A program made the position numbers and the translations under genes. 64,000 nucleotides of DNA, taken from IMG/VR virus record IMGVR_UViG_3300045988_157791. One strand, 5' to 3'. Within the stretch, counting starts at the first letter, position 1; each line of letters starts with the position of its first letter. This document shows, piece by piece, positions 1-64,000 of this stretch. The notes under the pieces are model-generated. The model was given only the letters and a program-made list of their open reading frames with translations, was not told the DNA's origin and searched no databases. Origin of the DNA: a virus (taxonomy: Duplodnaviria > Heunggongvirae > Uroviricota > Caudoviricetes).

Positions 1-1
1 A

Positions 2-625
2 TCCATCGTTGAAGCTGCTTCCATTGTATCCGATGAACTGCGCGAAAAAGCAGATCTGGCAACTCAAACATATAACGAACATTATAAAAATGGTACGCAC
101 ACTAAAGCAGACAAAGCAAATATGCAAGCTGCGACCACTAAACTTGCTTACTTCATCAACAACGTTGTAAACGCTGTAGAAGAAGAAAAATTATGCTCTG
201 TTTTCTACTATGCGATCAAAGCAAGTAAACAAGCGCCAGAAGCATTTTTCCGTGATGCAATGGCTAACAGTTATTCTCTGGAAAAACTGGTTTATCTGGT
301 CAAATCAATTAAATCTGGTAAATGCGTTTATTCCGTCGCTGATATGTCAGGATCTCGTGTATTCGCTTTAATCGATATGATTAACGACGAGATCGACACG
401 TTCACCAATGGCGCTGTTTTCGATTTAATGAATGAAGCAAAAAAAGCGTGCGAAATTAAATTGGACGCTGGCTATACTCAAGCCAACCAGTTGATCAATC
501 TTTGCGAACGTCTCGGACTTGTTGAAAAAGTCAAAGGAGCTGGGAGCGCGAAAGCTGGTACTCAGCAATATCGCTTCATTAAAAATGATTTCTATAACTA
601 TCTGGCTGATGCTTTTAAAGCGTAA
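2..625 (+). CDS. hypothetical protein, 5' end outside window
   Basis: Frame is open from position 2 to the stop at 623-625; the ATG at 122 has no convincing SD; followed by a hairpin terminator. Confidence 0.45.
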   Translation, partial: SIVEAASIVSDELREKADLATQTYNEHYKNGTHTKADKANMQAATTKLAYFINNVVNAVEEEKLCSVFYYAIKASKQAPEAFFRDAMANSYSLEKLVYLVKSIKSGKCVYSVADMSGSRVFALIDMINDEIDTFTNGAVFDLMNEAKKACEIKLDAGYTQANQLINLCERLGLVEKVKGAGSAKAGTQQYRFIKNDFYNYLADAFKA

Positions 626-637
626 TTAATGGAATCT

Positions 638-660
638 GGCGCCCACTATGGGCGCTTTTA
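638..660 (+). terminator. rho-independent terminator
   Basis: Hairpin GGCGCCCA-cta-TGGGCGC followed by a T-run. Confidence 0.7.
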
Positions 661-673
661 AGGAGTTTTAATC

Positions 674-904
674 ATGTATGTTCTTATCGCTGGCGTTAAC
701 GTGCGCAATGAATATTTTGTTAATCGCATCGCTGGGATCGCTGGCTACGCTGGGCGCTCAGTCGAGTTTATCGATGAAACAACGCGTAAAATTGACTTAT
801 TGAACGACCAGGAGCGAAAAAAAGCTGAGGTGAACGACGCTGATATATTTTTAATGTTAAAAGCGTTTGTAGAAATGGGATTTGAAATCAGTTTACATAA
901 ATAA
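674..904 (+). CDS. hypothetical protein (76 aa)
   Basis: ATG preceded by AAGGAG SD; followed by terminator. Confidence 0.55.
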   Translation: MYVLIAGVNVRNEYFVNRIAGIAGYAGRSVEFIDETTRKIDLLNDQERKKAEVNDADIFLMLKAFVEMGFEISLHK

Positions 905-909
905 AATCG

Positions 910-935
910 AGCGCCCACTATGGGCGCTTTTTTCG
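910..935 (+). terminator. rho-independent terminator (same stem as 638-660)
   Basis: Hairpin GCGCCCActaTGGGCGC plus T6. Confidence 0.7.
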
Positions 936-954
936 TTTCCAATACTTCCACAAT

Positions 955-980
955 AACGCGCCATTGATGGCGCGTTTTTT
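955..980 (+). terminator. rho-independent terminator
   Basis: Hairpin CGCGCCAttgaTGGCGCG plus T6. Confidence 0.65.
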
Positions 981-1399
981 ATTGTCTTTGACTCACTCCA
1001 ACAACATAAAAATAAGCGCCAAAATAACGCCATAAACGCGCTTTTATATCCTTGCCAGTACATACCCATTACTTAACACATTAACGCGCTTAAAATGCGT
1101 TATATTGCGCTATAACGTATGGCTAATCATTGGCTTTTAGTCTTGCTATGTGATCCGCGTTTATTTGTCGGCGCGGATCGGCATTTTGTGTTGTTTTGTA
1201 TCCGCTCGCATATGATTGCCACGTTGGGCAACGTGTACGCGCTTACAGTGATTTACCCACGGATTCACATAATCACATAGCGAAAGCTATCTGGATGGCC
1301 CAGGGGCTGAAACCCCCACCAGCGATACCCCAGCGCCGCTACGCAATTTCTGGCGCGATTCCGGGTTTCTCCCGCTCAGTTTTCTACATAAAGGCGAAT

Positions 1400-1480
1400 G
1401 CAGCCGTTTCCCGAAAAAATCCTGGCCGTTTCCCGTCGGCTCATGAATGCGTTCCTCGCCGTTTCTGAAAATTTCCCTGC
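1400..1480. repeat. iteron-like direct repeats (GCCGTTTCCCG-like, 3 copies)
   Basis: Copies at about 1403, 1425 and 1457; same unit as the 5000-5140 array. Confidence 0.5.
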
Positions 1481-1528
1481 GGCAGCTGGTGGCTATAGAG
1501 AAAGGGCCGTTTCTGGCCCTCTTCTCAG

Positions 1529-2011
1529 TTACACGCCATCAAGGATGTGGATGCGGTTGCTTGCGTATACATTCAGCATAAAGTTAGCGCAAAACAGTTT
1601 CCATGTGTCAACGCCAGCGGTATACGTAATGTTTTTGCATTTAATTGCATTGTTGGCGATCCGCATCCCCTGCGATACTGCTTCATCGTCGGAAAATTTG
1701 AACGACGATTGAGTTTTAATCCAGACAGAAATCTGCGTAGCGAACTCAATCAGCTTGGACTGGCAGAATCGCCCGGAGCGCACCGGAAAGACGAACGTTC
1801 CGAATCCAGAATTTACCACATATGCTTTCTCAAATACCCGCGAGTAACGACGATTGCCAATGATGTTGCGTACAATAATGCATTTTTCTTGTTCTGACAG
1901 TTCTACCGTCTCATTGTGACGCCAGGCACCAAGTACTCGTTTTTCAATGTCAGAGAACGTTACAGCGATATTGCCATGTGCGGGTGCGTTTACAGTAGCG
2001 ATAAAATTCAT
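1529..2011 (-). CDS. hypothetical protein (160 aa)
   Basis: ORF with AAGGAA SD; conserved promoter/leader motif immediately upstream. Confidence 0.55.
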   Translation of the reverse strand: MNFIATVNAPAHGNIAVTFSDIEKRVLGAWRHNETVELSEQEKCIIVRNIIGNRRYSRVFEKAYVVNSGFGTFVFPVRSGRFCQSKLIEFATQISVWIKTQSSFKFSDDEAVSQGMRIANNAIKCKNITYTAGVDTWKLFCANFMLNVYASNRIHILDGV

Positions 2012-2022
2012 GATTAATTCCT

Positions 2023-2076
2023 TATCGTAAATAACAAATTGTTTTCTTGTTGGCGTTAATTATCGTTGTACGAATA
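2023..2076 (-). promoter_or_regulatory. conserved early-type promoter/leader motif (copy a)
   Basis: Minus-strand reading TTGACG-N15/17-GATAAT followed by a near-palindromic AACAAnTTGTT core just 5' of the RBS. Confidence 0.55.
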
Positions 2077-2215
2077 AGGCGTCAAAGTGGAAAGTTGCGG
2101 TAGCCGGACGGGAACAGGTGGGTTTGTCGGTTGCCTGGAGGTAAGAGGTTGGTGTTTTTAGCCTGAGGGAAACAGGATGGTCATTTAAGGCCACCAGCAT
2201 TGGTGGCCTTAGTCT

Positions 2216-2497
2216 TTAGTGGAGCAGACCGATGTCGATGGTATCCCCTGAATCACCCACACGGATCATCAGCATGGCGAAGGCGTTTAGTGGATAACTG
2301 GCGTGCCATTCAGGGAAGCGGTCATCTCGCATGAAGTCGGCAATGTCGTAAACGCAGCCCTCAAAGTGGAAGAATCGCGTGCTTACCTGCTCGTCATATT
2401 CCACATGATCCATTTCTTGCTGTTCTGTTTCCGGCAAGTCCAGCCATGATTCAAGGAATACATTTTGTGCTTTAGGGGTAATGGTGAAATCAGTCAT
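2216..2497 (-). CDS. hypothetical protein (93 aa)
   Basis: Start re-placed to the ATG with GAGGA SD (MTDFTITPK...), because the motif at 2515-2572 lies inside the longer track ORF. Confidence 0.5.
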   Translation of the reverse strand: MTDFTITPKAQNVFLESWLDLPETEQQEMDHVEYDEQVSTRFFHFEGCVYDIADFMRDDRFPEWHASYPLNAFAMLMIRVGDSGDTIDIGLLH

Positions 2498-2514
2498 GAG
2501 CATATCCTCACTGC

Positions 2515-2572
2515 GTAAACATGTTGTTTTCTTGTTGGTGTAATTATCGCAGTGTAGATAAGGCATAAAAGA
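2515..2572 (-). promoter_or_regulatory. conserved promoter/leader motif (copy b)
   Basis: AAACATGTTGTTTTCTTGTTGGTGTAATTATCGC, same architecture as the other copies. Confidence 0.55.
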
Positions 2573-2832
2573 AGTTAATACAGGCTGAATACACAAGAAA
2601 GGTTCTGGAAGTTGATAACCAGGTTTCAAACTAACCTTCGGTTATTAAAAGTCATTTAAGGCCACCAATGCTGGTGGCCTTAATAATTATCGCCCGATTA
2701 CGCTAAGGATCTTTTCCTCAACTGATTTGTTGTTGCGACTAAACTGCCTTGCGTATCTGATGACAGAAGAGGCGTTTTGCTTTCTGACCATCTCGGCTCT
2801 TTCCTTCAGGCGTTTCTTGAAATCGCCCATAT

Positions 2833-3207
2833 TTACCACCAGGCACGGAACGTCAGTCTATTATTGTGAAAGTCGTGGTTCTTAATCAGATCTTCCACAA
2901 GCTCTTTCAACTCCCCCACATCATGCCAGTAACCTTCATCGTACTCCTGACTGCCGAAGAAAAAACCTTCCCGGGTAGGCAAGTACTCTTCGCAATTACT
3001 TTCGTTTATGTGCATCAAATGAGCCTTCAGAAAACAAATGTCATTCATCGTTAATTCTAAAAGCTCACAATTTTCGACTTCACCTACGTTGCGCTCCATC
3101 CACCCAACGAGCGCATTGAACTTACGGAAGTAAGCAACCTGCTTTCTGGATGCCTCGTTATTCAGATCGTTTTTAGGCTGCGTCTCGATATAGATATCAA
3201 GTCCCAT
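2833..3207 (-). CDS. hypothetical protein (124 aa)
   Basis: ATG with AAGGAAA SD (MGLDIYIE...). Confidence 0.5.
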   Translation of the reverse strand: MGLDIYIETQPKNDLNNEASRKQVAYFRKFNALVGWMERNVGEVENCELLELTMNDICFLKAHLMHINESNCEEYLPTREGFFFGSQEYDEGYWHDVGELKELVEDLIKNHDFHNNRLTFRAWW

Positions 3208-3324
3208 GATGGTTTCCTTATTAAGTTGCTTCAGTGAAATCATTTTCACAAATCAGATAAGGCAGAAAACAGATTGTTATCGGGCATAAGAAAATGGCGC
3301 GGTTTACGCGCCATTCAAAGAGGA

Positions 3325-3720
3325 TTAAGCGAATACGCTTTCAGGGATTAAGGTGTCAGCAGGAATGCCGGAGGTAATGCGCAGGCCGTACTGACCAATC
3401 CAGGTAGTGTTGGTATTCAGGCTGGAGGCGAATACGGTGTTAACCATATTCATCATGGTTTCAAACACCTCTTCATCAACCTGGCGGAAGTAGTTCTCGA
3501 TTTTCAGCAGCAGCGGGTCAGTTGCATCGAAAATAGACTGGTATTGAGTCGCGTACTCGCCGCCGGAGGCATCACCTTTACGCACGATCGTACTGGCCTG
3601 GACTTCGGCACCAGTTTCGGTGTTGTACGTAACAACGGTGATTTTTGCCACATTCTTACCTTCGGCGGTTTCAGAGGCATAGTAAACATCAACTGTCAGT
3701 TTTTCGCGTTTAACGGTCAT
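3325..3720 (-). CDS. hypothetical protein (131 aa)
   Basis: ATG with GGAGAG SD (MTVKREKL...). Confidence 0.5.
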   Translation of the reverse strand: MTVKREKLTVDVYYASETAEGKNVAKITVVTYNTETGAEVQASTIVRKGDASGGEYATQYQSIFDATDPLLLKIENYFRQVDEEVFETMMNMVNTVFASSLNTNTTWIGQYGLRITSGIPADTLIPESVFA

Positions 3721-3782
3721 TTCACTCTCCGTAGTGTATTGGTTATTTTTATATTCTATGATCGTAAGTATGTACTTACAAT

Positions 3783-3812
3783 ACAAAAAAGCCCCGTAAG
3801 GATGGCGGGGCT
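3783..3812 (-). terminator. rho-independent terminator
   Basis: Hairpin GCCCCGtaaggatggCGGGGC followed by a U-run on the minus strand. Confidence 0.6.
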
Positions 3813-3846
3813 GTCGTACGGTCGACTAATTACCACTTGCACATTA

Positions 3847-4158
3847 TCAGGCTATTGCCATCACTGATGCTCTCTGAATCTCTTGCTGGGCCACGCGGTT
3901 AACTTCCATCAAAGCCAGTTCGAGCTGATGTTCCGGCCACATTCTTTGAAATGCCACCCAGCCTTTTCCACGCTGGCGACGAACATTCATTACATAACGA
4001 GTAAAGGTGTTTTTATCGAAAGACACCGCTGTTTCACGGAATAGACGAATAGAGGTTCCATTGGCAACGATATCCAGCAAAGTTAATTGAGCAACCAGTG
4101 CAGGCTTCTCTTTTCTCTTCTGGTCTTTGTCCAGACCAAGAACCAATGATTTTTTCAT
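3847..4158 (-). CDS. hypothetical protein (103 aa)
   Basis: Track ORF begins at a TTG; ATG with GGAG SD chosen (MKKSLVLG...). Confidence 0.45.
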   Translation of the reverse strand: MKKSLVLGLDKDQKRKEKPALVAQLTLLDIVANGTSIRLFRETAVSFDKNTFTRYVMNVRRQRGKGWVAFQRMWPEHQLELALMEVNRVAQQEIQRASVMAIA

Positions 4159-4165
4159 CACAACT

Positions 4166-4215
4166 CCGTAAACAACTTGTTTTCTCAATGGCGTAAATAA
4201 TACCAGTAAGAAAAC
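4166..4215 (-). promoter_or_regulatory. conserved promoter/leader motif (copy c, variant)
   Basis: AAACAACTTGTTTTCTCAATGG. Confidence 0.45.
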
Positions 4216-4311
4216 GGCTACAAAGCATATTGATCAGGTGCATGAGCGATATGCAGGTTCTTCCCTGCGGCTATAGAGAAATTAAGCCAGCAAAGCTGGC
4301 TTTGGTTGGGG

Positions 4312-4641
4312 TTACTCGAATACTTCAAGAAACTCCTGAACGTCCCAATGCTGGACGAGGTGAAGATAGACCTTAGAAATCACGTCATTTTCGCTATCGC
4401 ATGTGAAGTAGTACTTCTGGCTGCGGTTGTATGTGTCCACACAAAATTCGCTCATATCCATAAAGTCAGCATCTTCACCCATGTCGCAAATCATCAAAGC
4501 AGGTGCGTCATCACGAGTCATCAGCTCAAGCACCCACCGCGAATTGATCAGAGTGGAAGACCAACCTTCTAACTCATAAAACTGATCAAACTCTTTTTGA
4601 GTTAATTTCTTGATTTGGTTGATGTCGATATTTGCAAACAT
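4312..4641 (-). CDS. hypothetical protein (109 aa)
   Basis: ATG start (MFANIDINQ...) directly downstream of motif copy d. Confidence 0.5.
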   Translation of the reverse strand: MFANIDINQIKKLTQKEFDQFYELEGWSSTLINSRWVLELMTRDDAPALMICDMGEDADFMDMSEFCVDTYNRSQKYYFTCDSENDVISKVYLHLVQHWDVQEFLEVFE

Positions 4642-4651
4642 AAAGCAACCC

Positions 4652-4708
4652 TTAAACAACATGTTTTCTTATTGGTGTTATTATCGCAATAACGCATAGG
4701 CGAAAAAG
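4652..4708 (-). promoter_or_regulatory. conserved promoter/leader motif (copy d)
   Basis: AAACAACATGTTTTCTTATTGGTGTTATTATCGC...GGCGAAAAAGG. Confidence 0.55.
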
Positions 4709-4999
4709 GATTTTATTCCGGTGAATGTGGTTTTGGCAGTGAGTTTTCAGGTTCAGTACCGAGTACACTTTTTACATTATTCTGATTTAGTAGCCGAAGG
4801 TGGCTGGTGGGCAGAATAATCATCTCCCCGAAAACCTACTGAAATCGATTGTGACCCGTTGGCTGTCTGGCACAATTACGCTGTAGCTGGGCATTCAGAG
4901 GGAATCCAGCGGTAAGTAAGTTCGCCTGCACGTGAGCGCCTCTCTTCTTCCCGCACATTACAGGTGGGTAGCCGCAACTCTCCCTCTCGCTATACCGGT

Positions 5000-5140
5000 A
5001 CGCCGCCGTTCCTGAACCGGCATCGAGCCTTTTCCCGAAATCCACACAGGCAACTCGACCGTTTCCCTGAAAACCTCCAGCCGTTCCCCGAAGGCAACCC
5101 AGCCGTTTCTGTAGCGGGATGCAGCCTTTTCCCTGTATGG
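5000..5140. repeat. iteron-like array, six GCCGTT(T)CCC-GAA units at about 22-bp spacing
   Basis: Units at about 5004, 5027, 5059, 5080, 5102 and 5124; no credible ORF. Confidence 0.55.
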
Positions 5141-5289
5141 ACCGAAGGCTGACCGTAGGGGTGTTACGGGGGATAAAATCAGGAGTTGAATAAATACGAA
5201 AAAGGAGGCGACACCCCTCCTTCCCTCCCAACTTATACATACCTGTCTTGTTCGCTATACATGTTGTGTTTTCTTCGTGTTTTATCTGT

Positions 5290-6110
5290 TTCAACCTCTC
5301 TATAGGCGTTAATGCTCACTCCTTCCAGAACGTTCTATACGGCGACTATTTCTGTTGGTGAATTGGGTGTGTTGTTTTCCCTGTCGGTGTATGTGGTTTC
5401 GTTCGTTTTGCGATGGTTCTTCTATGGGGTGTTCTCGTCGTTTTGGTGATTGTTCTTCTCCGTGTATGGAGTAATGGCAGGTGGGCGATTCCTTTCGTTA
5501 TTGTGTTTGAGTTGTTTGTCTGGAGTGCGTGAAGGGCTTTTGTAGTTATTCGTGTATTGGGTAATGGCGTTTCCCGTGATTGTTATGTTTCGTGTCTTTT
5601 GGGATTGAGAGAAACCTTGCGGTTACAGGCTTCGTTGGGGTTTCAGTGATTCTGATGTTTCTTCGCTGTTTGGGTAATGGCGTGTCGTGGGTATCGCGCG
5701 TATGAATGTTTTCGGATTGCCTGTGAAAGTTAGGTTGGTTGTCCGGTAGCCTGGGAAGAAGAGGTGGGTCTTTTCGGTAGCCTGCCATAAAGAGGTTGGT
5801 TGTTTTTGGTAATGGCATATGTGTTATTTAGTTGTTTTGTTATACCTGAAAATAAGTTGTTTATATGGTTATGTAACGCAACGGGAGCGATTTTGAGCGT
5901 GTGTTTTTGTTGGTAGTGTGTTGGGTCGTCTGTGGTGAAAATTGGACGCTGTGGCGCTGTCTGCTGCGTAGAGTTACGGGTATAAGAAGTGATGTGTGAA
6001 AACGTCAATTTTTTAGACCAAATCGGGTGAAAGCGTTGACGTTTCGTTGATCTGTTATTTAGTTGTTTTCTTATTTGTATAAACAACCATAACCTATTGA
6101 TATTTAATGA
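5290..6110. repeat. strongly GT-skewed non-coding region with degenerate ~100-bp repeats (GGGTAATGGCG cores)
   Basis: Top strand depleted in A and C; GGGTAATGGCG-like cores near 5476, 5562, 5668 and 5805; track ORFs here are low-complexity. Confidence 0.5.
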
Positions 6111-6205
6111 TGTGATTGCTGGTATGGGAGGGGAGTAGTGGCGATCAACGGATTCTTATAGAAAAGAATCAAATTGTGACCGCCATTATCAATGAGTTGC
6201 AACCG

Positions 6206-6775
6206 TTAGTTGTTCAGATAAACATTTGGAACACGGACGTAGAAGTTCCTGTCGCCGGTAAGTTCCAGAGTAATGTTAATGTCATTACCATTGTCTAGTG
6301 TAGCCGTTGCTCTATAGAACTTATCCGTCACCTTGTCCTCTATTGTCACCTTCATACATTTTGGTGCAGTCGAACCGTTATTCTCTTTCAGAATAGTTGT
6401 CACGAGAGGGCAGGCTGCTTCTTCAAGAGCAACCTCGTCCTTGTGTGGGATGCCGATGAAGATAACCCAAGCCAGCGACGCAACGATTATGATAAATGGC
6501 ACTCTGCTGCCTTTTGTAATAGTCGCGCGCTTCCAGAGATAGACAGGCAGGAGGAATACCCCCCATAGAATTGAAGGTGGTTCACAGCCAGACTCCGATA
6601 GAGCCATTCTGTCAGCTACTAACAAACCGATGGTAGTTACACCCCCAATTATAATAGCGTAATTGGTATACTCTTCCGGCGATACTCCAAAGAAGAAAGG
6701 CATGAACGCTAGAATCCACGCATAAATGTTATTCAGAGGTTTTGTTTGTTGGTTCTGGGTTTCCATCACATCCAT
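6206..6775 (-). CDS. membrane protein, about four predicted N-terminal TM helices (189 aa)
   Basis: Long hydrophobic N-terminal segments followed by a soluble C-terminal domain. Confidence 0.5.
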   Translation of the reverse strand: MDVMETQNQQTKPLNNIYAWILAFMPFFFGVSPEEYTNYAIIIGGVTTIGLLVADRMALSESGCEPPSILWGVFLLPVYLWKRATITKGSRVPFIIIVASLAWVIFIGIPHKDEVALEEAACPLVTTILKENNGSTAPKCMKVTIEDKVTDKFYRATATLDNGNDINITLELTGDRNFYVRVPNVYLNN

Positions 6776-6927
6776 TCCATCACATAAAAATCGCGTTTAT
6801 ATATTATCAATTTTCTCACTTGTATAACCTAAATACGCATCCGTTTATCAATCCACCTTCCACAAACATCAGCTTTAGCTATGAAAAATAACAATCTCAA
6901 AGTGAAAACCATTATCATAGGAAACGA

Positions 6928-7113
6928 TTAGATGAGATGGTCTAATTCATCATCTATCATTGCTTTAACACTTGAGTCATTAACCCCGTATTGATTTATG
7001 AACCGTTTCAGCTCCGGTGAAAACTGAAGGTAGATATCGTGAGCGTTTTTCACTGTAGGTTCAACGCCACGCATTTCAAGCGCCTTTAGTAGATATGAGT
7101 CTTCTTTAAGCAT
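6928..7113 (-). CDS. hypothetical protein (61 aa)
   Basis: ORF only. Confidence 0.3.
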   Translation of the reverse strand: MLKEDSYLLKALEMRGVEPTVKNAHDIYLQFSPELKRFINQYGVNDSSVKAMIDDELDHLI

Positions 7114-7149
7114 AAATTCTCCGTTGTCTAGTATGAAGCGATTGCCGGA

Positions 7150-7449
7150 TTACCATTGCCAGCACTCTAGCCCTTCAACGACCGGTGCACCACAATCAAA
7201 ATGTACAGAGTCAAAGCCTACATCAAGTACTTTCTGAATGTTCGCAATCGCGCCCTCGGATATACCATATCGACGCAACTCATCTTTCCAGTCATCGTCC
7301 TGTAACCCGGCGTGGACAATGCAACCGTACTCAATTTGTGAAACCCAATCCAGCTCATTGCTTGCGATCATGAATCGGCGAGCATCTTCCTCTGATGTAT
7401 GAGATGAGCTGATCAATGCCACCTGGTAGGCTTGGGTAATGTTCAACAT
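7150..7449 (-). CDS. hypothetical protein (99 aa)
   Basis: ATG with GGAG SD; motif copy e upstream. Confidence 0.45.
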   Translation of the reverse strand: MLNITQAYQVALISSSHTSEEDARRFMIASNELDWVSQIEYGCIVHAGLQDDDWKDELRRYGISEGAIANIQKVLDVGFDSVHFDCGAPVVEGLECWQW

Positions 7450-7460
7450 TTCAACCACTC

Positions 7461-7525
7461 CAAAACAAGTTGTTTTCTTATGTGGTTTATTATCTCCATC
7501 AACAAAAGGCAGAAAACAAATTGTT
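7461..7525 (-). promoter_or_regulatory. conserved promoter/leader motif (copy e, with a second partial core)
   Basis: AAACAAGTTGTTTTCTTATGTGG plus downstream AAAACAAATTGTTTT. Confidence 0.5.
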
Positions 7526-7565
7526 TTAGGTACTGTGTAAATCAGAAGGGATTGTGTCTATATGA

Positions 7566-7592
7566 AAATGCCCGGCGTGTTGCCGGGCATTG
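7566..7592 (-). terminator. metG rho-independent terminator
   Basis: Hairpin GCCCGGCgtgttGCCGGGC with a U-run on the minus strand, just 3' of the metG stop. Confidence 0.7.
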
Positions 7593-7610
7593 CGAAGAGA
7601 GGTTGTTTAA

Positions 7611-9644
7611 TTACTTAACCTGGTGGCCAGGTTTAGCACCAGCATCCGGGCTTAACAGGAAGATATCTTTCCCGCCGGGGCCAGCAGCCATCACCATGCC
7701 TTCAGAGATACCGAAGCGCATTTTACGTGGTGCCAGGTTAGCCACCATAATGGTGTGACGACCAATCAGTGCCTGCGGATCCGGGTAGGCAGAACGAATA
7801 CCGGAGAAGACATTGCGTTTTTCACCGCCGAGATCCAGTGTCAGGCGCAGCAGTTTGTCAGAACCTTCAACAAACTCTGCGTTTTCGATCAGCGCTACGC
7901 GCAGGTCAACTTTGGCGAAGTCGTCAAAGGTGATGGTTTCCTGAATCGGATCATCTGCCAGTGGGCCAGTAACTGGCGCGGCAGCTGCTTTCACTTCTTC
8001 TTTAGACGCTTCCACCAGTGCTTCAACCTGCTTCATATCGATGCGGTTATACAGTGCCTTGAACGGATTTACTTTATGGCCCAGCAGCGGTTGCTGGATA
8101 CCATCCCAGGTCAGTTCTGTATTCAGGAATGCTTCTGCACGTTCAGTCAGTTTCGGCAGTACCGGCTTCAGGTACGTCATCAGCACGCGGAACAGGTTAA
8201 TGCCCATAGAGCAAATCGCCTGCAGATCGGCATCGCGTCCTTCCTGCTTCGCCACCACCCACGGAGCCTGTTCATCGACATAGCGGTTAGCCAGGTCAGC
8301 CAGTGCCATGATTTCACGGATAGCTTTACCAAATTCGCGGCTTTCCCACGCTTCACCAATCACTTCAGCGGCATCAGTGAAGGTTTTGTACAACTGCGGG
8401 TCAGCCAGCTCGCTTGCCAGCACACCGTCAAAACGCTTATTGATAAAGCCAGCGTTACGGGACGCCAGGTTAACCACTTTGTTCACGATATCGGCATTCA
8501 CACGCTGAACGAAATCCTCCAGGTTGAGATCGATATCATCAATGCGCGAAGAGAGTTTCGCAGTGTAGTAGTAACGCAGGCTGTCAGCGTCAAAATGATT
8601 CAGCCAGGTGCTGGCTTTAATAAAGGTGCCGCGAGACTTGGACATCTTCGCGCCGTTCACCGTCACATAGCCATGAACAAACAGGTTGGTCGGCTTGCGG
8701 AAGTTGCTGCCTTCCAGCATGGCAGGCCAGAACAGGCTGTGGAAGTAAACGATATCTTTACCGATGAAGTGGTACAGCTCGGCGGTGGAGTCTTTCTTCC
8801 AGTATTCATCGAAGCTTACGCTGTCGCCGCGCTTGTCGCACAGATTCTTGAAAGAACCCATGTAGCCAATCGGTGCGTCCAGCCAGACGTAGAAATATTT
8901 GCCCGGCGCGTTCGGAATTTCAAAACCGAAGTAAGGGGCGTCGCGGGAGATATCCCACTGTTGCAGGCCAGATTCAAACCACTCCTGCATTTTATTTGCC
9001 ACCTGCTCCTGCAACGCACCGCTGCGGGTCCATGCCTGCAACATTTCGCTGAAAGAGGGCAGATCAAAGAAGAAGTGTTCAGAATCACGCATTACCGGCG
9101 TAGCACCAGAAACCACCGATTTCGGTTCAATCAGTTCAGTCGGGCTGTAGGTCGCGCCGCAGACTTCACAGTTATCGCCGTATTGATCTGGCGCTTTACA
9201 TTTCGGGCAGGTGCCTTTCACAAAACGGTCCGGCAGGAACATGCCTTTTTCCGGATCGTACAGCTGAGAGATGGTGCGGTTTTTAATAAAACCGTTTTCT
9301 TTCAGGCGAGAGTAGATAAGTTCTGACAACTGGCGGTTCTCTTCGCTGTGCGTCGAGTGATAGTTGTCATAGCTGATGTTAAAGCCTGCGAAATCAGTCT
9401 GATGTTCCTGACTCATTTCGCCAATCATCTGCTCCGGTGTGATACCAAGCTGCTGAGCTTTAAGCATGATCGGCGTGCCGTGGGCATCGTCGGCGCAGAT
9501 GAAGTTGACCTCGTGGCCGCGCATTCGCTGGTAACGGACCCAGACATCAGCCTGGATGTGCTCCAGCATATGGCCGAGGTGGATTGAGCCGTTAGCGTAC
9601 GGCAGCGCGCACGTCACCAGAATTTTCTTCGCGACTTGGGTCAT
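7611..9644 (-). CDS. metG: methionine--tRNA ligase (677 aa)
   Basis: Start at [26 protein letters not shown] (HIGH-type motif), KMSKS present, zinc knuckles CPKC/CEVC, C-terminal tRNA-binding domain; I recognise it as enterobacterial MetG. Confidence 0.95.
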
Positions 9645-9801
9645 AGTAGGCATTACTTCTTTGTAGTGAAAAGGGGCTTGATAGTAACAAAATGGCCTTA
9701 TGTCTGCCATGTGATAACAGCATTTCTCATAAATGATTAAATGTCGTAGCTGGAGTACACTACAAGGCGACAATTGCGCAAATTAAAATAAAGGAGACGG
9801 G
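9645..9801. promoter_or_regulatory. divergent metG / apbC promoter region
   Basis: 157-bp AT-rich interval between divergent starts. Confidence 0.5.
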
Positions 9802-10902
9802 ATGAGCGAGTCCAAATCGCCGGATGCCCTGAGAGCAATGGTAGCCGGTACGCTGGCTAATTTTCAGCACCCAACCCTGAAACACAACCTGACTACGCTT
9901 AAAGCGTTACACCATGTTGCGTTGATGGATGACACACTGCATGTCGAACTAATCATGCCTTTCGTGTGGAATAAGCCTTTTGAAGACCTGAAAGAGCAAT
10001 GTAGTGGTGATCTGCTCCGTATCACTGGCGCAAAGGCTATTGACTGGAAGCTGTCGTACAACATTGCCACGCTTAAGCGCGTCAAAAACCAACCAGGCAT
10101 TAATGGCGTTAAGAACATTATCGCCGTCAGCTCAGGCAAGGGCGGCGTAGGTAAATCCTCCACGGCGGTAAATCTGGCACTGGCGTTGGCTGCTGAAGGT
10201 GCGAAAGTTGGTATTTTGGATGCCGATATCTATGGTCCATCAATTCCAACCATGCTGGGCGCGGAAAACCAACGTCCAACCTCACCGGACGGTACTCACA
10301 TGGCACCTATCATGTCTCATGGCCTGGCAACCAACTCTATTGGTTATCTGGTCACCGACGACAATGCAATGGTGTGGCGTGGACCGATGGCCAGCAAGGC
10401 GCTGATGCAGATGTTGCAGGAAACTCTATGGCCTGATCTGGACTATCTCGTTCTCGATATGCCGCCGGGCACTGGTGATATTCAGTTGACGCTGGCGCAG
10501 AACATTCCTGTAACTGGTGCGGTTGTGGTAACTACGCCGCAAGACATCGCGCTGATCGATGCGAAGAAAGGCATTGTGATGTTCGAAAAAGTCGAAGTGC
10601 CGGTACTGGGTATCGTCGAAAACATGAGTGTGCATATTTGCAGTAACTGCGGTCATCACGAGCCAATTTTTGGCACCGGTGGCGCACAGAAACTGGCCGA
10701 GAAATACAACACGCAGTTGTTAGGCCAAATGCCACTTCATATCTCTCTTCGTGAAGATCTGGATAACGGAACACCAACCGTTATTAGTCGTCCAGATAGC
10801 GAATTTACGGCTATTTATCGTGACCTCGCAGATCGCGTTGCTGCCCAAATGTATTGGCAAGGTGAAGTAATACCTGGCGAAATCGCATTCCGCGCAGTGT
10901 GA
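9802..10902 (+). CDS. apbC: Fe-S cluster carrier ATPase Mrp/ApbC (366 aa)
   Basis: P-loop SSGKGGVGKSS and CSNCGHH motif; Mrp/NBP35 family; divergent from metG as I recall for enterobacterial chromosomes. Confidence 0.9.
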   Translation: MSESKSPDALRAMVAGTLANFQHPTLKHNLTTLKALHHVALMDDTLHVELIMPFVWNKPFEDLKEQCSGDLLRITGAKAIDWKLSYNIATLKRVKNQPGINGVKNIIAVSSGKGGVGKSSTAVNLALALAAEGAKVGILDADIYGPSIPTMLGAENQRPTSPDGTHMAPIMSHGLATNSIGYLVTDDNAMVWRGPMASKALMQMLQETLWPDLDYLVLDMPPGTGDIQLTLAQNIPVTGAVVVTTPQDIALIDAKKGIVMFEKVEVPVLGIVENMSVHICSNCGHHEPIFGTGGAQKLAEKYNTQLLGQMPLHISLREDLDNGTPTVISRPDSEFTAIYRDLADRVAAQMYWQGEVIPGEIAFRAV

Positions 10903-10905
10903 TAA

Positions 10906-10930
10906 AAAGGCGGTGCAATGCACCGCCTAA
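10906..10930. terminator. hairpin terminator after apbC
   Basis: AAAAAGGCGGTGCAatgCACCGCCtaatc. Confidence 0.6.
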
Positions 10931-10939
10931 TCAGTTCTC

Positions 10940-11329
10940 CTACATCACGGGACAATCATCAAACTCGCCACTTCTTGCGTCGTTGATAATGTGAGTGATC
11001 ACACCAAACACGGCATTGCTGCCCGTGCATCCATCGTCATCCTTTGGCAATGCTTCCTTCTTACCGGTTCTTAAATCCTCCAGATGCTGACGTGGGTACT
11101 TCCGGTATCTTTTTACGCGATATTCCCCATCCAGAGCGCATACAAGCAGAGAACCATCAACTGGGGTAAGTGAGGAATCAACCACCAGCAATGCACCCTG
11201 TAATATTCCCTCACGATGATGACTATCAGCTGCCCGCATGAAGTAGGTCGCTGAAGGATGTCTGATTAGTTGCTGATCAAGAGAAATACGGCTCTCTGCA
11301 TAATCCGCCGCAGGAGAAGGGAAGCCCAT
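10940..11329 (-). CDS. UmuD-prime-like S24 peptidase-domain protein, natively truncated (129 aa)
   Basis: Begins M-GFPSPAADY, the residues just after the UmuD Cys24-Gly25 self-cleavage site; Ser (ADSH) and Lys (RVKR) dyad positions retained; stop upstream in frame; no umuC nearby. Confidence 0.75.
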   Translation of the reverse strand: MGFPSPAADYAESRISLDQQLIRHPSATYFMRAADSHHREGILQGALLVVDSSLTPVDGSLLVCALDGEYRVKRYRKYPRQHLEDLRTGKKEALPKDDDGCTGSNAVFGVITHIINDARSGEFDDCPVM

Positions 11330-11428
11330 AGCGTTTTACCTCAATGATACTGTTTATTCATACAGTATACATTGAAAAGGCATAGTTTGTGAAAGCGGGG
11401 TTTGCAGGCGCGCCACGCTGGGGGCTAA

Positions 11429-11821
11429 TCACATTGGTGGCGTGAACTTGCCATTCATATATTGCAAAATGCTTGACTCAATTTTTTCATTAAAATCAGA
11501 ATGATGCTCCTCAAGGACAAAGCGCGCCTTATTGTTGCGCACAATAACCTCCGCCAACGGACTAACCAGAGATGTGGAGTTAGAGATTTTCTCGGCGCGC
11601 TCTACATCGCTTTTAAACGTTACGATGAAGTGCTGGTGGCCTGGTGACCGGCGACACAACATGCGTCGCACTTCCACGGTATCTTCACGGCCTTGAGTAT
11701 GTACAGGAAAGCTATCGACCACCGCTGTATTGGTGCGGATTGTCTGCATAGAACGCGTGTTGTCGTGATAGTTAAGCATGTTTAATGTCTTCCCCATCTT
11801 GCCGTTATTTTCTTGGTGCAT
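11429..11821 (-). CDS. hypothetical protein (start ambiguous)
   Basis: ORF; three candidate ATGs, the third has the best SD. Confidence 0.4.
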
Positions 11822-12056
11822 CCTCGTTCTGATACACCGGATGGCTTCCTTTTGGCAACTGGAGGCTTAACTGCCGGTAGTGCCGTAACCGTTCCATGAA
11901 ATAGGTGCGCAGGTTCTCTGGTTGCTCGCGGGCTACCTGTTCAGCTATGACAGGTATGTTCAATCGCTCTTTGTACGCCACACCGCTGGCAGCCAGATCA
12001 ACGTTAACCTTATCCCGTTCTTCCTGACTTTTAGCTGCAATATTCCAGTCGCTCAT
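11805..12056 (-). CDS. hypothetical protein (83 aa)
   Basis: ORF overlapping the downstream gene by 17 nt (possible translational coupling). Confidence 0.4.
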
Positions 12057-12058
12057 AT

Positions 12059-12331
12059 TTAAGGCTCACATTTCCAGATGGTATTCTGAACACCCGAACC
12101 GGGCGCAAGATTAGGGTTAGCGTTCGCGCTATGCTGATATACTGCTTTAGACTTCCCATATTGCTGACAGGCTTTATCTGCGGTTTTTTGCAGGCTATCC
12201 AGGCCATACCAACCATCTGACTGTATGCTTACCTTTTCACCGTCGTTGTATTGCACCATTGCACACCCAGATATAGCCAGTATCGCGCCGACAATAACGC
12301 TTTTCCATAAAACTCTATGCAACATATACAA
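12059..12331 (-). CDS. putative lipoprotein (90 aa)
   Basis: Signal peptide with lipobox LAISGC. Confidence 0.45.
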
Positions 12332-12370
12332 AAATCCCCTCTGTGAATTGAGGGGATTTTAGCATGGTGA

Positions 12371-13129
12371 TCAGATATCGGCCTTATTCGGAATTTTATC
12401 AGCCACCAGCGGCAATAAAGCCTTCGCCATTTCATGAACCAACATGGCATCAATGACGCCTAGCGTATGGACCGGCTTAATCTTTAATGCGGCCTCAAGA
12501 TAGCCTCTTTCCAGAGTGGTTTTTACGCTTTTCTTGGGCGATTGTTGGGAACTATCCGGAAAATCCGGATGGTTGCCAGCCAGTCTACGCAAAACGGCCT
12601 TAACAGCCTCAATACGGTCATCATCAACTTTTTCTACAATATTGGAATTTAAATACTTCGAAGCCTTGCTATGCCAATCGCTGGTTTTAGGGTCTTGTCC
12701 ATCCATCAAACGCCAAGCTTCAGCGATTAACTCATAGCCAGTAACAGTGGCTTCCTGCGCATCACCAATCAGTTGTGTGATCTCTCTTTCAAGCATGCTT
12801 AGAGCGTTAGGCATTGGTTTTTCTTCCGGTACTACTGGCACTGGAGGGGCGGCGTATACTTCAATTGTCCCATTATCAATAGGCCATTCTCCATCCTTGA
12901 GGTAGTCACTTGTGCCGTCAACTTGCTGTTCTGCAATGTGGAATGCACCTATTGGTTTTGCCTCAAGCGAGGCCAGTGCAATTCGTGCCAGTTTTAGATC
13001 TCGTGCAACCATCTCAATAACAACTTTGCAGTCCGCACCTTCTTTACTAACACGTCCTTTCAAGTCTTCCAGATAACTAACGCTTTCGCGTGCATGGGAG
13101 ATTAACTGTTCTTTGGTTAAGGTGGTCAT
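12371..13129 (-). CDS. hypothetical protein (252 aa)
   Basis: ORF with coding-like composition. Confidence 0.5.
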   Translation of the reverse strand: MTTLTKEQLISHARESVSYLEDLKGRVSKEGADCKVVIEMVARDLKLARIALASLEAKPIGAFHIAEQQVDGTSDYLKDGEWPIDNGTIEVYAAPPVPVVPEEKPMPNALSMLEREITQLIGDAQEATVTGYELIAEAWRLMDGQDPKTSDWHSKASKYLNSNIVEKVDDDRIEAVKAVLRRLAGNHPDFPDSSQQSPKKSVKTTLERGYLEAALKIKPVHTLGVIDAMLVHEMAKALLPLVADKIPNKADI

Positions 13130-13314
13130 TAGGCAGCTCTCTCAACAACAAGCAATTCGTCGTAGTCATAATCCGTTTCGGAACCATCCGTACCGAACAG
13201 AGTCACTTTGTCACCTTCCATCCAGAAAGATTTAACCGCACATCGTTTGCCTTTAGATGTTATGACCACATCACCTTGGGTTACATCTTCAGCGCGAACT
13301 TCTACTGTTCTCAT
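13129..13314 (-). CDS. hypothetical protein (61 aa)
   Basis: ATG with AAGAGGG SD. Confidence 0.35.
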   Translation of the reverse strand: MRTVEVRAEDVTQGDVVITSKGKRCAVKSFWMEGDKVTLFGTDGSETDYDYDELLVVERAA

Positions 13315-13855
13315 AATGCTGACCCTCTTTGGTGAAAACGCCTGATGCAATACTGTTTATGATGCTGTCAGTACAGGGAGTAGAAAGCTGGGCATCTCCA
13401 GCTATTTTCATGACTTCGACATTCGCATATCGAATACCGAGGTGTATCAGACCTGCTATACCTGACTTAAGTCGAACATTTTCCATAAACAGATCCTTTT
13501 CCCGCTGTTTAACGGTCTCCAGCTCAACACGCAGTTTCTCAAGCGTTAGGGCCATCTCTACGTTCTCCTGCTCAAGACGTCGGATGTGTTGCTGTCTTTT
13601 ATCCAGTTCGTCCAGCAGTGCAATCACATCGGGATCACTATCATCAACTACTGTTACGCGTGATTTTTCATAATGTTCATCTGCAAAAGTACGCCCTATC
13701 TTAAAATATCCGTCATCACTCTCACCGGAACAGGCATAAACAACATGTGCTCCAGATATGCGCTGTATTGACATTTCCTCGCCACAAACAGAGCATTTAG
13801 GCGCTGGTTTTGGTGAATAACGTTCACGTAACGTCAGGTAGTAAATCTCATTCAC
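13289..13855 (-). CDS. hypothetical coiled-coil protein with N-terminal CxxC (188 aa)
   Basis: Heptad-rich central region (LLDELDKRQQHIRRLEQENVEMALTLEKL). Confidence 0.45.
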   Translation of the reverse strand: MNEIYYLTLRERYSPKPAPKCSVCGEEMSIQRISGAHVVYACSGESDDGYFKIGRTFADEHYEKSRVTVVDDSDPDVIALLDELDKRQQHIRRLEQENVEMALTLEKLRVELETVKQREKDLFMENVRLKSGIAGLIHLGIRYANVEVMKIAGDAQLSTPCTDSIINSIASGVFTKEGQHYENSRSSR

Positions 13856-14307
13856 TGTTTATTTCCTGTACGAAGCTCAGCGGCAAAAGCTACTGCGTGA
13901 TCATGATGTTCAAGTGTGTATGCGCACTCAGCAAACATCTCCACGCCCTGCGCACGTACTTCAGCCAGAAAAGCATCGGTGGCTGGAGTCTCCGTTAATT
14001 CGCTAACCCAATTATCTCCGTGTTCCTCGGCACACATCGCATCGAATGCTCGCTCAGATTCTTTCAGGGCTGCATTCTCCGCCGCTAATGCGTCTCTCTG
14101 CGCCCGCAACTTCTCAATTTCAGCAGCCATGTAGTAACCAACCATAGCGAAGACGGCAAAAGAGTTGTCTGCCTCATCAGGCGACACTGAGGCCATTAGC
14201 AGGCCATCGTAAAAATCGTGACTCCCATTGGTGATCGCCACCGCATAGGAGTCGTGGTTCTCGCGCTTGTGAATGAGAACTACGGGATTTTCGATTTTGT
14301 TACTCAT
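13852..14307 (-). CDS. possible Ead/Ea22-like lambdoid early protein (151 aa)
   Basis: Coiled-coil plus C-terminal FLAEVRAQGVEMFAECAY-type segment, recalled from Ead/Ea22-like proteins; conserved GGAAAAACAC-ATG initiation context. Confidence 0.4.
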   Translation of the reverse strand: MSNKIENPVVLIHKRENHDSYAVAITNGSHDFYDGLLMASVSPDEADNSFAVFAMVGYYMAAEIEKLRAQRDALAAENAALKESERAFDAMCAEEHGDNWVSELTETPATDAFLAEVRAQGVEMFAECAYTLEHHDHAVAFAAELRTGNKQ

Positions 14308-14445
14308 GTGTTTTTCTCTTCTTTGCTGTTACATAAGCACTACCAAGTGCTGGTTTATTTTCACAAATAAGAAAATGTAGAAAACAATTTATTTAAGGCC
14401 ATAAGTCATGGCCTTTATTTATTCATGCAGAAGGATTTGTAGCGC

Positions 14446-14826
14446 CTAATTGCCGTATAAAATGGGTTGAGGCGCTTGCCAGTAAGCTCCACCGTCCCAT
14501 GTGAACCCCATGCGAATAAGAGTGTTTATTGCGGCTTTGGTAGACTCTGATTCGACGCTGACTTTTCGAAACTCTTGAACCTCTTTCGCCAACTTGTATG
14601 TAATTGTGCAGGGGACGATTGCAGCCCAGCCTTTCTCATGACTGTTAATGACCATCTGGATGTGACCATCCAGAATAGGTTGATCAGGCATGTTATTGAA
14701 AACGTCTGCCTGTTTTTGAATGTGAAGAAAAAGCCTTGCCAGCTCCATTTGCTCACTACGAGACAAGGGATTATCAAGAGGGCTTTTTGCAAAAGCGGCT
14801 ATACGCTGTGCGTCAATGCCAAACAT
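14446..14826 (-). CDS. hypothetical protein (126 aa)
   Basis: ORF. Confidence 0.45.
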   Translation of the reverse strand: MFGIDAQRIAAFAKSPLDNPLSRSEQMELARLFLHIQKQADVFNNMPDQPILDGHIQMVINSHEKGWAAIVPCTITYKLAKEVQEFRKVSVESESTKAAINTLIRMGFTWDGGAYWQAPQPILYGN

Positions 14827-15530
14827 CAGCGCACCTCACCATCTTTATGGCTGGAGTTAACTTCCGTCATTAAATGTCTGACGTAATCGACAAGAGAGCC
14901 GCCTGGTGGAATCTGGCATTCCTCAACTAACTGGAAGTAGATATCCGCTGCATTACGTGTATTGCTACCCGCGCATATTCTTTCTTCCCGAAGTGCATGA
15001 AGCTCGTTGATCAAACGGTCACACTCTCCGTTACGCTGATCCACAACAGCCTCAAGTTCTGCGACGCGTTCACCTGGCGTCTTACCTTCTTTGCGTTGGA
15101 TGGTAACGACGAAATCGCCAATTGCAGGGACGTTGTAATCCAGCTCAAGGTAGTTTTTGGCACCGCTGCGGACGAACTCACCCGCGAACATGGTGGCGAA
15201 CATCGCAGAGGCCACTTCGCCGTTGAAAAGTGACTCCAGATCTAACGGAGTCCCGGCATCAAGAGCCTCTTTTGCTGTATCCATTGCATCCATGAACCGA
15301 TCAAACTCATTGGCGCGCTTTTCCAAGTTTTTCCATTGCTCGCTCCAACGTTTGGCAACGAAGTCTATGAATGTTTTCGCGGATTCATCAAAATCCCCCT
15401 CAAACTTAACGATGCCTTTATCAATAATGATCTGGCCTACCGCATCCTCTGCATAACCTTTCAATGTAAACTTGAAAGGAAAATCAGAATGGCCTGTGAC
15501 GTTAAAATGCTCTAACTGGAGGTTGTTCAT
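14826..15530 (-). CDS. hypothetical protein (234 aa)
   Basis: ORF with conserved initiation context CATGTGTTTTTCTC. Confidence 0.5.
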   Translation of the reverse strand: MNNLQLEHFNVTGHSDFPFKFTLKGYAEDAVGQIIIDKGIVKFEGDFDESAKTFIDFVAKRWSEQWKNLEKRANEFDRFMDAMDTAKEALDAGTPLDLESLFNGEVASAMFATMFAGEFVRSGAKNYLELDYNVPAIGDFVVTIQRKEGKTPGERVAELEAVVDQRNGECDRLINELHALREERICAGSNTRNAADIYFQLVEECQIPPGGSLVDYVRHLMTEVNSSHKDGEVR

Positions 15531-15591
15531 GTGTTTTTCTCTTATCGTTTAGTAACTACATTCTTACACAAATTAGGTAAGTATTTACCTA

Positions 15592-17277
15592 TCATTTAAC
15601 GCGTTTGAAAACGTATACGCTGACTGTGATCCCTGTGTCTTCAAACTCGTTGGTAAACGACTTCCCTCTGGCATAAACGTAATTATCCATCGTCATCCAG
15701 TCCAGTATTGGCGCAGTGCCCGGCAATACTGCTACAAGACGCCCGCCGACTTTCAGATGCCCCAGCGCAGCCAGCGTGTGCTCTCTATGACGACCAAGCG
15801 AGTACGGCGGGTTCATAACGATTTTGTCGAACTGATAACCTACGTTGTCCTCAGACCACTTTATGAAGTCGCAGCAAATCGTGTTCGTATACCCTTTTCC
15901 GCGCAGGATATCAGCGAAGAGAGGTGCGATTTCTATGCAGGTAACATCTTCCAGATCGGCGTTGATATAGGCCAGAAGATCCCCACGTCCGGCTTGAGGC
16001 TCCAGCAGCTTCTCACCAGACTTCAATTCAGTGGCTCTGGCAACGTACTCAGCAATCAAGCGTGGGGTAGGGTAGAACTGGTGTGATTTTGTATCCGGTA
16101 TTAATCCGGTAGCCACAATCGTATTTAGCGTATGGCCGATCTCATACGGGAACTGCCAGTGCTTTTTCTCCTGCACGCCGCCAATGAAGCTCAGTGTGCG
16201 CTCAAGCTCTTCCACCTGCGACTTCTGGAGAGCTGAATCAGAGAAGTACCATACGCCTTTGTCTTTGCTTAATCGCCCGTCACGAAGCGCAGTGCGAACC
16301 GGCACGGAGATCGTCTTCTGGATTAACCCGAACTGCTTTGGTGCCCGTGTTTTTGGCGCGGTGCGACATGGCGCGGGGATTGCAGCAGGCATACTGTAAG
16401 CCAGCACCTCATTCAACTTCCAGGCCACGTCAGGATGTATTTCAAAGTGAACGTTGCCGTTCTTGAACATCTTCACGCGCATTAGATTTCCATCGACGTT
16501 CATCCAGTCACCGGTCTGGCAGTCGTTTGCCCGATACGCAGCTGATAGCACCTCAGCAGTGCGGTTGATGGTAATAAATTCTTTGTGCGCGAAGAAATGA
16601 AGCAAGACACGCAGATCGTCGATATAGTCCTCTTTGCGATAGTTCACACTAACGCTGTCCCGCCAGAAATCAGAAATGCAGTCAGCGATTATCAGACGTT
16701 CGCTGAAACCGTTTGTCTTATTTGTCTTGTGCGCAGGACTCAGCGCCTTAAACAAGCCATACACGCGCTCAGAGAGATATTTGTGCCTGTCATTCAGCAA
16801 ATTAAGCATCGTGGGTATGACCGTTTCTGCTTTGAACTCCGGTACACCAACGAACTCTTTAACCTTCATCTGGTAGCCGGTTCTGTCAGTTTTGATGACT
16901 TCCTGTTTGCCCTCTATAAACTGCTCGCGCCACTCATCTCGACGGGAAGCTGGCATGATCAGCAAAACGTTAGTCATGTCCGTGACCTTCCTCCAGTACT
17001 CGGCCCAAATATTCTGTTTCACCCATTCCAGATCGACTTTATCCAACCAACCTCGATTTAAACGCGAGCGATCTTCATCTGGTCGATGGTTTAGTCTCAG
17101 CAGGCGATTAATCATGTTGTGGCGTTCGTCGCCATAAACGAAGTCGTGTACCTGATACATGAAGGCGATCTCTTTCTCGCACTCGGCCACAATTTCGTGG
17201 ATGACGTTCATTTCCTGCCGATAGTCGATAGCAGTGTTTGAGTTGGCATCGTCGATGATGGAAAGGGCTGTATTCAT
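15592..17277 (-). CDS. fusion protein: uncharacterised N-terminal domain plus C-terminal N6-adenine DNA methyltransferase (561 aa)
   Basis: C-terminal FYPTP...EPQAGRGDLL (SAM-binding-like) and NPPY catalytic motif; roughly 380-aa N-terminal region without recognisable motifs. Confidence 0.7.
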   Translation of the reverse strand: MNTALSIIDDANSNTAIDYRQEMNVIHEIVAECEKEIAFMYQVHDFVYGDERHNMINRLLRLNHRPDEDRSRLNRGWLDKVDLEWVKQNIWAEYWRKVTDMTNVLLIMPASRRDEWREQFIEGKQEVIKTDRTGYQMKVKEFVGVPEFKAETVIPTMLNLLNDRHKYLSERVYGLFKALSPAHKTNKTNGFSERLIIADCISDFWRDSVSVNYRKEDYIDDLRVLLHFFAHKEFITINRTAEVLSAAYRANDCQTGDWMNVDGNLMRVKMFKNGNVHFEIHPDVAWKLNEVLAYSMPAAIPAPCRTAPKTRAPKQFGLIQKTISVPVRTALRDGRLSKDKGVWYFSDSALQKSQVEELERTLSFIGGVQEKKHWQFPYEIGHTLNTIVATGLIPDTKSHQFYPTPRLIAEYVARATELKSGEKLLEPQAGRGDLLAYINADLEDVTCIEIAPLFADILRGKGYTNTICCDFIKWSEDNVGYQFDKIVMNPPYSLGRHREHTLAALGHLKVGGRLVAVLPGTAPILDWMTMDNYVYARGKSFTNEFEDTGITVSVYVFKRVK

Positions 17278-17380
17278 AATTGCACCATTAAGAAGTGATT
17301 TGTTTAATGGTGCAATTATTTCAAAAATGAAAAGGTACTAAATAGAAATAAACAGGCAATCCTTCAAATAAAGGCATTGG

Positions 17381-18279
17381 CTAATCATACTTGGAGGTAT
17401 TTATCACCAGAATTTTGTTTGTATAAATCTTCTTAATATCCCATGTGACATTACCGGAATACCATTGACCGTTATATACTTGGTTTCCAGTTGCACCTGT
17501 CATTGTTACATAGACAGGTCTGTCGTAATCGGTTCGTCTATAGTTATATACCCCAACCATAGCAGGCATTACCGCACATGGATACCCCATATCTATTGTA
17601 AATTGAGGGTCAGAAATAGTGATAAGTTTCGCATCAAGGGGCATCATCTCACCGTGATACACCATTGCGCCTGCGCTGTTATACATGGCAATGCCATAGC
17701 CAGAATGTGGTAACACCATATCAGAAAAAGCATAAACTGTTATTGTTCCGGGGCTACCATTTACCTGATGCAATCTGAGAGCATTGTATCCGTTACTATG
17801 CTCATGAATAAACATCATGTTCGCCTTATTACTGCTTTTTATGAAGAAAAAGCATGATTTGTTTGATGGGATTGATGTTTGAAAAACAGAACCTTTAGAT
17901 GTAGACATTGTCCCTTTATTAATCAGATTTTGCGGAGTAAATTCTGGACTCATCCACAAACTTCCATCTGATTGAGTAATTGACATCCCGAACATAATTA
18001 TCCCCAGTATGTGTATATGTAAGAACCAAGCCCCGTATATAAATTTGACCAACTAACCGTATTTCCATTAATAGTAACTGTTGGAACAGGTAAATTAATG
18101 TAGTTGTCGTTGTTAAGAGGCATCAATGACCACACGGCATGTAGCGATTTACCCGGTGGCGGATTGGAGTACGTCTTAGAGCCTGATGACGCAGTAAATC
18201 GATCAAGAAAAAAAATAGGAGTAAGGAAGCCAGTAACGTTAATTCCTTTATTGTTGTAAATCCCTGTACCGTATGCCAT
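17381..18279 (-). pseudogene. frameshifted gene for a Tyr/Asn/Gly/Thr-rich protein (two overlapping ORFs of 93 and 223 aa)
   Basis: ORFs 17998-18279 and 17381-18052 overlap in different frames with similar unusual composition; AT-rich. Confidence 0.4.
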
Positions 18280-18334
18280 TTTTCATCCTTGTTTTTTATC
18301 AACACAATATGGCCGATCATGCGGCCATATCAGA

Positions 18335-18904
18335 TCAATTAGAGCTTTGAAAGGCTTTGTGTGGCTGTGTTGCGAGGTTATGTCGATGGCTTAACTCACG
18401 CATCATGTCTTCAAGCCGACTCTTTGTGTCGTCGAGTTGGTCGGCCATTGCTCCCAAAAGCTGACGAACGGCCATCGGATCATCGCTGTTTAGTGATGGC
18501 ATTTTATAACCCGCCTGAGAAGACATAAGATTGAACGCAGACATCAACATCGTTAGAGAGGATTTAAGCCCAGCAATTTCACGATCTTTGCTGGCAATAA
18601 TCGCCTCACTCTTGTTAGTGTCATCAGTTCGTTGAGTCTCGCTCACCATATCCAAAGTCGCCTGCAACTTATCAGCGCGCTCTTTTTCAGCAAGATAATG
18701 AACACCGAAATGATGTGCTAAAGCTACAACCTGAGTTGGCTCTTCAAAGGTGGACTCAAAATTAAGTGCTGTAACCACTCTCTCAAATATGGAAACGTCT
18801 TCTATTCCTCGAAGAATGGCTAACATTTTGACCAGTTCATTAGCATCCATTTCTTCGAATAAGGCGTTTTGTTCATCAGCTATCGCTTTGCATTTCTTGC
18901 ACAT
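18335..18904 (-). CDS. hypothetical protein (189 aa)
   Basis: ORF with conserved initiation context; motif copy f upstream. Confidence 0.5.
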   Translation of the reverse strand: MCKKCKAIADEQNALFEEMDANELVKMLAILRGIEDVSIFERVVTALNFESTFEEPTQVVALAHHFGVHYLAEKERADKLQATLDMVSETQRTDDTNKSEAIIASKDREIAGLKSSLTMLMSAFNLMSSQAGYKMPSLNSDDPMAVRQLLGAMADQLDDTKSRLEDMMRELSHRHNLATQPHKAFQSSN

Positions 18905-18918
18905 GTGTTTTTCCTAAT

Positions 18919-18970
18919 GCTTAAACAAGTTGTTTTCTTATTGGCTTTATTGTGATGTGGCATAAAAGGG
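18919..18970 (-). promoter_or_regulatory. conserved promoter/leader motif (copy f)
   Basis: TTAAACAAGTTGTTTTCTTATTGG...GGCATAAAAGG. Confidence 0.55.
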
Positions 18971-19201
18971 GAGCAAGCTAAACGTAAAGGTGCAAACTCT
19001 CTATTTCGGTCAACGAAACACAAGGGCCATTTGGCCCTTGTCATTAACACGTTGCTTTACGGACTAGCGGATAAGCGAAGTAGATCGCCAGACCAATGAG
19101 GACGCCATCAGAAATGACAGACATCATCTTTCCCGTAAAATCCACCAACACCGCCATCACCAGAAGAGCAATGACGGTCACAAGCCGGAATCTCTCAAGC
19201 A

Positions 19202-19627
19202 TTAGAGATAAGCATCCAGTGACAACTGAAGCGCCTGTGCGATCTTTTTCAGGGCCAGCTCTTCTTGTTCGCCAATACCGTCTTGGTCGGCAATATCAAG
19301 GCACAGACACAGTACATCTACTGCATCATTAGTCCCGGCCACATCAGCCAGCTCACGTAAAGCCTGGGCATTAGCGCGGCGCGGTGAGGCTTCGTATTGA
19401 GCACGGATATTGGCGCTCATTTGGGCAATCTCACCAGCAAACGGAGAAAACGCAGGCAGAGCTGCAATTGTTTTCTCAAGAATGGAAATTTCCTTTGCGT
19501 CGCATGTGCCATCGGCATAGGAGATCATGTACGCGCCCCACACGGTGGCTTCAACCGCATCTCGGTTCTCCATTTTTTTGACCTCGATAACAGCTTTACG
19601 AGTTTTCTTTTTGAATAAACCTAACAT
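19202..19627 (-). CDS. TerB-like domain protein (141 aa)
   Basis: All-alpha protein with acidic DxxDG/EQEE pattern typical of the TerB fold (by recollection). Confidence 0.5.
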   Translation of the reverse strand: MLGLFKKKTRKAVIEVKKMENRDAVEATVWGAYMISYADGTCDAKEISILEKTIAALPAFSPFAGEIAQMSANIRAQYEASPRRANAQALRELADVAGTNDAVDVLCLCLDIADQDGIGEQEELALKKIAQALQLSLDAYL

Positions 19628-19647
19628 GTGCTTTCCTTTTGTTATTT

Positions 19648-19700
19648 GTTAAAACAAGTTGTTTTCTAGTTACATGAATTGCTTACGAAAAGACGGTCAA
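19648..19700 (-). promoter_or_regulatory. conserved promoter/leader motif (copy g)
   Basis: TTAAAACAAGTTGTTTTCTAG. Confidence 0.5.
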
Positions 19701-19720
19701 TGCATATGCACTAACAACCG

Positions 19721-19918
19721 TCAGAAATAACCAAGTACCGAACCGACTGGAAAAACAAAAATCCCAACAACACGAGCCAAGGTCATACCAGCCTGAAACT
19801 GGAGATCACCAGAGCAAACGAGTTTTACAATGTTCGATACCCAACCGGCGGCCATGAGAGCTATGAAAGCCAGAATCGCCAGCCAAGTTTTTCCAAAGTG
19901 ATTTGAAAACCAGTTCAT
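19721..19918 (-). CDS. small membrane protein, two predicted TM helices (65 aa)
   Basis: Two hydrophobic helices. Confidence 0.4.
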   Translation of the reverse strand: MNWFSNHFGKTWLAILAFIALMAAGWVSNIVKLVCSGDLQFQAGMTLARVVGIFVFPVGSVLGYF

Positions 19919-20133
19919 ACAACCGCCTTAGTCACAGCATGATCCTGAGTAACTGGATGAACTTGAGGTATCGCATCCACCGTCATCCCATCCAGAGTGA
20001 CAGGACGCTCTACTGGAGTGGTGGTAATTGTCGTCGACGGAGGTGTGGTGATGGATGAACCCGGCATCAAAAGGCTCTGGCCGGCTGGAACGGCTATCGT
20101 CGCCAGTGAAACTATAATGAGAACGTAGGCCAT
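19915..20133 (-). CDS. small exported/signal-anchored Thr/Pro-rich protein (72 aa)
   Basis: ATG with AGAGG SD; N-terminal hydrophobic segment MAYVLIIVSLATIAVPAG. Confidence 0.35.
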   Translation of the reverse strand: MAYVLIIVSLATIAVPAGQSLLMPGSSITTPPSTTITTTPVERPVTLDGMTVDAIPQVHPVTQDHAVTKAVV

Positions 20134-20422
20134 TGGTTTCAGCCTCTTTCTTTGAAAATTTTCCATTCGAACTGTCCTTGTTGTTTTTCTCCTTCACTAA
20201 AGGCCGTGTACTTTTCGCTTCGCGTGAAGAACCAGAGGTAACAATCGCCCCCACGTTCGCAACAACTGACGCTTGCTTATCTAAACGTTCATTCAGCAAC
20301 CGAACGGCAGTCTCTAGTTCATCAAGACGTGACAGAACACGACCGCTAAATAATTCGGCCAAAATTTGACGTAGTGAACGAGGACGTTTAGTTGCAGAAG
20401 TGAAATAGGTTTGACGTGCCAT
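19928..20422 (-). CDS. hypothetical protein; C-terminal half overlaps the previous gene in another frame
   Basis: N-terminal about 90 aa looks protein-like; C-terminal Ser/Cys/His-rich part may be out-of-frame read-through. Confidence 0.3.
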   Translation of the reverse strand: MARQTYFTSATKRPRSLRQILAELFSGRVLSRLDELETAVRLLNERLDKQASVVANVGAIVTSGSSREAKSTRPLVKEKNNKDSSNGKFSKKEAETNGLRSHYSFTGDDSRSSRPEPFDAGFIHHHTSVDDNYHHSSRASCHSGWDDGGCDTSSSSSYSGSCCD

Positions 20423-20567
20423 GTGGACTCCATCCAGTGTCAGAAAGAGTTGCGGCTGGCGATTGCCAGCCGCCTTTCTCGTTCCATCCTGGAACTGTGT
20501 CTTACCGACACATTGTCATCCTGACGCCGATAAGATACATGATTTAAAATGATAGGTAAACACTTAC

Positions 20568-21161
20568 TTACTGTTTGTTGTAAACAAAACCAATATCTTT
20601 CTTGTGAGGCATATCTGCTGCGGAAAAAGCTGCGATCTTCGCGAGTCGATCACATATTTCATTTTCACGATGCCCGGCGTGACCTTTAACCCACTTCCAG
20701 CGAACATTATGTCGACTTGCAGCCTCATCCAGACGCTTCCACAGATCAACATTCTTTACCGGTTTTTTGTCAGAAGTCACCCATCCATTGCGTTTCCACC
20801 ATTTCATCCACTGTGTCATGCCGTTTTTCAGATACTGGCTATCAGAGTGCAAAATAACGTTGCATGGATATTTCAAACGCTCCAGCCCGATAAGTGCCCC
20901 CATCATCTCCATGCGGTTATTGGTGGTGCTATGAAAACCATCTGAGAACTCGCGTTCCTCACCACGATACTGGAGAACTATACCGTAACCGCCCGGGCCA
21001 CCCGGATTTTTAAGGCAAGAGCCATCACTGAAGATTTTCACGGTTTTAAGCTGGGGATTGAACTCTACGACAGGCGTTGTGGAATTGGTGCGGGGAGAAT
21101 TTTTGTTTTTGGCTTTTTTGCGAGTTTTTTCTTGCGATCGGGCTGGTGTCTTCGTCGTCAT
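20568..21161 (-). CDS. ribonuclease H (RnhA-like) with basic N-terminal extension
   Basis: Aligns with E. coli RNase HI as I recall it ([37 protein letters not shown]); ATG with AGGAG SD. Confidence 0.8.
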
Positions 21162-21164
21162 ATA

Positions 21165-21745
21165 AACTCCTGAATCAAGCGCCGCGCCGATTTTTTTCCT
21201 CGCGCGTGCGCACACGCGTGCGTGTTAATAATTATTAAAATAAACAAATTACTTCCCAGAACAGGTTTTTATAAACCTGAACTGAACGAACGAAGTGAGT
21301 GAAGTTCACCTCGAACGAAGTGAGAGGTTGTCTTTTCAGGTAATACTCTCCCAGGGAGGTGAGTATAAAAATCCCTCACCAACCTGGTCGTTTCATAACC
21401 TGAAAAGTTATGGCCTAAGTCTACTGCCAGCTTAGACTTGGGAAGTTATGGATGACAGCACCCCAGAACCGAGATCTTCCCACACTTTATGAAGGGGAGT
21501 ACTGGATTCAACCTCTCGAAACACCCCAGACTCGACAATCATAAAGTGACCCTTGTCTCCGCTCACTTTGGTTCCCCCTTCCCCGACACCTAAACGGCAC
21601 CGGTTCTACGCTGGTAGTGAGCTTTTTTAAACCTGACGCCAGTGACGCTTACCCCCACCCATCAGGTCGAGTCTCCAGTCTACGACTGGAAACTATCAGA
21701 TCTTAGCACTTACAATTCACTTTATGAATAGTTTGTACTTATCTA
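21165..21745. other. 0.58-kb ORF-free region dense in hairpins and short direct repeats (candidate structured RNA or cis-acting site)
   Basis: No ORF of 60 aa or more; palindromes CACGCGTG, CAGGTTTtataAAACCTG, GTGAAGTTCAC, CTCCCAGGGAG, GGTGAG..CTCACC, CCAGTCtacGACTGG; GAACGAAGTGAG x2. Confidence 0.4.
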
Positions 21746-21976
21746 TCATTTCGATTGATTATTTTCTCGACCATGTAGTTGAACATTCAAGGCAAACACC
21801 TCGTTAATCAACTCACCTAAAAGCTGTTCAACAAGTTCGCGATGCTCCCCAAGATGCAAGCACTTAATTGCCCATTCGTACAAGTTGAAAGCCTGCTCGC
21901 GATCTTTCATCATTTCACGGGCCTGGGCCAGAAAATCGCTCTCTACGAGCGCAACGACATTAGTCGGGTATGACAT
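21746..21976 (-). CDS. hypothetical protein (76 aa)
   Basis: ATG with AAGGAAA SD. Confidence 0.4.
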   Translation of the reverse strand: MSYPTNVVALVESDFLAQAREMMKDREQAFNLYEWAIKCLHLGEHRELVEQLLGELINEVFALNVQLHGRENNQSK

Positions 21977-22161
21977 GTTAGTTTCCTTAAAGTGATTCAT
22001 AAAATCGATTTTAAAGCGTCTGGGAAGGGGTTCTAGTGGATTCTGTAGTGATGTTCAGGTCTGGAGTCTCTGATACAAAACAGCCTGCTTCCGTATATTA
22101 ATAATTAATATGTAGTTATTTATATATACAGAAGCAGGCTAATTACAGACGCCAGAACAAA

Positions 22162-22755
22162 CTAAGCAGCCTTCTTTGATGGTCTTTTTTTCCTGATCAC
22201 ATTCGCAGGATCATACCCTCCCAGACTTTTCATGACGTCCAAAGGGATCTTGCTTATAGAGTGCCCAGCGTCCTGACAGAATCCTCGAAAAACAACGAGC
22301 ATACTGCCACCTGGGTTGATGTTTACTTCTACCTGACCCAGATTGACGTCAGGCTCGACAAACGCTACGCGGCCACCAGACAGAATAATCGTCTCATTCG
22401 CACACTCTGTTGCACGCTCATACCACTTTGTATCTAGGGATTGAGGAATTAGCATCACTGTTGTAACTCCGCGAGCCTGCTCACGTATAGCCGCATCAAT
22501 CCAGGGGGAGATTTTGGAGTAGGGTGGATTGAGGAAGGCAATTGTACCTGGCTGTCCCCATTCAGATTTCAAAGCATCACGCTCAACGCCTATGAAATTA
22601 GGCAGCTTTGCATTGTCCTTGTTGCAGGCAACGTCAACATCAAATGTCACTCCAAGATAACGTTGAATGGCAGAAAACAGCCAGTCAGGTGTTCTCCAGA
22701 GGTCACGAAGAGAGTTGTCGCGCTTTCGCTGTTTGATTTTTTCGGCTGCAATCAT
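22162..22755 (-). CDS. phage-type DNA N6-adenine methyltransferase (Dam-like, 197 aa)
   Basis: NPPY catalytic motif (IAFLNPPYSK) in a small phage Dam-family architecture. Confidence 0.7.
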   Translation of the reverse strand: MIAAEKIKQRKRDNSLRDLWRTPDWLFSAIQRYLGVTFDVDVACNKDNAKLPNFIGVERDALKSEWGQPGTIAFLNPPYSKISPWIDAAIREQARGVTTVMLIPQSLDTKWYERATECANETIILSGGRVAFVEPDVNLGQVEVNINPGGSMLVVFRGFCQDAGHSISKIPLDVMKSLGGYDPANVIRKKRPSKKAA

Positions 22756-22831
22756 CTTCTTTCTCGATAGGTAAGTAAATACCTATTTTTGCATTTGATT
22801 TTATGTCTGGCAATCAAATAAAACGCGCCAG

Positions 22832-22900
22832 AAATGCAAACGAGAAGCTCTCTGGCGCGTTTTTGTGGTGCTGGGTATGTGATTGGCTTACCCAGCACTA
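22832..22900 (-). terminator. tandem hairpins, the distal one a rho-independent terminator
   Basis: CGCGCCAGAG...TCTGGCGCG followed by a U-run on the minus strand; second hairpin GTGCTGGGTA...TACCCAGCAC. Confidence 0.6.
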
Positions 22901-22938
22901 TAAAGCTCTCTATGGGCTTTATTTTCAGTAGGGGAACG

Positions 22939-23748
22939 TCATCCAATAGTGTACTCCGCGACAAACTTCTTAACGATCGGTGATTCTTCGTTCAATGTTA
23001 GATTTCCACCGCCTCTAACGGCAATTCCTGTCGCTGGAAATACAGCCATCATTTGCCCAGCCTGAGTTGACGCAGTGTTAAGCGGATACGGTTTTTCTGG
23101 ATTGCTCATTAAAGCAATCTTAATACTATTACTTGTAGCCTTCTTTTCTGTGAGAAGGTGTCTCATGGAAATTACCGTGTAAACACTAATATCTGGACCT
23201 CCGCTAAACCAATTAAGAAGGTTTAATATCTTATCCTTTGCTTTGACAGGCGCGTTATCGTAAGCGTCTAAGAAAATATCTTTTTCTAAGCCCGCTTTAT
23301 TGAAAAACGAATCATCTTTATCACTTAAAGTAAAACGAGGACCTCTTGCAGTACGAGCTTTTTTATTTGTATTGCTATCATTTGACTGTTGAACTTTTAA
23401 TTCATCATTAACCTCAACACACTCTTCAACCTCAATAAATCCCAATTGTTCTGGCTCGTTTTCGGCAGCTTCAACACTTTCAGCGTTAATTACGTTTATA
23501 GGCTCATGCGCTAACTCCAACTCATTTAAAGCAGAGCTGAAATCACCTGCTTTTTCTTCATTGAACAGTTCTTCGGCAACATCATCAGAACTCATGGCTA
23601 CGCCAGCATCTAGGCCGAGCAGCAGATCGTCAATATCATCAGTATTTTCAACCTGTGCAGCTTTTTTTACTGGTTCATCAAGTGATTGCAACATGGCTGT
23701 CAGCTCGTCCAGATCATCATTTGTCATTACATTTTCAACCGAACTCAT
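22939..23748 (-). CDS. acidic hypothetical protein (269 aa)
   Basis: ORF; Asp/Glu-rich N-terminal half. Confidence 0.5.
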   Translation of the reverse strand: MSSVENVMTNDDLDELTAMLQSLDEPVKKAAQVENTDDIDDLLLGLDAGVAMSSDDVAEELFNEEKAGDFSSALNELELAHEPINVINAESVEAAENEPEQLGFIEVEECVEVNDELKVQQSNDSNTNKKARTARGPRFTLSDKDDSFFNKAGLEKDIFLDAYDNAPVKAKDKILNLLNWFSGGPDISVYTVISMRHLLTEKKATSNSIKIALMSNPEKPYPLNTASTQAGQMMAVFPATGIAVRGGGNLTLNEESPIVKKFVAEYTIG

Positions 23749-23906
23749 GTAAGTCTCCTTCTGTTTGGTTACATTTGCGTTTCGATGGCTACATTTTGAC
23801 TAAACCTATCAGGCGGAAAAGTATTAAATACAGGCAGGAAATGATTGAAAGGCGACTGTTCTTTAAAAGAAAGCCTACTTTAAACTTTTTAAAGTAGGCT
23901 TTTGTT

Positions 23907-24464
23907 TTACACAATTTCAGAGGGTAATTTAAAAAATCCGTACTTATTACGTGCCTTAAAGAAGCATTGCATCATTAAGTTTGTGTCATATAAGGCACTA
24001 TGTGCTTTGGCATGATCGTATATAAAGCCAAGAGAGAAGGCCAACTCTTCAAGGCGGGGACGTTTACCGTCTTCTGTGGCCCACAATCCCGATAACATAG
24101 TATCTATAACAGGAACTTCTGGCAGTCTTACTCCATACCCTGAAAACTCGTGTCGAATAAATGGTATATCAAATGCTTCGCCGTTATGAGCAACCCACAC
24201 ACTACATGCCCCCATATAAGCGCCAATTTCGCTGGCATGATTTGACAACAAAGGTTCAGCTGCGAGCTGTTCCAATGAAATGCCATGAACGGCTTGAGCT
24301 TTCGGATCTATGTTTCTGCGAGGGTTAAAACGCATCTCCAGACTATCAATATGTCTCTGTGTCTCCAGTTCATAGCGGGTAATTGCGATTTCAATAATTT
24401 TATGACCAGCAAGGAAATCCAGTCCCGTAGACTCGATATCGATGCCTGCAACAATCGTTGTCAT
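23907..24464 (-). CDS. DnaQ-like 3'-5' exonuclease (DEDDh)
   Basis: Exo motifs DIESTG, HNGEAFD, HSALYD. Confidence 0.7.
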   Translation of the reverse strand: MTTIVAGIDIESTGLDFLAGHKIIEIAITRYELETQRHIDSLEMRFNPRRNIDPKAQAVHGISLEQLAAEPLLSNHASEIGAYMGACSVWVAHNGEAFDIPFIRHEFSGYGVRLPEVPVIDTMLSGLWATEDGKRPRLEELAFSLGFIYDHAKAHSALYDTNLMMQCFFKARNKYGFFKLPSEIV

Positions 24465-24473
24465 CAGAACTCC

Positions 24474-24893
24474 TTACAACTTCTTAGCGCCCTTAAGTAG
24501 TGCGCTACGTACAAATTGAGCCGCTTTTTTCAAAGTTTCTTCACTGGTTTCACAGACAATCGGATCTTTCCACTTACCTGACACAGTGTTGAGAATATTG
24601 ATTTGGTTGCTATCCAGACAAACAGAGATATAAAGCACCGAGCCACCAGCCAGCATCAAATGCATAGGAAACAGAGGCTTTTTACTGCCTTCACTGAACT
24701 GAGACATGGCGATGTTAATGGCTTCACCCACTTGTGTACCAACAAGCCCCTGCGCAGTTTCGAATATGGCACGAATAGCCAGACGAGCCTCTCGATCGCT
24801 CATAAGCGACCGGGAATGTTCGTCCGCTACACGAATCAAAGCCTCTGTTGTTTTCCGATCCAGTTCATCTTCAAGCAACATTTCACTAAACAT
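24474..24893 (-). CDS. hypothetical protein (139 aa)
   Basis: ORF. Confidence 0.45.
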   Translation of the reverse strand: MFSEMLLEDELDRKTTEALIRVADEHSRSLMSDREARLAIRAIFETAQGLVGTQVGEAINIAMSQFSEGSKKPLFPMHLMLAGGSVLYISVCLDSNQINILNTVSGKWKDPIVCETSEETLKKAAQFVRSALLKGAKKL

Positions 24894-24954
24894 TTTTTAT
24901 CCTTAACCCATTTTGAGAGTTTTATTGTCGCAATGTCGAAGAGGCGAACAATTT

Positions 24955-25599
24955 CTAATGAACGGTCACTCGGCCACAGAACCGGTTTTCTATCTTTTCT
25001 ACAGCGTTATCTAGCATTCTCATCACTGATCTGGCTCTTGCTTCAACCGTGCGATATCGGTTGGAAACGACGAAGGTTTGCAGATCTCCCCTTTGCGGAT
25101 GCAGGTGAATTTTTGTCAGTTCCCCGCACATCAACGCATCAATACGAGCGACATACAGACGGTCTAATGATGCTCGTTGTGATCGCAAGTAATCTCGCTC
25201 TGAGAGAGCGACTCCCGGGCGTAAGCCAGCAATGGCGTTAAAGTTTGAAATAGCAGTTTTGTGGCAAAACTTTTCGATATCGAGGGCTAACTCAATACAC
25301 CGATCTTCATTTGTATGGCCGACCAAATCCAACGTGTAGGCCATAACATCAGCAGGTGTGCGATCGATAACAAAGCCTTCAACACCACGCGTAAGTAGCT
25401 CTATATGCTTTGCTATTTCCATTTGAATCTGAAGCCGCTCATATAGAGGCATAGAATCACCTACTCGAACACCGAGGCGGCTCATCAAACTTCCGACACC
25501 AGCATCCACGTAAGGGATTCCGTAATGTTTGTCGATATATTTAGCCAGGGTTGTTTTCCCACTGCCCTGAGCACCAGTGATCCCAATCCGGTAATCCAT
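24955..25599 (-). CDS. P-loop NTPase, putative nucleoside/nucleotide kinase
   Basis: Walker A GITGAQGSGKTT at the N-terminus; located in the nucleotide-metabolism block. Confidence 0.5.
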   Translation of the reverse strand: MDYRIGITGAQGSGKTTLAKYIDKHYGIPYVDAGVGSLMSRLGVRVGDSMPLYERLQIQMEIAKHIELLTRGVEGFVIDRTPADVMAYTLDLVGHTNEDRCIELALDIEKFCHKTAISNFNAIAGLRPGVALSERDYLRSQRASLDRLYVARIDALMCGELTKIHLHPQRGDLQTFVVSNRYRTVEARARSVMRMLDNAVEKIENRFCGRVTVH

Positions 25600-26075
25600 T
25601 ACGACCTTCTGTATACGATCTGCGAAAAGCCAGGCTCTTCCTCGCTGGCTCGTTGGGTATAAGCTGTTTCAACAGGCACAAAGCCTAAATTACGCATCAT
25701 GCTTGCCGGGAAGAATGCATCGGCGTTTGGCACATCAACGCCGATGTGGGAGAGCCAAATCTCTTCAACATGCGGCATGAATAGCGAGTAAATTTGTTCC
25801 CCGCCAATCACCCACACAGGCTCTGGTAATCGCAACACATCATCCACACCAGCAGGGTAGAATCCATTTGGTACAAAGCCATGAGAGCGCGTCAAAACGA
25901 GGTTATGACGCTCTGGAAGAGGGCGTTTGAGACTTTCCATCGTTTTACGCCCCATAACGACAGTGGCGTTTTTGGTGAGTCTCTTAAATAGCTTCAGATC
26001 GGTAGAACAACGCCAGGGGAGTTCATTCGCTATGCCGATCTCATAGTTACGGCCAACAGCAGCGATCATCTTCAT
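25599..26075 (-). CDS. dihydrofolate reductase
   Basis: MIAAVGRNYEIGIANELPW, VMGRKTMESL, VIGGEQIY align to E. coli FolA as I recall it. Confidence 0.8.
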   Translation of the reverse strand: MKMIAAVGRNYEIGIANELPWRCSTDLKLFKRLTKNATVVMGRKTMESLKRPLPERHNLVLTRSHGFVPNGFYPAGVDDVLRLPEPVWVIGGEQIYSLFMPHVEEIWLSHIGVDVPNADAFFPASMMRNLGFVPVETAYTQRASEEEPGFSQIVYRRS

Positions 26076-26485
26076 TTGCTCACCTCATAGATGACCGGTC
26101 GATGGTGAGAGTCGGCTAAAGCGGCACGGAGTCGAGGATCGTGCACCAGCGCAGCGATAAGCAGATCGCCTTTATGCTCCGCTAATGTGCGCTTAATATG
26201 CTTCTCATAACTGGTGCCATTCGGTACGAGATGAAGCCAGTCATAATCAACGCCAAAATCTTTCAGCCATCGTTTAGTTGGCGCTTCAAGAGTTTCAGAG
26301 CGGCTACTGATAAGCACCACTTCAGCCCCTGAGCGAGCAAAACCACGCAACATACGGCTGGTGGGGAAAATGAGTTCATCACCGGCAATGAGCTGGCCTG
26401 CATCCGCGTCAGATACTGATTTACGATGGCTGGCATTTGCCAGCACACCTTCAATTTCGCATAAGACATACATACCTCTTGCCAT
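26072..26485 (-). CDS. hypothetical protein, weak HAD-like pattern
   Basis: Start placed at MARGMYVL; a DxDG-like position reads EIEG, so catalytic competence is doubtful. Confidence 0.3.
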   Translation of the reverse strand: MARGMYVLCEIEGVLANASHRKSVSDADAGQLIAGDELIFPTSRMLRGFARSGAEVVLISSRSETLEAPTKRWLKDFGVDYDWLHLVPNGTSYEKHIKRTLAEHKGDLLIAALVHDPRLRAALADSHHRPVIYEVSK

Positions 26486-26486
26486 A

Positions 26487-27590
26487 TCACACCGCCACTG
26501 GAACCTTGATCCACGATAGAGGGTCATAGCCAAGAATTAAAACCTCGTCCCATTTGAAATCATCCAACTCTGACCATTCATGAGGGAAAATAACGACCGG
26601 ATCTGAATGCTCTGGAGCCTGTCGTTTCATTAGCTCACACACACCTTCCATGTGGTTGTTGTACAAATGCACGTCAAAGCCAAAATGCACAAATGCACCG
26701 GCCATGTGACCCGTAATCTTCGCGAGAAAATGAGTGAGAATGCCATAGCCAGCAATATTGAATGGCATACCAACAAAAGTGTCTACGCTACGCTGTACGA
26801 GGCAGGAGTTGAGGATGCGTTTGGGGATTCCAAGTTCATCCAGTTCAGCTTCAGTAACACTGCCGTCCATCTCCAGATCGTATAGCATCTTGGTGTAGAT
26901 AGACTCGTAACCGAGGCGACTGTGTTGAAGACCAATGTCAGTTGCCATCGTTAAACGGGTTTCAAAATCCAGCTCACGACTCCACAAAGAGAAGACAAAG
27001 TGGCAAGGTGGCAGTTTCATATCCTCAAGCTCGCCTACGTTCCATGCGTTAAGCATGATGCGACGATCGGTAGGGTTCGTGCGCAGTGTATCGACAATAC
27101 GCTGTAGCTGATCGATTTCACGGGACAGCACTACGCGATCTTCACTGATACCCAGGTATCCCTCGACTTTGTACCCGCGTTCACGGAAAGTAGCGATCTT
27201 GCTCAGATATTCACTATGGCTCACGATGCGGGTATCTTCCCATCGACGCCACTGCTTACCGTAAACCGGCCCCAAATCGCCATTCTCATCGGCCCATGCA
27301 TCCCAAATCTTAACGCCGTTATCCTTGAGAAATTGGATGTTGCCCGTGCCTTTCAGATACCACTCAAGTTCGACAAGCAGTGGCTTAAGATTTACCGCCT
27401 TTCCAGAAATAAGCGGCACAGTCCCACCAGTAAGCATGTAGTAAGAGGGAACGTAGCAGGTGCTTAAAGTACCAGTGCCTGTGCGATCATCAGCCTGCAC
27501 GCCGCTTTTAAGCACCGTCTCAATAACTTTTGCATACGATGCGTTTGTTACCTGACCGTTCGTATGCTCACGATTCAAAAGGAGTGACAC
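26487..27590 (-). CDS. thymidylate synthase family enzyme with two large insertions (start uncertain, probably GTG)
   Basis: DRTGTGT, WADENGDLGPVYGKQWR, AWNVGELEDMKLPPCHF (catalytic Cys), QRSVDTFVGMPFNIAGY, GYDP..IK.PVAV; about 100 residues more than E. coli ThyA. Confidence 0.8.
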   Translation of the reverse strand: MSLLLNREHTNGQVTNASYAKVIETVLKSGVQADDRTGTGTLSTCYVPSYYMLTGGTVPLISGKAVNLKPLLVELEWYLKGTGNIQFLKDNGVKIWDAWADENGDLGPVYGKQWRRWEDTRIVSHSEYLSKIATFRERGYKVEGYLGISEDRVVLSREIDQLQRIVDTLRTNPTDRRIMLNAWNVGELEDMKLPPCHFVFSLWSRELDFETRLTMATDIGLQHSRLGYESIYTKMLYDLEMDGSVTEAELDELGIPKRILNSCLVQRSVDTFVGMPFNIAGYGILTHFLAKITGHMAGAFVHFGFDVHLYNNHMEGVCELMKRQAPEHSDPVVIFPHEWSELDDFKWDEVLILGYDPLSWIKVPVAV

Positions 27591-27761
27591 AAAAACCTCA
27601 CAAAGATAAGTAACCACTTATTCATTGCGTGAGTTTACATTTATTGAGAGAACAAGACCAGATAGATAAAAAAATGGTGGCCATAGGCCACCAAAAACGA
27701 ATAGTTGTTTCAGAAATTTAACGCGCCAACGCAATATACACAGATAGATAACTACCTACAA

Positions 27762-28631
27762 TTATTTTTTGATCATTCCGTACATTGCTGAGGCTTTAGC
27801 TTGCTCAACAAAGGAGGATAAATCGACATCACTATAGGTTGGAGACTTCAGAATCTTTCCATCGGAAATTCGAAAACCGATCATCTTATCGGTGCCATCA
27901 GCATGGCGGAATCCCAGATCTGAAGAGTCGTATTTGCAGTTGGCCACAGCCTGGCGACGTTCCTCAACATCAGCAGGCCATAATTTTGTCATGTTAGACC
28001 GATGAATTTCGCCAACCAGCTCGACTACATTGATACCGAGGAAATCAGCCAGTCGATAGGTCATCATGCACGCCACATAGATTTTGTTCATGACACGGCG
28101 CAGTTCCTGAATCAGCTCAGAATCCTTAACAGTCTTGTTCTCAAGTTTATCTGCCAGCTCTTCGAGCATACATGACGCCTCACGAGCTTCCTGAAATGGC
28201 ATTGCCATATCATCGAAAACAGTGTTACCGGGCACAAAAATTGTCTGCATAAAGCGATCAATGCTCTGTTCCTGCGTGTAATAGGTCATGCCGGTAGAAA
28301 TACCACCTTTGATGGCGACCATCGTACCAACACCAACGTATAAAAAGTCGGCCATTGCATCCAGCAGTTGCTCAATATCCCCATTCATTGCGGCTGGAAT
28401 ACCTTCCACTACAGCTTCTTCATGAATCAGGCTTGCACGGAGACGAAGCAGCTCTGGTGTCGGCATAACGCGTCTCGGATGCTGGAAGAGTTCATGAAAC
28501 TGATCGACCATCTTGTAAATACTTTCAGTAGCTACACCATGACCTTCATGCAACTCATATGGTTCTGGCTTAAATCCAATGAGTCGATCGGTGGCAAGTT
28601 TCAGGTGGTCAGTCAGTTTGGTAAAGTTCAT
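27762..28631 (-). CDS. hypothetical protein (289 aa)
   Basis: ORF in the nucleotide-metabolism block. Confidence 0.45.
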   Translation of the reverse strand: MNFTKLTDHLKLATDRLIGFKPEPYELHEGHGVATESIYKMVDQFHELFQHPRRVMPTPELLRLRASLIHEEAVVEGIPAAMNGDIEQLLDAMADFLYVGVGTMVAIKGGISTGMTYYTQEQSIDRFMQTIFVPGNTVFDDMAMPFQEAREASCMLEELADKLENKTVKDSELIQELRRVMNKIYVACMMTYRLADFLGINVVELVGEIHRSNMTKLWPADVEERRQAVANCKYDSSDLGFRHADGTDKMIGFRISDGKILKSPTYSDVDLSSFVEQAKASAMYGMIKK

Positions 28632-28708
28632 GCTAGTTTTGTTCCTTCTTAATTCTTGTGATCCATTGTGGCCCAGCGTTGCCAGGCCACATAATGCTTT
28701 GTATCGGT

Positions 28709-29851
28709 TTACAGGTCAGCAAACTGGCTTAGAGAAGCCTTATCCACGGTAGAATCGATCTGACCTACCAGATATGTGCTTTGCTCTGCCTCTTGTGGTG
28801 CAATTTGCAGTGTGTCGGTTAACAACCACTTGTTCATCCAGACCAGCGGATCGGTGGTAACCTCTGGAAATAAAGCCTTCAGGCCAAGACGATTCATAGC
28901 CAGATTGGTGCGGTATTTTACATAGGTTTTGAGAATATCCGCGTTTAAACCAATCATCGAACCGTCTTTGAAGAGATAGTCTGCCCAGTTCATTTCTTGT
29001 TCGGCGACTGATTTCATGGTGTCGTAAATGACGTTTTCTTCATCAGCAGCAATCTCTTTCCACAATAAACCTTCGCGACCGGTACGCATGAAGCGGATCA
29101 TGCGTTCAGTTCCTTCGCAATGCAGAGCTTCATCACGGGCAATAAAGCGCATAATTTTGGTGTTACCCTCAAGCAACTTCCGTTCGCCAAAGGCAAACGT
29201 ACATGCAAAACTTACATAGAAACGGATCGCCTCAAGCGCATTAATGGACACCAACGTGCGGAAAAGCTGACGGTGCAAAGGGTATGGCTCCCAGCCATAT
29301 TCATTTACGTACAGACGTTCAAACTCCTTCTCACCTAACGACTGGCGCTCGCAGGTCATCCCATAAAGCCTGTCATATTCAGCAGAGATACTGATCGCTC
29401 GGTTGATGATTTCTTCATCCGTAACAATACCGTCAAAAACAATGCTCGGATCGTCCACCATGCCACGAATAATGTGGGTGTAGCTGCGGCTATGGATAGT
29501 CTCAGAGAAAGACCATGTTTCAACCCACGTTTCCAGTTCAGGAATAGAGATAAGCGGCAGCAGCGTTGCATTTGGGCTACGTCCCTGAACTGAATCGAGT
29601 AACGTTTGATAACGGAGATTGCTCAGAAAAATGTGACGTTCGTGGTCCCGCAGCTTCGTGTTGAAGTCGATACGATCGCTCGAAATATCAACTTCTTCCG
29701 GCCGCCAGAAGAAAGACAATTGACGTTCAATCAACTTTTCAAAATCACGGTATTTTTGCTGATCGTAACGTGCCACGTTGACAGATTGTCCGAGGAACAT
29801 AGGCTCTTTGGTTGCATCATTAGCACCCAAACGGAACGTTGAATATGACAT
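28709..29851 (-). CDS. nrdB: ribonucleotide reductase class Ia beta subunit
   Basis: Near-collinear with E. coli NrdB as I recall it ([66 protein letters not shown]). Confidence 0.9.
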
Positions 29852-29878
29852 GTGTTTTTCCTTTTTCTTTTTTGGTGC

Positions 29879-29925
29879 GTTTAAACAAGTTGTTATCTTA
29901 TGTGTTTAAACAAGGCTTACAAATC
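29879..29925 (-). promoter_or_regulatory. conserved promoter/leader motif (copy h)
   Basis: TTTAAACAAGTTGTTATCTTATGTG. Confidence 0.5.
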
Positions 29926-29957
29926 AAAGAGAAGGTGGGGATATCCCCCACCATATG

Positions 29958-32273
29958 TCAGATTTTGCAGGCTCCGTCGCACTCATCTTCTGGCTCGACG
30001 GCTACAGCTTGCGTCAGTGGATTCTGCGGTTCGTCGTCATCACGCTTTCCTGCCCCATCTCTGGTGTTGTGGTAGTAAAGCGTTTTAACTCCCATCTTGT
30101 AGGCGAGAAGCAAATCTGACAGTAGCGTCATCATTGGGACTTTATCGCCTTCAAAGCGAGAAGGGTCATAGTTGGTATTGGCTGAAATAGCCTGGTCAAA
30201 GAACTTCTGGATGATCGCCACCTTTGTCAGATAGCCGCGGTTGTCCGGCATATCCCACAGGTATTCATACTGTTCCTTCAGTTTTTCAAACTCAGGCACG
30301 ACCATCTTAACGATGCCGTCCTTAGAAGATTTCACCGACACCGGTCCACGAGGCGGTTCGATGCCGTTGGTGGAATTAGTGATCTGGCTGGAAGTCTCGC
30401 ATGGCATTTGTGCCGTCAGTGTGGAGTTGCGAAGTCCGTATTTTGCAATACGTTCACGCAGTTCTTCCCACGGCATCTTTAACTCAAAGTTGGTTTCGCC
30501 ACTTTCGTCTAATGAAGAACGGTAATGGTCGATCGGCAACTGACCAATTGCGTACTTGGTCTGCTCAAACCAGTCACACTCACCTTTTGCTTCAGCAAGT
30601 CGGCAGCTGGCATCAAGAAGGTAATACTGGATAGCTTCGAACGTTTCATGCACCAGTTTATTGCCAGCGGTATCAGAATAACGAACGCCATTCTTTGCCA
30701 GGTAATAAGCAAAGTTGGTTACACCAATTCCCAAGCTACGACGAGCTTTGGCAGGCACTTCGGCTGCCTCCATCGGATAGTCTTGATAATCCAGTAACGA
30801 ATCCAGTGCAGCAACGGCATAGAACGCCACCTCTTTAAGAGACTCCAGTGAACGGATGGCTCCGAGGTTAAAAGCGGATAAAGTGCATAGCGCGATCTCA
30901 CCGTTCGGGTCGTCGGTAAATGCCAGTGGACGAGTGGGTAGAGTGATCTCCATGCACAGGTTTGACTGGCGAACAGGTGCAAGAGCAGGAATGAAAGCGC
31001 CATGCTCGTTAATATGATCGACGTTCGCAATATAAATTCGGCCCGTGGACGCTCGTTCCTGCATCAGAGATGAGAACAGCTCAATGGCAGGTACTGACTT
31101 CTTGCGAATTGAATCATCGGCTTCGTATTTATGGTACAGCTTTTCAAACAGCTCCTGGTCTGTGAAGAAGGCTTCGTACATATCAGGCACATCATGCGGG
31201 CTGAACAGAGTGATGTTCTCGCTTCTGACGAGTCGACGGTACATTAGACGGTTACTCATGACGCCGTAATCAAGATGGCGAACGCGGTTTTCATCAATAC
31301 CACGGTTATTTTTCACCACCAGCAGACTTTCAACTTCAAGATGCCAGATCGGGTAAAACGCTGTTGCTGCGCCACCACGAACACCACCTTGCGAACAAGA
31401 TTTAACAGCCGTCTGGAAATGCTTCAGGAATGGAATAACTCCAGTATGGGTGGCTTCACCATTGCGGATCTCGCTGCCCAGCGCACGGATACGGCCAAAA
31501 CCAATACCAATTCCAGCACGACGTGAAACGTAGTCGATAATTGCGGCTGAAGCTGCACTAATCCCTTTCAGACTATCGCCAGACTCAATCAGCACACAAC
31601 TGGAGAACTGACGGGTTGGAGTACGGACGCCGGCCATGATTGGTGTGGGCAGAGACAGTTTGAACGTACTTGTAACGTCATAGAAACCTTTGACCATCTC
31701 CATACGTGTTTTGCCAGCGCAGTCGTCTTCCCAATTCTGGAACAGACACATGCCTACCAGCATATAGATATGTTGCGGCCCCTCATGAATCTCACCAGTA
31801 ACACGGTTTTGAACGAGGTATTTGCTTTGCAACTGCACCGTAGCTGCATAGCCAAAAAGATCGTCACGTTTCGGCTTAATGTAATTGCCGAGTTCTTCGA
31901 TCTCTTCAAACGAATAATGTGTCAGCAAATCCTTGTCATAAACGCCCTTGTTAACGTTCTTGACAATGTGTTGGTAGAAGTTCGGATAGTCGTAACGACC
32001 GAAGGCATCTTTGCGGATTTTAAAAATGTTCAGGCGGGCAGCCACCTGTGAGTAATTTGGTGCTTCTGGTGAGATCAAATCAGCGGCAGATTTAACCAAA
32101 GCCTCATGCAACTGGCTGGTGGTAATCCCATCAAAAATGCTGGCCGCAGCTCCCATTGCTACAGCGGATGCGCTTACACCACGAATGCCTTCTACGCCAT
32201 ACATTACGACGCGGTTGTATTTTTCTTCGGATAACGGCTCTGTTTGGCCGTTACGTTTTACGATGCTTATCAT
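29958..32273 (-). CDS. nrdA: ribonucleotide reductase class Ia alpha subunit
   Basis: Collinear with E. coli NrdA as I recall it (QNRVTGEI, PTPIM.GVRTPTRQFSSCVLIE, NLC.EI.LPT, C-terminal CxxC tail). Confidence 0.92.
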   Translation of the reverse strand: MISIVKRNGQTEPLSEEKYNRVVMYGVEGIRGVSASAVAMGAAASIFDGITTSQLHEALVKSAADLISPEAPNYSQVAARLNIFKIRKDAFGRYDYPNFYQHIVKNVNKGVYDKDLLTHYSFEEIEELGNYIKPKRDDLFGYAATVQLQSKYLVQNRVTGEIHEGPQHIYMLVGMCLFQNWEDDCAGKTRMEMVKGFYDVTSTFKLSLPTPIMAGVRTPTRQFSSCVLIESGDSLKGISAASAAIIDYVSRRAGIGIGFGRIRALGSEIRNGEATHTGVIPFLKHFQTAVKSCSQGGVRGGAATAFYPIWHLEVESLLVVKNNRGIDENRVRHLDYGVMSNRLMYRRLVRSENITLFSPHDVPDMYEAFFTDQELFEKLYHKYEADDSIRKKSVPAIELFSSLMQERASTGRIYIANVDHINEHGAFIPALAPVRQSNLCMEITLPTRPLAFTDDPNGEIALCTLSAFNLGAIRSLESLKEVAFYAVAALDSLLDYQDYPMEAAEVPAKARRSLGIGVTNFAYYLAKNGVRYSDTAGNKLVHETFEAIQYYLLDASCRLAEAKGECDWFEQTKYAIGQLPIDHYRSSLDESGETNFELKMPWEELRERIAKYGLRNSTLTAQMPCETSSQITNSTNGIEPPRGPVSVKSSKDGIVKMVVPEFEKLKEQYEYLWDMPDNRGYLTKVAIIQKFFDQAISANTNYDPSRFEGDKVPMMTLLSDLLLAYKMGVKTLYYHNTRDGAGKRDDDEPQNPLTQAVAVEPEDECDGACKI

Positions 32274-32346
32274 GTATCACCAAATAAAGAGGGCCACTAA
32301 ATATAGTGGCCCATGTTAATAGATAAGCACTTACCTATCAATGAAA

Positions 32347-32916
32347 TCAAATGAGAGACTTAAGAACATCGCGCACCTGGCGGAACTGATCTGTTTGCAT
32401 ACCGGTATGGATGGCAGCCACCGCATCAGCCAAATGTTCGTTTTTGTTCACGAGAACATCCTGTCCAGATTGCTTACGACGCAGCCACGGTGCTTTAGGG
32501 TGTTTTTTCGTAGCCCACTGGATAATCTCTTCTTTCGATGTAGTAAGTTTATTGCCGACAAAATGCTTGATTTCGTTTGGAGTAACCTGGATCAATGGCT
32601 TATCCACACACGCAAGTACACCGATACAAATACCGTAAGACGTCTGCGAACGAGAGTTTTGGCTCCCAACCGGTAGCTCACAAAAAACCATATTTGCCTT
32701 ATCAATGATTGGCTTCGCAACACGCCATATTTCACTGGCGCGGCGCAGATCGTCACTGTTCACACGAACGGTCTTTTTGTTACTCCCCGCTTTAGTCTCA
32801 ACAAGAGTAAGGCCGTGAATCTCAAGTTCGTCCGTCTCAAGGTCTAAAGTGCCCACAGCAAGCCCAAAGTTGCTCATTGAGGGATCAACACCAACTACGC
32901 TGATTTTTTTACTCAT
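32347..32916 (-). CDS. putative RuvC-like Holliday junction resolvase
   Basis: N-terminal VVGVDPSMSNFG resembles the RuvC-fold first catalytic Asp region. Confidence 0.4.
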   Translation of the reverse strand: MSKKISVVGVDPSMSNFGLAVGTLDLETDELEIHGLTLVETKAGSNKKTVRVNSDDLRRASEIWRVAKPIIDKANMVFCELPVGSQNSRSQTSYGICIGVLACVDKPLIQVTPNEIKHFVGNKLTTSKEEIIQWATKKHPKAPWLRRKQSGQDVLVNKNEHLADAVAAIHTGMQTDQFRQVRDVLKSLI

Positions 32917-32925
32917 ATAGTCTCC

Positions 32926-33669
32926 TTACCATGTTCCCCATATAGGGTTTTCCAATAATCTCGCCTCCAACGAATTGGCTACTATTGCCGTTTGCAACGT
33001 TGGTTGGGGATAGTTTGCAAAGTCTGAATACTCATTTTCCTGCGTGACACGTTTATCTGCGGCATGTTTAACACCACTTGCTATGAAATGACGCATGATG
33101 CCCAATAGCCTCCGACTGTCTGCACTATCGTTTGCTAAAACATGAGGGAGCTGAAGTTCGATTTCTACCATTTCTCCATACTTACCAACAAACTGTAGTT
33201 TGTCCGCACTGTACTTTTTATCCCTCCTTTGGATAAGGAAACCAGTAAAAGCATCACCTGGCGATGCCAAACTATCCACCCGCTTATTGGCAAGTCGAAT
33301 AAGGTTCGTGAAAGCCATACAGTGATGCGCACCCATTCCCCCAAAGAACCCTTCGCTATTAATGTTAAGATCTTCAGTTTCATGGGATGCAATAAACCCA
33401 GGCCCGACGTTGGGAAGATATCCCCCCTCAACAAAAGGATTAATCAGGATCGGCGCAATACATCCAGGTGGTAGTGATTTCAAACTTTGCATCAATGGCG
33501 TCTCGGATATTAGACCAAGCAACGCGGCGAATTGTACTCCGTCAATATTGTTGCTGCCCCACAGAATACGTGGAGCCGCACCATTGGAAGTATGCCCATT
33601 GATCAGTTTTATCGACTGCATCACTGCAAATACCTGCAAAAACTGCGAGCGGCTTAATTTAAACGACAT
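32926..33669 (-). CDS. hypothetical protein (247 aa)
   Basis: ORF. Confidence 0.45.
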   Translation of the reverse strand: MSFKLSRSQFLQVFAVMQSIKLINGHTSNGAAPRILWGSNNIDGVQFAALLGLISETPLMQSLKSLPPGCIAPILINPFVEGGYLPNVGPGFIASHETEDLNINSEGFFGGMGAHHCMAFTNLIRLANKRVDSLASPGDAFTGFLIQRRDKKYSADKLQFVGKYGEMVEIELQLPHVLANDSADSRRLLGIMRHFIASGVKHAADKRVTQENEYSDFANYPQPTLQTAIVANSLEARLLENPIWGTW

Positions 33670-35575
33670 AGCTGCGCCCCTCTTTAACTTCCAGCGTAAT
33701 AGTTTCCCGGAACCATGACTTCATCTCTTTATGGGAGATAATCAGCACAGTACCTCGCTCGCGAGCTTTGGACTCCAGAATACCCATGAGGCGTTCAAGA
33801 CCGGCTGTATCGAGTGCATCGTCAATTTCGTCGCCGATAAACAAATCGATGTTTTTACTCGCCCGGTTACTAACCAGATCCTGCAATGCCAAAGAACACG
33901 CAATGCGAACCTTCCGCTTCTCACCACCAGAGAGGGTCTGGAACGACTTACTTGAACCTTTCTTCTGCACACTAATGTTGAATTTGTCGCGATACTCACC
34001 TTTTTTAGTGACATCCATCGTCGACCACTCAGCAGTAATATTCCCGTCAGACAACGTATTGAGATACTCGGCAGTGCGTGTATTCAGGAAAGGCGTAACA
34101 GACGTCAAAATATGAGAACGCACCCCGGCAGGAGAGTAGACCTGACGAGCTTTTTCCAATAGCAACGTTTGTTCCTGAATAGCCTTCAACTCATCTTTTA
34201 AGGACTTGAAGGTAGACTTACTGGATACCAGGTTATCTTCGTGTCTGGCGATAAGAGCAATAAACGGATTAATCTCTTTTGATATACGATCGACCTCAGT
34301 ACGAGCACGAGTCACAAGAGACTCAATAGCAACAACCTCCTTCTCACGATGACGCAAAGATGAGAGTTGTTTCGTAAGCTCTTCAATCCGGGCAATGATA
34401 GCCGTTACATCAGGTGTCGTTTTAACAAGGGCAGACTCAATGCTTAACGCTTTCTCAAGATTCGTTTTGTGTTTAGCCATTGCCTCTGCAAGTGTCTTCG
34501 CCTGACCAATTTCATGACGTGCTTGTTCAATGAAACTCTCCTTCACCGTTGATAGATCTTCTTCGCAGTAGGCTTTGCCACAAGTAGGGCATGGTGATCC
34601 CACTTTAGTACCAACCTCTTCTGCTTTGGTCTTAAAATTACGCGCGCGGTTCATTGCATCAGCCTGACTATTTTCTGTAGCTTTGATGCTTGCCCGAATA
34701 TCAGTTATCGCACCACGAACTTTGAGCAACTTGGCGTCATGTTCTTCTTTTGAGGCTAACTTTTTGCGCTCACTTTCGATTGCCTTCTCGGTATCACGTA
34801 TCTGTTCGGGAAGAGTGCGGATCTCAAGTTCAACTTCCGTTAACTCAACTTCGGCACTGGCCAGCCCAGCCAGGGCATCGTCATAACGTTTAGAACGCTC
34901 TTGCTCCCATGATTCAGAGGAGGCTTTCGCTGACTCAATTTCTGACTGTGTTGCCTCAATGGTCGAGATTGTCGACTCCAATTTGGTTTTAACCACATCC
35001 ATACGTGCGGCAGCTGCATTAGCTCGCTCACGAGCAATAGCGTAGGCGCGTGTCAGTCTGTCAACGCCAGCGGCTTCTTCTACGATGGTTTTGAGGTTTT
35101 TGTCGGACATTCCAGGTAAATCTGGCATAGCTTCTTGGCTCGCATAGATGGAAGCCATGAAAACCTCTTTAGATGCACCGATCAGACGCTCGACGAACTC
35201 CTGCGTCAGCGCATCTTTGCCTTTCGTCATATCGCCATCTTCACCACGAACGATAAGACGATTTTTGAACTCTTTGTGTTTACGGTGACGAATGATTGCG
35301 TATCTCTTGCCTTCATCCTCGATGGTTACTGCAACACGACAGTTCTTTTCATGGTCGGTAGACAACACATCGTCACCCTTCACACCATGAGCTGTTTCGC
35401 CATAAAGACACCACATCAGGCTATTCATTAGAGTTGACTTTCCAGAGCCATTACTTGATGCGGAACTATCATCACTATTAACACCCTGAATAAGCACTAA
35501 ACCACGCTGATCTAACTCGACCTCCGCGCTGGCGATAGCCATAAAATTCTCAACCTGGAGCTTTAAAAACTTCAT
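33659..35575 (-). CDS. SbcC/Rad50-like ATPase (gp46-like)
   Basis: N-terminal Walker A GVNSDDSSASSNGSGKST, long coiled-coil centre, C-terminal signature/Walker B (LSGGE...LFIGDE). Confidence 0.7.
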   Translation of the reverse strand: MKFLKLQVENFMAIASAEVELDQRGLVLIQGVNSDDSSASSNGSGKSTLMNSLMWCLYGETAHGVKGDDVLSTDHEKNCRVAVTIEDEGKRYAIIRHRKHKEFKNRLIVRGEDGDMTKGKDALTQEFVERLIGASKEVFMASIYASQEAMPDLPGMSDKNLKTIVEEAAGVDRLTRAYAIARERANAAAARMDVVKTKLESTISTIEATQSEIESAKASSESWEQERSKRYDDALAGLASAEVELTEVELEIRTLPEQIRDTEKAIESERKKLASKEEHDAKLLKVRGAITDIRASIKATENSQADAMNRARNFKTKAEEVGTKVGSPCPTCGKAYCEEDLSTVKESFIEQARHEIGQAKTLAEAMAKHKTNLEKALSIESALVKTTPDVTAIIARIEELTKQLSSLRHREKEVVAIESLVTRARTEVDRISKEINPFIALIARHEDNLVSSKSTFKSLKDELKAIQEQTLLLEKARQVYSPAGVRSHILTSVTPFLNTRTAEYLNTLSDGNITAEWSTMDVTKKGEYRDKFNISVQKKGSSKSFQTLSGGEKRKVRIACSLALQDLVSNRASKNIDLFIGDEIDDALDTAGLERLMGILESKARERGTVLIISHKEMKSWFRETITLEVKEGRSYVV

Positions 35576-35804
35576 ATAACACCTCTGATACCGTGTGTTA
35601 GCTTTTGGCCTTCTTTCAATCTGAACTCCGTATGCGCCGGGAAGGATCTGCGCCTCAATACGCCTTTTCTTGTTAACCTTCCAAGATAAAACGCTACGGG
35701 ATTTCCTTGTGGCGGGTAGGGCTTGTGAAACATCACCGTCTGGCCTCGTTCAAGTCTTTTCATCGTGATGGCAAAGTCTCGAAAGCTCCCATAACGACTT
35801 TGCT

Positions 35805-36890
35805 TCACACAGCCTCCGAACTCTCCGCTTCGGTGAGGATTTCCTGACACAAAATATCCAATTTGCTCAGATCAAATCCGCCGTCAGTATCGTGGACAAT
35901 CTTGCAATAAGCAGATACCGACTCTCCCAGGCTATCGATTTTGCTGGTTTCAGTTGTGCTGGCTGTACCTTCCATCATTGATGACTTACGGATGAAGTTG
36001 CACACGACACCTTTTGCACCCATTGTTTTGAGGATGTTCTGGTACTTAATGCCTTCTTCATCGTTCTCAATTACGGCGCGGAAACGCACGTAGTTGCCGC
36101 GAATTTGGTCATCAGCAACATCATCTTCCAGGTTAATGAATTTAGGCGCACTGGTTTCGTAGTGACTGAAACTGCCGTCCGGGTTTACGATCATGTAGCC
36201 AGCCAGAGATCCAACATCTCCCCAATTTTGATGAGTCAGTGCACCGACACTGATAACTCCAGGAATGACCTCTTTGTGGTTGTGGTAATGCCCACTAAGC
36301 ACGAGACGAAAGCCGATATCCTTTAACTCCTGCGCATCGATACCGACGTCAGGCATTGTTGGAATGGCTTTGTTAATGGATGTATGGATAACAACGTCAT
36401 GATTATCACCTTCTACGCTCTTACGTAATGCTTTCAGATCGCTGATAAGCTCCGCATGATTGTTACGCCAGCTAATCAGGTGGACAGTCACATCACCAAT
36501 TTTTATTGAGTGTGGGCGCTTGCCACATACGATTACCACGCCGATAGAACTCAGCGATGCTGCTGCGTTGGCGCTATATACTGAATCGTTGGTTTCAAGA
36601 TCGTGATTACCGGCCAGCATTACTACTGTCAGATCAAGCTCGTTGATAATCCACTTGTACGTTTCAGTTACGTAATGCAAAACAGAAGGGGACACAGTTC
36701 CTCGGACGTGAAATGTATCACCGGCAACCAACATGTACTTACAACCGGCCTTCTTCATGGCGATGGCTGCTTCTTTCGTTGCTTCCAACTGTATTTCAAG
36801 TCTGGAGTTAAGCCCCTCAGCGTTCGTCGTGGAGAACGCATCCCATTTGTGGTAGTGGCAGTCAGAAATGACGCCGTATGGCAAAGTCAT
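35805..36890 (-). CDS. SbcD/Mre11-like nuclease (calcineurin-like phosphoesterase)
   Basis: Metallophosphatase motifs DCHYH, GDTFH, GNHD, GHYH. Confidence 0.75.
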   Translation of the reverse strand: MTLPYGVISDCHYHKWDAFSTTNAEGLNSRLEIQLEATKEAAIAMKKAGCKYMLVAGDTFHVRGTVSPSVLHYVTETYKWIINELDLTVVMLAGNHDLETNDSVYSANAAASLSSIGVVIVCGKRPHSIKIGDVTVHLISWRNNHAELISDLKALRKSVEGDNHDVVIHTSINKAIPTMPDVGIDAQELKDIGFRLVLSGHYHNHKEVIPGVISVGALTHQNWGDVGSLAGYMIVNPDGSFSHYETSAPKFINLEDDVADDQIRGNYVRFRAVIENDEEGIKYQNILKTMGAKGVVCNFIRKSSMMEGTASTTETSKIDSLGESVSAYCKIVHDTDGGFDLSKLDILCQEILTEAESSEAV

Positions 36891-37144
36891 GTGTTTTTCC
36901 TTTGTGGTTATTTTGATACAAATTCTAAGAGCAATGAGGAGGTAAACAACTATGCATAACGGTATGTTAGGAATGAAACGAGCGCCTTAATATACAAAAT
37001 TTATAAGTAAGTATATACCTATTTATCGTGGCGCAACTTTGCTTGTCTGTATGACTAAAAATAAGACAGGATCACTGTAGAACGCTATGAGAGCTATTTT
37101 GAGGGGGCGTAGATTCTATCTACGCCAATATACGATCTGGAGGG

Positions 37145-37789
37145 TTACAGCGCGTCAGTGGGCTTTTTACGCGCTGCATTTATGCTTATGACGCCAGCTT
37201 TAGGACGTGGATCGACAAGGTTCAGTTCTTCTTCGCTATGGTATTCAAGGTCGAACTCACGTTTTACATGTCTGATGTAGATTGCAGTGAGCAGGCTATC
37301 TTTGGTCAGGAAGTGTCCGTAGGATTTGCGGATCACTTCTTCAACCTTCTCGATTTTCTCACCACCCATGCAGAGGTGATTAAACCGGCTGTGTTTCCGC
37401 AACATCTCGTCAACTGGGCCTGAGTAAACCTTGTCTACTTTCCCAAAACGAATGATTTTTCCTGTATCTGCGGATACAAGGCAAATCAGTTTGTCTGGTG
37501 ATAAACGATCTCGCCACGTTACTCCTGAACGGAGTGTGTTGAAGTAGGGCGCATCCAATCCGATGATCGGTTTACGAAATGCGAGCAATGGAACGTACCT
37601 GATACAACTATTCAAATGAAAGTTCACACCAGCCTTATCAAGTTTAATTCTGGTTTCGTAGATCGGGCACTTCGCCGCTATACCGCAGATATCACAAAGT
37701 AACTTCTGCTTATTCAGGTTGGAATTTGATTCGATAGTGTAGGAGCCGTCCTCAAGACGACGAACCCAGCGCGTGCGTTTTAGATCCAT
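37145..37789 (-). CDS. hypothetical protein (214 aa)
   Basis: ORF. Confidence 0.45.
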   Translation of the reverse strand: MDLKRTRWVRRLEDGSYTIESNSNLNKQKLLCDICGIAAKCPIYETRIKLDKAGVNFHLNSCIRYVPLLAFRKPIIGLDAPYFNTLRSGVTWRDRLSPDKLICLVSADTGKIIRFGKVDKVYSGPVDEMLRKHSRFNHLCMGGEKIEKVEEVIRKSYGHFLTKDSLLTAIYIRHVKREFDLEYHSEEELNLVDPRPKAGVISINAARKKPTDAL

Positions 37790-37864
37790 AATCGTTTTTT
37801 CAGTAGTTATTGGCCGATGCTACGATAACTCATTAGGCATACCTTAATCTGCATTTGCCTGTTT

Positions 37865-38505
37865 TACTTATCCCAGTTATCCACTGGATAGATCCAAATA
37901 AGAGATCCCAAGTAAGATCAAATAGAAGATCCAAAGAGATCCCCGATCGCCTCTAGCCGTTGCGGTTACTGGTCTGAAAGGGTGTTGCCATCCACTATGG
38001 AGAGCAAAGAAACCTCTGTAGAGAGCTGAATAACCGCTATGAAGAGTAAAACAACCACTCTGGAGAGCTGTATATATCCACTGTAGAGAGTAGAGCACAT
38101 TGTCTTTTATGGATAACTTAATGACTTAATTCTTCATTAACATACTGATATACATAGATATATTTTAAACTCTACTCTTAGTCATGATTCTTATGTCCTT
38201 AAATATCCACAGAAGAGTAGAGTTACCTGTTCTTGAAATCCTCTGATTTTTATCCACAGGCCCGATCCAGTAATTCAGATCACAAAGAGAACCAAAGAGA
38301 CCCATAAAGACCCAATAAGATCCCCGCCCACCTCAAACCGTTGTGCCATCTGCCTTCAGACATGATCGATATCCACTATAGAGAGCGAATAATCCACTAT
38401 AGGGAGCAAAGCAACCACTATAGAGAGGAGAAAAACCACTATAGACGGTAGGATAACCGCTGTGATGAGTGCTACTATCCACTGTAATCAGCAAAGGCCA
38501 CCAAA
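37865..38505. repeat. plasmid-type replication origin: DnaA boxes, GATC cluster, AT-rich tract and about 11 iterons upstream of repA
   Basis: TTATCCACA at 38250-38262 and a near-copy at 37876; GATC clusters at 37900-37950 and 38277-38330; iterons (A/T)(T/A)CCACT(A/G)TAGAGAG at 37990-38090 and 38374-38490. Confidence 0.8.
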
Positions 38506-38532
38506 GCCGTCGAATAACAAGAGACATTTGGA

Positions 38533-39588
38533 ATGAGCGAAAACGGCAATAAAAACATAGCGATCGTTGAAGCATTTTCAGAAACAGATAAAAAGACAGG
38601 CGAAGTTGTTACGTTGGTTCCTAACACTAATAACACTGTTCAGCCTGTTGCTTTGATGCGTCTGGGCCTCTTCGTTCCGACGCTGAAATCGACATCCAGA
38701 GGAAGAAAGGGGCAAATGGTCTCTATGGATGCCTCTGCTGAACTCAAACAGCTGTCTCTGGCAAAAGCCGAAGGGTACGAAGACATAAGGATCTCTGGCC
38801 TTCGGCTTGATATGGATAACGACTTTAAAACGTGGGTGGGAATAATCCACGCGTTTGCCAAACACAAGGTCGTTGGCGATACTGTCACGTTGCCGTTCGT
38901 TGAGTTTGTAAGGCTGTGTGGCATTCCGACCGCCAGGTCATCAGCGAAGTTACGCAAACGCCTGGACAGTTCGCTAAGCCGTATTGCCACAAATACCATC
39001 TCGTTCCGTAGCAAAGGCTCTGATGAGTTTTACGTAACGCATCTTGTGCAAACGGCAAAATATAGTGTCAAGCACGATACGGTCGAACTGAAAGCAGATC
39101 CCAAGATTTTCGAACTCTACCAGTTCGACAAAAAGGTTCTTCTGCAACTCCGGGCTATAAACGAACTCTCAAGAAAAGAATCCGCTCAGGCGCTTTATAC
39201 TTTTATTGAAAGTTTGCCGCCTGATCCGGCACCAATATCACTAGCCCGTTTACGCGCCAGACTTAATCTGACAAGTCGCACTATTACTCAGAATGCGACG
39301 GTAAGAAAGGCTATGGAACAGCTGCGAGAGATAGGATATCTCGATTACACGGAAGTTAAGCGCGGAAACTCGGTCTACTTCGTCATCCACTATAGGCGGC
39401 CAAAGTTACGCCAGGCACAAATATCAACAAAAATCGATAATGATGAGACGGAATATAGCCTCCCAGATGAGAATCAAGATGACATTATCGACGTTGTGCC
39501 TGACGAAAAAGAAGGCAAAATGGTCATGTTGAGTAAAGAAGAACTGGCGCTTCTCGAAGAGTTGCGCAAGGCAAAGACTCGCAAATAG
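38533..39588 (+). CDS. repA: RepFIB-type replication initiator RepA
   Basis: Matches RepFIB RepA as I recall it ([60 protein letters not shown]...[43 protein letters not shown]); iterons on both sides. Confidence 0.85.
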
Positions 39589-39589
39589 C

Positions 39590-40075
39590 CCAACCACTGT
39601 AGTTAGTAGTAAGGCTCACTATCCACTGTAGTGAGCCTTACTTATATCTGTAATTCGCTATCCACTATAGTGAGTATCGTTATCTGTTGATAACCACTGT
39701 AGGCAGTAGAATGCAAATACTGAATTAAATGTTAGTGATCACTAACACTGATGAAACAAGGGCTGCGAGGTTAGTGGTCACTGGGTATCTTGGAAAATTT
39801 ACTGTCTATAGTGGTTGTTGTCGCCCTCATCTTTGAGCGTATCCACTGTGGCGAGTGGATATCCACTGAAAACAGCAAAGGCTTACTCACCATAGTGGAT
39901 ACCCGCTGGACATCTCACTCCAATACTCACCATAGTGGTTGTTTGATGCGAATGAAAGGCTGTCTACTCGCTACAGTGGTTAGCAGATATGTAGGAAGGT
40001 TTTGTTACTGACTACAGTGGATAATGAGCTGGATACGAATGCGGTGAGTAGTCTGCTCACCGCAGTGGTTGGTGC
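39590..40075. repeat. downstream iteron array in both orientations
   Basis: At least 12 copies of (T)ATCCACTGTAG / CTACAGTGGTT-like units. Confidence 0.8.
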
Positions 40076-40077
40076 TA

Positions 40078-40290
40078 TTAGTGTATTTTCTTCAACAGAC
40101 CCCAAAGTGTTCCGGCTTTTGTAGTCAGTTTTCCTGTTTCTGGATCGTACATACGCCATTCACGCCGCTGGTGGACGATATACCCATCTTCACGTTCCAG
40201 ACGCTCAAGAATGCCAGGCTGCTTGAAACCCTTAGCACGCCAGTAGCCGCTTGTTTTCTCGATTTCCAGACCTGCCAGTGTTAATGCCAT
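40078..40290 (-). CDS. hypothetical protein (70 aa)
   Basis: ORF. Confidence 0.4.
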   Translation of the reverse strand: MALTLAGLEIEKTSGYWRAKGFKQPGILERLEREDGYIVHQRREWRMYDPETGKLTTKAGTLWGLLKKIH

Positions 40291-40625
40291 TATCCAACCT
40301 CCTTGCAGTCATCGAAAAGGTAGCTTTGCTGAGAAGCGTGAACGCCATAGAAGCCCTTGTATTTGTTGTATACGAAGTGGTCTTCTCCGACGCCGGTTAA
40401 TTTGCCATTACGATTTGTGAGATATGGGGATGACAACACTCGATCGTCACGCACAACATAGAACTGGTCGCCGCTGTCTACGACCATCGCTCCATATGGT
40501 GCTTTTATGACGTCGGTAAGAGCGCCATTCTTAACGTCGGCTACAGACATTTCACACTGATAAACAGTGGTGTCGGCCACAACGATCGAAGAAAGGAACA
40601 ACAGCGCGAATAGGATGGCCTTCAT
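40290..40625 (-). CDS. secreted hypothetical protein (signal peptide, 111 aa)
   Basis: N-terminal MKAILFALLFLSSIVVA signal-like segment. Confidence 0.45.
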   Translation of the reverse strand: MKAILFALLFLSSIVVADTTVYQCEMSVADVKNGALTDVIKAPYGAMVVDSGDQFYVVRDDRVLSSPYLTNRNGKLTGVGEDHFVYNKYKGFYGVHASQQSYLFDDCKEVG

Positions 40626-40800
40626 GCTGCCACCTCTTTGATTACATCAAATGCTGAATTAAATACGAGCACGATAGCCAAAGCGTTTATGACTACGTCG
40701 TGCACCGGGGAAAAGACTTTACGAATGACACCAGTGAAAATGCAGTCGATGACAAAAGCTATTGAAACGATGAGTAACAAGTATTCAATAAAAATCTTCA
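40622..40800 (-). CDS. small membrane protein (58 aa, not in the ORF track)
   Basis: ATG at 40798-40800, two hydrophobic helices, stop overlaps the next gene's ATG. Confidence 0.35.
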
Positions 40801-40840
40801 TGATAGGTAGATACTAACTTATATAAATTTTACTGTAAAC

Positions 40841-41116
40841 TCACTCAAAAGTGCTGATGCTTAAAATACGCTCAAGATGTTCGGCATCTTCATCACTGAT
40901 TTGTTGAGTCTCTTCTACGTACCAACAGTTGCCGTTATGCCAACAAACACCATCATCATCAACCATCACTGAATCAGCGTCATGACCTGTATATTCAACG
41001 AGAATACGCTGGATCAGCGCGTCAGTTTCTTCGTCGTTAAGGCCATCGGCTTTGACCATAAAAAGCGGAAACACGTCATAGACAGTGCTGGTAACGATTC
41101 GAACTAAAACTCTCAT
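40841..41116 (-). CDS. hypothetical protein (91 aa)
   Basis: ORF with conserved initiation context. Confidence 0.4.
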   Translation of the reverse strand: MRVLVRIVTSTVYDVFPLFMVKADGLNDEETDALIQRILVEYTGHDADSVMVDDDGVCWHNGNCWYVEETQQISDEDAEHLERILSISTFE

Positions 41117-41171
41117 GTGTTTTTCCTTTTGTGGTTAGTGTTTACTTATTTTGTTAGTTATGAATAGGCGA

Positions 41172-41597
41172 TCAATCTTCTTGTTTAGGGAAAAACTGTT
41201 CAATAACTCTGTCAACGGCTGTGTCTATATGGAGTAGATGCCACACAACCATATCTTTGCTTCCCATGCCTTGTGTGAATATCACGTCATACTTACGCCA
41301 TGCGCAGTGGAACCAATATGCTGAGTCATCAATTGGTAAATCCTCTCCCGCCTCTTTGAAGTATTTCAGCAGCATTGCCTGCTCTGCCGTTGGCGTTGGA
41401 CCTATTTCCTGAGCGTACATACGGATGAATCGCTGCCAGTCTGTCTCGTCGGGGGTTGGATCTGGTGGGGTCATTTCTGCGATAGCGTTTCGTAGCTGAT
41501 GCGCCCAATCAGGTTCAGGAAAGCCTTTTGCTACTTCATCATCAATAACATCCAGAGCCACGTTTGCGGCATCGTAGAGTTTCTTAATAGCTGTCAT
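41172..41597 (-). CDS. hypothetical protein (141 aa)
   Basis: ORF; motif copy i upstream. Confidence 0.45.
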   Translation of the reverse strand: MTAIKKLYDAANVALDVIDDEVAKGFPEPDWAHQLRNAIAEMTPPDPTPDETDWQRFIRMYAQEIGPTPTAEQAMLLKYFKEAGEDLPIDDSAYWFHCAWRKYDVIFTQGMGSKDMVVWHLLHIDTAVDRVIEQFFPKQED

Positions 41598-41612
41598 GTT
41601 TTCTTATCCTTT

Positions 41613-41650
41613 TAAACAAATTGTTTTCTTAATAAGATAATTGCGATAAA
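41613..41650 (-). promoter_or_regulatory. conserved promoter/leader motif (copy i)
   Basis: TTTTAAACAAATTGTTTTCTTAATAAGATAATTGCGATAA. Confidence 0.5.
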
Positions 41651-41651
41651 A

Positions 41652-41672
41652 AAGGCGTCCAACTGGACGCCT
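41652..41672 (-). terminator. rho-independent terminator (GGCGTCC...GGACGCC family)
   Basis: Hairpin followed by a U-run on the minus strand, 3' of the SPFH gene. Confidence 0.6.
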
Positions 41673-41688
41673 GAACTTTTTAGGGGAG

Positions 41689-42519
41689 TTATTTCACTGT
41701 AATGAAAGGAGTGTTAGCCCCTTGAGTCATGTACTGCGGTAACTGGCCATTCCATTTATTGATGGCTTCCAGTTCCATAACGTTCGGGTTTTGACGCAGA
41801 GCTTCACCGCGCAGACGAATGGCGTCTGCTTCTGCTTGCGCACGAGCACGGATAGCATCAGCTTCACCATTAGCCTGTTCACGTAGCATATTCGCCTCAG
41901 CTTTACGTTGTTCAACTTCCTGCTGACGTTGCAGAGTACGCTGGTTAGCCGTTACTTTGGCGTTAATAGATTCAATGACAGTTTTTGGGTAATCAGGCTT
42001 TCCAACCCATGACAGGCTCAGTACCTCAATACCAACCGGAGACATCTCTTTCTGAATATCTTTCAGTGCGTTGTCCAGCAATTGTGCCTTACCACCGTCG
42101 ATAAATGAGTCAGTGGTCATACGGCTGGCCAAACGGTTTAGAGAGTCGGCAATTTTCTGACGCAGATCTGATTCGGTGATATCGTCTACGCCTTTGCGAT
42201 AGGTCTGGAACACCGTCGTTACCTTGTCACGATTAACCAGATACGCAACGCCAATTTTGTGACCAATAGCAGTACCGTCACTCATCTGGAATGTGAACGG
42301 CTCGTCGTAGGTCTTCATTTGTTTGAAGGTCGGGAATACGTAAAGTTCGGTGTTAAGACCTGTCCATTGGCGACCAACGCCAACCACTTCACCAATCCCT
42401 TTGTCTTCACCTAATTTGTTTACTTTGATGCCAACGTATCCAGGCTCCACGCGATCACAGCCAGTAAGACCCATTGTGCAAATAGCCGCCAGAGCAACTG
42501 CAAGTAAACCTTTCTTCAT
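41689..42519 (-). CDS. SPFH/band-7 (prohibitin/HflC-like) lipoprotein
   Basis: Lipobox LTGC; SPFH-like core followed by an Ala/Glu/Arg/Gln-rich coiled coil. Confidence 0.6.
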   Translation of the reverse strand: MKKGLLAVALAAICTMGLTGCDRVEPGYVGIKVNKLGEDKGIGEVVGVGRQWTGLNTELYVFPTFKQMKTYDEPFTFQMSDGTAIGHKIGVAYLVNRDKVTTVFQTYRKGVDDITESDLRQKIADSLNRLASRMTTDSFIDGGKAQLLDNALKDIQKEMSPVGIEVLSLSWVGKPDYPKTVIESINAKVTANQRTLQRQQEVEQRKAEANMLREQANGEADAIRARAQAEADAIRLRGEALRQNPNVMELEAINKWNGQLPQYMTQGANTPFITVK

Positions 42520-42522
42520 TAC

Positions 42523-42723
42523 TTATTTCCCCTTTGCTTTGATTAATGAGTTGATAAACTTACGACCAGCAATAAGACCGATTACAGGAGCACCAAAACC
42601 AACGATAACTCCAAACATGACGGCTAAATCACTCTTGGTAGAAATCAGCGACGGAACCAGTAAACCGTAGATGAGAGCCACTGAAAGGCCTGTGGCTACT
42701 GCCAATAGATAGATTTTGATCAT
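42523..42723 (-). CDS. small membrane protein (66 aa), likely co-transcribed with the SPFH gene
   Basis: Two hydrophobic helices; 3-nt gap to the downstream gene. Confidence 0.45.
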   Translation of the reverse strand: MIKIYLLAVATGLSVALIYGLLVPSLISTKSDLAVMFGVIVGFGAPVIGLIAGRKFINSLIKAKGK

Positions 42724-42789
42724 GTGTTTTCCTATGTGGTTGTTATGCGAAAATAATAAGTAAGTACTTATATATTTTCAAGAGATAAA

Positions 42790-42814
42790 CAAGGCGTCCT
42801 GTGGACGCCTTGTG
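42790..42814 (-). terminator. rho-independent terminator (GGCGTCC...GGACGCC family)
   Basis: CAAGGCGTCCtgtGGACGCCTTG followed by a U-rich tract on the minus strand. Confidence 0.6.
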
Positions 42815-42815
42815 T

Positions 42816-43889
42816 TTACTCTTCTACTGACTCGGTGGGGTTGTCTTTTGCTCTTCGGTCGTCGATTGCCTGCAAAGCCGCAATGATTTCAGCCAGTGGC
42901 TTCTCCCGATACATCTCAACGATCTGCGATTTGGTGTATTTCTTGTCACCAATTTCAACTCGCCCGCTGGCGTTCTTTGGCAGGTATCCTTCTTCCAGCA
43001 TGTACTCGACGAGCGATTCGATAACGTCGAGGCCACGAGTAGGATCGAAGTAGAATTTCCAGGTGCATTTGCCATACGGTGGTGCAACTTTGTTTTTGAT
43101 GCATTCTGCGCCTACGTCCTGGCCGATCTTCTCTTTACCATCCTTCATCACCGATGCACCAAGACGGATACGTACAGAAGCGTAGAACTTCGGTGAATCT
43201 CCACCTGGCGACGTAGTAGGGTCGCCAAACATTACACCGATTTTTGTGCGAACCTGATTCAAGAAGATGATGCAGGCGTTGTATTTGCGTGCCCACAAAG
43301 CCAGAGTAGGGAAGTTCGCACTCGTCGCACGAGCCAGTGCCGTATTGTCGTTCATGTTTAGCTGATCTTTGTCTTTGGCAGTGCCTTCAGCCATCTTTTC
43401 GAACTTCTCGGCTTTGGAGTTCGGAACCATAGACGCAAGAGAGTCAGCCACGATACAGATAGGTGCTGATTCGGGGATAAGCTCTTCATCACGAACCAAT
43501 TTAAGTATTGTGCCGATCAACTCTACAGAGTCTTCGAAGGTATCTGGCTGCTTGTATACCCACTGACCGTCATCCTCATCTGCGTTCAGGCCATTGGCTA
43601 CAGCCAGGCCAACGTCAAAACTGTTTTCATGATCGAGGAATACCGCCAGACCATCTTGTTTTTGAGCGGAGATCATCGCTGCTGTTGCAAGGAACGTTTT
43701 CCCTGCACTTGGAGGACCGAATACTTCGACGATACGACCACATGGGAAGCCGCCATCGTAACGACCAGAAATAGCTTTGTTTAACGGTGGAAAGCCTGTA
43801 TCAATCCAATGAGTTACTTTCTGAATTTCGTCGTTGCTACCGATTTTCTTTTTCAGAGCAAGTGCCAGTGCGGATTTTCCTTTTGCCAT
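42816..43889 (-). CDS. RecA/UvsX-like recombinase
   Basis: Walker A GRIVEVFGPPSAGKTFLA in a RecA-like N-terminal context. Confidence 0.7.
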   Translation of the reverse strand: MAKGKSALALALKKKIGSNDEIQKVTHWIDTGFPPLNKAISGRYDGGFPCGRIVEVFGPPSAGKTFLATAAMISAQKQDGLAVFLDHENSFDVGLAVANGLNADEDDGQWVYKQPDTFEDSVELIGTILKLVRDEELIPESAPICIVADSLASMVPNSKAEKFEKMAEGTAKDKDQLNMNDNTALARATSANFPTLALWARKYNACIIFLNQVRTKIGVMFGDPTTSPGGDSPKFYASVRIRLGASVMKDGKEKIGQDVGAECIKNKVAPPYGKCTWKFYFDPTRGLDVIESLVEYMLEEGYLPKNASGRVEIGDKKYTKSQIVEMYREKPLAEIIAALQAIDDRRAKDNPTESVEE

Positions 43890-43891
43890 GA

Positions 43892-44164
43892 TCAGGCTCC
43901 TTTTGTTTCGTTGATTCGTTTTAAAGCGGCGGATTCATCGAATACAATCGCATCGTGGTTAAGGAGTCTGGATACACGAGCGAGGATTTTTACGACCTGC
44001 TCGCTGACTAATCCAAACTCGCGATCTGTCGCTTTCATTCCGGCAGCGCCTAGAATTGACGGCAGTGCGATGACAGCGTACTCACCGTGATAAAAGACAA
44101 TCTCTTTTGCCAGTTGGGCAGGGGTGGTTGTAGCGCCATTGATAATCGATTTAAGCATTAGCAA
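43892..44164 (-). CDS. hypothetical protein (90 aa)
   Basis: ORF between the FEN and RecA-like genes. Confidence 0.4.
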   Translation of the reverse strand: MLMLKSIINGATTTPAQLAKEIVFYHGEYAVIALPSILGAAGMKATDREFGLVSEQVVKILARVSRLLNHDAIVFDESAALKRINETKGA

Positions 44165-45102
44165 TACCTTTCGAATGGAAGAACAAACACTTCAAGGTCT
44201 TCAAGGAACGAACGGAAATTCAGCTCGTAGCACAGTTGCTCGAATGCTTTCACGTCACGATTGCCTTTGATTGTTTCGATTTCGGTAGGCGGAAACTTCG
44301 TCTCAATCAGGTTCATTAGCGTGATGTTTCTCTTGAACGCTTCGAGCATTCGACAGCCTGTTTTCTCGTTGAAGGCATTCTTCGCTAGTTTGTTGAAGGC
44401 GGTCTTATGACGCCCTTTATTAACCACGATTGAGCCGTCGTTGATGCCGCGTACCATCGTTGCGACACTTCCCCATTCATGCAGCAGCTCTTTCGCACCG
44501 CCAGCACCAATGCCACCAACACCGCTAATGTTGTCCGAGTTATCGCCTTGTAATGCTTTTGCTTCCAAAAATGCGCGAGGCGTGGCGAATCCTGTCAGCT
44601 CCGCAAATTGCTCAAAATTAACCTGCTTGTTTTTGGCGTCTTCACGCAGGCTTACCCAGCTTACGTTTTCACGAACTAACTGAAGCCAGTCGCTATCGCC
44701 TGTTAACAGATAGATGTGTTCAACGGTTGGCTGCGGTGCCATGCGGGATACCAGCAGCCCGGCCAGATCATCCGCTTCTGCATCTTTTGCAATGAGTTGG
44801 GTAACTCCAAGCGCGGTCATCATTTTGAGGATGTATGGCTTCTGGATAGCAAAGCCTTCCTTCATCTTTTTCATATCAGGATCGTCGTCGCGATTTGCTT
44901 TGTAGTCCGGGTAAAAGTCGCGACGCTTGTCACTAAATCCATCCCAAAGAATCATAGGTCGGGCATGGAGGATGGAGGCATAACGACGGACGTTCTTAAC
45001 AAAGCCGAAAGCAGCCTGTACTTCCATTTCGCCGTTGTGCAATTTGTCAGATTGTTGGTGGTAATAACCCAGGCTATTGCCATCTACGAAGAGATAATTC
45101 AC
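44158..45102 (-). CDS. 5'-3' exonuclease / flap endonuclease (start re-placed to a GTG)
   Basis: FEN motifs FVDGNSLGY, EADD, GDSDWLQL, helix-hairpin-helix GVGGIG; the longer track ORF would run through the upstream terminator. Confidence 0.75.
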   Translation of the reverse strand: MNYLFVDGNSLGYYHQQSDKLHNGEMEVQAAFGFVKNVRRYASILHARPMILWDGFSDKRRDFYPDYKANRDDDPDMKKMKEGFAIQKPYILKMMTALGVTQLIAKDAEADDLAGLLVSRMAPQPTVEHIYLLTGDSDWLQLVRENVSWVSLREDAKNKQVNFEQFAELTGFATPRAFLEAKALQGDNSDNISGVGGIGAGGAKELLHEWGSVATMVRGINDGSIVVNKGRHKTAFNKLAKNAFNEKTGCRMLEAFKRNITLMNLIETKFPPTEIETIKGNRDVKAFEQLCYELNFRSFLEDLEVFVLPFERYC

Positions 45103-45126
45103 CGGTACATTCCTTCCAAAAAGTAA

Positions 45127-45150
45127 GGCGTCCGTAGACGCCTTACTGGT
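45127..45150 (-). terminator. rho-independent terminator (GGCGTCC...GGACGCC family)
   Basis: TAAGGCGTCcgtaGACGCCTTA followed by a U-run on the minus strand. Confidence 0.6.
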
Positions 45151-45162
45151 CACGTAATGGGA

Positions 45163-46191
45163 TTACAGAGAGTCCAGCTCTCTCAGTAGGTCATCCAGAC
45201 CTTCGTCTTCCGTCGCAGATGCGGCTGCTACAGATGTCGCTGCGACTGCTTCAGACTCTTTGACTGATACGGCAACGGCAGCGGAACTTGCTTCTGGTTT
45301 AAATTCAGTTTCAACGGCACGGAGGATTTCTTCATCAACCAGACTGGTTGGTTCAGAAGCTGGGGTGTGAGCGGTTGCTACAGCAGTCGCACCCTCCGTA
45401 TGACCAGTGACAGAGCCAAATCCAGGTAGTGCCGCAGCCGATGTTTTCGCGGTTGAGGAAATTGCTGGTGCAGATGCTGCGGCAGTTGGTGCAGCGATGC
45501 CAATCAGACGACCCATAGTGCGAACTGTCGACAGAAGACGAGTTTCATCAGCCTGATTTGCGTATGCGATCAGATCATGCTGGGTGTTCCAGAATTTATC
45601 TTCGATATCGCCTTTGTAGACTTTACGCTTAGGCGAGACGTCATATTTGGTATCGCGACCAGAGCCAGTACGTTTAATCAGGAATGCGTAGCCTTCCTCT
45701 TTGCTCAGTGGATTGCCGATATCATCAGCGATGTCTTCGGTGATTGCTTTGCAGATATCATCGAATACAGTAGACGGCAGCTCGATTAACTGGCATTTCT
45801 CAGCATCTGCGAAATCCTCACGAGCAGAAAGAATGCCGTTGACCAGGTAGCGAGGAGTGGCACGCATTTGACCGATGCGTTCTTCCATTGCTTTGTTACC
45901 CTTGTGACGAGCGCGACCTTCCATAACCATTTCGCATAGCTGACAAGCGCGACCGTGAGTATGTTGCTCACAAATATAAGCGTTGGTTGCTTCTTTACCT
46001 TCCTCGTTCTGATACTTAACGTAGTGCATACCGAAAGTCTGGAAGAACTTACCGTTTGGGTCGTCTTTATTCGGGAAGATGCGGATATAGTTGACGCCGT
46101 CTTTTAAGCGAGTCAGATCAACGTTGTTGCCACGTTTGGCGGCAATGTCTTCACGAGTTTTGTTAAGCAAATCAAGTAATGTCTTAGACAT
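45163..46191 (-). CDS. putative ssDNA-binding protein (gp32-like)
   Basis: Cys/His cluster CEQHTHGRACQLCE, Ala/Ser/Thr-rich linker, acidic C-terminal tail. Confidence 0.5.
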   Translation of the reverse strand: MSKTLLDLLNKTREDIAAKRGNNVDLTRLKDGVNYIRIFPNKDDPNGKFFQTFGMHYVKYQNEEGKEATNAYICEQHTHGRACQLCEMVMEGRARHKGNKAMEERIGQMRATPRYLVNGILSAREDFADAEKCQLIELPSTVFDDICKAITEDIADDIGNPLSKEEGYAFLIKRTGSGRDTKYDVSPKRKVYKGDIEDKFWNTQHDLIAYANQADETRLLSTVRTMGRLIGIAAPTAAASAPAISSTAKTSAAALPGFGSVTGHTEGATAVATAHTPASEPTSLVDEEILRAVETEFKPEASSAAVAVSVKESEAVAATSVAAASATEDEGLDDLLRELDSL

Positions 46192-46308
46192 GTGTTTCTC
46201 CTTGTTGTGATTTGGCCGATGGCGCTATGCGCGTTGGGCTTTCGTTCATTCGTGGCTCTTTCGAGCTGTTAAATGATAGATCAGTACTTACTTATTATCT
46301 ATCAAAAA

Positions 46309-46740
46309 TCAACGGGGAGTAATAAAGCGTTCAGAGCCTAATCGCTCTAATTCAACGATGGCCATCTTTGACGCCTGAACGATCATGTCTCGGCGATGCG
46401 AAAAGGCGGCGACAGCATGTTTGTATATGTCTGCGATGTGCCGTGCTTCATCCAACTTCTGCCGTTTAGACAGATACTGTGGGTTTGTTTTAACCTTAGC
46501 GTCCAGTACAGACTCGTTGAACTTAATGCCGTTCATACTCAAGTTCTTACGCTCTGTGTCGTATAGCTTTGCTTCAACAGCTTCAAGGTTAAGTTTTGCC
46601 TCTGCGACATCTCGATCTGCCTGCGCTAGTTTTGACCCATACTCCATTAAAAGCCGTGGCTGTTTACGCCATACTTCCTCAAGGTTGTCGCGGTCGAACT
46701 CCAGATCGGCCATGATTTTAGAAAAAATATCAGTGTTCAC
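46309..46740 (-). CDS. hypothetical protein (143 aa)
   Basis: ORF. Confidence 0.45.
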   Translation of the reverse strand: MNTDIFSKIMADLEFDRDNLEEVWRKQPRLLMEYGSKLAQADRDVAEAKLNLEAVEAKLYDTERKNLSMNGIKFNESVLDAKVKTNPQYLSKRQKLDEARHIADIYKHAVAAFSHRRDMIVQASKMAIVELERLGSERFITPR

Positions 46741-46994
46741 TCTAATAGGTTCCTACTTATAAAATCTGTATCAATTATATCAAACAGAGAACGGGTTTAT
46801 GGCGTCATGTCAACTTTGTTCAGGGGAAAATATTGAGATCACCGAAGATAATTAGTTGTCTTATTTTGGTAAGCTGTGCTGACCATCTTTAGGTCACATA
46901 CATGAGATGGATGGGGGTGTGGCATGAACGGATGAAATTCAGTCGCCGTTGACAGATGTCAACACTGTGAATAGAATACTATTATCGGAGGCGA

Positions 46995-47219
46995 ATGAAG
47001 CAACATCCGAATAAGCATATTCAAGCAGCCATTGACTATGCATTAAGTAAAGGCTGGATCTGGGTAGCAGCTGGTGGTGCTGCACATTGTTTTTGCAGAC
47101 TGCGATGCGGTAATCCAGAAGGTGAACACAAAACTCACCAAATGAGCGTATGGTCGACTCCGGGTAATCCCGAAAACCATGCCAAACAGATCAAACGAAT
47201 GGTTGATCGTTGTAAATGA
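46995..47219 (+). CDS. hypothetical small protein (74 aa)
   Basis: ORF followed by a hairpin terminator; a weak HicA-like resemblance was not accepted. Confidence 0.4.
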   Translation: MKQHPNKHIQAAIDYALSKGWIWVAAGGAAHCFCRLRCGNPEGEHKTHQMSVWSTPGNPENHAKQIKRMVDRCK

Positions 47220-47223
47220 TTTC

Positions 47224-47250
47224 AAGGCGGCATTAGCCGCCTTTTGCAGA
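47224..47250 (+). terminator. rho-independent terminator
   Basis: GGCGGCattaGCCGCC plus TTTT. Confidence 0.55.
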
Positions 47251-47279
47251 AACTGTCCAACTATCTTCAAAGGAAAACT

Positions 47280-47843
47280 ATGGCGCTTTATAACTTCACT
47301 CTGACGCTCTCAGGCGTATCGTATGAGACGGAAGGACTGGAAGACGCGCTGTACCAAAACGGCTGTGACGATGCGCTAATTTGCGCATATGGAAACTCCG
47401 TCTATGTAGAATTTGACCGCGAAGCACAATCACTTGATGCAGCTATCGCATCTGCGGTCGACAATATTGAATCAGCCGGTATCGGTGCAATTGTTGAATC
47501 CGTCGACTCGGCTCTTGTGGGCTTAAGCGATATCGCGGAACTGACAGACCTGTCTCGCCAGGCAGTGGCGTTGCTCAAAGACGGTAAGCGCGGAAGCGGC
47601 GACTTCCCTTGCCCTGTACAACGCATAAAAGGCCAGTCTCCTCTCTGGGATTGGGCTGATGTGGCTGAATGGCTCATGAATAACGGACGACTTAAAGAGG
47701 GCGATCAAATTGTCCAAAATGCCCGAACTTTGAGTAAATGGAATCTGGCGCTTCGAAACAGCGTCTCGAAAGATTTCAACGAAATAGAGCAAATTGCGGA
47801 GAAACTGATTAAACGCCGCAAAGATATTGCGAAATGCGCATAA
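47280..47843 (+). CDS. hypothetical protein (187 aa)
   Basis: ATG with AAGGAAA SD; terminator hairpin 47846-47872 downstream. Confidence 0.45.
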   Translation: MALYNFTLTLSGVSYETEGLEDALYQNGCDDALICAYGNSVYVEFDREAQSLDAAIASAVDNIESAGIGAIVESVDSALVGLSDIAELTDLSRQAVALLKDGKRGSGDFPCPVQRIKGQSPLWDWADVAEWLMNNGRLKEGDQIVQNARTLSKWNLALRNSVSKDFNEIEQIAEKLIKRRKDIAKCA

Positions 47844-48172
47844 TGATGCCCGCCAATTGGCGGGCATCTGTTCTCTGTAAAGGTGTCTGGCATCGTCTGG
47901 TTCGTTAACGTTTACTAAACCAATGGTGACAAAAATTAGTTATCTTTGAAAAATAAAGGTTGCATGAAAAGAAGGGGTATGCGTTAATAGCATCGTTGGT
48001 TTGCAAGACAGACCTTATGTAAGCAGTTTTAGTAAAGCAGTCTCAGTTCAGTGTTATCTTCTGATTTCCCTTCTTCGTGAGTCTCCTCCTTAAGTGCCTA
48101 AGTAAGTCCCAATCTATACAGATCAAATTCTCGCCGCACTATGTGGCTCACAAAATTAAGAAGGTAATATCT

Positions 48173-48388
48173 ATGTCTAATAAAATGACTGGTTTAGTAA
48201 AATGGTTTAACTCTGATAAAGGCTTTGGCTTTATTTCTCCTGCTGATGGCAGTAAAGATGTTTTTGTACATTTTTCGGCAATTCAGAGTAATAATTTCCG
48301 CACTTTGGAAGAAGGCCAGCAGGTCGAATTCTCTATCGAGAATGGGGCTAAAGGCCCAGCAGCAGCAAATGTCGTTGCTCTAAGCTGA
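48173..48388 (+). CDS. cold-shock protein (CspA family)
   Basis: [19 protein letters not shown]...[13 protein letters not shown]1/RNP2-like motifs, 71 aa. Confidence 0.85.
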
Positions 48389-48666
48389 TTCAACGCTGAT
48401 GATCCTCATTTCTACAATAACGAAGACGGTGTAAGCCTGAGTGGATAGATTTGCAGGATTGTACAAGTTGAATAAATTAGCATGGTAAGGCCATGCTAAT
48501 TAAATCGACACAACGGCCAGTTTATTCCATAAAAGTGAATTGCCCATTGTGGCGAAATGCGGGGTTGCCGCATGAATAGTCAAAGGCAGAAGCTAACTGC
48601 CGGCATGGCAAAACAAAGTGCGTAAGAGGAGTGACTTCCTCAACAAGCGCCATAATTCTTTATAAA

Positions 48667-48690
48667 CCCGCCAACAGGCGGGTTTTCTTT
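48667..48690 (+). terminator. rho-independent terminator
   Basis: CCCGCCaacaGGCGGG plus TTTTCTTT. Confidence 0.55.
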
Positions 48691-48691
48691 A

Positions 48692-51600
48692 TTACTTATT
48701 TATTGTCTCCGCGATATCAGCCAGAATGGCCTCCAGTCGCTCTCCTTCTTCCGGTCGGAAGTACAGGATATTCGGGTTAAATCCGTAGAAGACGGTTGCA
48801 TCAAGCTCTGGGAAGTACTCCTTACGACCAATCAGATCTGATGGTTTACTCTTATTGTTAAATAGTGCGGTTGAACGACTACCACACGTCAAAATGTAGG
48901 TTGGTCGTACAAGATTAATTTCTTCCCGCATAAAGTCTGTGAACTGGCCTATCTCGTCTTTGGTATAGTCTTTCTCTTTGTCCTTAACCTTCTTACAAAC
49001 ACCCGTGACATAAAGATCGCCCATGCGCAGATCTCCAACTGTCAGTAGTTTTGCCTTAAAGTCGTCGTATCCGTTCTCCATGAAGTAGCCGGTACGAGCG
49101 TCATTGCCGTTCGCATTGTCCAGAATGATCATGATTTTGGGTTTAATACCAATAGTCGGGCGTATCAACTCCTCACCCAAGCCCATTTCAGCCGCCATAC
49201 GTGTCATGAGTACGTTGATTTCGGCAGAACGCTTAGGATTCATTTCGAACGGACGTGATGCTTTAACAGCGTCAATGATGAGATTGCCCATCAGCTCAGC
49301 CTGGTCGCGCAGTCGTTCAGGATCAGTTGCTGGCAGACTGCCTGGCTCAATTGACGCAAAAGCCCCTACTTTATGAAGCGACTCGCGTACACGACTGTTA
49401 CATGCACGCTTCTCGACCGCTTCATCGAATTGTGCCACTGACTCGAATTTGCCACCAACTTTCTCACGCGCACGCATAATTGCCTGACAACCATTTTCAG
49501 AACAGCCTTTCACAGCAGAGAATGGCGCATACAGTGCCTGACTGCCGTCTTCGAGTGTGCGGATCTCAATTCGGTTAGATGACACATTAACGTCTGGTGG
49601 CAATACGCGAATGCCATAGGTCAGCGCATCCTTCACCAGCCCCTGATGCTTATCCTCGCCCAGAATGGTGAGCGCAGCTGCGAAGAACTCAGCAGGGTAG
49701 TGCGTCTTTAGCCACATAGACTGATAACTGATTAAAGAATAAGCAACGGAGTGTGATTTATTGAACTGATAGGCTCCGTTTTTCTCAAATGCGGTCCAGA
49801 TCTCCTTCGCTTTCATCTCTGATAGCCCTGGATGTGACGCTGTAACGCGTACTGCGTTTATAGGTAGTTTTGCGCCGTGCTCAAGTGCCTCTTCGACAGT
49901 TTTCAGAGTTCCGTCTTCGCATTTAAAATGTTCCGCACGGTGAATGCGCTGTGTAGTGCCATCTTCCAGCTCAACGTCTATCCAGCCAGCTTGAGCCTGA
50001 ACGATGAACTTCTCGCCCATGCTCTTCATTTTTTCCATGTTCTTCTTACCGATTGCGGAACGCACAGCGTCAGCTTCAGCCATTGTGAAGCCGGCAAGCA
50101 ATCGAGTCGCGTTCATCGTCTGTTCCTGATAGAGAATCACGCCATTTGTTTCCGCGGTAAGTTCATCAAGAACGGGGTGTAATGATTCCGGCGTCATAAA
50201 GCCTTTGGCGACAGAAACATAGTCATCCAACATGCCTGATTGAATTGGCCCCGGCCGGAAGAGCGCAGTTGTAGCGACGACCGTTTTAAAGCTCATTGGC
50301 TCAATTCCACCACCTAAATCTTTAAGCAGCTTGCGCATTGGGCCTGATTCAAGCTGGAAAACACCTTGAGTGTACCCAGCAGCAAAACCATCCAGCACCT
50401 TGCGATCTTCAAGAGAAATGGCATCAAGATTGATATCTTCACCTGTGTTCTCTTTTATGTAGCGTTTTGCACTATCGAGCAAATCGAGAGTTGCCAGGCC
50501 AAGCACGTCCAGCTTAATTAGGCCCATAGCCTCGCAGTAACGCTTGTCAAATGCGATACAACGCGCGTCACCACGGCGCTCAACCGGTGTACGTTCTGTC
50601 AGAGGAACACCTGCTACGATCATCCCTGCCGCATGTCTACCAAAGCCACGCATAAGGCTTTGTAACTTGCAGGCTGCATTGAATGCATCAGGATATTTTG
50701 TTGCGTATTTGTCGAGACTTGCCAGTTGTTCGCGCAGTTCTTCCAATGGAAGGCTATCATCCTCAGCGTTCTTCAGTTCTTTTGATACCGCCATATCTGC
50801 GGACTCCACACCATAAATACGAGCGGTGTCACGTAGTGCAGAGGCTGCGCCCAGGTAGGTGAAGTTCGGAATGCCTGCAACGTAATCTTCGCCGTAGCGT
50901 TCATTCAGATACTCGATCACCTCATGGCGACGTGCCTGGCTGAAGTCCAAATCCGCATCTGGCAAGTCGAGACGCTCAGGGTTGATGAAACGCTCAAACA
51001 GAAGACCGTGACGGATTGGGTCGACGTTGGTTATGCCTATGCACCACGCCACCAGAGAACCGGCAGAGGAACCACGACCAGGCCCAACGGGAATGCCAGT
51101 TTCACGACTATGATTCATCAGATCGCGCACCATCAGGAAGTAACCACAGAATCCCAGGCGAGTCAGCGTGTCCATTTCGTACTTTAGCCGCTCAACATAA
51201 ACCCTGTTCTCAGAAGCAGGTGGTGTGTATCCAAACTCTTTTGTGGTAAGACGTTTACGCAGCCCTGCAACAGCCAGTTTCATAAGCGTTGCAGGCTCGT
51301 CGTCTGCCATCTTTGGCAGTGCTGGCGGCAATTCATGCCAGCGCCATGTGCAGGCATCGATAATGGTATCCTGCGTTGTTGAGGCCATTGCAGCTGTTAC
51401 CGGCACATCCATGCGAACGGAGAAGGCTTTAAGCGCCTCAAGGAGATGGCGGCGACCATTGACGGCGTTATCTCGCTGGTGGGGGATACGCAGACGATGC
51501 GGCTGGTCGATTTTGATGTTGTTCGTAACCATGTGCGCAATGTCTTTAATGTCTGCATCGTCGATCGATTCGTAATAAGCGGGATAGAACGCCACTGGCT

Positions 51601-52210
51601 CTATTTTCAATGCGCTGGCGACTTTCATCGCCCGGACGTTAATCTGGTCGTAGAATGGGGTAGGGTGCGGATAAACCACACTATAGAAGTTGTCTTTTCC
51701 ACCCGCTGTAATCAGTGTGCTTATGATTTTTGCAAAATCGTTGCGTTGGAACACGCTACCGATGTCGGAAGTAAGCAGGATGATGTTGCCTTTGGCATAT
51801 GTAGAAACCAACTGTTCGAGCGAGAGACGCGGTACAAAGTAGAACTGTTCTCGTGTGTTGGCCGCCGTCATTAGTTCGCAGATGTCGCGATATCCTTGCT
51901 CATTTTTAATTAGAGCGGTAAACGAGTAGTTACGTCCCCGCTCTAATGATTCCATACATCTCATAGATTCTTTAGCAAGTTTAGCCCGGTGCTCGTATGT
52001 GGGATCATCAACAATGTTTAGTTTCACACCACAAATAACCGCCATGTCGTCACCAGCGGCACGTTGTAGTGGAATAACGCTCGCAATATTCATGCTATCT
52101 GCTGAAATTACAGCGGTGTAGCCAGCTTCTCTGGCAATCTTCACCGCGTTTTCTGCTTTTAGAGCCGACTCCCCAAGTGAGAAGTCAGTTCGAACCATCA
52201 GTGCCTTCAT
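48692..52210 (-). CDS. DNA polymerase III alpha subunit (DnaE-type, 1172 aa)
   Basis: N-terminal PHP domain; motif GYFLMVRDLMNHSRETGIPVGPGRGSSAGSLVAWCIGITNVDPI typical of DnaE. Confidence 0.85.
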   Translation of the reverse strand: MKALMVRTDFSLGESALKAENAVKIAREAGYTAVISADSMNIASVIPLQRAAGDDMAVICGVKLNIVDDPTYEHRAKLAKESMRCMESLERGRNYSFTALIKNEQGYRDICELMTAANTREQFYFVPRLSLEQLVSTYAKGNIILLTSDIGSVFQRNDFAKIISTLITAGGKDNFYSVVYPHPTPFYDQINVRAMKVASALKIEPVAFYPAYYESIDDADIKDIAHMVTNNIKIDQPHRLRIPHQRDNAVNGRRHLLEALKAFSVRMDVPVTAAMASTTQDTIIDACTWRWHELPPALPKMADDEPATLMKLAVAGLRKRLTTKEFGYTPPASENRVYVERLKYEMDTLTRLGFCGYFLMVRDLMNHSRETGIPVGPGRGSSAGSLVAWCIGITNVDPIRHGLLFERFINPERLDLPDADLDFSQARRHEVIEYLNERYGEDYVAGIPNFTYLGAASALRDTARIYGVESADMAVSKELKNAEDDSLPLEELREQLASLDKYATKYPDAFNAACKLQSLMRGFGRHAAGMIVAGVPLTERTPVERRGDARCIAFDKRYCEAMGLIKLDVLGLATLDLLDSAKRYIKENTGEDINLDAISLEDRKVLDGFAAGYTQGVFQLESGPMRKLLKDLGGGIEPMSFKTVVATTALFRPGPIQSGMLDDYVSVAKGFMTPESLHPVLDELTAETNGVILYQEQTMNATRLLAGFTMAEADAVRSAIGKKNMEKMKSMGEKFIVQAQAGWIDVELEDGTTQRIHRAEHFKCEDGTLKTVEEALEHGAKLPINAVRVTASHPGLSEMKAKEIWTAFEKNGAYQFNKSHSVAYSLISYQSMWLKTHYPAEFFAAALTILGEDKHQGLVKDALTYGIRVLPPDVNVSSNRIEIRTLEDGSQALYAPFSAVKGCSENGCQAIMRAREKVGGKFESVAQFDEAVEKRACNSRVRESLHKVGAFASIEPGSLPATDPERLRDQAELMGNLIIDAVKASRPFEMNPKRSAEINVLMTRMAAEMGLGEELIRPTIGIKPKIMIILDNANGNDARTGYFMENGYDDFKAKLLTVGDLRMGDLYVTGVCKKVKDKEKDYTKDEIGQFTDFMREEINLVRPTYILTCGSRSTALFNNKSKPSDLIGRKEYFPELDATVFYGFNPNILYFRPEEGERLEAILADIAETINK

Positions 52211-52388
52211 GTGTTTTTACCTTTCTGGTTTTTTTGATTTTGTCATTGGGGAAGCCTACGAACTTCCCATGCATCGAAATCGCAACTTCTTTTGCTGATT
52301 GGTGACAATCGGGCTTGTCTGGACACACCAGACAAGCCTTACCAGTTTCAGAAGCAGCGATAAGAGAGCCGAAACATCCTTTACGCAC
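52185..52388 (-). CDS. small Cys-rich protein (67 aa), uncertain
   Basis: CxxC-containing ORF overlapping the dnaE start by 26 nt. Confidence 0.3.
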   Translation of the reverse strand: MRKGCFGSLIAASETGKACLVCPDKPDCHQSAKEVAISMHGKFVGFPNDKIKKTRKVKTHEGTDGSN

Positions 52389-52390
52389 GA

Positions 52391-53626
52391 TTAACCAAAT
52401 ATTTTTTGAACAACTTCACGAGCCGCTTGCGCAGAAGCTGAAGGGAGTTTGTTAATGAAAGAACGCTCAATACCTGTCACAAAGTCGCCTCGCATCATTC
52501 CAATCTTGGCCGACAACAAAAGTTCACGAGGGCCAATTGGCTGACTGATAAGGTGTTCTTCGTATCCATCGCGAACGATACCGGCAAACTTAACCATCTT
52601 TTCTGCGTATTCATCCACGATACCGGCATTTATCAACATGTTGATCTCTGCCTCTTTGCTCATGTATTTCACATTCGAAACGATGCCAAAACGCGAAAAG
52701 TTCGCGGCGTTCTGGATGTTTGTACCCTGGTACAAGCCGGTTTCATCACCAGATCCGTTCGTGTTGCCAGTGCCAATGAAAGCAAACCGTTCATGCGGAG
52801 TAATGCGACGCCATTCTGGAGTCGCCTCTTTGATGACCAACGCTTCACCTTCCAGCACTGGCTGATACACGCCAAGAATCTGTGGAAACGCAAAGTCGTA
52901 TTCATCCGCGAGGTAAACCCAGCCATGCTTCATTGCGAGCGCAAGCAAGCCAGGCTCGAAATACGTAGAGCCATCACGCGCCAGAATTTGCCCCGTAACA
53001 TGTGCCTCTTCCATTGATGCTGTATGTTGGGCACGGATCAACGGACGATTGAGCAAAGCACATAGCTGTGTAGGCAATGACGATTTGCCTGTTCCTGCAT
53101 GACCCCACAAATAGCCAGGTATGCCAAGTTCAAGCATCATGAAAATATCTTTGATCAGTTCGAAGTCGCCATATACGTAGCCCTTCTTCACTTCTGGAAC
53201 GAACTCTGGATACGGCGTATTGACGTTGACGCTAACCATGAGCGGCGTCCCACGTTTTGTTCCGAGTTCTTCCACCGTTACGTTTAGCAGTTCGTGAGCT
53301 GCGACCAGATCTGTCTTGTACTCAACTGTGCCTGTGTAGCCTGGGCTACTGGTCAAGCCAGAAGATTTCGCCATTTCGCTTTTTTGCTCGGCACGTTTAG
53401 CTTGAATTGCATCAAGTGCCTTTTTCGATAGCGTTGGTTCATCTGGAAACTGCGTTGTGTACATTTTCAGTACGGTGTCAGGATCGGCATCTTTTACTGA
53501 CTCAGGAATGCCCTCGCAATTACCATTGGCTACATGGGACTTAAAATAGTGAAATGATTTGCCGCACCACTTGCAAACAAGGTAATCAGAAGGATTTTTA
53601 TCATTTTGCAGTGCAGTAGTAGTCAT
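52391..53626 (-). CDS. CobS-like AAA+ ATPase (MoxR family)
   Basis: Walker A GHAGTGKSSL in an AAA_5-like context; adjacent to a vWA protein as in phage CobS/CobT pairs. Confidence 0.6.
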   Translation of the reverse strand: MTTTALQNDKNPSDYLVCKWCGKSFHYFKSHVANGNCEGIPESVKDADPDTVLKMYTTQFPDEPTLSKKALDAIQAKRAEQKSEMAKSSGLTSSPGYTGTVEYKTDLVAAHELLNVTVEELGTKRGTPLMVSVNVNTPYPEFVPEVKKGYVYGDFELIKDIFMMLELGIPGYLWGHAGTGKSSLPTQLCALLNRPLIRAQHTASMEEAHVTGQILARDGSTYFEPGLLALAMKHGWVYLADEYDFAFPQILGVYQPVLEGEALVIKEATPEWRRITPHERFAFIGTGNTNGSGDETGLYQGTNIQNAANFSRFGIVSNVKYMSKEAEINMLINAGIVDEYAEKMVKFAGIVRDGYEEHLISQPIGPRELLLSAKIGMMRGDFVTGIERSFINKLPSASAQAAREVVQKIFG

Positions 53627-53721
53627 GCGCTTTTCCTTTGTTCTCTAATGAGCGTTCAAGTTCTTATATAAATATACCATTAACTATGGTAAGTAGTTAC
53701 TTATCATTAAGGCTGTTTTAA

Positions 53722-55830
53722 TTACTTCAAAATGATACGAGATAGTTCAGTAACTACAGATGAACCAAGACTATCAACACTAGTTACCAGGGCATGATTT
53801 GCGTAAAATCTCTCCGGTGCATCAGTCATGATGCCAATTGCCATCAAATCAATGTCAGTCTGCGTTTCAATTTGCTTCGTAACCGAACGCAAATGGGCGT
53901 CAAAACCTCTCCCAACAGCCCACGGCGCGCCATCGCTCAGAACAAGCATGATCTTCCTGTCCTCCAAGCGACCGGAAAATAACGATGCAAGGCTGGCTAT
54001 GCTTTCACCATCCACGTTATTAAGAAGTGGGAATGTGTAGCCTACGCACCCCATACGTGAGCGAACTTCGCGAGAATTTGCTTTTTCATTCCAATTTTTG
54101 ATGATAGGTAGCATTAAAGATTCAAAGCGAGAGAACTCATATTTGATAGCCTTAAGTTCTCCTGCTGCCATATGACTGCCAAATGTAGTGAAGCCGGTGA
54201 TAATGTTGGGAACATTTATTCGATCAAGTGCATCGGCGATGGTATATGCACTTGCAAGAGCTAGTTTTATCGTTTCGCCACTCATTGAACCCGATAAATC
54301 AATCACTTGTTGAACACAGGCGTTAACGGCTTTAGATTCTTCTTTTTTACGAAACACGCGATCATCATTCATTGTTAATCTGTAGATACTTGAACCATGA
54401 ATGCGCCCCCGACGCTGGCCAGGTATAAACTGAACTCTGTTTCTGCTTGCTATTGCACGTTCCAGGTCTTTTGCCAGCGTCGACGAAACACCTGACGAAA
54501 GGTGCTTTTCAATATATTTGTCGAAGAGTTGGTTGCCTTCAGGAACGATGCGATAACGGCTGATTGGATATCCACCTAAATCAATATCGGAGAATGTTTT
54601 AATAAGCCGTTTGATATGGGCTTCTGCCTGATCAATCGAGCCGATGAAGTCGTATGAGCGATTGTATGGCCTGTATTCGCTTTTCGAGCTTTCTGTTAAC
54701 TCGCTTTTAATCGTTTCGGATAGCGCATCTTCTGTCATGCCTCCGACTTCATCTTCCATGCTATCCAACTCCTCTAAAGCCTCTTCCAGACTCATTTTTG
54801 ACGGAGTTGGAATGTCTGAAGAGCCGTCTTCTGTCGTTTTTCTTTTTTCGTGGTCAGCGGTTAATGATTCTGACGCCGCGTTATCAGAAGCATCAGAATC
54901 TGATACCGCTTTATCATTTTCTGTATCATCGAATATTGTTTCTGATGATTCAGGATTATCTGAATCATCACTGTCGTTATTATCATGTTTGTGCTTACTA
55001 TGTGACTCTGATTTAATAGATTTGTGATTATCTAACGATGAGGGTGTCTCATGATCTTCGTTGTCTTCATTGTTTTCTCCAGAGGCATCCGTCTGGTCAG
55101 CGTCTGAAGGATCGGAAGTTTTTCCCGGAGCTGACTCCTTACCTTTGCTTTCACTTTCAGTGTCTTTGAGGATCTTAGCTATGGTCGCAGCCACCTTTAC
55201 ACAATCCTCGGTGCAAGACATGTTACGCACGGCCACATCGATACCATGTTCTTTTAATAATGAAATTGGTTTCTCAATGACAGGCCAATATTCATCCATG
55301 AAATCTACGAACGGTGCTTGGCCATCCCAGGCTCTTACAACCGGACAGAGAAAGAAGTTTAGAAAAAGCGCGCGCTGATCTTTGCCACAATAAGCAATAG
55401 CCTCTGAAGCCTTTGGTTTAAAGACTTTTTCGATTATAAGGCGCTGAGTTGCCATCAGATTACGTCTTGTTCCGTTAAAGACCTGACCCATTTTTCGCTC
55501 GATGAACACGTCTTCTAAGGCATTCCATAGCGACCAGGAAGGAACGCGTCCTTTTTCTCTCATTTTGTTGGACACACGAATATCGGTAAACAAAATGTGA
55601 GCAACCTCATGATCGAGAAATCCGCGCACAGCATTCATCAATGCCGGTGTTGCGTTATCCGGGATTGATGGGATGTTTACGAGAATTGGCTCTCCATCAT
55701 CGTTATAGCGTACATAAGCGTCGTCCCCTCGTTCTGCAACAGGGATGTTTTTACCTGAAAGGAGAGCGACTACTCGTTTTACACTGTCACGGAAGTCCTG
55801 AACCTCTTTGATGGAACGTTTTTTAGACAT
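53722..55830 (-). CDS. CobT-like protein with C-terminal von Willebrand A domain and acidic central region
   Basis: MIDAS motif DLSGSMSG; long Asp/Glu/Ser-rich low-complexity region. Confidence 0.55.
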   Translation of the reverse strand: MSKKRSIKEVQDFRDSVKRVVALLSGKNIPVAERGDDAYVRYNDDGEPILVNIPSIPDNATPALMNAVRGFLDHEVAHILFTDIRVSNKMREKGRVPSWSLWNALEDVFIERKMGQVFNGTRRNLMATQRLIIEKVFKPKASEAIAYCGKDQRALFLNFFLCPVVRAWDGQAPFVDFMDEYWPVIEKPISLLKEHGIDVAVRNMSCTEDCVKVAATIAKILKDTESESKGKESAPGKTSDPSDADQTDASGENNEDNEDHETPSSLDNHKSIKSESHSKHKHDNNDSDDSDNPESSETIFDDTENDKAVSDSDASDNAASESLTADHEKRKTTEDGSSDIPTPSKMSLEEALEELDSMEDEVGGMTEDALSETIKSELTESSKSEYRPYNRSYDFIGSIDQAEAHIKRLIKTFSDIDLGGYPISRYRIVPEGNQLFDKYIEKHLSSGVSSTLAKDLERAIASRNRVQFIPGQRRGRIHGSSIYRLTMNDDRVFRKKEESKAVNACVQQVIDLSGSMSGETIKLALASAYTIADALDRINVPNIITGFTTFGSHMAAGELKAIKYEFSRFESLMLPIIKNWNEKANSREVRSRMGCVGYTFPLLNNVDGESIASLASLFSGRLEDRKIMLVLSDGAPWAVGRGFDAHLRSVTKQIETQTDIDLMAIGIMTDAPERFYANHALVTSVDSLGSSVVTELSRIILK

Positions 55831-55928
55831 GGCTAATCCTTTGTTATGAAAACAAATTATTTACTAGTGTGTTTAATGTAGCACTGCGCGAACAGGGAAC
55901 TAAGCCATTCGCGCAGGGAGAAGAGGGG

Positions 55929-56141
55929 TTAACAGATTCTGACAGCTAAAGACCCGGAGCCGGTATTGAGAAGCGTGAAGCGTTTGTTGTTAAGTTCGAA
56001 TATAAATCCAGTTGTGTCATTCACACCAACCTGAATCTGCTCATTCGGTAGATCGGTGAGGATGTCAGCTACACACTCATCAGCTAATTTCTGTACGTGT
56101 CCGATCTCAAGAGCGATTAGGCTGGAAATAGTGGTGTTCAT
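55929..56141 (-). CDS. hypothetical protein (70 aa)
   Basis: ORF. Confidence 0.35.
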   Translation of the reverse strand: MNTTISSLIALEIGHVQKLADECVADILTDLPNEQIQVGVNDTTGFIFELNNKRFTLLNTGSGSLAVRIC

Positions 56142-56392
56142 TCAATCAATCCATTCTAACTTATACTATGGTAAGGAATACTACTAAAATTTGTATCAAT
56201 ACTGAATACATTCATATCATATGCAAGTTGATTTTCTTACCTGTTTTGGGCTAATTTTTCTCCGTGCAATGGCCTTTAACCGGTCTTTTAAGTGCCTATC
56301 GAAAAAAATGATAATAGCTTTACAACCCTAACCTTTGATGTAATATCGGTAAGCACTTACCAGAGAGAATTGAACGCGCAAAGGTTGTAACC

Positions 56393-56779
56393 ATGTCTGA
56401 TAACAAGATTGAATTTATAGAAAGTCGCTACGCTGCTTTTATCGCAGGGTTGATTGAATCCTCACCTATGAGCCAGGCCCAGATAGCCAAAACAATTGGG
56501 TATAAAAACGCCAACAACCTTTCTTTAATTAAAAGCGGCAAAATTCCTTTGCCTATCGATAAGGTTCGTCCGCTGGCGCTGGCACTGGGCATTGAGCCAA
56601 GTCGTCTTATGATGATGGTGCTGGAAGAACGCCAACCCGAACTCGCAGCATTTTTATACAAAGAAGGCACTGCTCCTCTTAACGAGGACGAAAAACAGGT
56701 TCTTGCTGCATATAACGAGCGATTCGGTAAAGAGAAAGGCGCATCACAAAAGGTTGTTGAGGCCATAAAGTCTCTATGA
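56393..56779 (+). CDS. XRE-family helix-turn-helix regulator
   Basis: HTH-like segment MSQAQIAKTIGYKNANNLSLIKSG. Confidence 0.55.
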   Translation: MSDNKIEFIESRYAAFIAGLIESSPMSQAQIAKTIGYKNANNLSLIKSGKIPLPIDKVRPLALALGIEPSRLMMMVLEERQPELAAFLYKEGTAPLNEDEKQVLAAYNERFGKEKGASQKVVEAIKSL

Positions 56780-57877
56780 AAAATTTACACGAATAAGCTC
56801 TGTTGATAGACGATCTCCCTTAAATTTGTGGTCAATTTCGTCTAAATCCGGTTGCTCTACGATTGATGCGATGTACGTCGAGAAACTTTCTAAGGCGTCT
56901 CGCATCTCGTCCATATAATCGTGCCGGTCGTAGACCCGATCTATCCCCTCAAGACTGTGGTTCATGATTTTACGTGATACCTCCTGGCTTATGCCTAATG
57001 CTGGGAAGTAACTACGCGCAGTACGGCGCAAATCTCGGGGTGTAAATGGCTCAAGCTCCATCAGTTCTGGTCGTTCCAGAATACGACGTAATGCCTGGGC
57101 TATTGCCACTTTAGACATAGGAAGGTCTTTCCCGATTTTTTTATTCGAAGGCACGAGCCACTGGCTGTCTTTACCATATTCGAACAACTCTTCAATACAA
57201 GTGCGCATTAATGAGCTTAAAGGCAGAGAATGCTCACGGGCAGATTTGTTCCTCTTGCCTTGATTCCAAACCCCACGCTTAAGATTGAACTCACTTTTTT
57301 TAGCCCGCAGTACTTCGTCAGGTCGTCTTGCGGATACAAGACATAGCCTGGCCGCCCATTTTGTACCAGCGCACACATTGAAGTAGTCCCATATATTCCA
57401 GAACACCCATACCTCTGCGTCGGTCAGCTTCCGCTCGCGAGGTGTGGGCTTTGCGCCACCGGCAACTTTGTTAAGTGACATATCGTTTAACGGTGACACG
57501 TCTATCATCCCCTGGAAGGCGCACCAGCTAAGGAACTGCTTCATCAGAGAGAAAACGCGGCGGCCCATAACAATTTTGCCATCCAGTATTAGTGGGTTGA
57601 CCAGTTGGTTCACCATGAACCTATTAATGTCACTTACTTTTACATCGGCAATGTGCGGCAAAACATGTATCAAAATACAATGAACAGCGATCTCTGGCCG
57701 ACGTCTGGTTATCAGCAGAGATAAGCGAGTGAATAACATGAATGCGTCCGAGAATCTCATGTCATTGCTGACCTGGGAGATCATAACGGCCTGCATTTGA
57801 GATGCTCTTTCGAGATACTCTATCGCCTCTTTTGAGGTGTTCTCCGCAGCGCGTGCTCTGTCAAAGCTATTTTTCAT
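56774..57877 (-). CDS. tyrosine recombinase / integrase
   Basis: C-terminal catalytic pattern TPRDLRRTA ... HSLEGIDRVYDRHDY (R, H-x-x-R, Y). Confidence 0.75.
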   Translation of the reverse strand: MKNSFDRARAAENTSKEAIEYLERASQMQAVMISQVSNDMRFSDAFMLFTRLSLLITRRRPEIAVHCILIHVLPHIADVKVSDINRFMVNQLVNPLILDGKIVMGRRVFSLMKQFLSWCAFQGMIDVSPLNDMSLNKVAGGAKPTPRERKLTDAEVWVFWNIWDYFNVCAGTKWAARLCLVSARRPDEVLRAKKSEFNLKRGVWNQGKRNKSAREHSLPLSSLMRTCIEELFEYGKDSQWLVPSNKKIGKDLPMSKVAIAQALRRILERPELMELEPFTPRDLRRTARSYFPALGISQEVSRKIMNHSLEGIDRVYDRHDYMDEMRDALESFSTYIASIVEQPDLDEIDHKFKGDRLSTELIRVNFS

Positions 57878-58050
57878 ATGACAATCACCGAGTTACGCCG
57901 ATGCACTGTATAAGTAAACAGTATATTAGGCATAGATTCTTATAGGATCAAGAGTAAAAGTAACTCATTTTCAGCAATGATTCCATACATAGTAGGTATG
58001 GAATCATTTAAGGGAGGAATTTAAATTCTGAGGCGTTATTAATATGATTG

Positions 58051-58461
58051 TTAAGGGTTAGTGAGAGCTTGAAATGCGGCCGCGTAGGTAGCGATATCGA
58101 CCATAATTTTTGGATCTTTCGCGTGCTGATGTGCGTTGTTAGGGAAGATTGCCAATAGGCTATACACATCTTGGAAATGTGCATGTTGACTGTAAACGAG
58201 TGCACGGTCGCTTGTGCAATTGAATCTGCTGCGGCTGCTGGTTCGTTCTTGCTTCGTGAACAAGAGATGAACGTGATAGACGCGGGAGGACACGATAGCA
58301 CCAGGAGCCGTATACGGGCCATCTTTGCCGAATATGGCTGGGTACATGCCTTGTTTAAACGACTTGAAATCGTTGAGTAACGTAATCTCTAAGTCAGGCT
58401 TTATATCGAAGGTCGGCTTTAAAAATTGGGCGTAACTATCACTGTTCCATGTGATCTTCAT
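58051..58461 (-). CDS. YafO-family toxin-like protein
   Basis: Aligns with E. coli YafO as I recall it (DF.S.K, FG.D, H.HL, LVY, LLAI..P..H, AEAF spacing). Confidence 0.55.
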   Translation of the reverse strand: MKITWNSDSYAQFLKPTFDIKPDLEITLLNDFKSFKQGMYPAIFGKDGPYTAPGAIVSSRVYHVHLLFTKQERTSSRSRFNCTSDRALVYSQHAHFQDVYSLLAIFPNNAHQHAKDPKIMVDIATYAAAFQALTNP

Positions 58462-58470
58462 CGTTCAACC

Positions 58471-59079
58471 TCAATGGAATGAGAAGTTGGCGAAGACGTC
58501 CTCATCAATGAGGCCAGTCTGCGATTCGATGACGTCTACGTCGTTAAAACACTGATTTAAAATCAATAGCAGATCAGAGATAGCTAAACGATACTCAGTT
58601 ACAGAATCGCTCAAGCGTTTCAAATATGGATGAGGTTGCTCAGAGTCGCGAATCAACTTGTTAACGAATCCCTCCAAACCACGAATGGTCAGGTCAACGT
58701 TCTTCAGTTCTTCGTAACGACTTTCACCGAAGTTGCTGCGAATCTTTTCCGCTTTCCATCCAGAGATGGCATGGGCTAAGCGAACGTGTTTCGCCGTCAA
58801 TTCTGCGAGCTTGCTTTCAATCTTTGCCAGCTGTGCCGCATCGCGGTTTTCTTGAACAGGAATAGCCGCAGTGCTCACATAGGTTTGTGTTTTGAATCCT
58901 GTGAATTTCGCAGAGGGCTTCATCGTGCCACGGAAGCGTCGATATCCACGCGGTTCAATAAAATCACGCCCAGATTTAGCTGTAGGCTTTGCGTTTGAAA
59001 AGCGTGAAGCGTTAGAGGTCACAGTAGCAAGGGCATTGCTAATGACACTCATATCTTCTAGGCAATTTTCTAAACGCAT
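58471..59079 (-). CDS. hypothetical protein, candidate non-canonical partner of the YafO-like toxin (202 aa)
   Basis: Ends 10 nt before the YafO-like start; no YefM/Phd-like features. Confidence 0.45.
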   Translation of the reverse strand: MRLENCLEDMSVISNALATVTSNASRFSNAKPTAKSGRDFIEPRGYRRFRGTMKPSAKFTGFKTQTYVSTAAIPVQENRDAAQLAKIESKLAELTAKHVRLAHAISGWKAEKIRSNFGESRYEELKNVDLTIRGLEGFVNKLIRDSEQPHPYLKRLSDSVTEYRLAISDLLLILNQCFNDVDVIESQTGLIDEDVFANFSFH

Positions 59080-59174
59080 AAAACCTCTTAACTACTCAAT
59101 GGCTCGTAACTAAGTGTACGCTGTGCTGATGAAAGCTACAAATAATAAATGGCCCCAAAAGGAGCCGTATTGTA

Positions 59175-59420
59175 TTACAGAGTGCTCGCAAAAGCAGCAA
59201 ATTCTGTGTATCCGCCAATCGGCTGGCCATCGATCAGCACTTGGGGGATAGTCTCTACCGGTTTACCAACAATTTCACTAAGTTTTTCCTTGTCGATACC
59301 GGCAGTGGTGATGTCGATGTACTCATAATCACTGTAGCCATGTCCCTTTAGTTGCTTCGCCAGCTCGACCGCACGTTTGCAGTATGAGCAGTTATCTCGT
59401 CCGTAGATAGTGATCGTCAT
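59175..59420 (-). CDS. glutaredoxin-like protein
   Basis: Thioredoxin-fold redox motif CSYC near the N-terminus, 81 aa. Confidence 0.7.
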   Translation of the reverse strand: MTITIYGRDNCSYCKRAVELAKQLKGHGYSDYEYIDITTAGIDKEKLSEIVGKPVETIPQVLIDGQPIGGYTEFAAFASTL

Positions 59421-59593
59421 AACTTAACAAATACCTTTATAAATATTGATTCGAACATATCAGACTATACTACAAACAGATTTTTTTGATAAGTATGTAG
59501 TAACTTATTGGTTAACTAGTAAACAATTGAAGTGATTACGACAATAGATTACAGTAAGGATTGCCTTGAAATGTACATTTTATAGAGGTTTTA

Positions 59594-60502
59594 ATGATTG
59601 GTAAGTTGTCTGATTCTTTGATTGAAAATAAATACAACGAATTTAGAGAAGAAATATCTTTACTTTTTGACTATTTAAATCAGATAAATGATACAACAAA
59701 GAAAAATATAAAACGTCTTCTTAAAGAAGTGGAGTATGCACAGAATCCAGATACTATTATTAATATTAATGAAACTATTAAGATTAAGTGTGGCACAACA
59801 TTAGCTCGCCATTTATGTTCAAACCCATATACAGGTTCAACATTAGAGATAGGTAACAGCGCCATTGATTTAGAAGAAAAGATAAGATTGTGTAATACTT
59901 TGAAAAATAAACAATATCAGTGGGTTATTACTGAAGCCTATGAGTTACTGGAAGACTATATTGAGGCAATATATGTCTATACTGTATGTGTTCGAAATGA
60001 TTTATGGTCCTCAAGTGATTTTGGTAAGGTTGAAGATGATGAAATTGGGAAAAGGGAAGTTTATTACAGATTATTAAAAGCAAAAAGTAACCCATCGAAA
60101 AAAATAACTAAAATTTTCAGAAATAAAATACCTGGCTTCAAAGAGATAGAAACAAACAACAAGATTGGCAAAAACTATCGCTTTAACATCAAGCTAATTG
60201 AACTACTAAGACATACAATAGTACATAATGGTGGACGATTCAACAACACAGAAAAATTTATAACTAAGGTCTTGGATGAATCTGAAATAAGCGGAAAAAA
60301 AAGAGTTATTGGAGAAAGAGTTGTTAGAAACTACATTGCTAAAGTACAAGAAGATGATATTGTAATGCTATTAGAAAGACCATCAGAAATTTTAGGTTCT
60401 TTTGGTTGGCATTTCAATAGAGCAAAATATTTACTAAGTGATATTTTAGAATACTCACTAATCATTAAAGAAGAACTAATATCATATCTAGATAATTATT
60501 AA
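59594..60502 (+). CDS. AT-rich hypothetical protein with an R-x4-H (HEPN-like) motif; possible abortive-infection protein
   Basis: About 30% GC gene in a 48-50% GC backbone; motif ELLRHTIVHNGG. Confidence 0.4.
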   Translation: MIGKLSDSLIENKYNEFREEISLLFDYLNQINDTTKKNIKRLLKEVEYAQNPDTIININETIKIKCGTTLARHLCSNPYTGSTLEIGNSAIDLEEKIRLCNTLKNKQYQWVITEAYELLEDYIEAIYVYTVCVRNDLWSSSDFGKVEDDEIGKREVYYRLLKAKSNPSKKITKIFRNKIPGFKEIETNNKIGKNYRFNIKLIELLRHTIVHNGGRFNNTEKFITKVLDESEISGKKRVIGERVVRNYIAKVQEDDIVMLLERPSEILGSFGWHFNRAKYLLSDILEYSLIIKEELISYLDNY

Positions 60503-60921
60503 TTAAAAGGGCAGAAGCTCCTTTGGTTATTGCGTTGGAAACTATATCATTACAATAATAAACGATGTTTTCAACGCATAAAACATCAGTGAATAAATTG
60601 ATGCTTGCTGTAACGATGGTACGCTACGTAATATCCGAGATTTATGAGGCTGATTACAGATAAGGACTTACATAGCACACAAAAACGTTGCGACTTATAA
60701 GAATATCTGCTGATATCAGACGCAACGTATGTTTTATATCAAATTATTACTTTATAGTAATAAACAATATTAAGTTGAAAAGCCATCATCAGCGGCAACC
60801 TTATTATGAACTTCAGCTAAATACTCAGCTGCCGCTATTTGTTGCTCTGCAAAAGAAGCGCCATGAGCTTCCATTGAACCAGCATAAAGCATTAGAGAAT
60901 GATGTAAATCTTTATTAAGCA

Positions 60922-61611
60922 TTATACGAGATAACACAATACTGGCACACCATTGCGTTCGGCTAATTTATTAACGCTGTAAAGAAACTCAACGACTTTG
61001 TCCTTATTCCCTGCCCACGATGGCAGCCGACCATTTCCAGAGGCGACATCCTTCGCTGAATGAATCTTATTCGCATGATGCATTCTGGTTTTAGCCTTAA
61101 TGTATCCCTGAAAGAACAGAAAGGCGATATACGCAATAATTGATATGCCTTTTGTTGGCCACGCAAAAAACAAAGCAGGAAAAAAGAGAAGAGTAGTTAT
61201 CATACCAATTTTTAGTGAAAGTTGAGCAATAATAAAAAGTATAAGCGCAATCCCGAGAGTCCACATAGTGAAAGGTACACCTTCAGTCTCTCCATTCAAG
61301 ATATACACACTATCGTCCATAGCTGCAAGGTGAACATATAAGAACACAACAGGGGTGATAAATGTTCGCACCTCTTTAAATCGTGTAATCATCTTGGCAA
61401 TCCAGTAAGCTAAAAGAACACTGGCAAATGACTCTGCAAGGATTTCGGCAACTATCGTGGATGTAACTTCAATAAAAATAAACGACAAGAGAAGATACAG
61501 GGTAATACAGTATCCAAAGTATATTGATTTATTGAATAGAATTTTCTTCACAAAAATTCCTGGTGAAAGAATCATTAATCGAAAATTATATAACAATCTA
61601 ATAACCTCCAA
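60922..61611 (-). CDS. multi-pass membrane protein (AT-rich)
   Basis: Several hydrophobic helices; low GC. Confidence 0.5.
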   Translation of the reverse strand: MEVIRLLYNFRLMILSPGIFVKKILFNKSIYFGYCITLYLLLSFIFIEVTSTIVAEILAESFASVLLAYWIAKMITRFKEVRTFITPVVFLYVHLAAMDDSVYILNGETEGVPFTMWTLGIALILFIIAQLSLKIGMITTLLFFPALFFAWPTKGISIIAYIAFLFFQGYIKAKTRMHHANKIHSAKDVASGNGRLPSWAGNKDKVVEFLYSVNKLAERNGVPVLCYLV

Positions 61612-61833
61612 ATTGTATCAACACAGTACGCTTCACCTCGCTGCTAGGCTGCAACTAGGAATAATCTCATTGTAAATCAAATGTAAAAATCCTTAAAGAT
61701 TCTTTTTAATTTGATTAAAATATGTCCTTGATAAACGGAAATTTCCTATACCTAAATGGAACACACTATATGCACGGATTAGTAATTGTAAGAAAATAAA
61801 CAATAATCAATGATGTTTTCATAAGGAAAGAAT

Positions 61834-62733
61834 ATGAACAAGGCCAGAAACCACCATTACCTTTCTCAATGCTATTTAAGAGGATTTACGAAAAATGGAG
61901 GGGTTAAATCAAATATAATAGCTTTTGATTTGAAGAAAAAAACAACTTTTGAGGCAAAGCCTCGAAATGTTGGCGGTATAAGAGATTTTAACAGAATAGA
62001 TATTGAGGGAGTCGATCAAAATATCCTTGAAAGTACATTGGCAAATTTCGAGGGTAATGTTGCAACTGAACTTAAAAACTTAAAACAGGGTATGCCTTTC
62101 TCTGGTCAAACTAAGGATATAATCCTTTCTTTCATTTCGTTACTGGCCGTCAGAACACCAGCTATGCGTGATCACATGGAATCACAAATAGTTAAAATGG
62201 TAGATATGGTCGCGAAAATGACAGCTTCAGATGAAGACAGATACAACGATACTATTCGAGAAGCTGCTTTTACTGTTGATGTATCATTTGAAAAGATAAA
62301 AAACTTTATTGGAGGCAGTCAATACTCTATTTCTGTCAAGCGTGAGTTTCTTATCGCTGCTGAAATGAAAATATCTCGAGCCATTGACAATGCACTTCAT
62401 TGTCGCGACTGGCGTCTCTTCCGTTCTACAGAAGAATCAGGAACTTTCATAACTTCAGATAATCCAGTAGGTCTGATGTGGACAGATGAAAGTGACGGAT
62501 CACCTGGTTTTTTGGTTGAAAATACATGTGTTCTTTTCCCTATATCCAAAGATATTATTTTGTTTGGAGACTACGGTGGTAGAACTGGTGAACATTATGC
62601 GAACAAAAATATAGCTTCACATTTTAATGCATGTGTCATTTCTAATGCAGTAGAAAGAGTATTTTCTGCAGATCGAACATTTAATTACATTAACGTAGAT
62701 GGTGTAATTAAGCAGGGAAATAACCTCGTGTAA
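61834..62733 (+). CDS. DUF4238-like protein (candidate single-gene antiphage protein)
   Basis: N-terminal HHYLSQCYLRGF resembles the HHY..Q.YL+.F signature I recall for DUF4238; low GC. Confidence 0.5.
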   Translation: MNKARNHHYLSQCYLRGFTKNGGVKSNIIAFDLKKKTTFEAKPRNVGGIRDFNRIDIEGVDQNILESTLANFEGNVATELKNLKQGMPFSGQTKDIILSFISLLAVRTPAMRDHMESQIVKMVDMVAKMTASDEDRYNDTIREAAFTVDVSFEKIKNFIGGSQYSISVKREFLIAAEMKISRAIDNALHCRDWRLFRSTEESGTFITSDNPVGLMWTDESDGSPGFLVENTCVLFPISKDIILFGDYGGRTGEHYANKNIASHFNACVISNAVERVFSADRTFNYINVDGVIKQGNNLV

Positions 62734-62764
62734 AAGTTTGATAGGGGCATATACGCCCCTATCA

Positions 62765-63319
62765 TTATTTTATTTTATCTTCTTCTAAACGAGAAAATTT
62801 AAATTGTTTATCGGTGATGGTGAGTAGTGTTACACCTTCCTTTTCGTGTAAAAAACCGGCACCGTTTGACACCATAATCAATCTATCCTTCCCTCGAAAG
62901 ATTTCATAATATTTACCACCTCCACAAGTTTTAGTTTCAATACAGTCCATGCCAGATACTGCTTCTCTGTTAAAAATACGATCTTTTGTAGCAACGGGTT
63001 TTCCGTACTCCTTTGTCAGCATTTCACTTATCTGGATGAATGTATACTTACCAACATTACTGGTTAATGACATTTCGACTTTTCCGTCGATCAGATTGCC
63101 ATTCGTATGCGGTTCTTTTTCAGTCGGGGTATTTTTATCTTGAAGAACAAACACTTCAACATTTTGTGTTAGCTTCTTGAATTGGGCTTTATAATTTTGT
63201 TCAAGTTCACTTTTATCTTTGCCTATTAACGTTAATTCATCTATTTCAGATTCGTTACACCCTGTTAGCGTTAACGCAATTATTAGAGATGCGAAAATAT
63301 TGAGATGGCACTTCTTCAT
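62765..63319 (-). CDS. lipoprotein (AT-rich, 184 aa)
   Basis: Signal peptide with lipobox LTGC. Confidence 0.5.
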   Translation of the reverse strand: MKKCHLNIFASLIIALTLTGCNESEIDELTLIGKDKSELEQNYKAQFKKLTQNVEVFVLQDKNTPTEKEPHTNGNLIDGKVEMSLTSNVGKYTFIQISEMLTKEYGKPVATKDRIFNREAVSGMDCIETKTCGGGKYYEIFRGKDRLIMVSNGAGFLHEKEGVTLLTITDKQFKFSRLEEDKIK

Positions 63320-63437
63320 TAATTTGTCTCCATGTTTAACTGCTGCGATCTAATCAGGAACATGAAGGCAGTCTAACGCTGCCTCTGATCAAAGCGATAA
63401 AACGATACGTGAATATAACTAAGTGTCAACAAAACAA

Positions 63438-63462
63438 AAAAGGGGCCGAAGCCCCTTTGAAT
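63438..63462. terminator. bidirectional hairpin terminator
   Basis: AGGGGCcgaaGCCCCT flanked by A-run and T-run. Confidence 0.6.
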
Positions 63463-63532
63463 TTTGCGCTGAAAAAAGTGTTGCTAGGATGTTAGCAAGC
63501 TATGGTTAAGAACGTCTGCCGTAATTGTCTAT

Positions 63533-63610
63533 CACAGCGTTGAGCGGTCTGGTTTATGTTAGCGGAGTCTTAATCTGGTTGATTAAAAGGCCAAACCGCT
63601 CAACGCTGTG
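63533..63610. other. perfect 16-bp inverted repeat enclosing a 46-nt loop, abutting the 3' end of tRNA-Ser
   Basis: CACAGCGTTGAGCGGT ... ACCGCTCAACGCTGTG. Confidence 0.5.
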
Positions 63611-63612
63611 TC

Positions 63613-63699
63613 TGGCGGAGAGTAATGGAATCGAACCATCATCGCTTGCGCAATGGGACGGTTTTCAAGACCGCTTGAGCACCATGCTCCCTACTCTCC
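63613..63699 (-). tRNA. tRNA-Ser (anticodon UGA), class II with long variable arm
   Basis: Folded by hand: 7-bp acceptor GGAGAGT/ACTCTCC, anticodon loop CUUGAAA, variable arm CATTGC-GCAA-GCGATG, T-loop GGTTCGATTCC, 3' GCCA; D-arm atypical. Confidence 0.6.
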
Positions 63700-63923
63700 G
63701 GCCGTTGTGGTGGCCGGTACTGAATCTCCGGCATACGGTGCAGCCAATTAGGACTACGGACGATCACCGCTCGCGAAAGGGAAGATTTGCGGCCGCATTT
63801 CCCTAACATCCAAGAAAGCTATCGCATCAGTCTGCGAATCCACCACAACGGTAAGATCACTACCTTTCGACCAGTCATTGTGCACATGAACGACGATTAA
63901 CCGTAATGATCTTATCGTTGTAT

Positions 63924-63999
63924 TGGTGCCGGTTAGCGGACTCGAACCGCTGACATCCTGCTTACAAGGCAGGCGCTCTACCAACTGAGCTAAACCGGC
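63924..63999 (-). tRNA. tRNA-Thr (anticodon UGU)
   Basis: Folded by hand: acceptor GCCGGTT/AACCGGC, D-arm GCTCAGTTGGTAGAGC, anticodon loop CUUGUAA, T-arm AGCGGTTCGAGTCCGCT, discriminator A plus CCA. Confidence 0.7.
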
Positions 64000-64000
64000 A

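Follow-up and report, generated by a model that had tools for sequence, protein, structure and literature searches.

The end of the 64,000-nt stretch of phage DNA analysed here (the window) raises the question of what occupies the 224 nt between its two tRNA genes. The last 600 bases of the window are those of a P1-like phage-plasmid; the best-matching records are Escherichia phage CMS-2020a (99.6%) and ~110-kb non-mobilizable E. coli plasmids (100%), followed by P7, D6 and Cyrano. ARAGORN called exactly two tRNA genes, tRNA-Ser(UGA) and tRNA-Thr(UGU), both on the minus strand and the only two that had been foldable by hand in the original prediction. The tRNA-Ser(UGA) falls under the Rfam tRNA gathering score, its top match being tRNA-Sec at 46.6 bits against a threshold of 47. 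In CMS-2020a the array also holds tRNA-Asn and tRNA-Tyr further upstream, and the P1 and P7 records annotate the region within the C1-repressor-controlled ban operon. As the tRNAs lie on the minus strand and the region is assigned to the ban operon in P1 and P7, the RNA sense was taken to be the minus strand. Part of the space between the tRNAs had been described as ORF-poor, which is loosely right, but mechanical ORFs of 37-93 aa are present and overlap the tRNAs.

Three kinds of content had been proposed for the spacer, namely additional atypical tRNAs, processing signals or a small non-coding RNA. The first of these did not hold up, as the default, intron and mitochondrial modes of ARAGORN call tRNA-Ser and tRNA-Thr only. 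At thresholds of 70-80%, ARAGORN returned scattered, mutually overlapping calls on both strands, and Rfam gave no tRNA-clan match in 63700-63923 even at E<=10. Searching Rfam 15 likewise assigned this unit to no known family, whether at the gathering thresholds or at E<=10, and the same was true of 18 related loci at gathering. As tRNAs were the only Rfam matches in the window and at these 18 loci, Y RNA, tmRNA, C4, ribozymes and riboswitches were rejected.

The inverted repeats on which the original prediction was built are real. The perfect 12-nt pair lies 1-2 nt away from the positions first given for it, 63703 and 63842 (see the table), with 126 nt rather than ~127 nt between its arms. By simple arithmetic, a perfect 12-mer inverted pair is expected by chance ~0.0015 times within 224 nt, and a 16-mer far less often. 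The perfect 16-bp repeat next to the 3′ end of tRNA-Ser was recovered too, and it grows to 20 nt at 95% identity (63533-63552 with 63591-63610). A third inverted repeat, which had been overlooked, spans 24 nt at 83% identity (63840-63863 with 63903-63926); it shares an arm with the 12-nt pair, and the two pairings compete. Compared with shuffled sequences, the spacer folds with z = -2.3 on the tRNA strand and the trailer with z = -7.7.

Table 1. Features of the tRNA region, listed in the direction of transcription.
Feature	Position	Strand	Basis and remarks
tRNA-Thr(UGU)	63924-63999	minus	ARAGORN; Rfam tRNA 76.5 bits; precedes the element in the transcript
5′ flank, AUACAAC (family consensus CACAAC)	63917-63923	minus	Able to pair with GUUGU of the closing stem, lengthening the 5′ hairpin
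Module A, long hairpin with 12-13 bp stem (63903-63914 with 63852-63863)	63852-63914	minus	MFE fold
Closing stem P1, 5′ strand, CCGUUGUGGUGG	63840-63851	minus	Perfect 12-nt inverted repeat; covariation in alignment
Hairpin Pa, UCGC-AGACUGAU-GCGA	63822-63837	minus	Fold; all four stem pairs covary
Variable domain, internal hairpins 63778-63804 and 63735-63770	63735-63804	minus	Consensus fold with BUCT_49532 and P7
Hairpin Pb, GCCGG-AGAUUCAGUA-CCGGC	63713-63732	minus	Fold; covariation at each of the five stem pairs
Closing stem P1, 3′ strand, CCACCACAACGG	63702-63713	minus	Directly adjoins Pb
tRNA-Ser(UGA)	63613-63699	minus	ARAGORN; directly downstream of the element
Trailer hairpin, 20-bp stem, variable apex	63533-63610	minus	Begins 2 nt past tRNA-Ser; fold, inverted repeat
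Intrinsic terminator, AAAGGGGC-UUCG-GCCCCUUU then UUUGUUUUG	63439-63458	minus	Terminator scan, fold; ends the tRNA transcription unit

Together these pairings describe a unit (63700-63923) that reads, from 5′ to 3′, flank, module A hairpin, closing stem P1, Pa, variable domain, Pb and the 3′ strand of P1, the last of which is separated from the 5′ end of tRNA-Ser by 2 nt (63700-63701). The closing stem is 12 bp here and 7-9 bp in the family to which the unit belongs. The topology resembles a cloverleaf in which the anticodon arm has been swapped for an insert. A tRNA identity was nonetheless rejected on three further features: the Pb loop is 9-10 nt (AGAUCAGCA in the family, AGAUUCAGUA here) and not a 7-nt T loop (UUCRANY), the CCA end is missing (CC forms the 3′ tail, and the next tRNA comes after it), and the insert that takes the place of the anticodon arm is 30-180 nt long. 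The Pa-Pb insert had this length range, with a median of 80 nt, in the first 123 units, and later scans extended it down to 6 nt; insert-free 'mini' units occur in Klebsiella P1-like plasmids and in P1/P7 (39.5 and 31.8 bits with a scaffold covariance model). Inserts come in unrelated versions that are freely recombined with different versions of module A. The insert version of this unit is common to Klebsiella phage BUCT_49532, and in the consensus fold of this unit, BUCT_49532 and P7, eight module pairs are kept through two-sided changes, mostly in the insert. The apex of module A is structured and lineage-specific, and is 77-79% identical to Klebsiella phages.

Comparison with related phages revealed that the spacer varies by whole units. 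The distance between tRNA-Thr and tRNA-Ser is 8 nt in Cyrano, 224 nt here and in CMS-2020a, and ~450-470 nt in P7 and D6, and the number of units at the site is zero in Cyrano, one here, two in tandem in P7/D6 and at least four in P1. From this presence, absence and spacing among relatives, it follows that the spacer is an indel of repeatable units. In classic P1 (NC_005856) the units, at least four in number, lie between trnT and tciA, where the record has plp and upl as opposite-strand CDSs and annotates no RNA; CRISPRi against plp, upl and trnT in P1 gave no plaque phenotype (PMC10695390).

The scaffold extends well beyond P1-like elements. By distant blastn it was found in phages unrelated to one another, at ~75% identity and each time in non-coding DNA, and an exact scan with a 27-nt core matched at least 120 viral contigs. 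By blastn the core is present in 1023 of 5426 complete E. coli genomes, or about one fifth, and none of the matches listed for these genomes lies under an annotated feature. The 160 phage records with the scaffold (blastn; family labels are our own reading) include the lambdoids HK633, mEp460, HK629 and CUS-3, Stx2 phages, 46-50-kb siphoviruses, ~157-kb Klebsiella phages, 72-73-kb E. coli podoviruses and an Aeromonas phage. In a species-dereplicated scan of genomes, the set grew beyond the Enterobacterales to include Oxalobacteraceae, Marinobacterium and Aeromonas. The element is absent from E. coli K-12 CPS-53, despite the match of neighbouring genes there to one prophage context, and a literature search with the core sequence strings found no publication on them.

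These copies allowed us to ask whether the structure is selected, and on which strand. The genome scan pattern fixed only the 5′ strand of the closing stem and the Pa loop, and matches without the independent 3′ block thus provided a built-in control. In such chance matches the Pa stem formed 0-2 of its 4 pairs, versus 3-4 of 4 in matches bearing the 3′ block, where eight compensated Pa stems were found (GCGU/ACGC, UCCC/GGGA, GCGA/UCGC, GCAC/GUGC, ACGC/GCGU, GCCC/GGGC, GCGG/CCGC and GUGC/GCAC). In a spliced alignment of 113 distinct scaffolds, of which this copy is the first row, 95.3% of cells pair and two-sided changes affect 15 of 23 pairs (87 cells), values that 0 of 500 shuffles reached; sliding the partners by 1-3 columns dropped pairing to 27-53%. 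Since the search patterns fixed the 5′ half of most copies and inserts were removed from the alignment, the conservation of the closing-stem 5′ strand and of the Pa loop is inflated. A covariance model built from this spliced alignment was clean on mini units, mishandled large inserts and missed the copy of the prophage sRNA STnc100 in phage 933W, and was left out of the statistics. Of 175 distinct units, 127 had a module A stem in which 12 or more of the 14 positions pair, built from many unrelated sequences; with one strand shuffled, 9 of 175 did. G-U cells outnumber A-C cells by 108 to 24 (4.5:1) and folding favours the sense strand in 107 of 169 copies (p = 3e-8), which argues that the structure is selected on the tRNA strand and indicates an RNA. 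The arms of the spacer repeat are thus conserved and covary in hundreds of relatives, and the spacer, read on the tRNA strand, belongs to a structured RNA family with covariation support, of which it is a single copy. Of the options first proposed, that of a small non-coding RNA is therefore the one supported, given also its relationship to STnc100, which is an expressed prophage sRNA.

The two side hairpins of the scaffold are further linked through their loops. In the family, the Pa loop AG-GCUGAU is complementary to the Pb loop AG-AUCAGC-A over 5-6 nt, and in this unit the Pa loop segment ACUGA (63827-63831) is complementary to UCAGU of the Pb loop (63719-63723). Loop-loop covariation was weak in the first data set (3 of 5 versus 22 of 139) and became convincing after targeted scans for loop variants. 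In these scans, a U-to-C change in the Pa loop was found at four loci in two lineages, each time with A-to-G in the Pb loop; a C-to-U change in the Pa loop arose three times, yielding wobble pairs; and this unit's own G-to-A change in the Pa loop is matched by C-to-U in the Pb loop. Uncompensated Pa-loop variants were C-to-A (two lineages) and G-to-U (one locus). These patterns support, short of proof, a putative kissing interaction between the Pa and Pb loops.

A second set of pairings involves the 5′ flank. In 94 of 105 distinct units it is able to pair, at 6-7 of 7 positions, with the initial 6-7 nt of the 5′ strand of the closing stem. Where this segment differs from GUUGUG, the flank tracks it (CACAUG/CAUGUG, CACACA/UGUGUG, CACAUC/GAUGUG, CACACG/CGUGUG and CACAAU/AUUGUG), and in several lineages the flank is a better complement of the segment than the 3′ strand of the closing stem. 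As the flank competes for GUUGUG and covaries with it, the closed scaffold may be one of two states. This competition could be a functional switch, or it could be a by-product of tandem arrays, in which the 3′ strand of one unit is the flank of the next.

On the other side of tRNA-Ser, the trailer repeat is conserved but invariant in the five aligned relatives. Across E. coli and Klebsiella P1-like elements the trailer stem is identical and the apex differs; the stem, being invariant, therefore offers no covariation evidence. By eye, the trailer ends (CACAGC-GUUGAG...CUCAAC-GCUGUG) resemble those of module A of P7 (ACAAC-GUUGAG...CUCAAC-GUUGUG). We read 63431-63612, which comprises the trailer and the terminator, as the probable 3′ external spacer of the tRNA transcript. 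The trailer hairpin and the long 5′ hairpin may also act as processing signals, the remaining option of the original prediction; alternatively, the trailer may yield a stable RNA derived from the 3′ end of the transcript.

The copies found elsewhere occupy three genomic contexts. In tRNA arrays, units lie 0-5 nt from tRNA ends, with 2-5 nt to the tRNA that follows; in the first viral scan a tRNA was present within 1.5 kb at 27 of 124 oriented loci, always on the strand of the element, and absent within that distance from the other 97. In lambdoid prophages, units have the Q antiterminator gene on one side and the holin/lysis genes on the other, a position known as a tRNA slot in P22-like phages (PMC8022706). 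In the third context they lie directly 3′ of a cI-type repressor gene. Some prophage copies have a sigma70-like promoter of their own directly upstream and a terminator ~30 nt downstream, and copies so equipped were counted as support for an independent gene.

Taken together, these observations lead us to favour, at slightly better than even chances, the explanation that the spacer is a modular non-coding RNA unit that sits in a tRNA slot, is co-transcribed with the tRNAs, is excised by the enzymes that process them, and carries a variable domain acting in trans. The predicted structure, the orientation, the conservation and the STnc100 kinship of the unit emerge from sequence comparison, while we infer its co-transcription, its release by processing and its action in trans. 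Following the P1/P7 annotation, the unit would be transcribed with tRNA-Thr and tRNA-Ser from an upstream repressor-controlled promoter. RNase P, cutting 2 nt away where tRNA-Ser begins, would generate its 3′ end, and maturation of the tRNA-Thr 3′ end would generate its 5′ end. With its kissing loops, the compact scaffold would then serve as a nuclease-resistant frame displaying the variable domain, and that domain may act in trans on a protein or RNA partner that differs between lineages. Elsewhere in the window (63 kb), a search for antisense targets gave none above chance, the longest match being 13 nt against ~12.4 expected. This result and the lack of a plaque phenotype in the P1 CRISPRi experiment weigh against the explanation.

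Several other explanations start from the same observations. The unit could be a cis-acting processing or punctuation element, in which the 5′ hairpin (19-20 bp with its flank) and the 20-bp trailer hairpin provide RNase III-type entry and the scaffold recruits RNase P; it would serve solely to detach the neighbouring tRNAs and the downstream mRNA from one another and to allow their maturation, leaving the excised piece with no role of its own. The close spacing to tRNA ends (0-5 nt), the long perfect stems on either side of tRNA-Ser and the lambdoid slot, with the late promoter region on one side and the lysis genes on the other (PMC8022706), are all consistent with such a role. We nevertheless regard it as unlikely: in Cyrano the same tRNA-Thr and tRNA-Ser are matured although 8 nt, with no unit, lie between them, other units have their own promoter and terminator or lie far from tRNAs (97 of 124 loci), and a simple cleavage signal leaves the conserved kissing-loop scaffold and the covarying structured inserts unexplained. 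Quite unlikely, in our estimate, is a conformational switch in which GUUGUG pairs with either the upstream CACAAC flank or the downstream CACCACAAC, thereby setting read-through, processing or stability. Here, no ligand, protein or terminator/anti-terminator logic is evident, the next element at this locus is a tRNA and not an expression platform, and the duplicated CACAAC could stem from tandem arrays, as in P7, where a 3′ strand is the next flank. What speaks for a switch is that both pairings are present in this copy, as the 24-nt and 12-nt repeats, and that both partners track changes in the shared segment, with the flank the better complement in several lineages.

The copy-number differences could also reflect a feature of the DNA, such as a small non-autonomous mobile element or a recombination hotspot, with the RNA structure incidental. 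Zero, one, two or at least four units are found at one site (Cyrano, here, P7/D6 and P1, respectively), CACAAC-like direct repeats lie on both sides of the unit, with one copy of them (ACACAAU) present at the empty Cyrano site, and conserved cores part variable modules that are freely reshuffled. An orientation that always matches the tRNAs, the 4.5:1 excess of G-U over A-C cells and the better folding of the sense strand make this improbable, as do the two-sided compensatory changes in short internal hairpins and between loops; moreover, no transposase or recombinase is linked to the units, and relatives are expressed as RNA (PMC5331693). Finally, the units could be degenerate or atypical tRNA genes, or opposite-strand protein genes as annotated in P1. 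The cloverleaf-like topology and the canonical T-arm sequences borne by the hairpin apices of some relatives (e.g. GGUUCGAUUCC) recall the former, and the plp/upl CDSs annotated across the P1 array the latter. Both are highly improbable, since neither ARAGORN nor Rfam finds a credible tRNA in the spacer, the Pb loop is 9-10 nt with no CCA end, and the antisense ORFs are broken by indels between relatives and overlap tRNAs.

On sequence grounds, the element represents a new branch, so far unannotated, of a recognised kind of prophage sRNA that is functionally orphan. It is also common, being present in 1023 of 5426 E. coli genomes and 160 phage genomes of varied types, P1 and Stx2 phages among them, where it is without RNA annotation and is sometimes covered by spurious CDSs such as plp/upl. 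The orphan sRNA family STnc100/PasD is now tied to a much larger covariation-supported set and to phage tRNA arrays. An Rfam-type model would improve the annotation of phages and prophages and remove false protein predictions, and the structural model, with its closing stem, two kissing hairpins, exchangeable insert and competing 5′ flank, is concrete enough to be tested by mutagenesis in the tractable P1. A bolder proposal, which we offer as speculation and with the balance of probability against it, is that these units form a large overlooked class of phage RNA: a self-contained, tRNA-shaped kissing-loop carrier, exchangeable and used by phages of many families, that is processed by the host tRNA machinery, swaps effector domains rapidly and has a flank-based two-state switch. 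If so, the effectors might decoy or inhibit host defences, tRNA-directed or otherwise, or might determine specificity among competing phages; STnc100/PasD would be one annotated twig of the class, and the P1 plp/upl 'genes' would be mis-annotated RNA units.

We compared the unit with known systems. Integron attC-like elements, CRISPR-like repeats, retrons, the hammerhead (suggested by CUGAUG in the Pa loop) and phi29 pRNA were rejected, as their consensus sequences misfit and associated genes or Rfam matches were absent. The likeness to tRNAs and tRNA-like RNAs (YrlA) lies in the four-way cloverleaf-like topology, in a 5-bp hairpin stacked on the closing stem, in side hairpins touching by their loops and in the location in tRNA arrays. 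Unlike tRNA, the unit has Watson-Crick kissing loops instead of a T-loop/D-loop elbow and has no anticodon arm, and the units fail the tRNA, YrlA and tmRNA models. GOLLD and ROOL are structured RNAs of phages and prophages that occur near tRNA islands, GOLLD having conserved domains and a variable linker able to hold tRNAs (PMC12286853). Like the unit, they are phage-encoded, lie near tRNA islands and have no known function; they differ in being 500-800+ nt long, in forming homo-oligomeric cages and in having unrelated sequence and structure, while the units here are ~130-220 nt (224 nt for this one). The GOLLD and ROOL Rfam models matched neither the window nor the 18 related loci. The tRNA cluster of T4 encodes two small stable RNAs, C and D (species 1 and 2), which are co-transcribed and processed with the phage tRNAs and have no known function. 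No T4-type phage was among the blastn matches listed for our scaffold.

The closest known system is STnc100 (RF02076). Eleven copies of STnc100 were seen by RNA-seq in EHEC EDL933, one of them also by Northern blot (PMC5331693), so that expression of this kind of RNA has been shown for STnc100 copies in EHEC (PMC5331693, PMC12370729), and it has no known function (PMC9029176, PMC12370729). PasD, an Hfq-associated sRNA of EPEC, has been reported as a structural relative of STnc100 (bioRxiv 10.64898/2026.05.13.724894). The Pas sRNAs themselves, at ~84 nt and with their own terminators, were set aside as a different object. The consensus of the new branch is GUUGUGGUGAAU-GCGC-AGGCUGAU-GCGC ... 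GCCGG-AGAUCAGCA-CCGGC-CACCACAAC; the copy studied here has the conserved blocks, every helix and the complementary loops of this branch, with few differences from the consensus. STnc100 follows the same plan and has the same junction sequences, its UGGUG/CACCA closing stem leading through AAU to a hairpin, then a variable interior and, adjoining the 3′ strand, a CCGG hairpin; it also shares the slot in the phage late operon near tRNAs and lysis genes; in 933W the STnc100 copy lies directly 3′ of stx2B.

The two branches differ in several respects. The STnc100 model gave no match to the unit studied here even at E<=10, nor to the 18 related loci at gathering. The hairpins and loops of STnc100 are CCCCC-UGUGCG-GAGGG and CCGGG-AGGCA-CCCGG, whereas those of the new branch are GCGC-AGGCUGAU-GCGC and GCCGG-AGAUCAGCA-CCGGC, with a 5-6 nt complement between the loops, and most units of the new branch add the 5′ hairpin module and the CACAAC flank. 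STnc100 has its own 3′ terminator (model positions ~170-206), whereas this unit has none and sits between tRNAs, its nearest terminator (63439-63458) lying 240 nt past the scaffold; it is therefore not a classical Hfq sRNA. Unlike STnc100, the new branch reaches virulent phages and non-enteric hosts. Intermediates connect the two. A hybrid unit in L046 fuses the flank, module A and GUUGUGGUGAAU of the new branch to an STnc100-type 3′ half, and the STnc100 model scores the fourth unit of P1 at 33.9 bits and the second unit of L046 at 30.1 bits, both below the threshold of 47, versus 207.7 bits for the 933W copy. Based on the shared architecture and on the hybrid and intermediate copies, we treat the new branch and STnc100 as branches of one superfamily, in which the unit between tRNA-Thr and tRNA-Ser is, judging from its sequence and predicted fold, a distant relative from a sister branch of the prophage sRNA STnc100/PasD.

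In the reference record of phage P1, the array of folded RNA units that follows trnT coincides exactly with the annotated genes plp and upl, of which plp, listed as a putative lipoprotein, has a CDS that overlaps the 3' end of trnT. Both are probably mis-annotations. The same record marks part of the leader of the ban operon as a 'dicF-like region', and RNA genes are therefore unusually dense in the operon's 5' part. CYRAN_40 of phage Cyrano, which is annotated as a 'hypothetical protein', is likely spurious; its counterpart in the window is a mechanical ORF. The window tRNA-Ser(UGA) scores below the Rfam gathering threshold for tRNA, with tRNA-Sec as its top clan match (46.6 bits versus a threshold of 47), and the D6 record states that tRNAscan-SE leaves the amino acid of its counterpart uncalled. 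The window gene may thus encode a type II tRNA of unusual structure.

Coordinates of annotated and predicted features in the window and related loci
Feature	Location	Strand	Remark
plp and upl CDSs	P1 (L285, NC_005856) 1473-2042 = record 69472-70041	opposite to ban operon	P1 reference annotation
'dicF-like region'	P1 (L285) 792-893 = P1 68791-68892		upstream of tRNAs; P1 record
CYRAN_40 CDS	Cyrano (L004) 3093-3305	antisense to tRNA-Ser and trailer hairpin	record annotation
CYRAN_40 counterpart	window 63525-63806	+	
tRNA-Ser(UGA)	window 63613-63699	-	
TTGACA, 16 nt, TATCGT	window 63402-63429	-	directly past terminator
184-aa ORF	window 62765-63319	-	
cspA thermoregulator (RF01766)	window 47995-48413	+	185.7 bits
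isrJ (RF01393), sub-threshold	L022 6563-6616; L124 2674-2747; L128 5620-5671		over terminator-containing segments
Unit near cI-type repressor gene	Stx2a_WGPS2 (L283) 2501-2636	same as repressor gene	

Elsewhere in the window, the full-length match to the cspA thermoregulator indicates that the phage-plasmid carries a predicted cold-shock protein gene with a temperature-sensing 5' UTR. Past the terminator, a promoter-like site is suitably placed to drive the 184-aa ORF, the N-terminus of which has a lipoprotein-like look. Matches to isrJ adjoin units in three related loci at 30-33 bits versus a threshold of 37, and unit arrays may also be home to other small RNA modules.

Our genome scan found good copies of the scaffold on contigs labelled Acidobacteriota, Geobacteraceae, Chitinophagales and Martelella (L173, L164, L193 and L163/L179). 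These copies may reflect contamination with, or mis-binning of, enterobacterial phage DNA, or they may represent a truly wider spread.

In three loci (L059, L088 and L100), the 5' hairpin module is absent and a TTGACA...TACATT promoter-like site lies directly upstream of the scaffold, approximately 90 nt upstream of the conserved core. This site is flanked by the inverted repeat ATGTAGGATAACCAACAT / ATGTTGGATATCCTACAT, which resembles a repressor operator. Among Stx2 and CPS-53-like prophages, some (L283 and L015) have a cI-type repressor gene just upstream of the unit on the same strand; a position just downstream of a cI-type repressor, on the same strand, is typical for lysogen-expressed genes.
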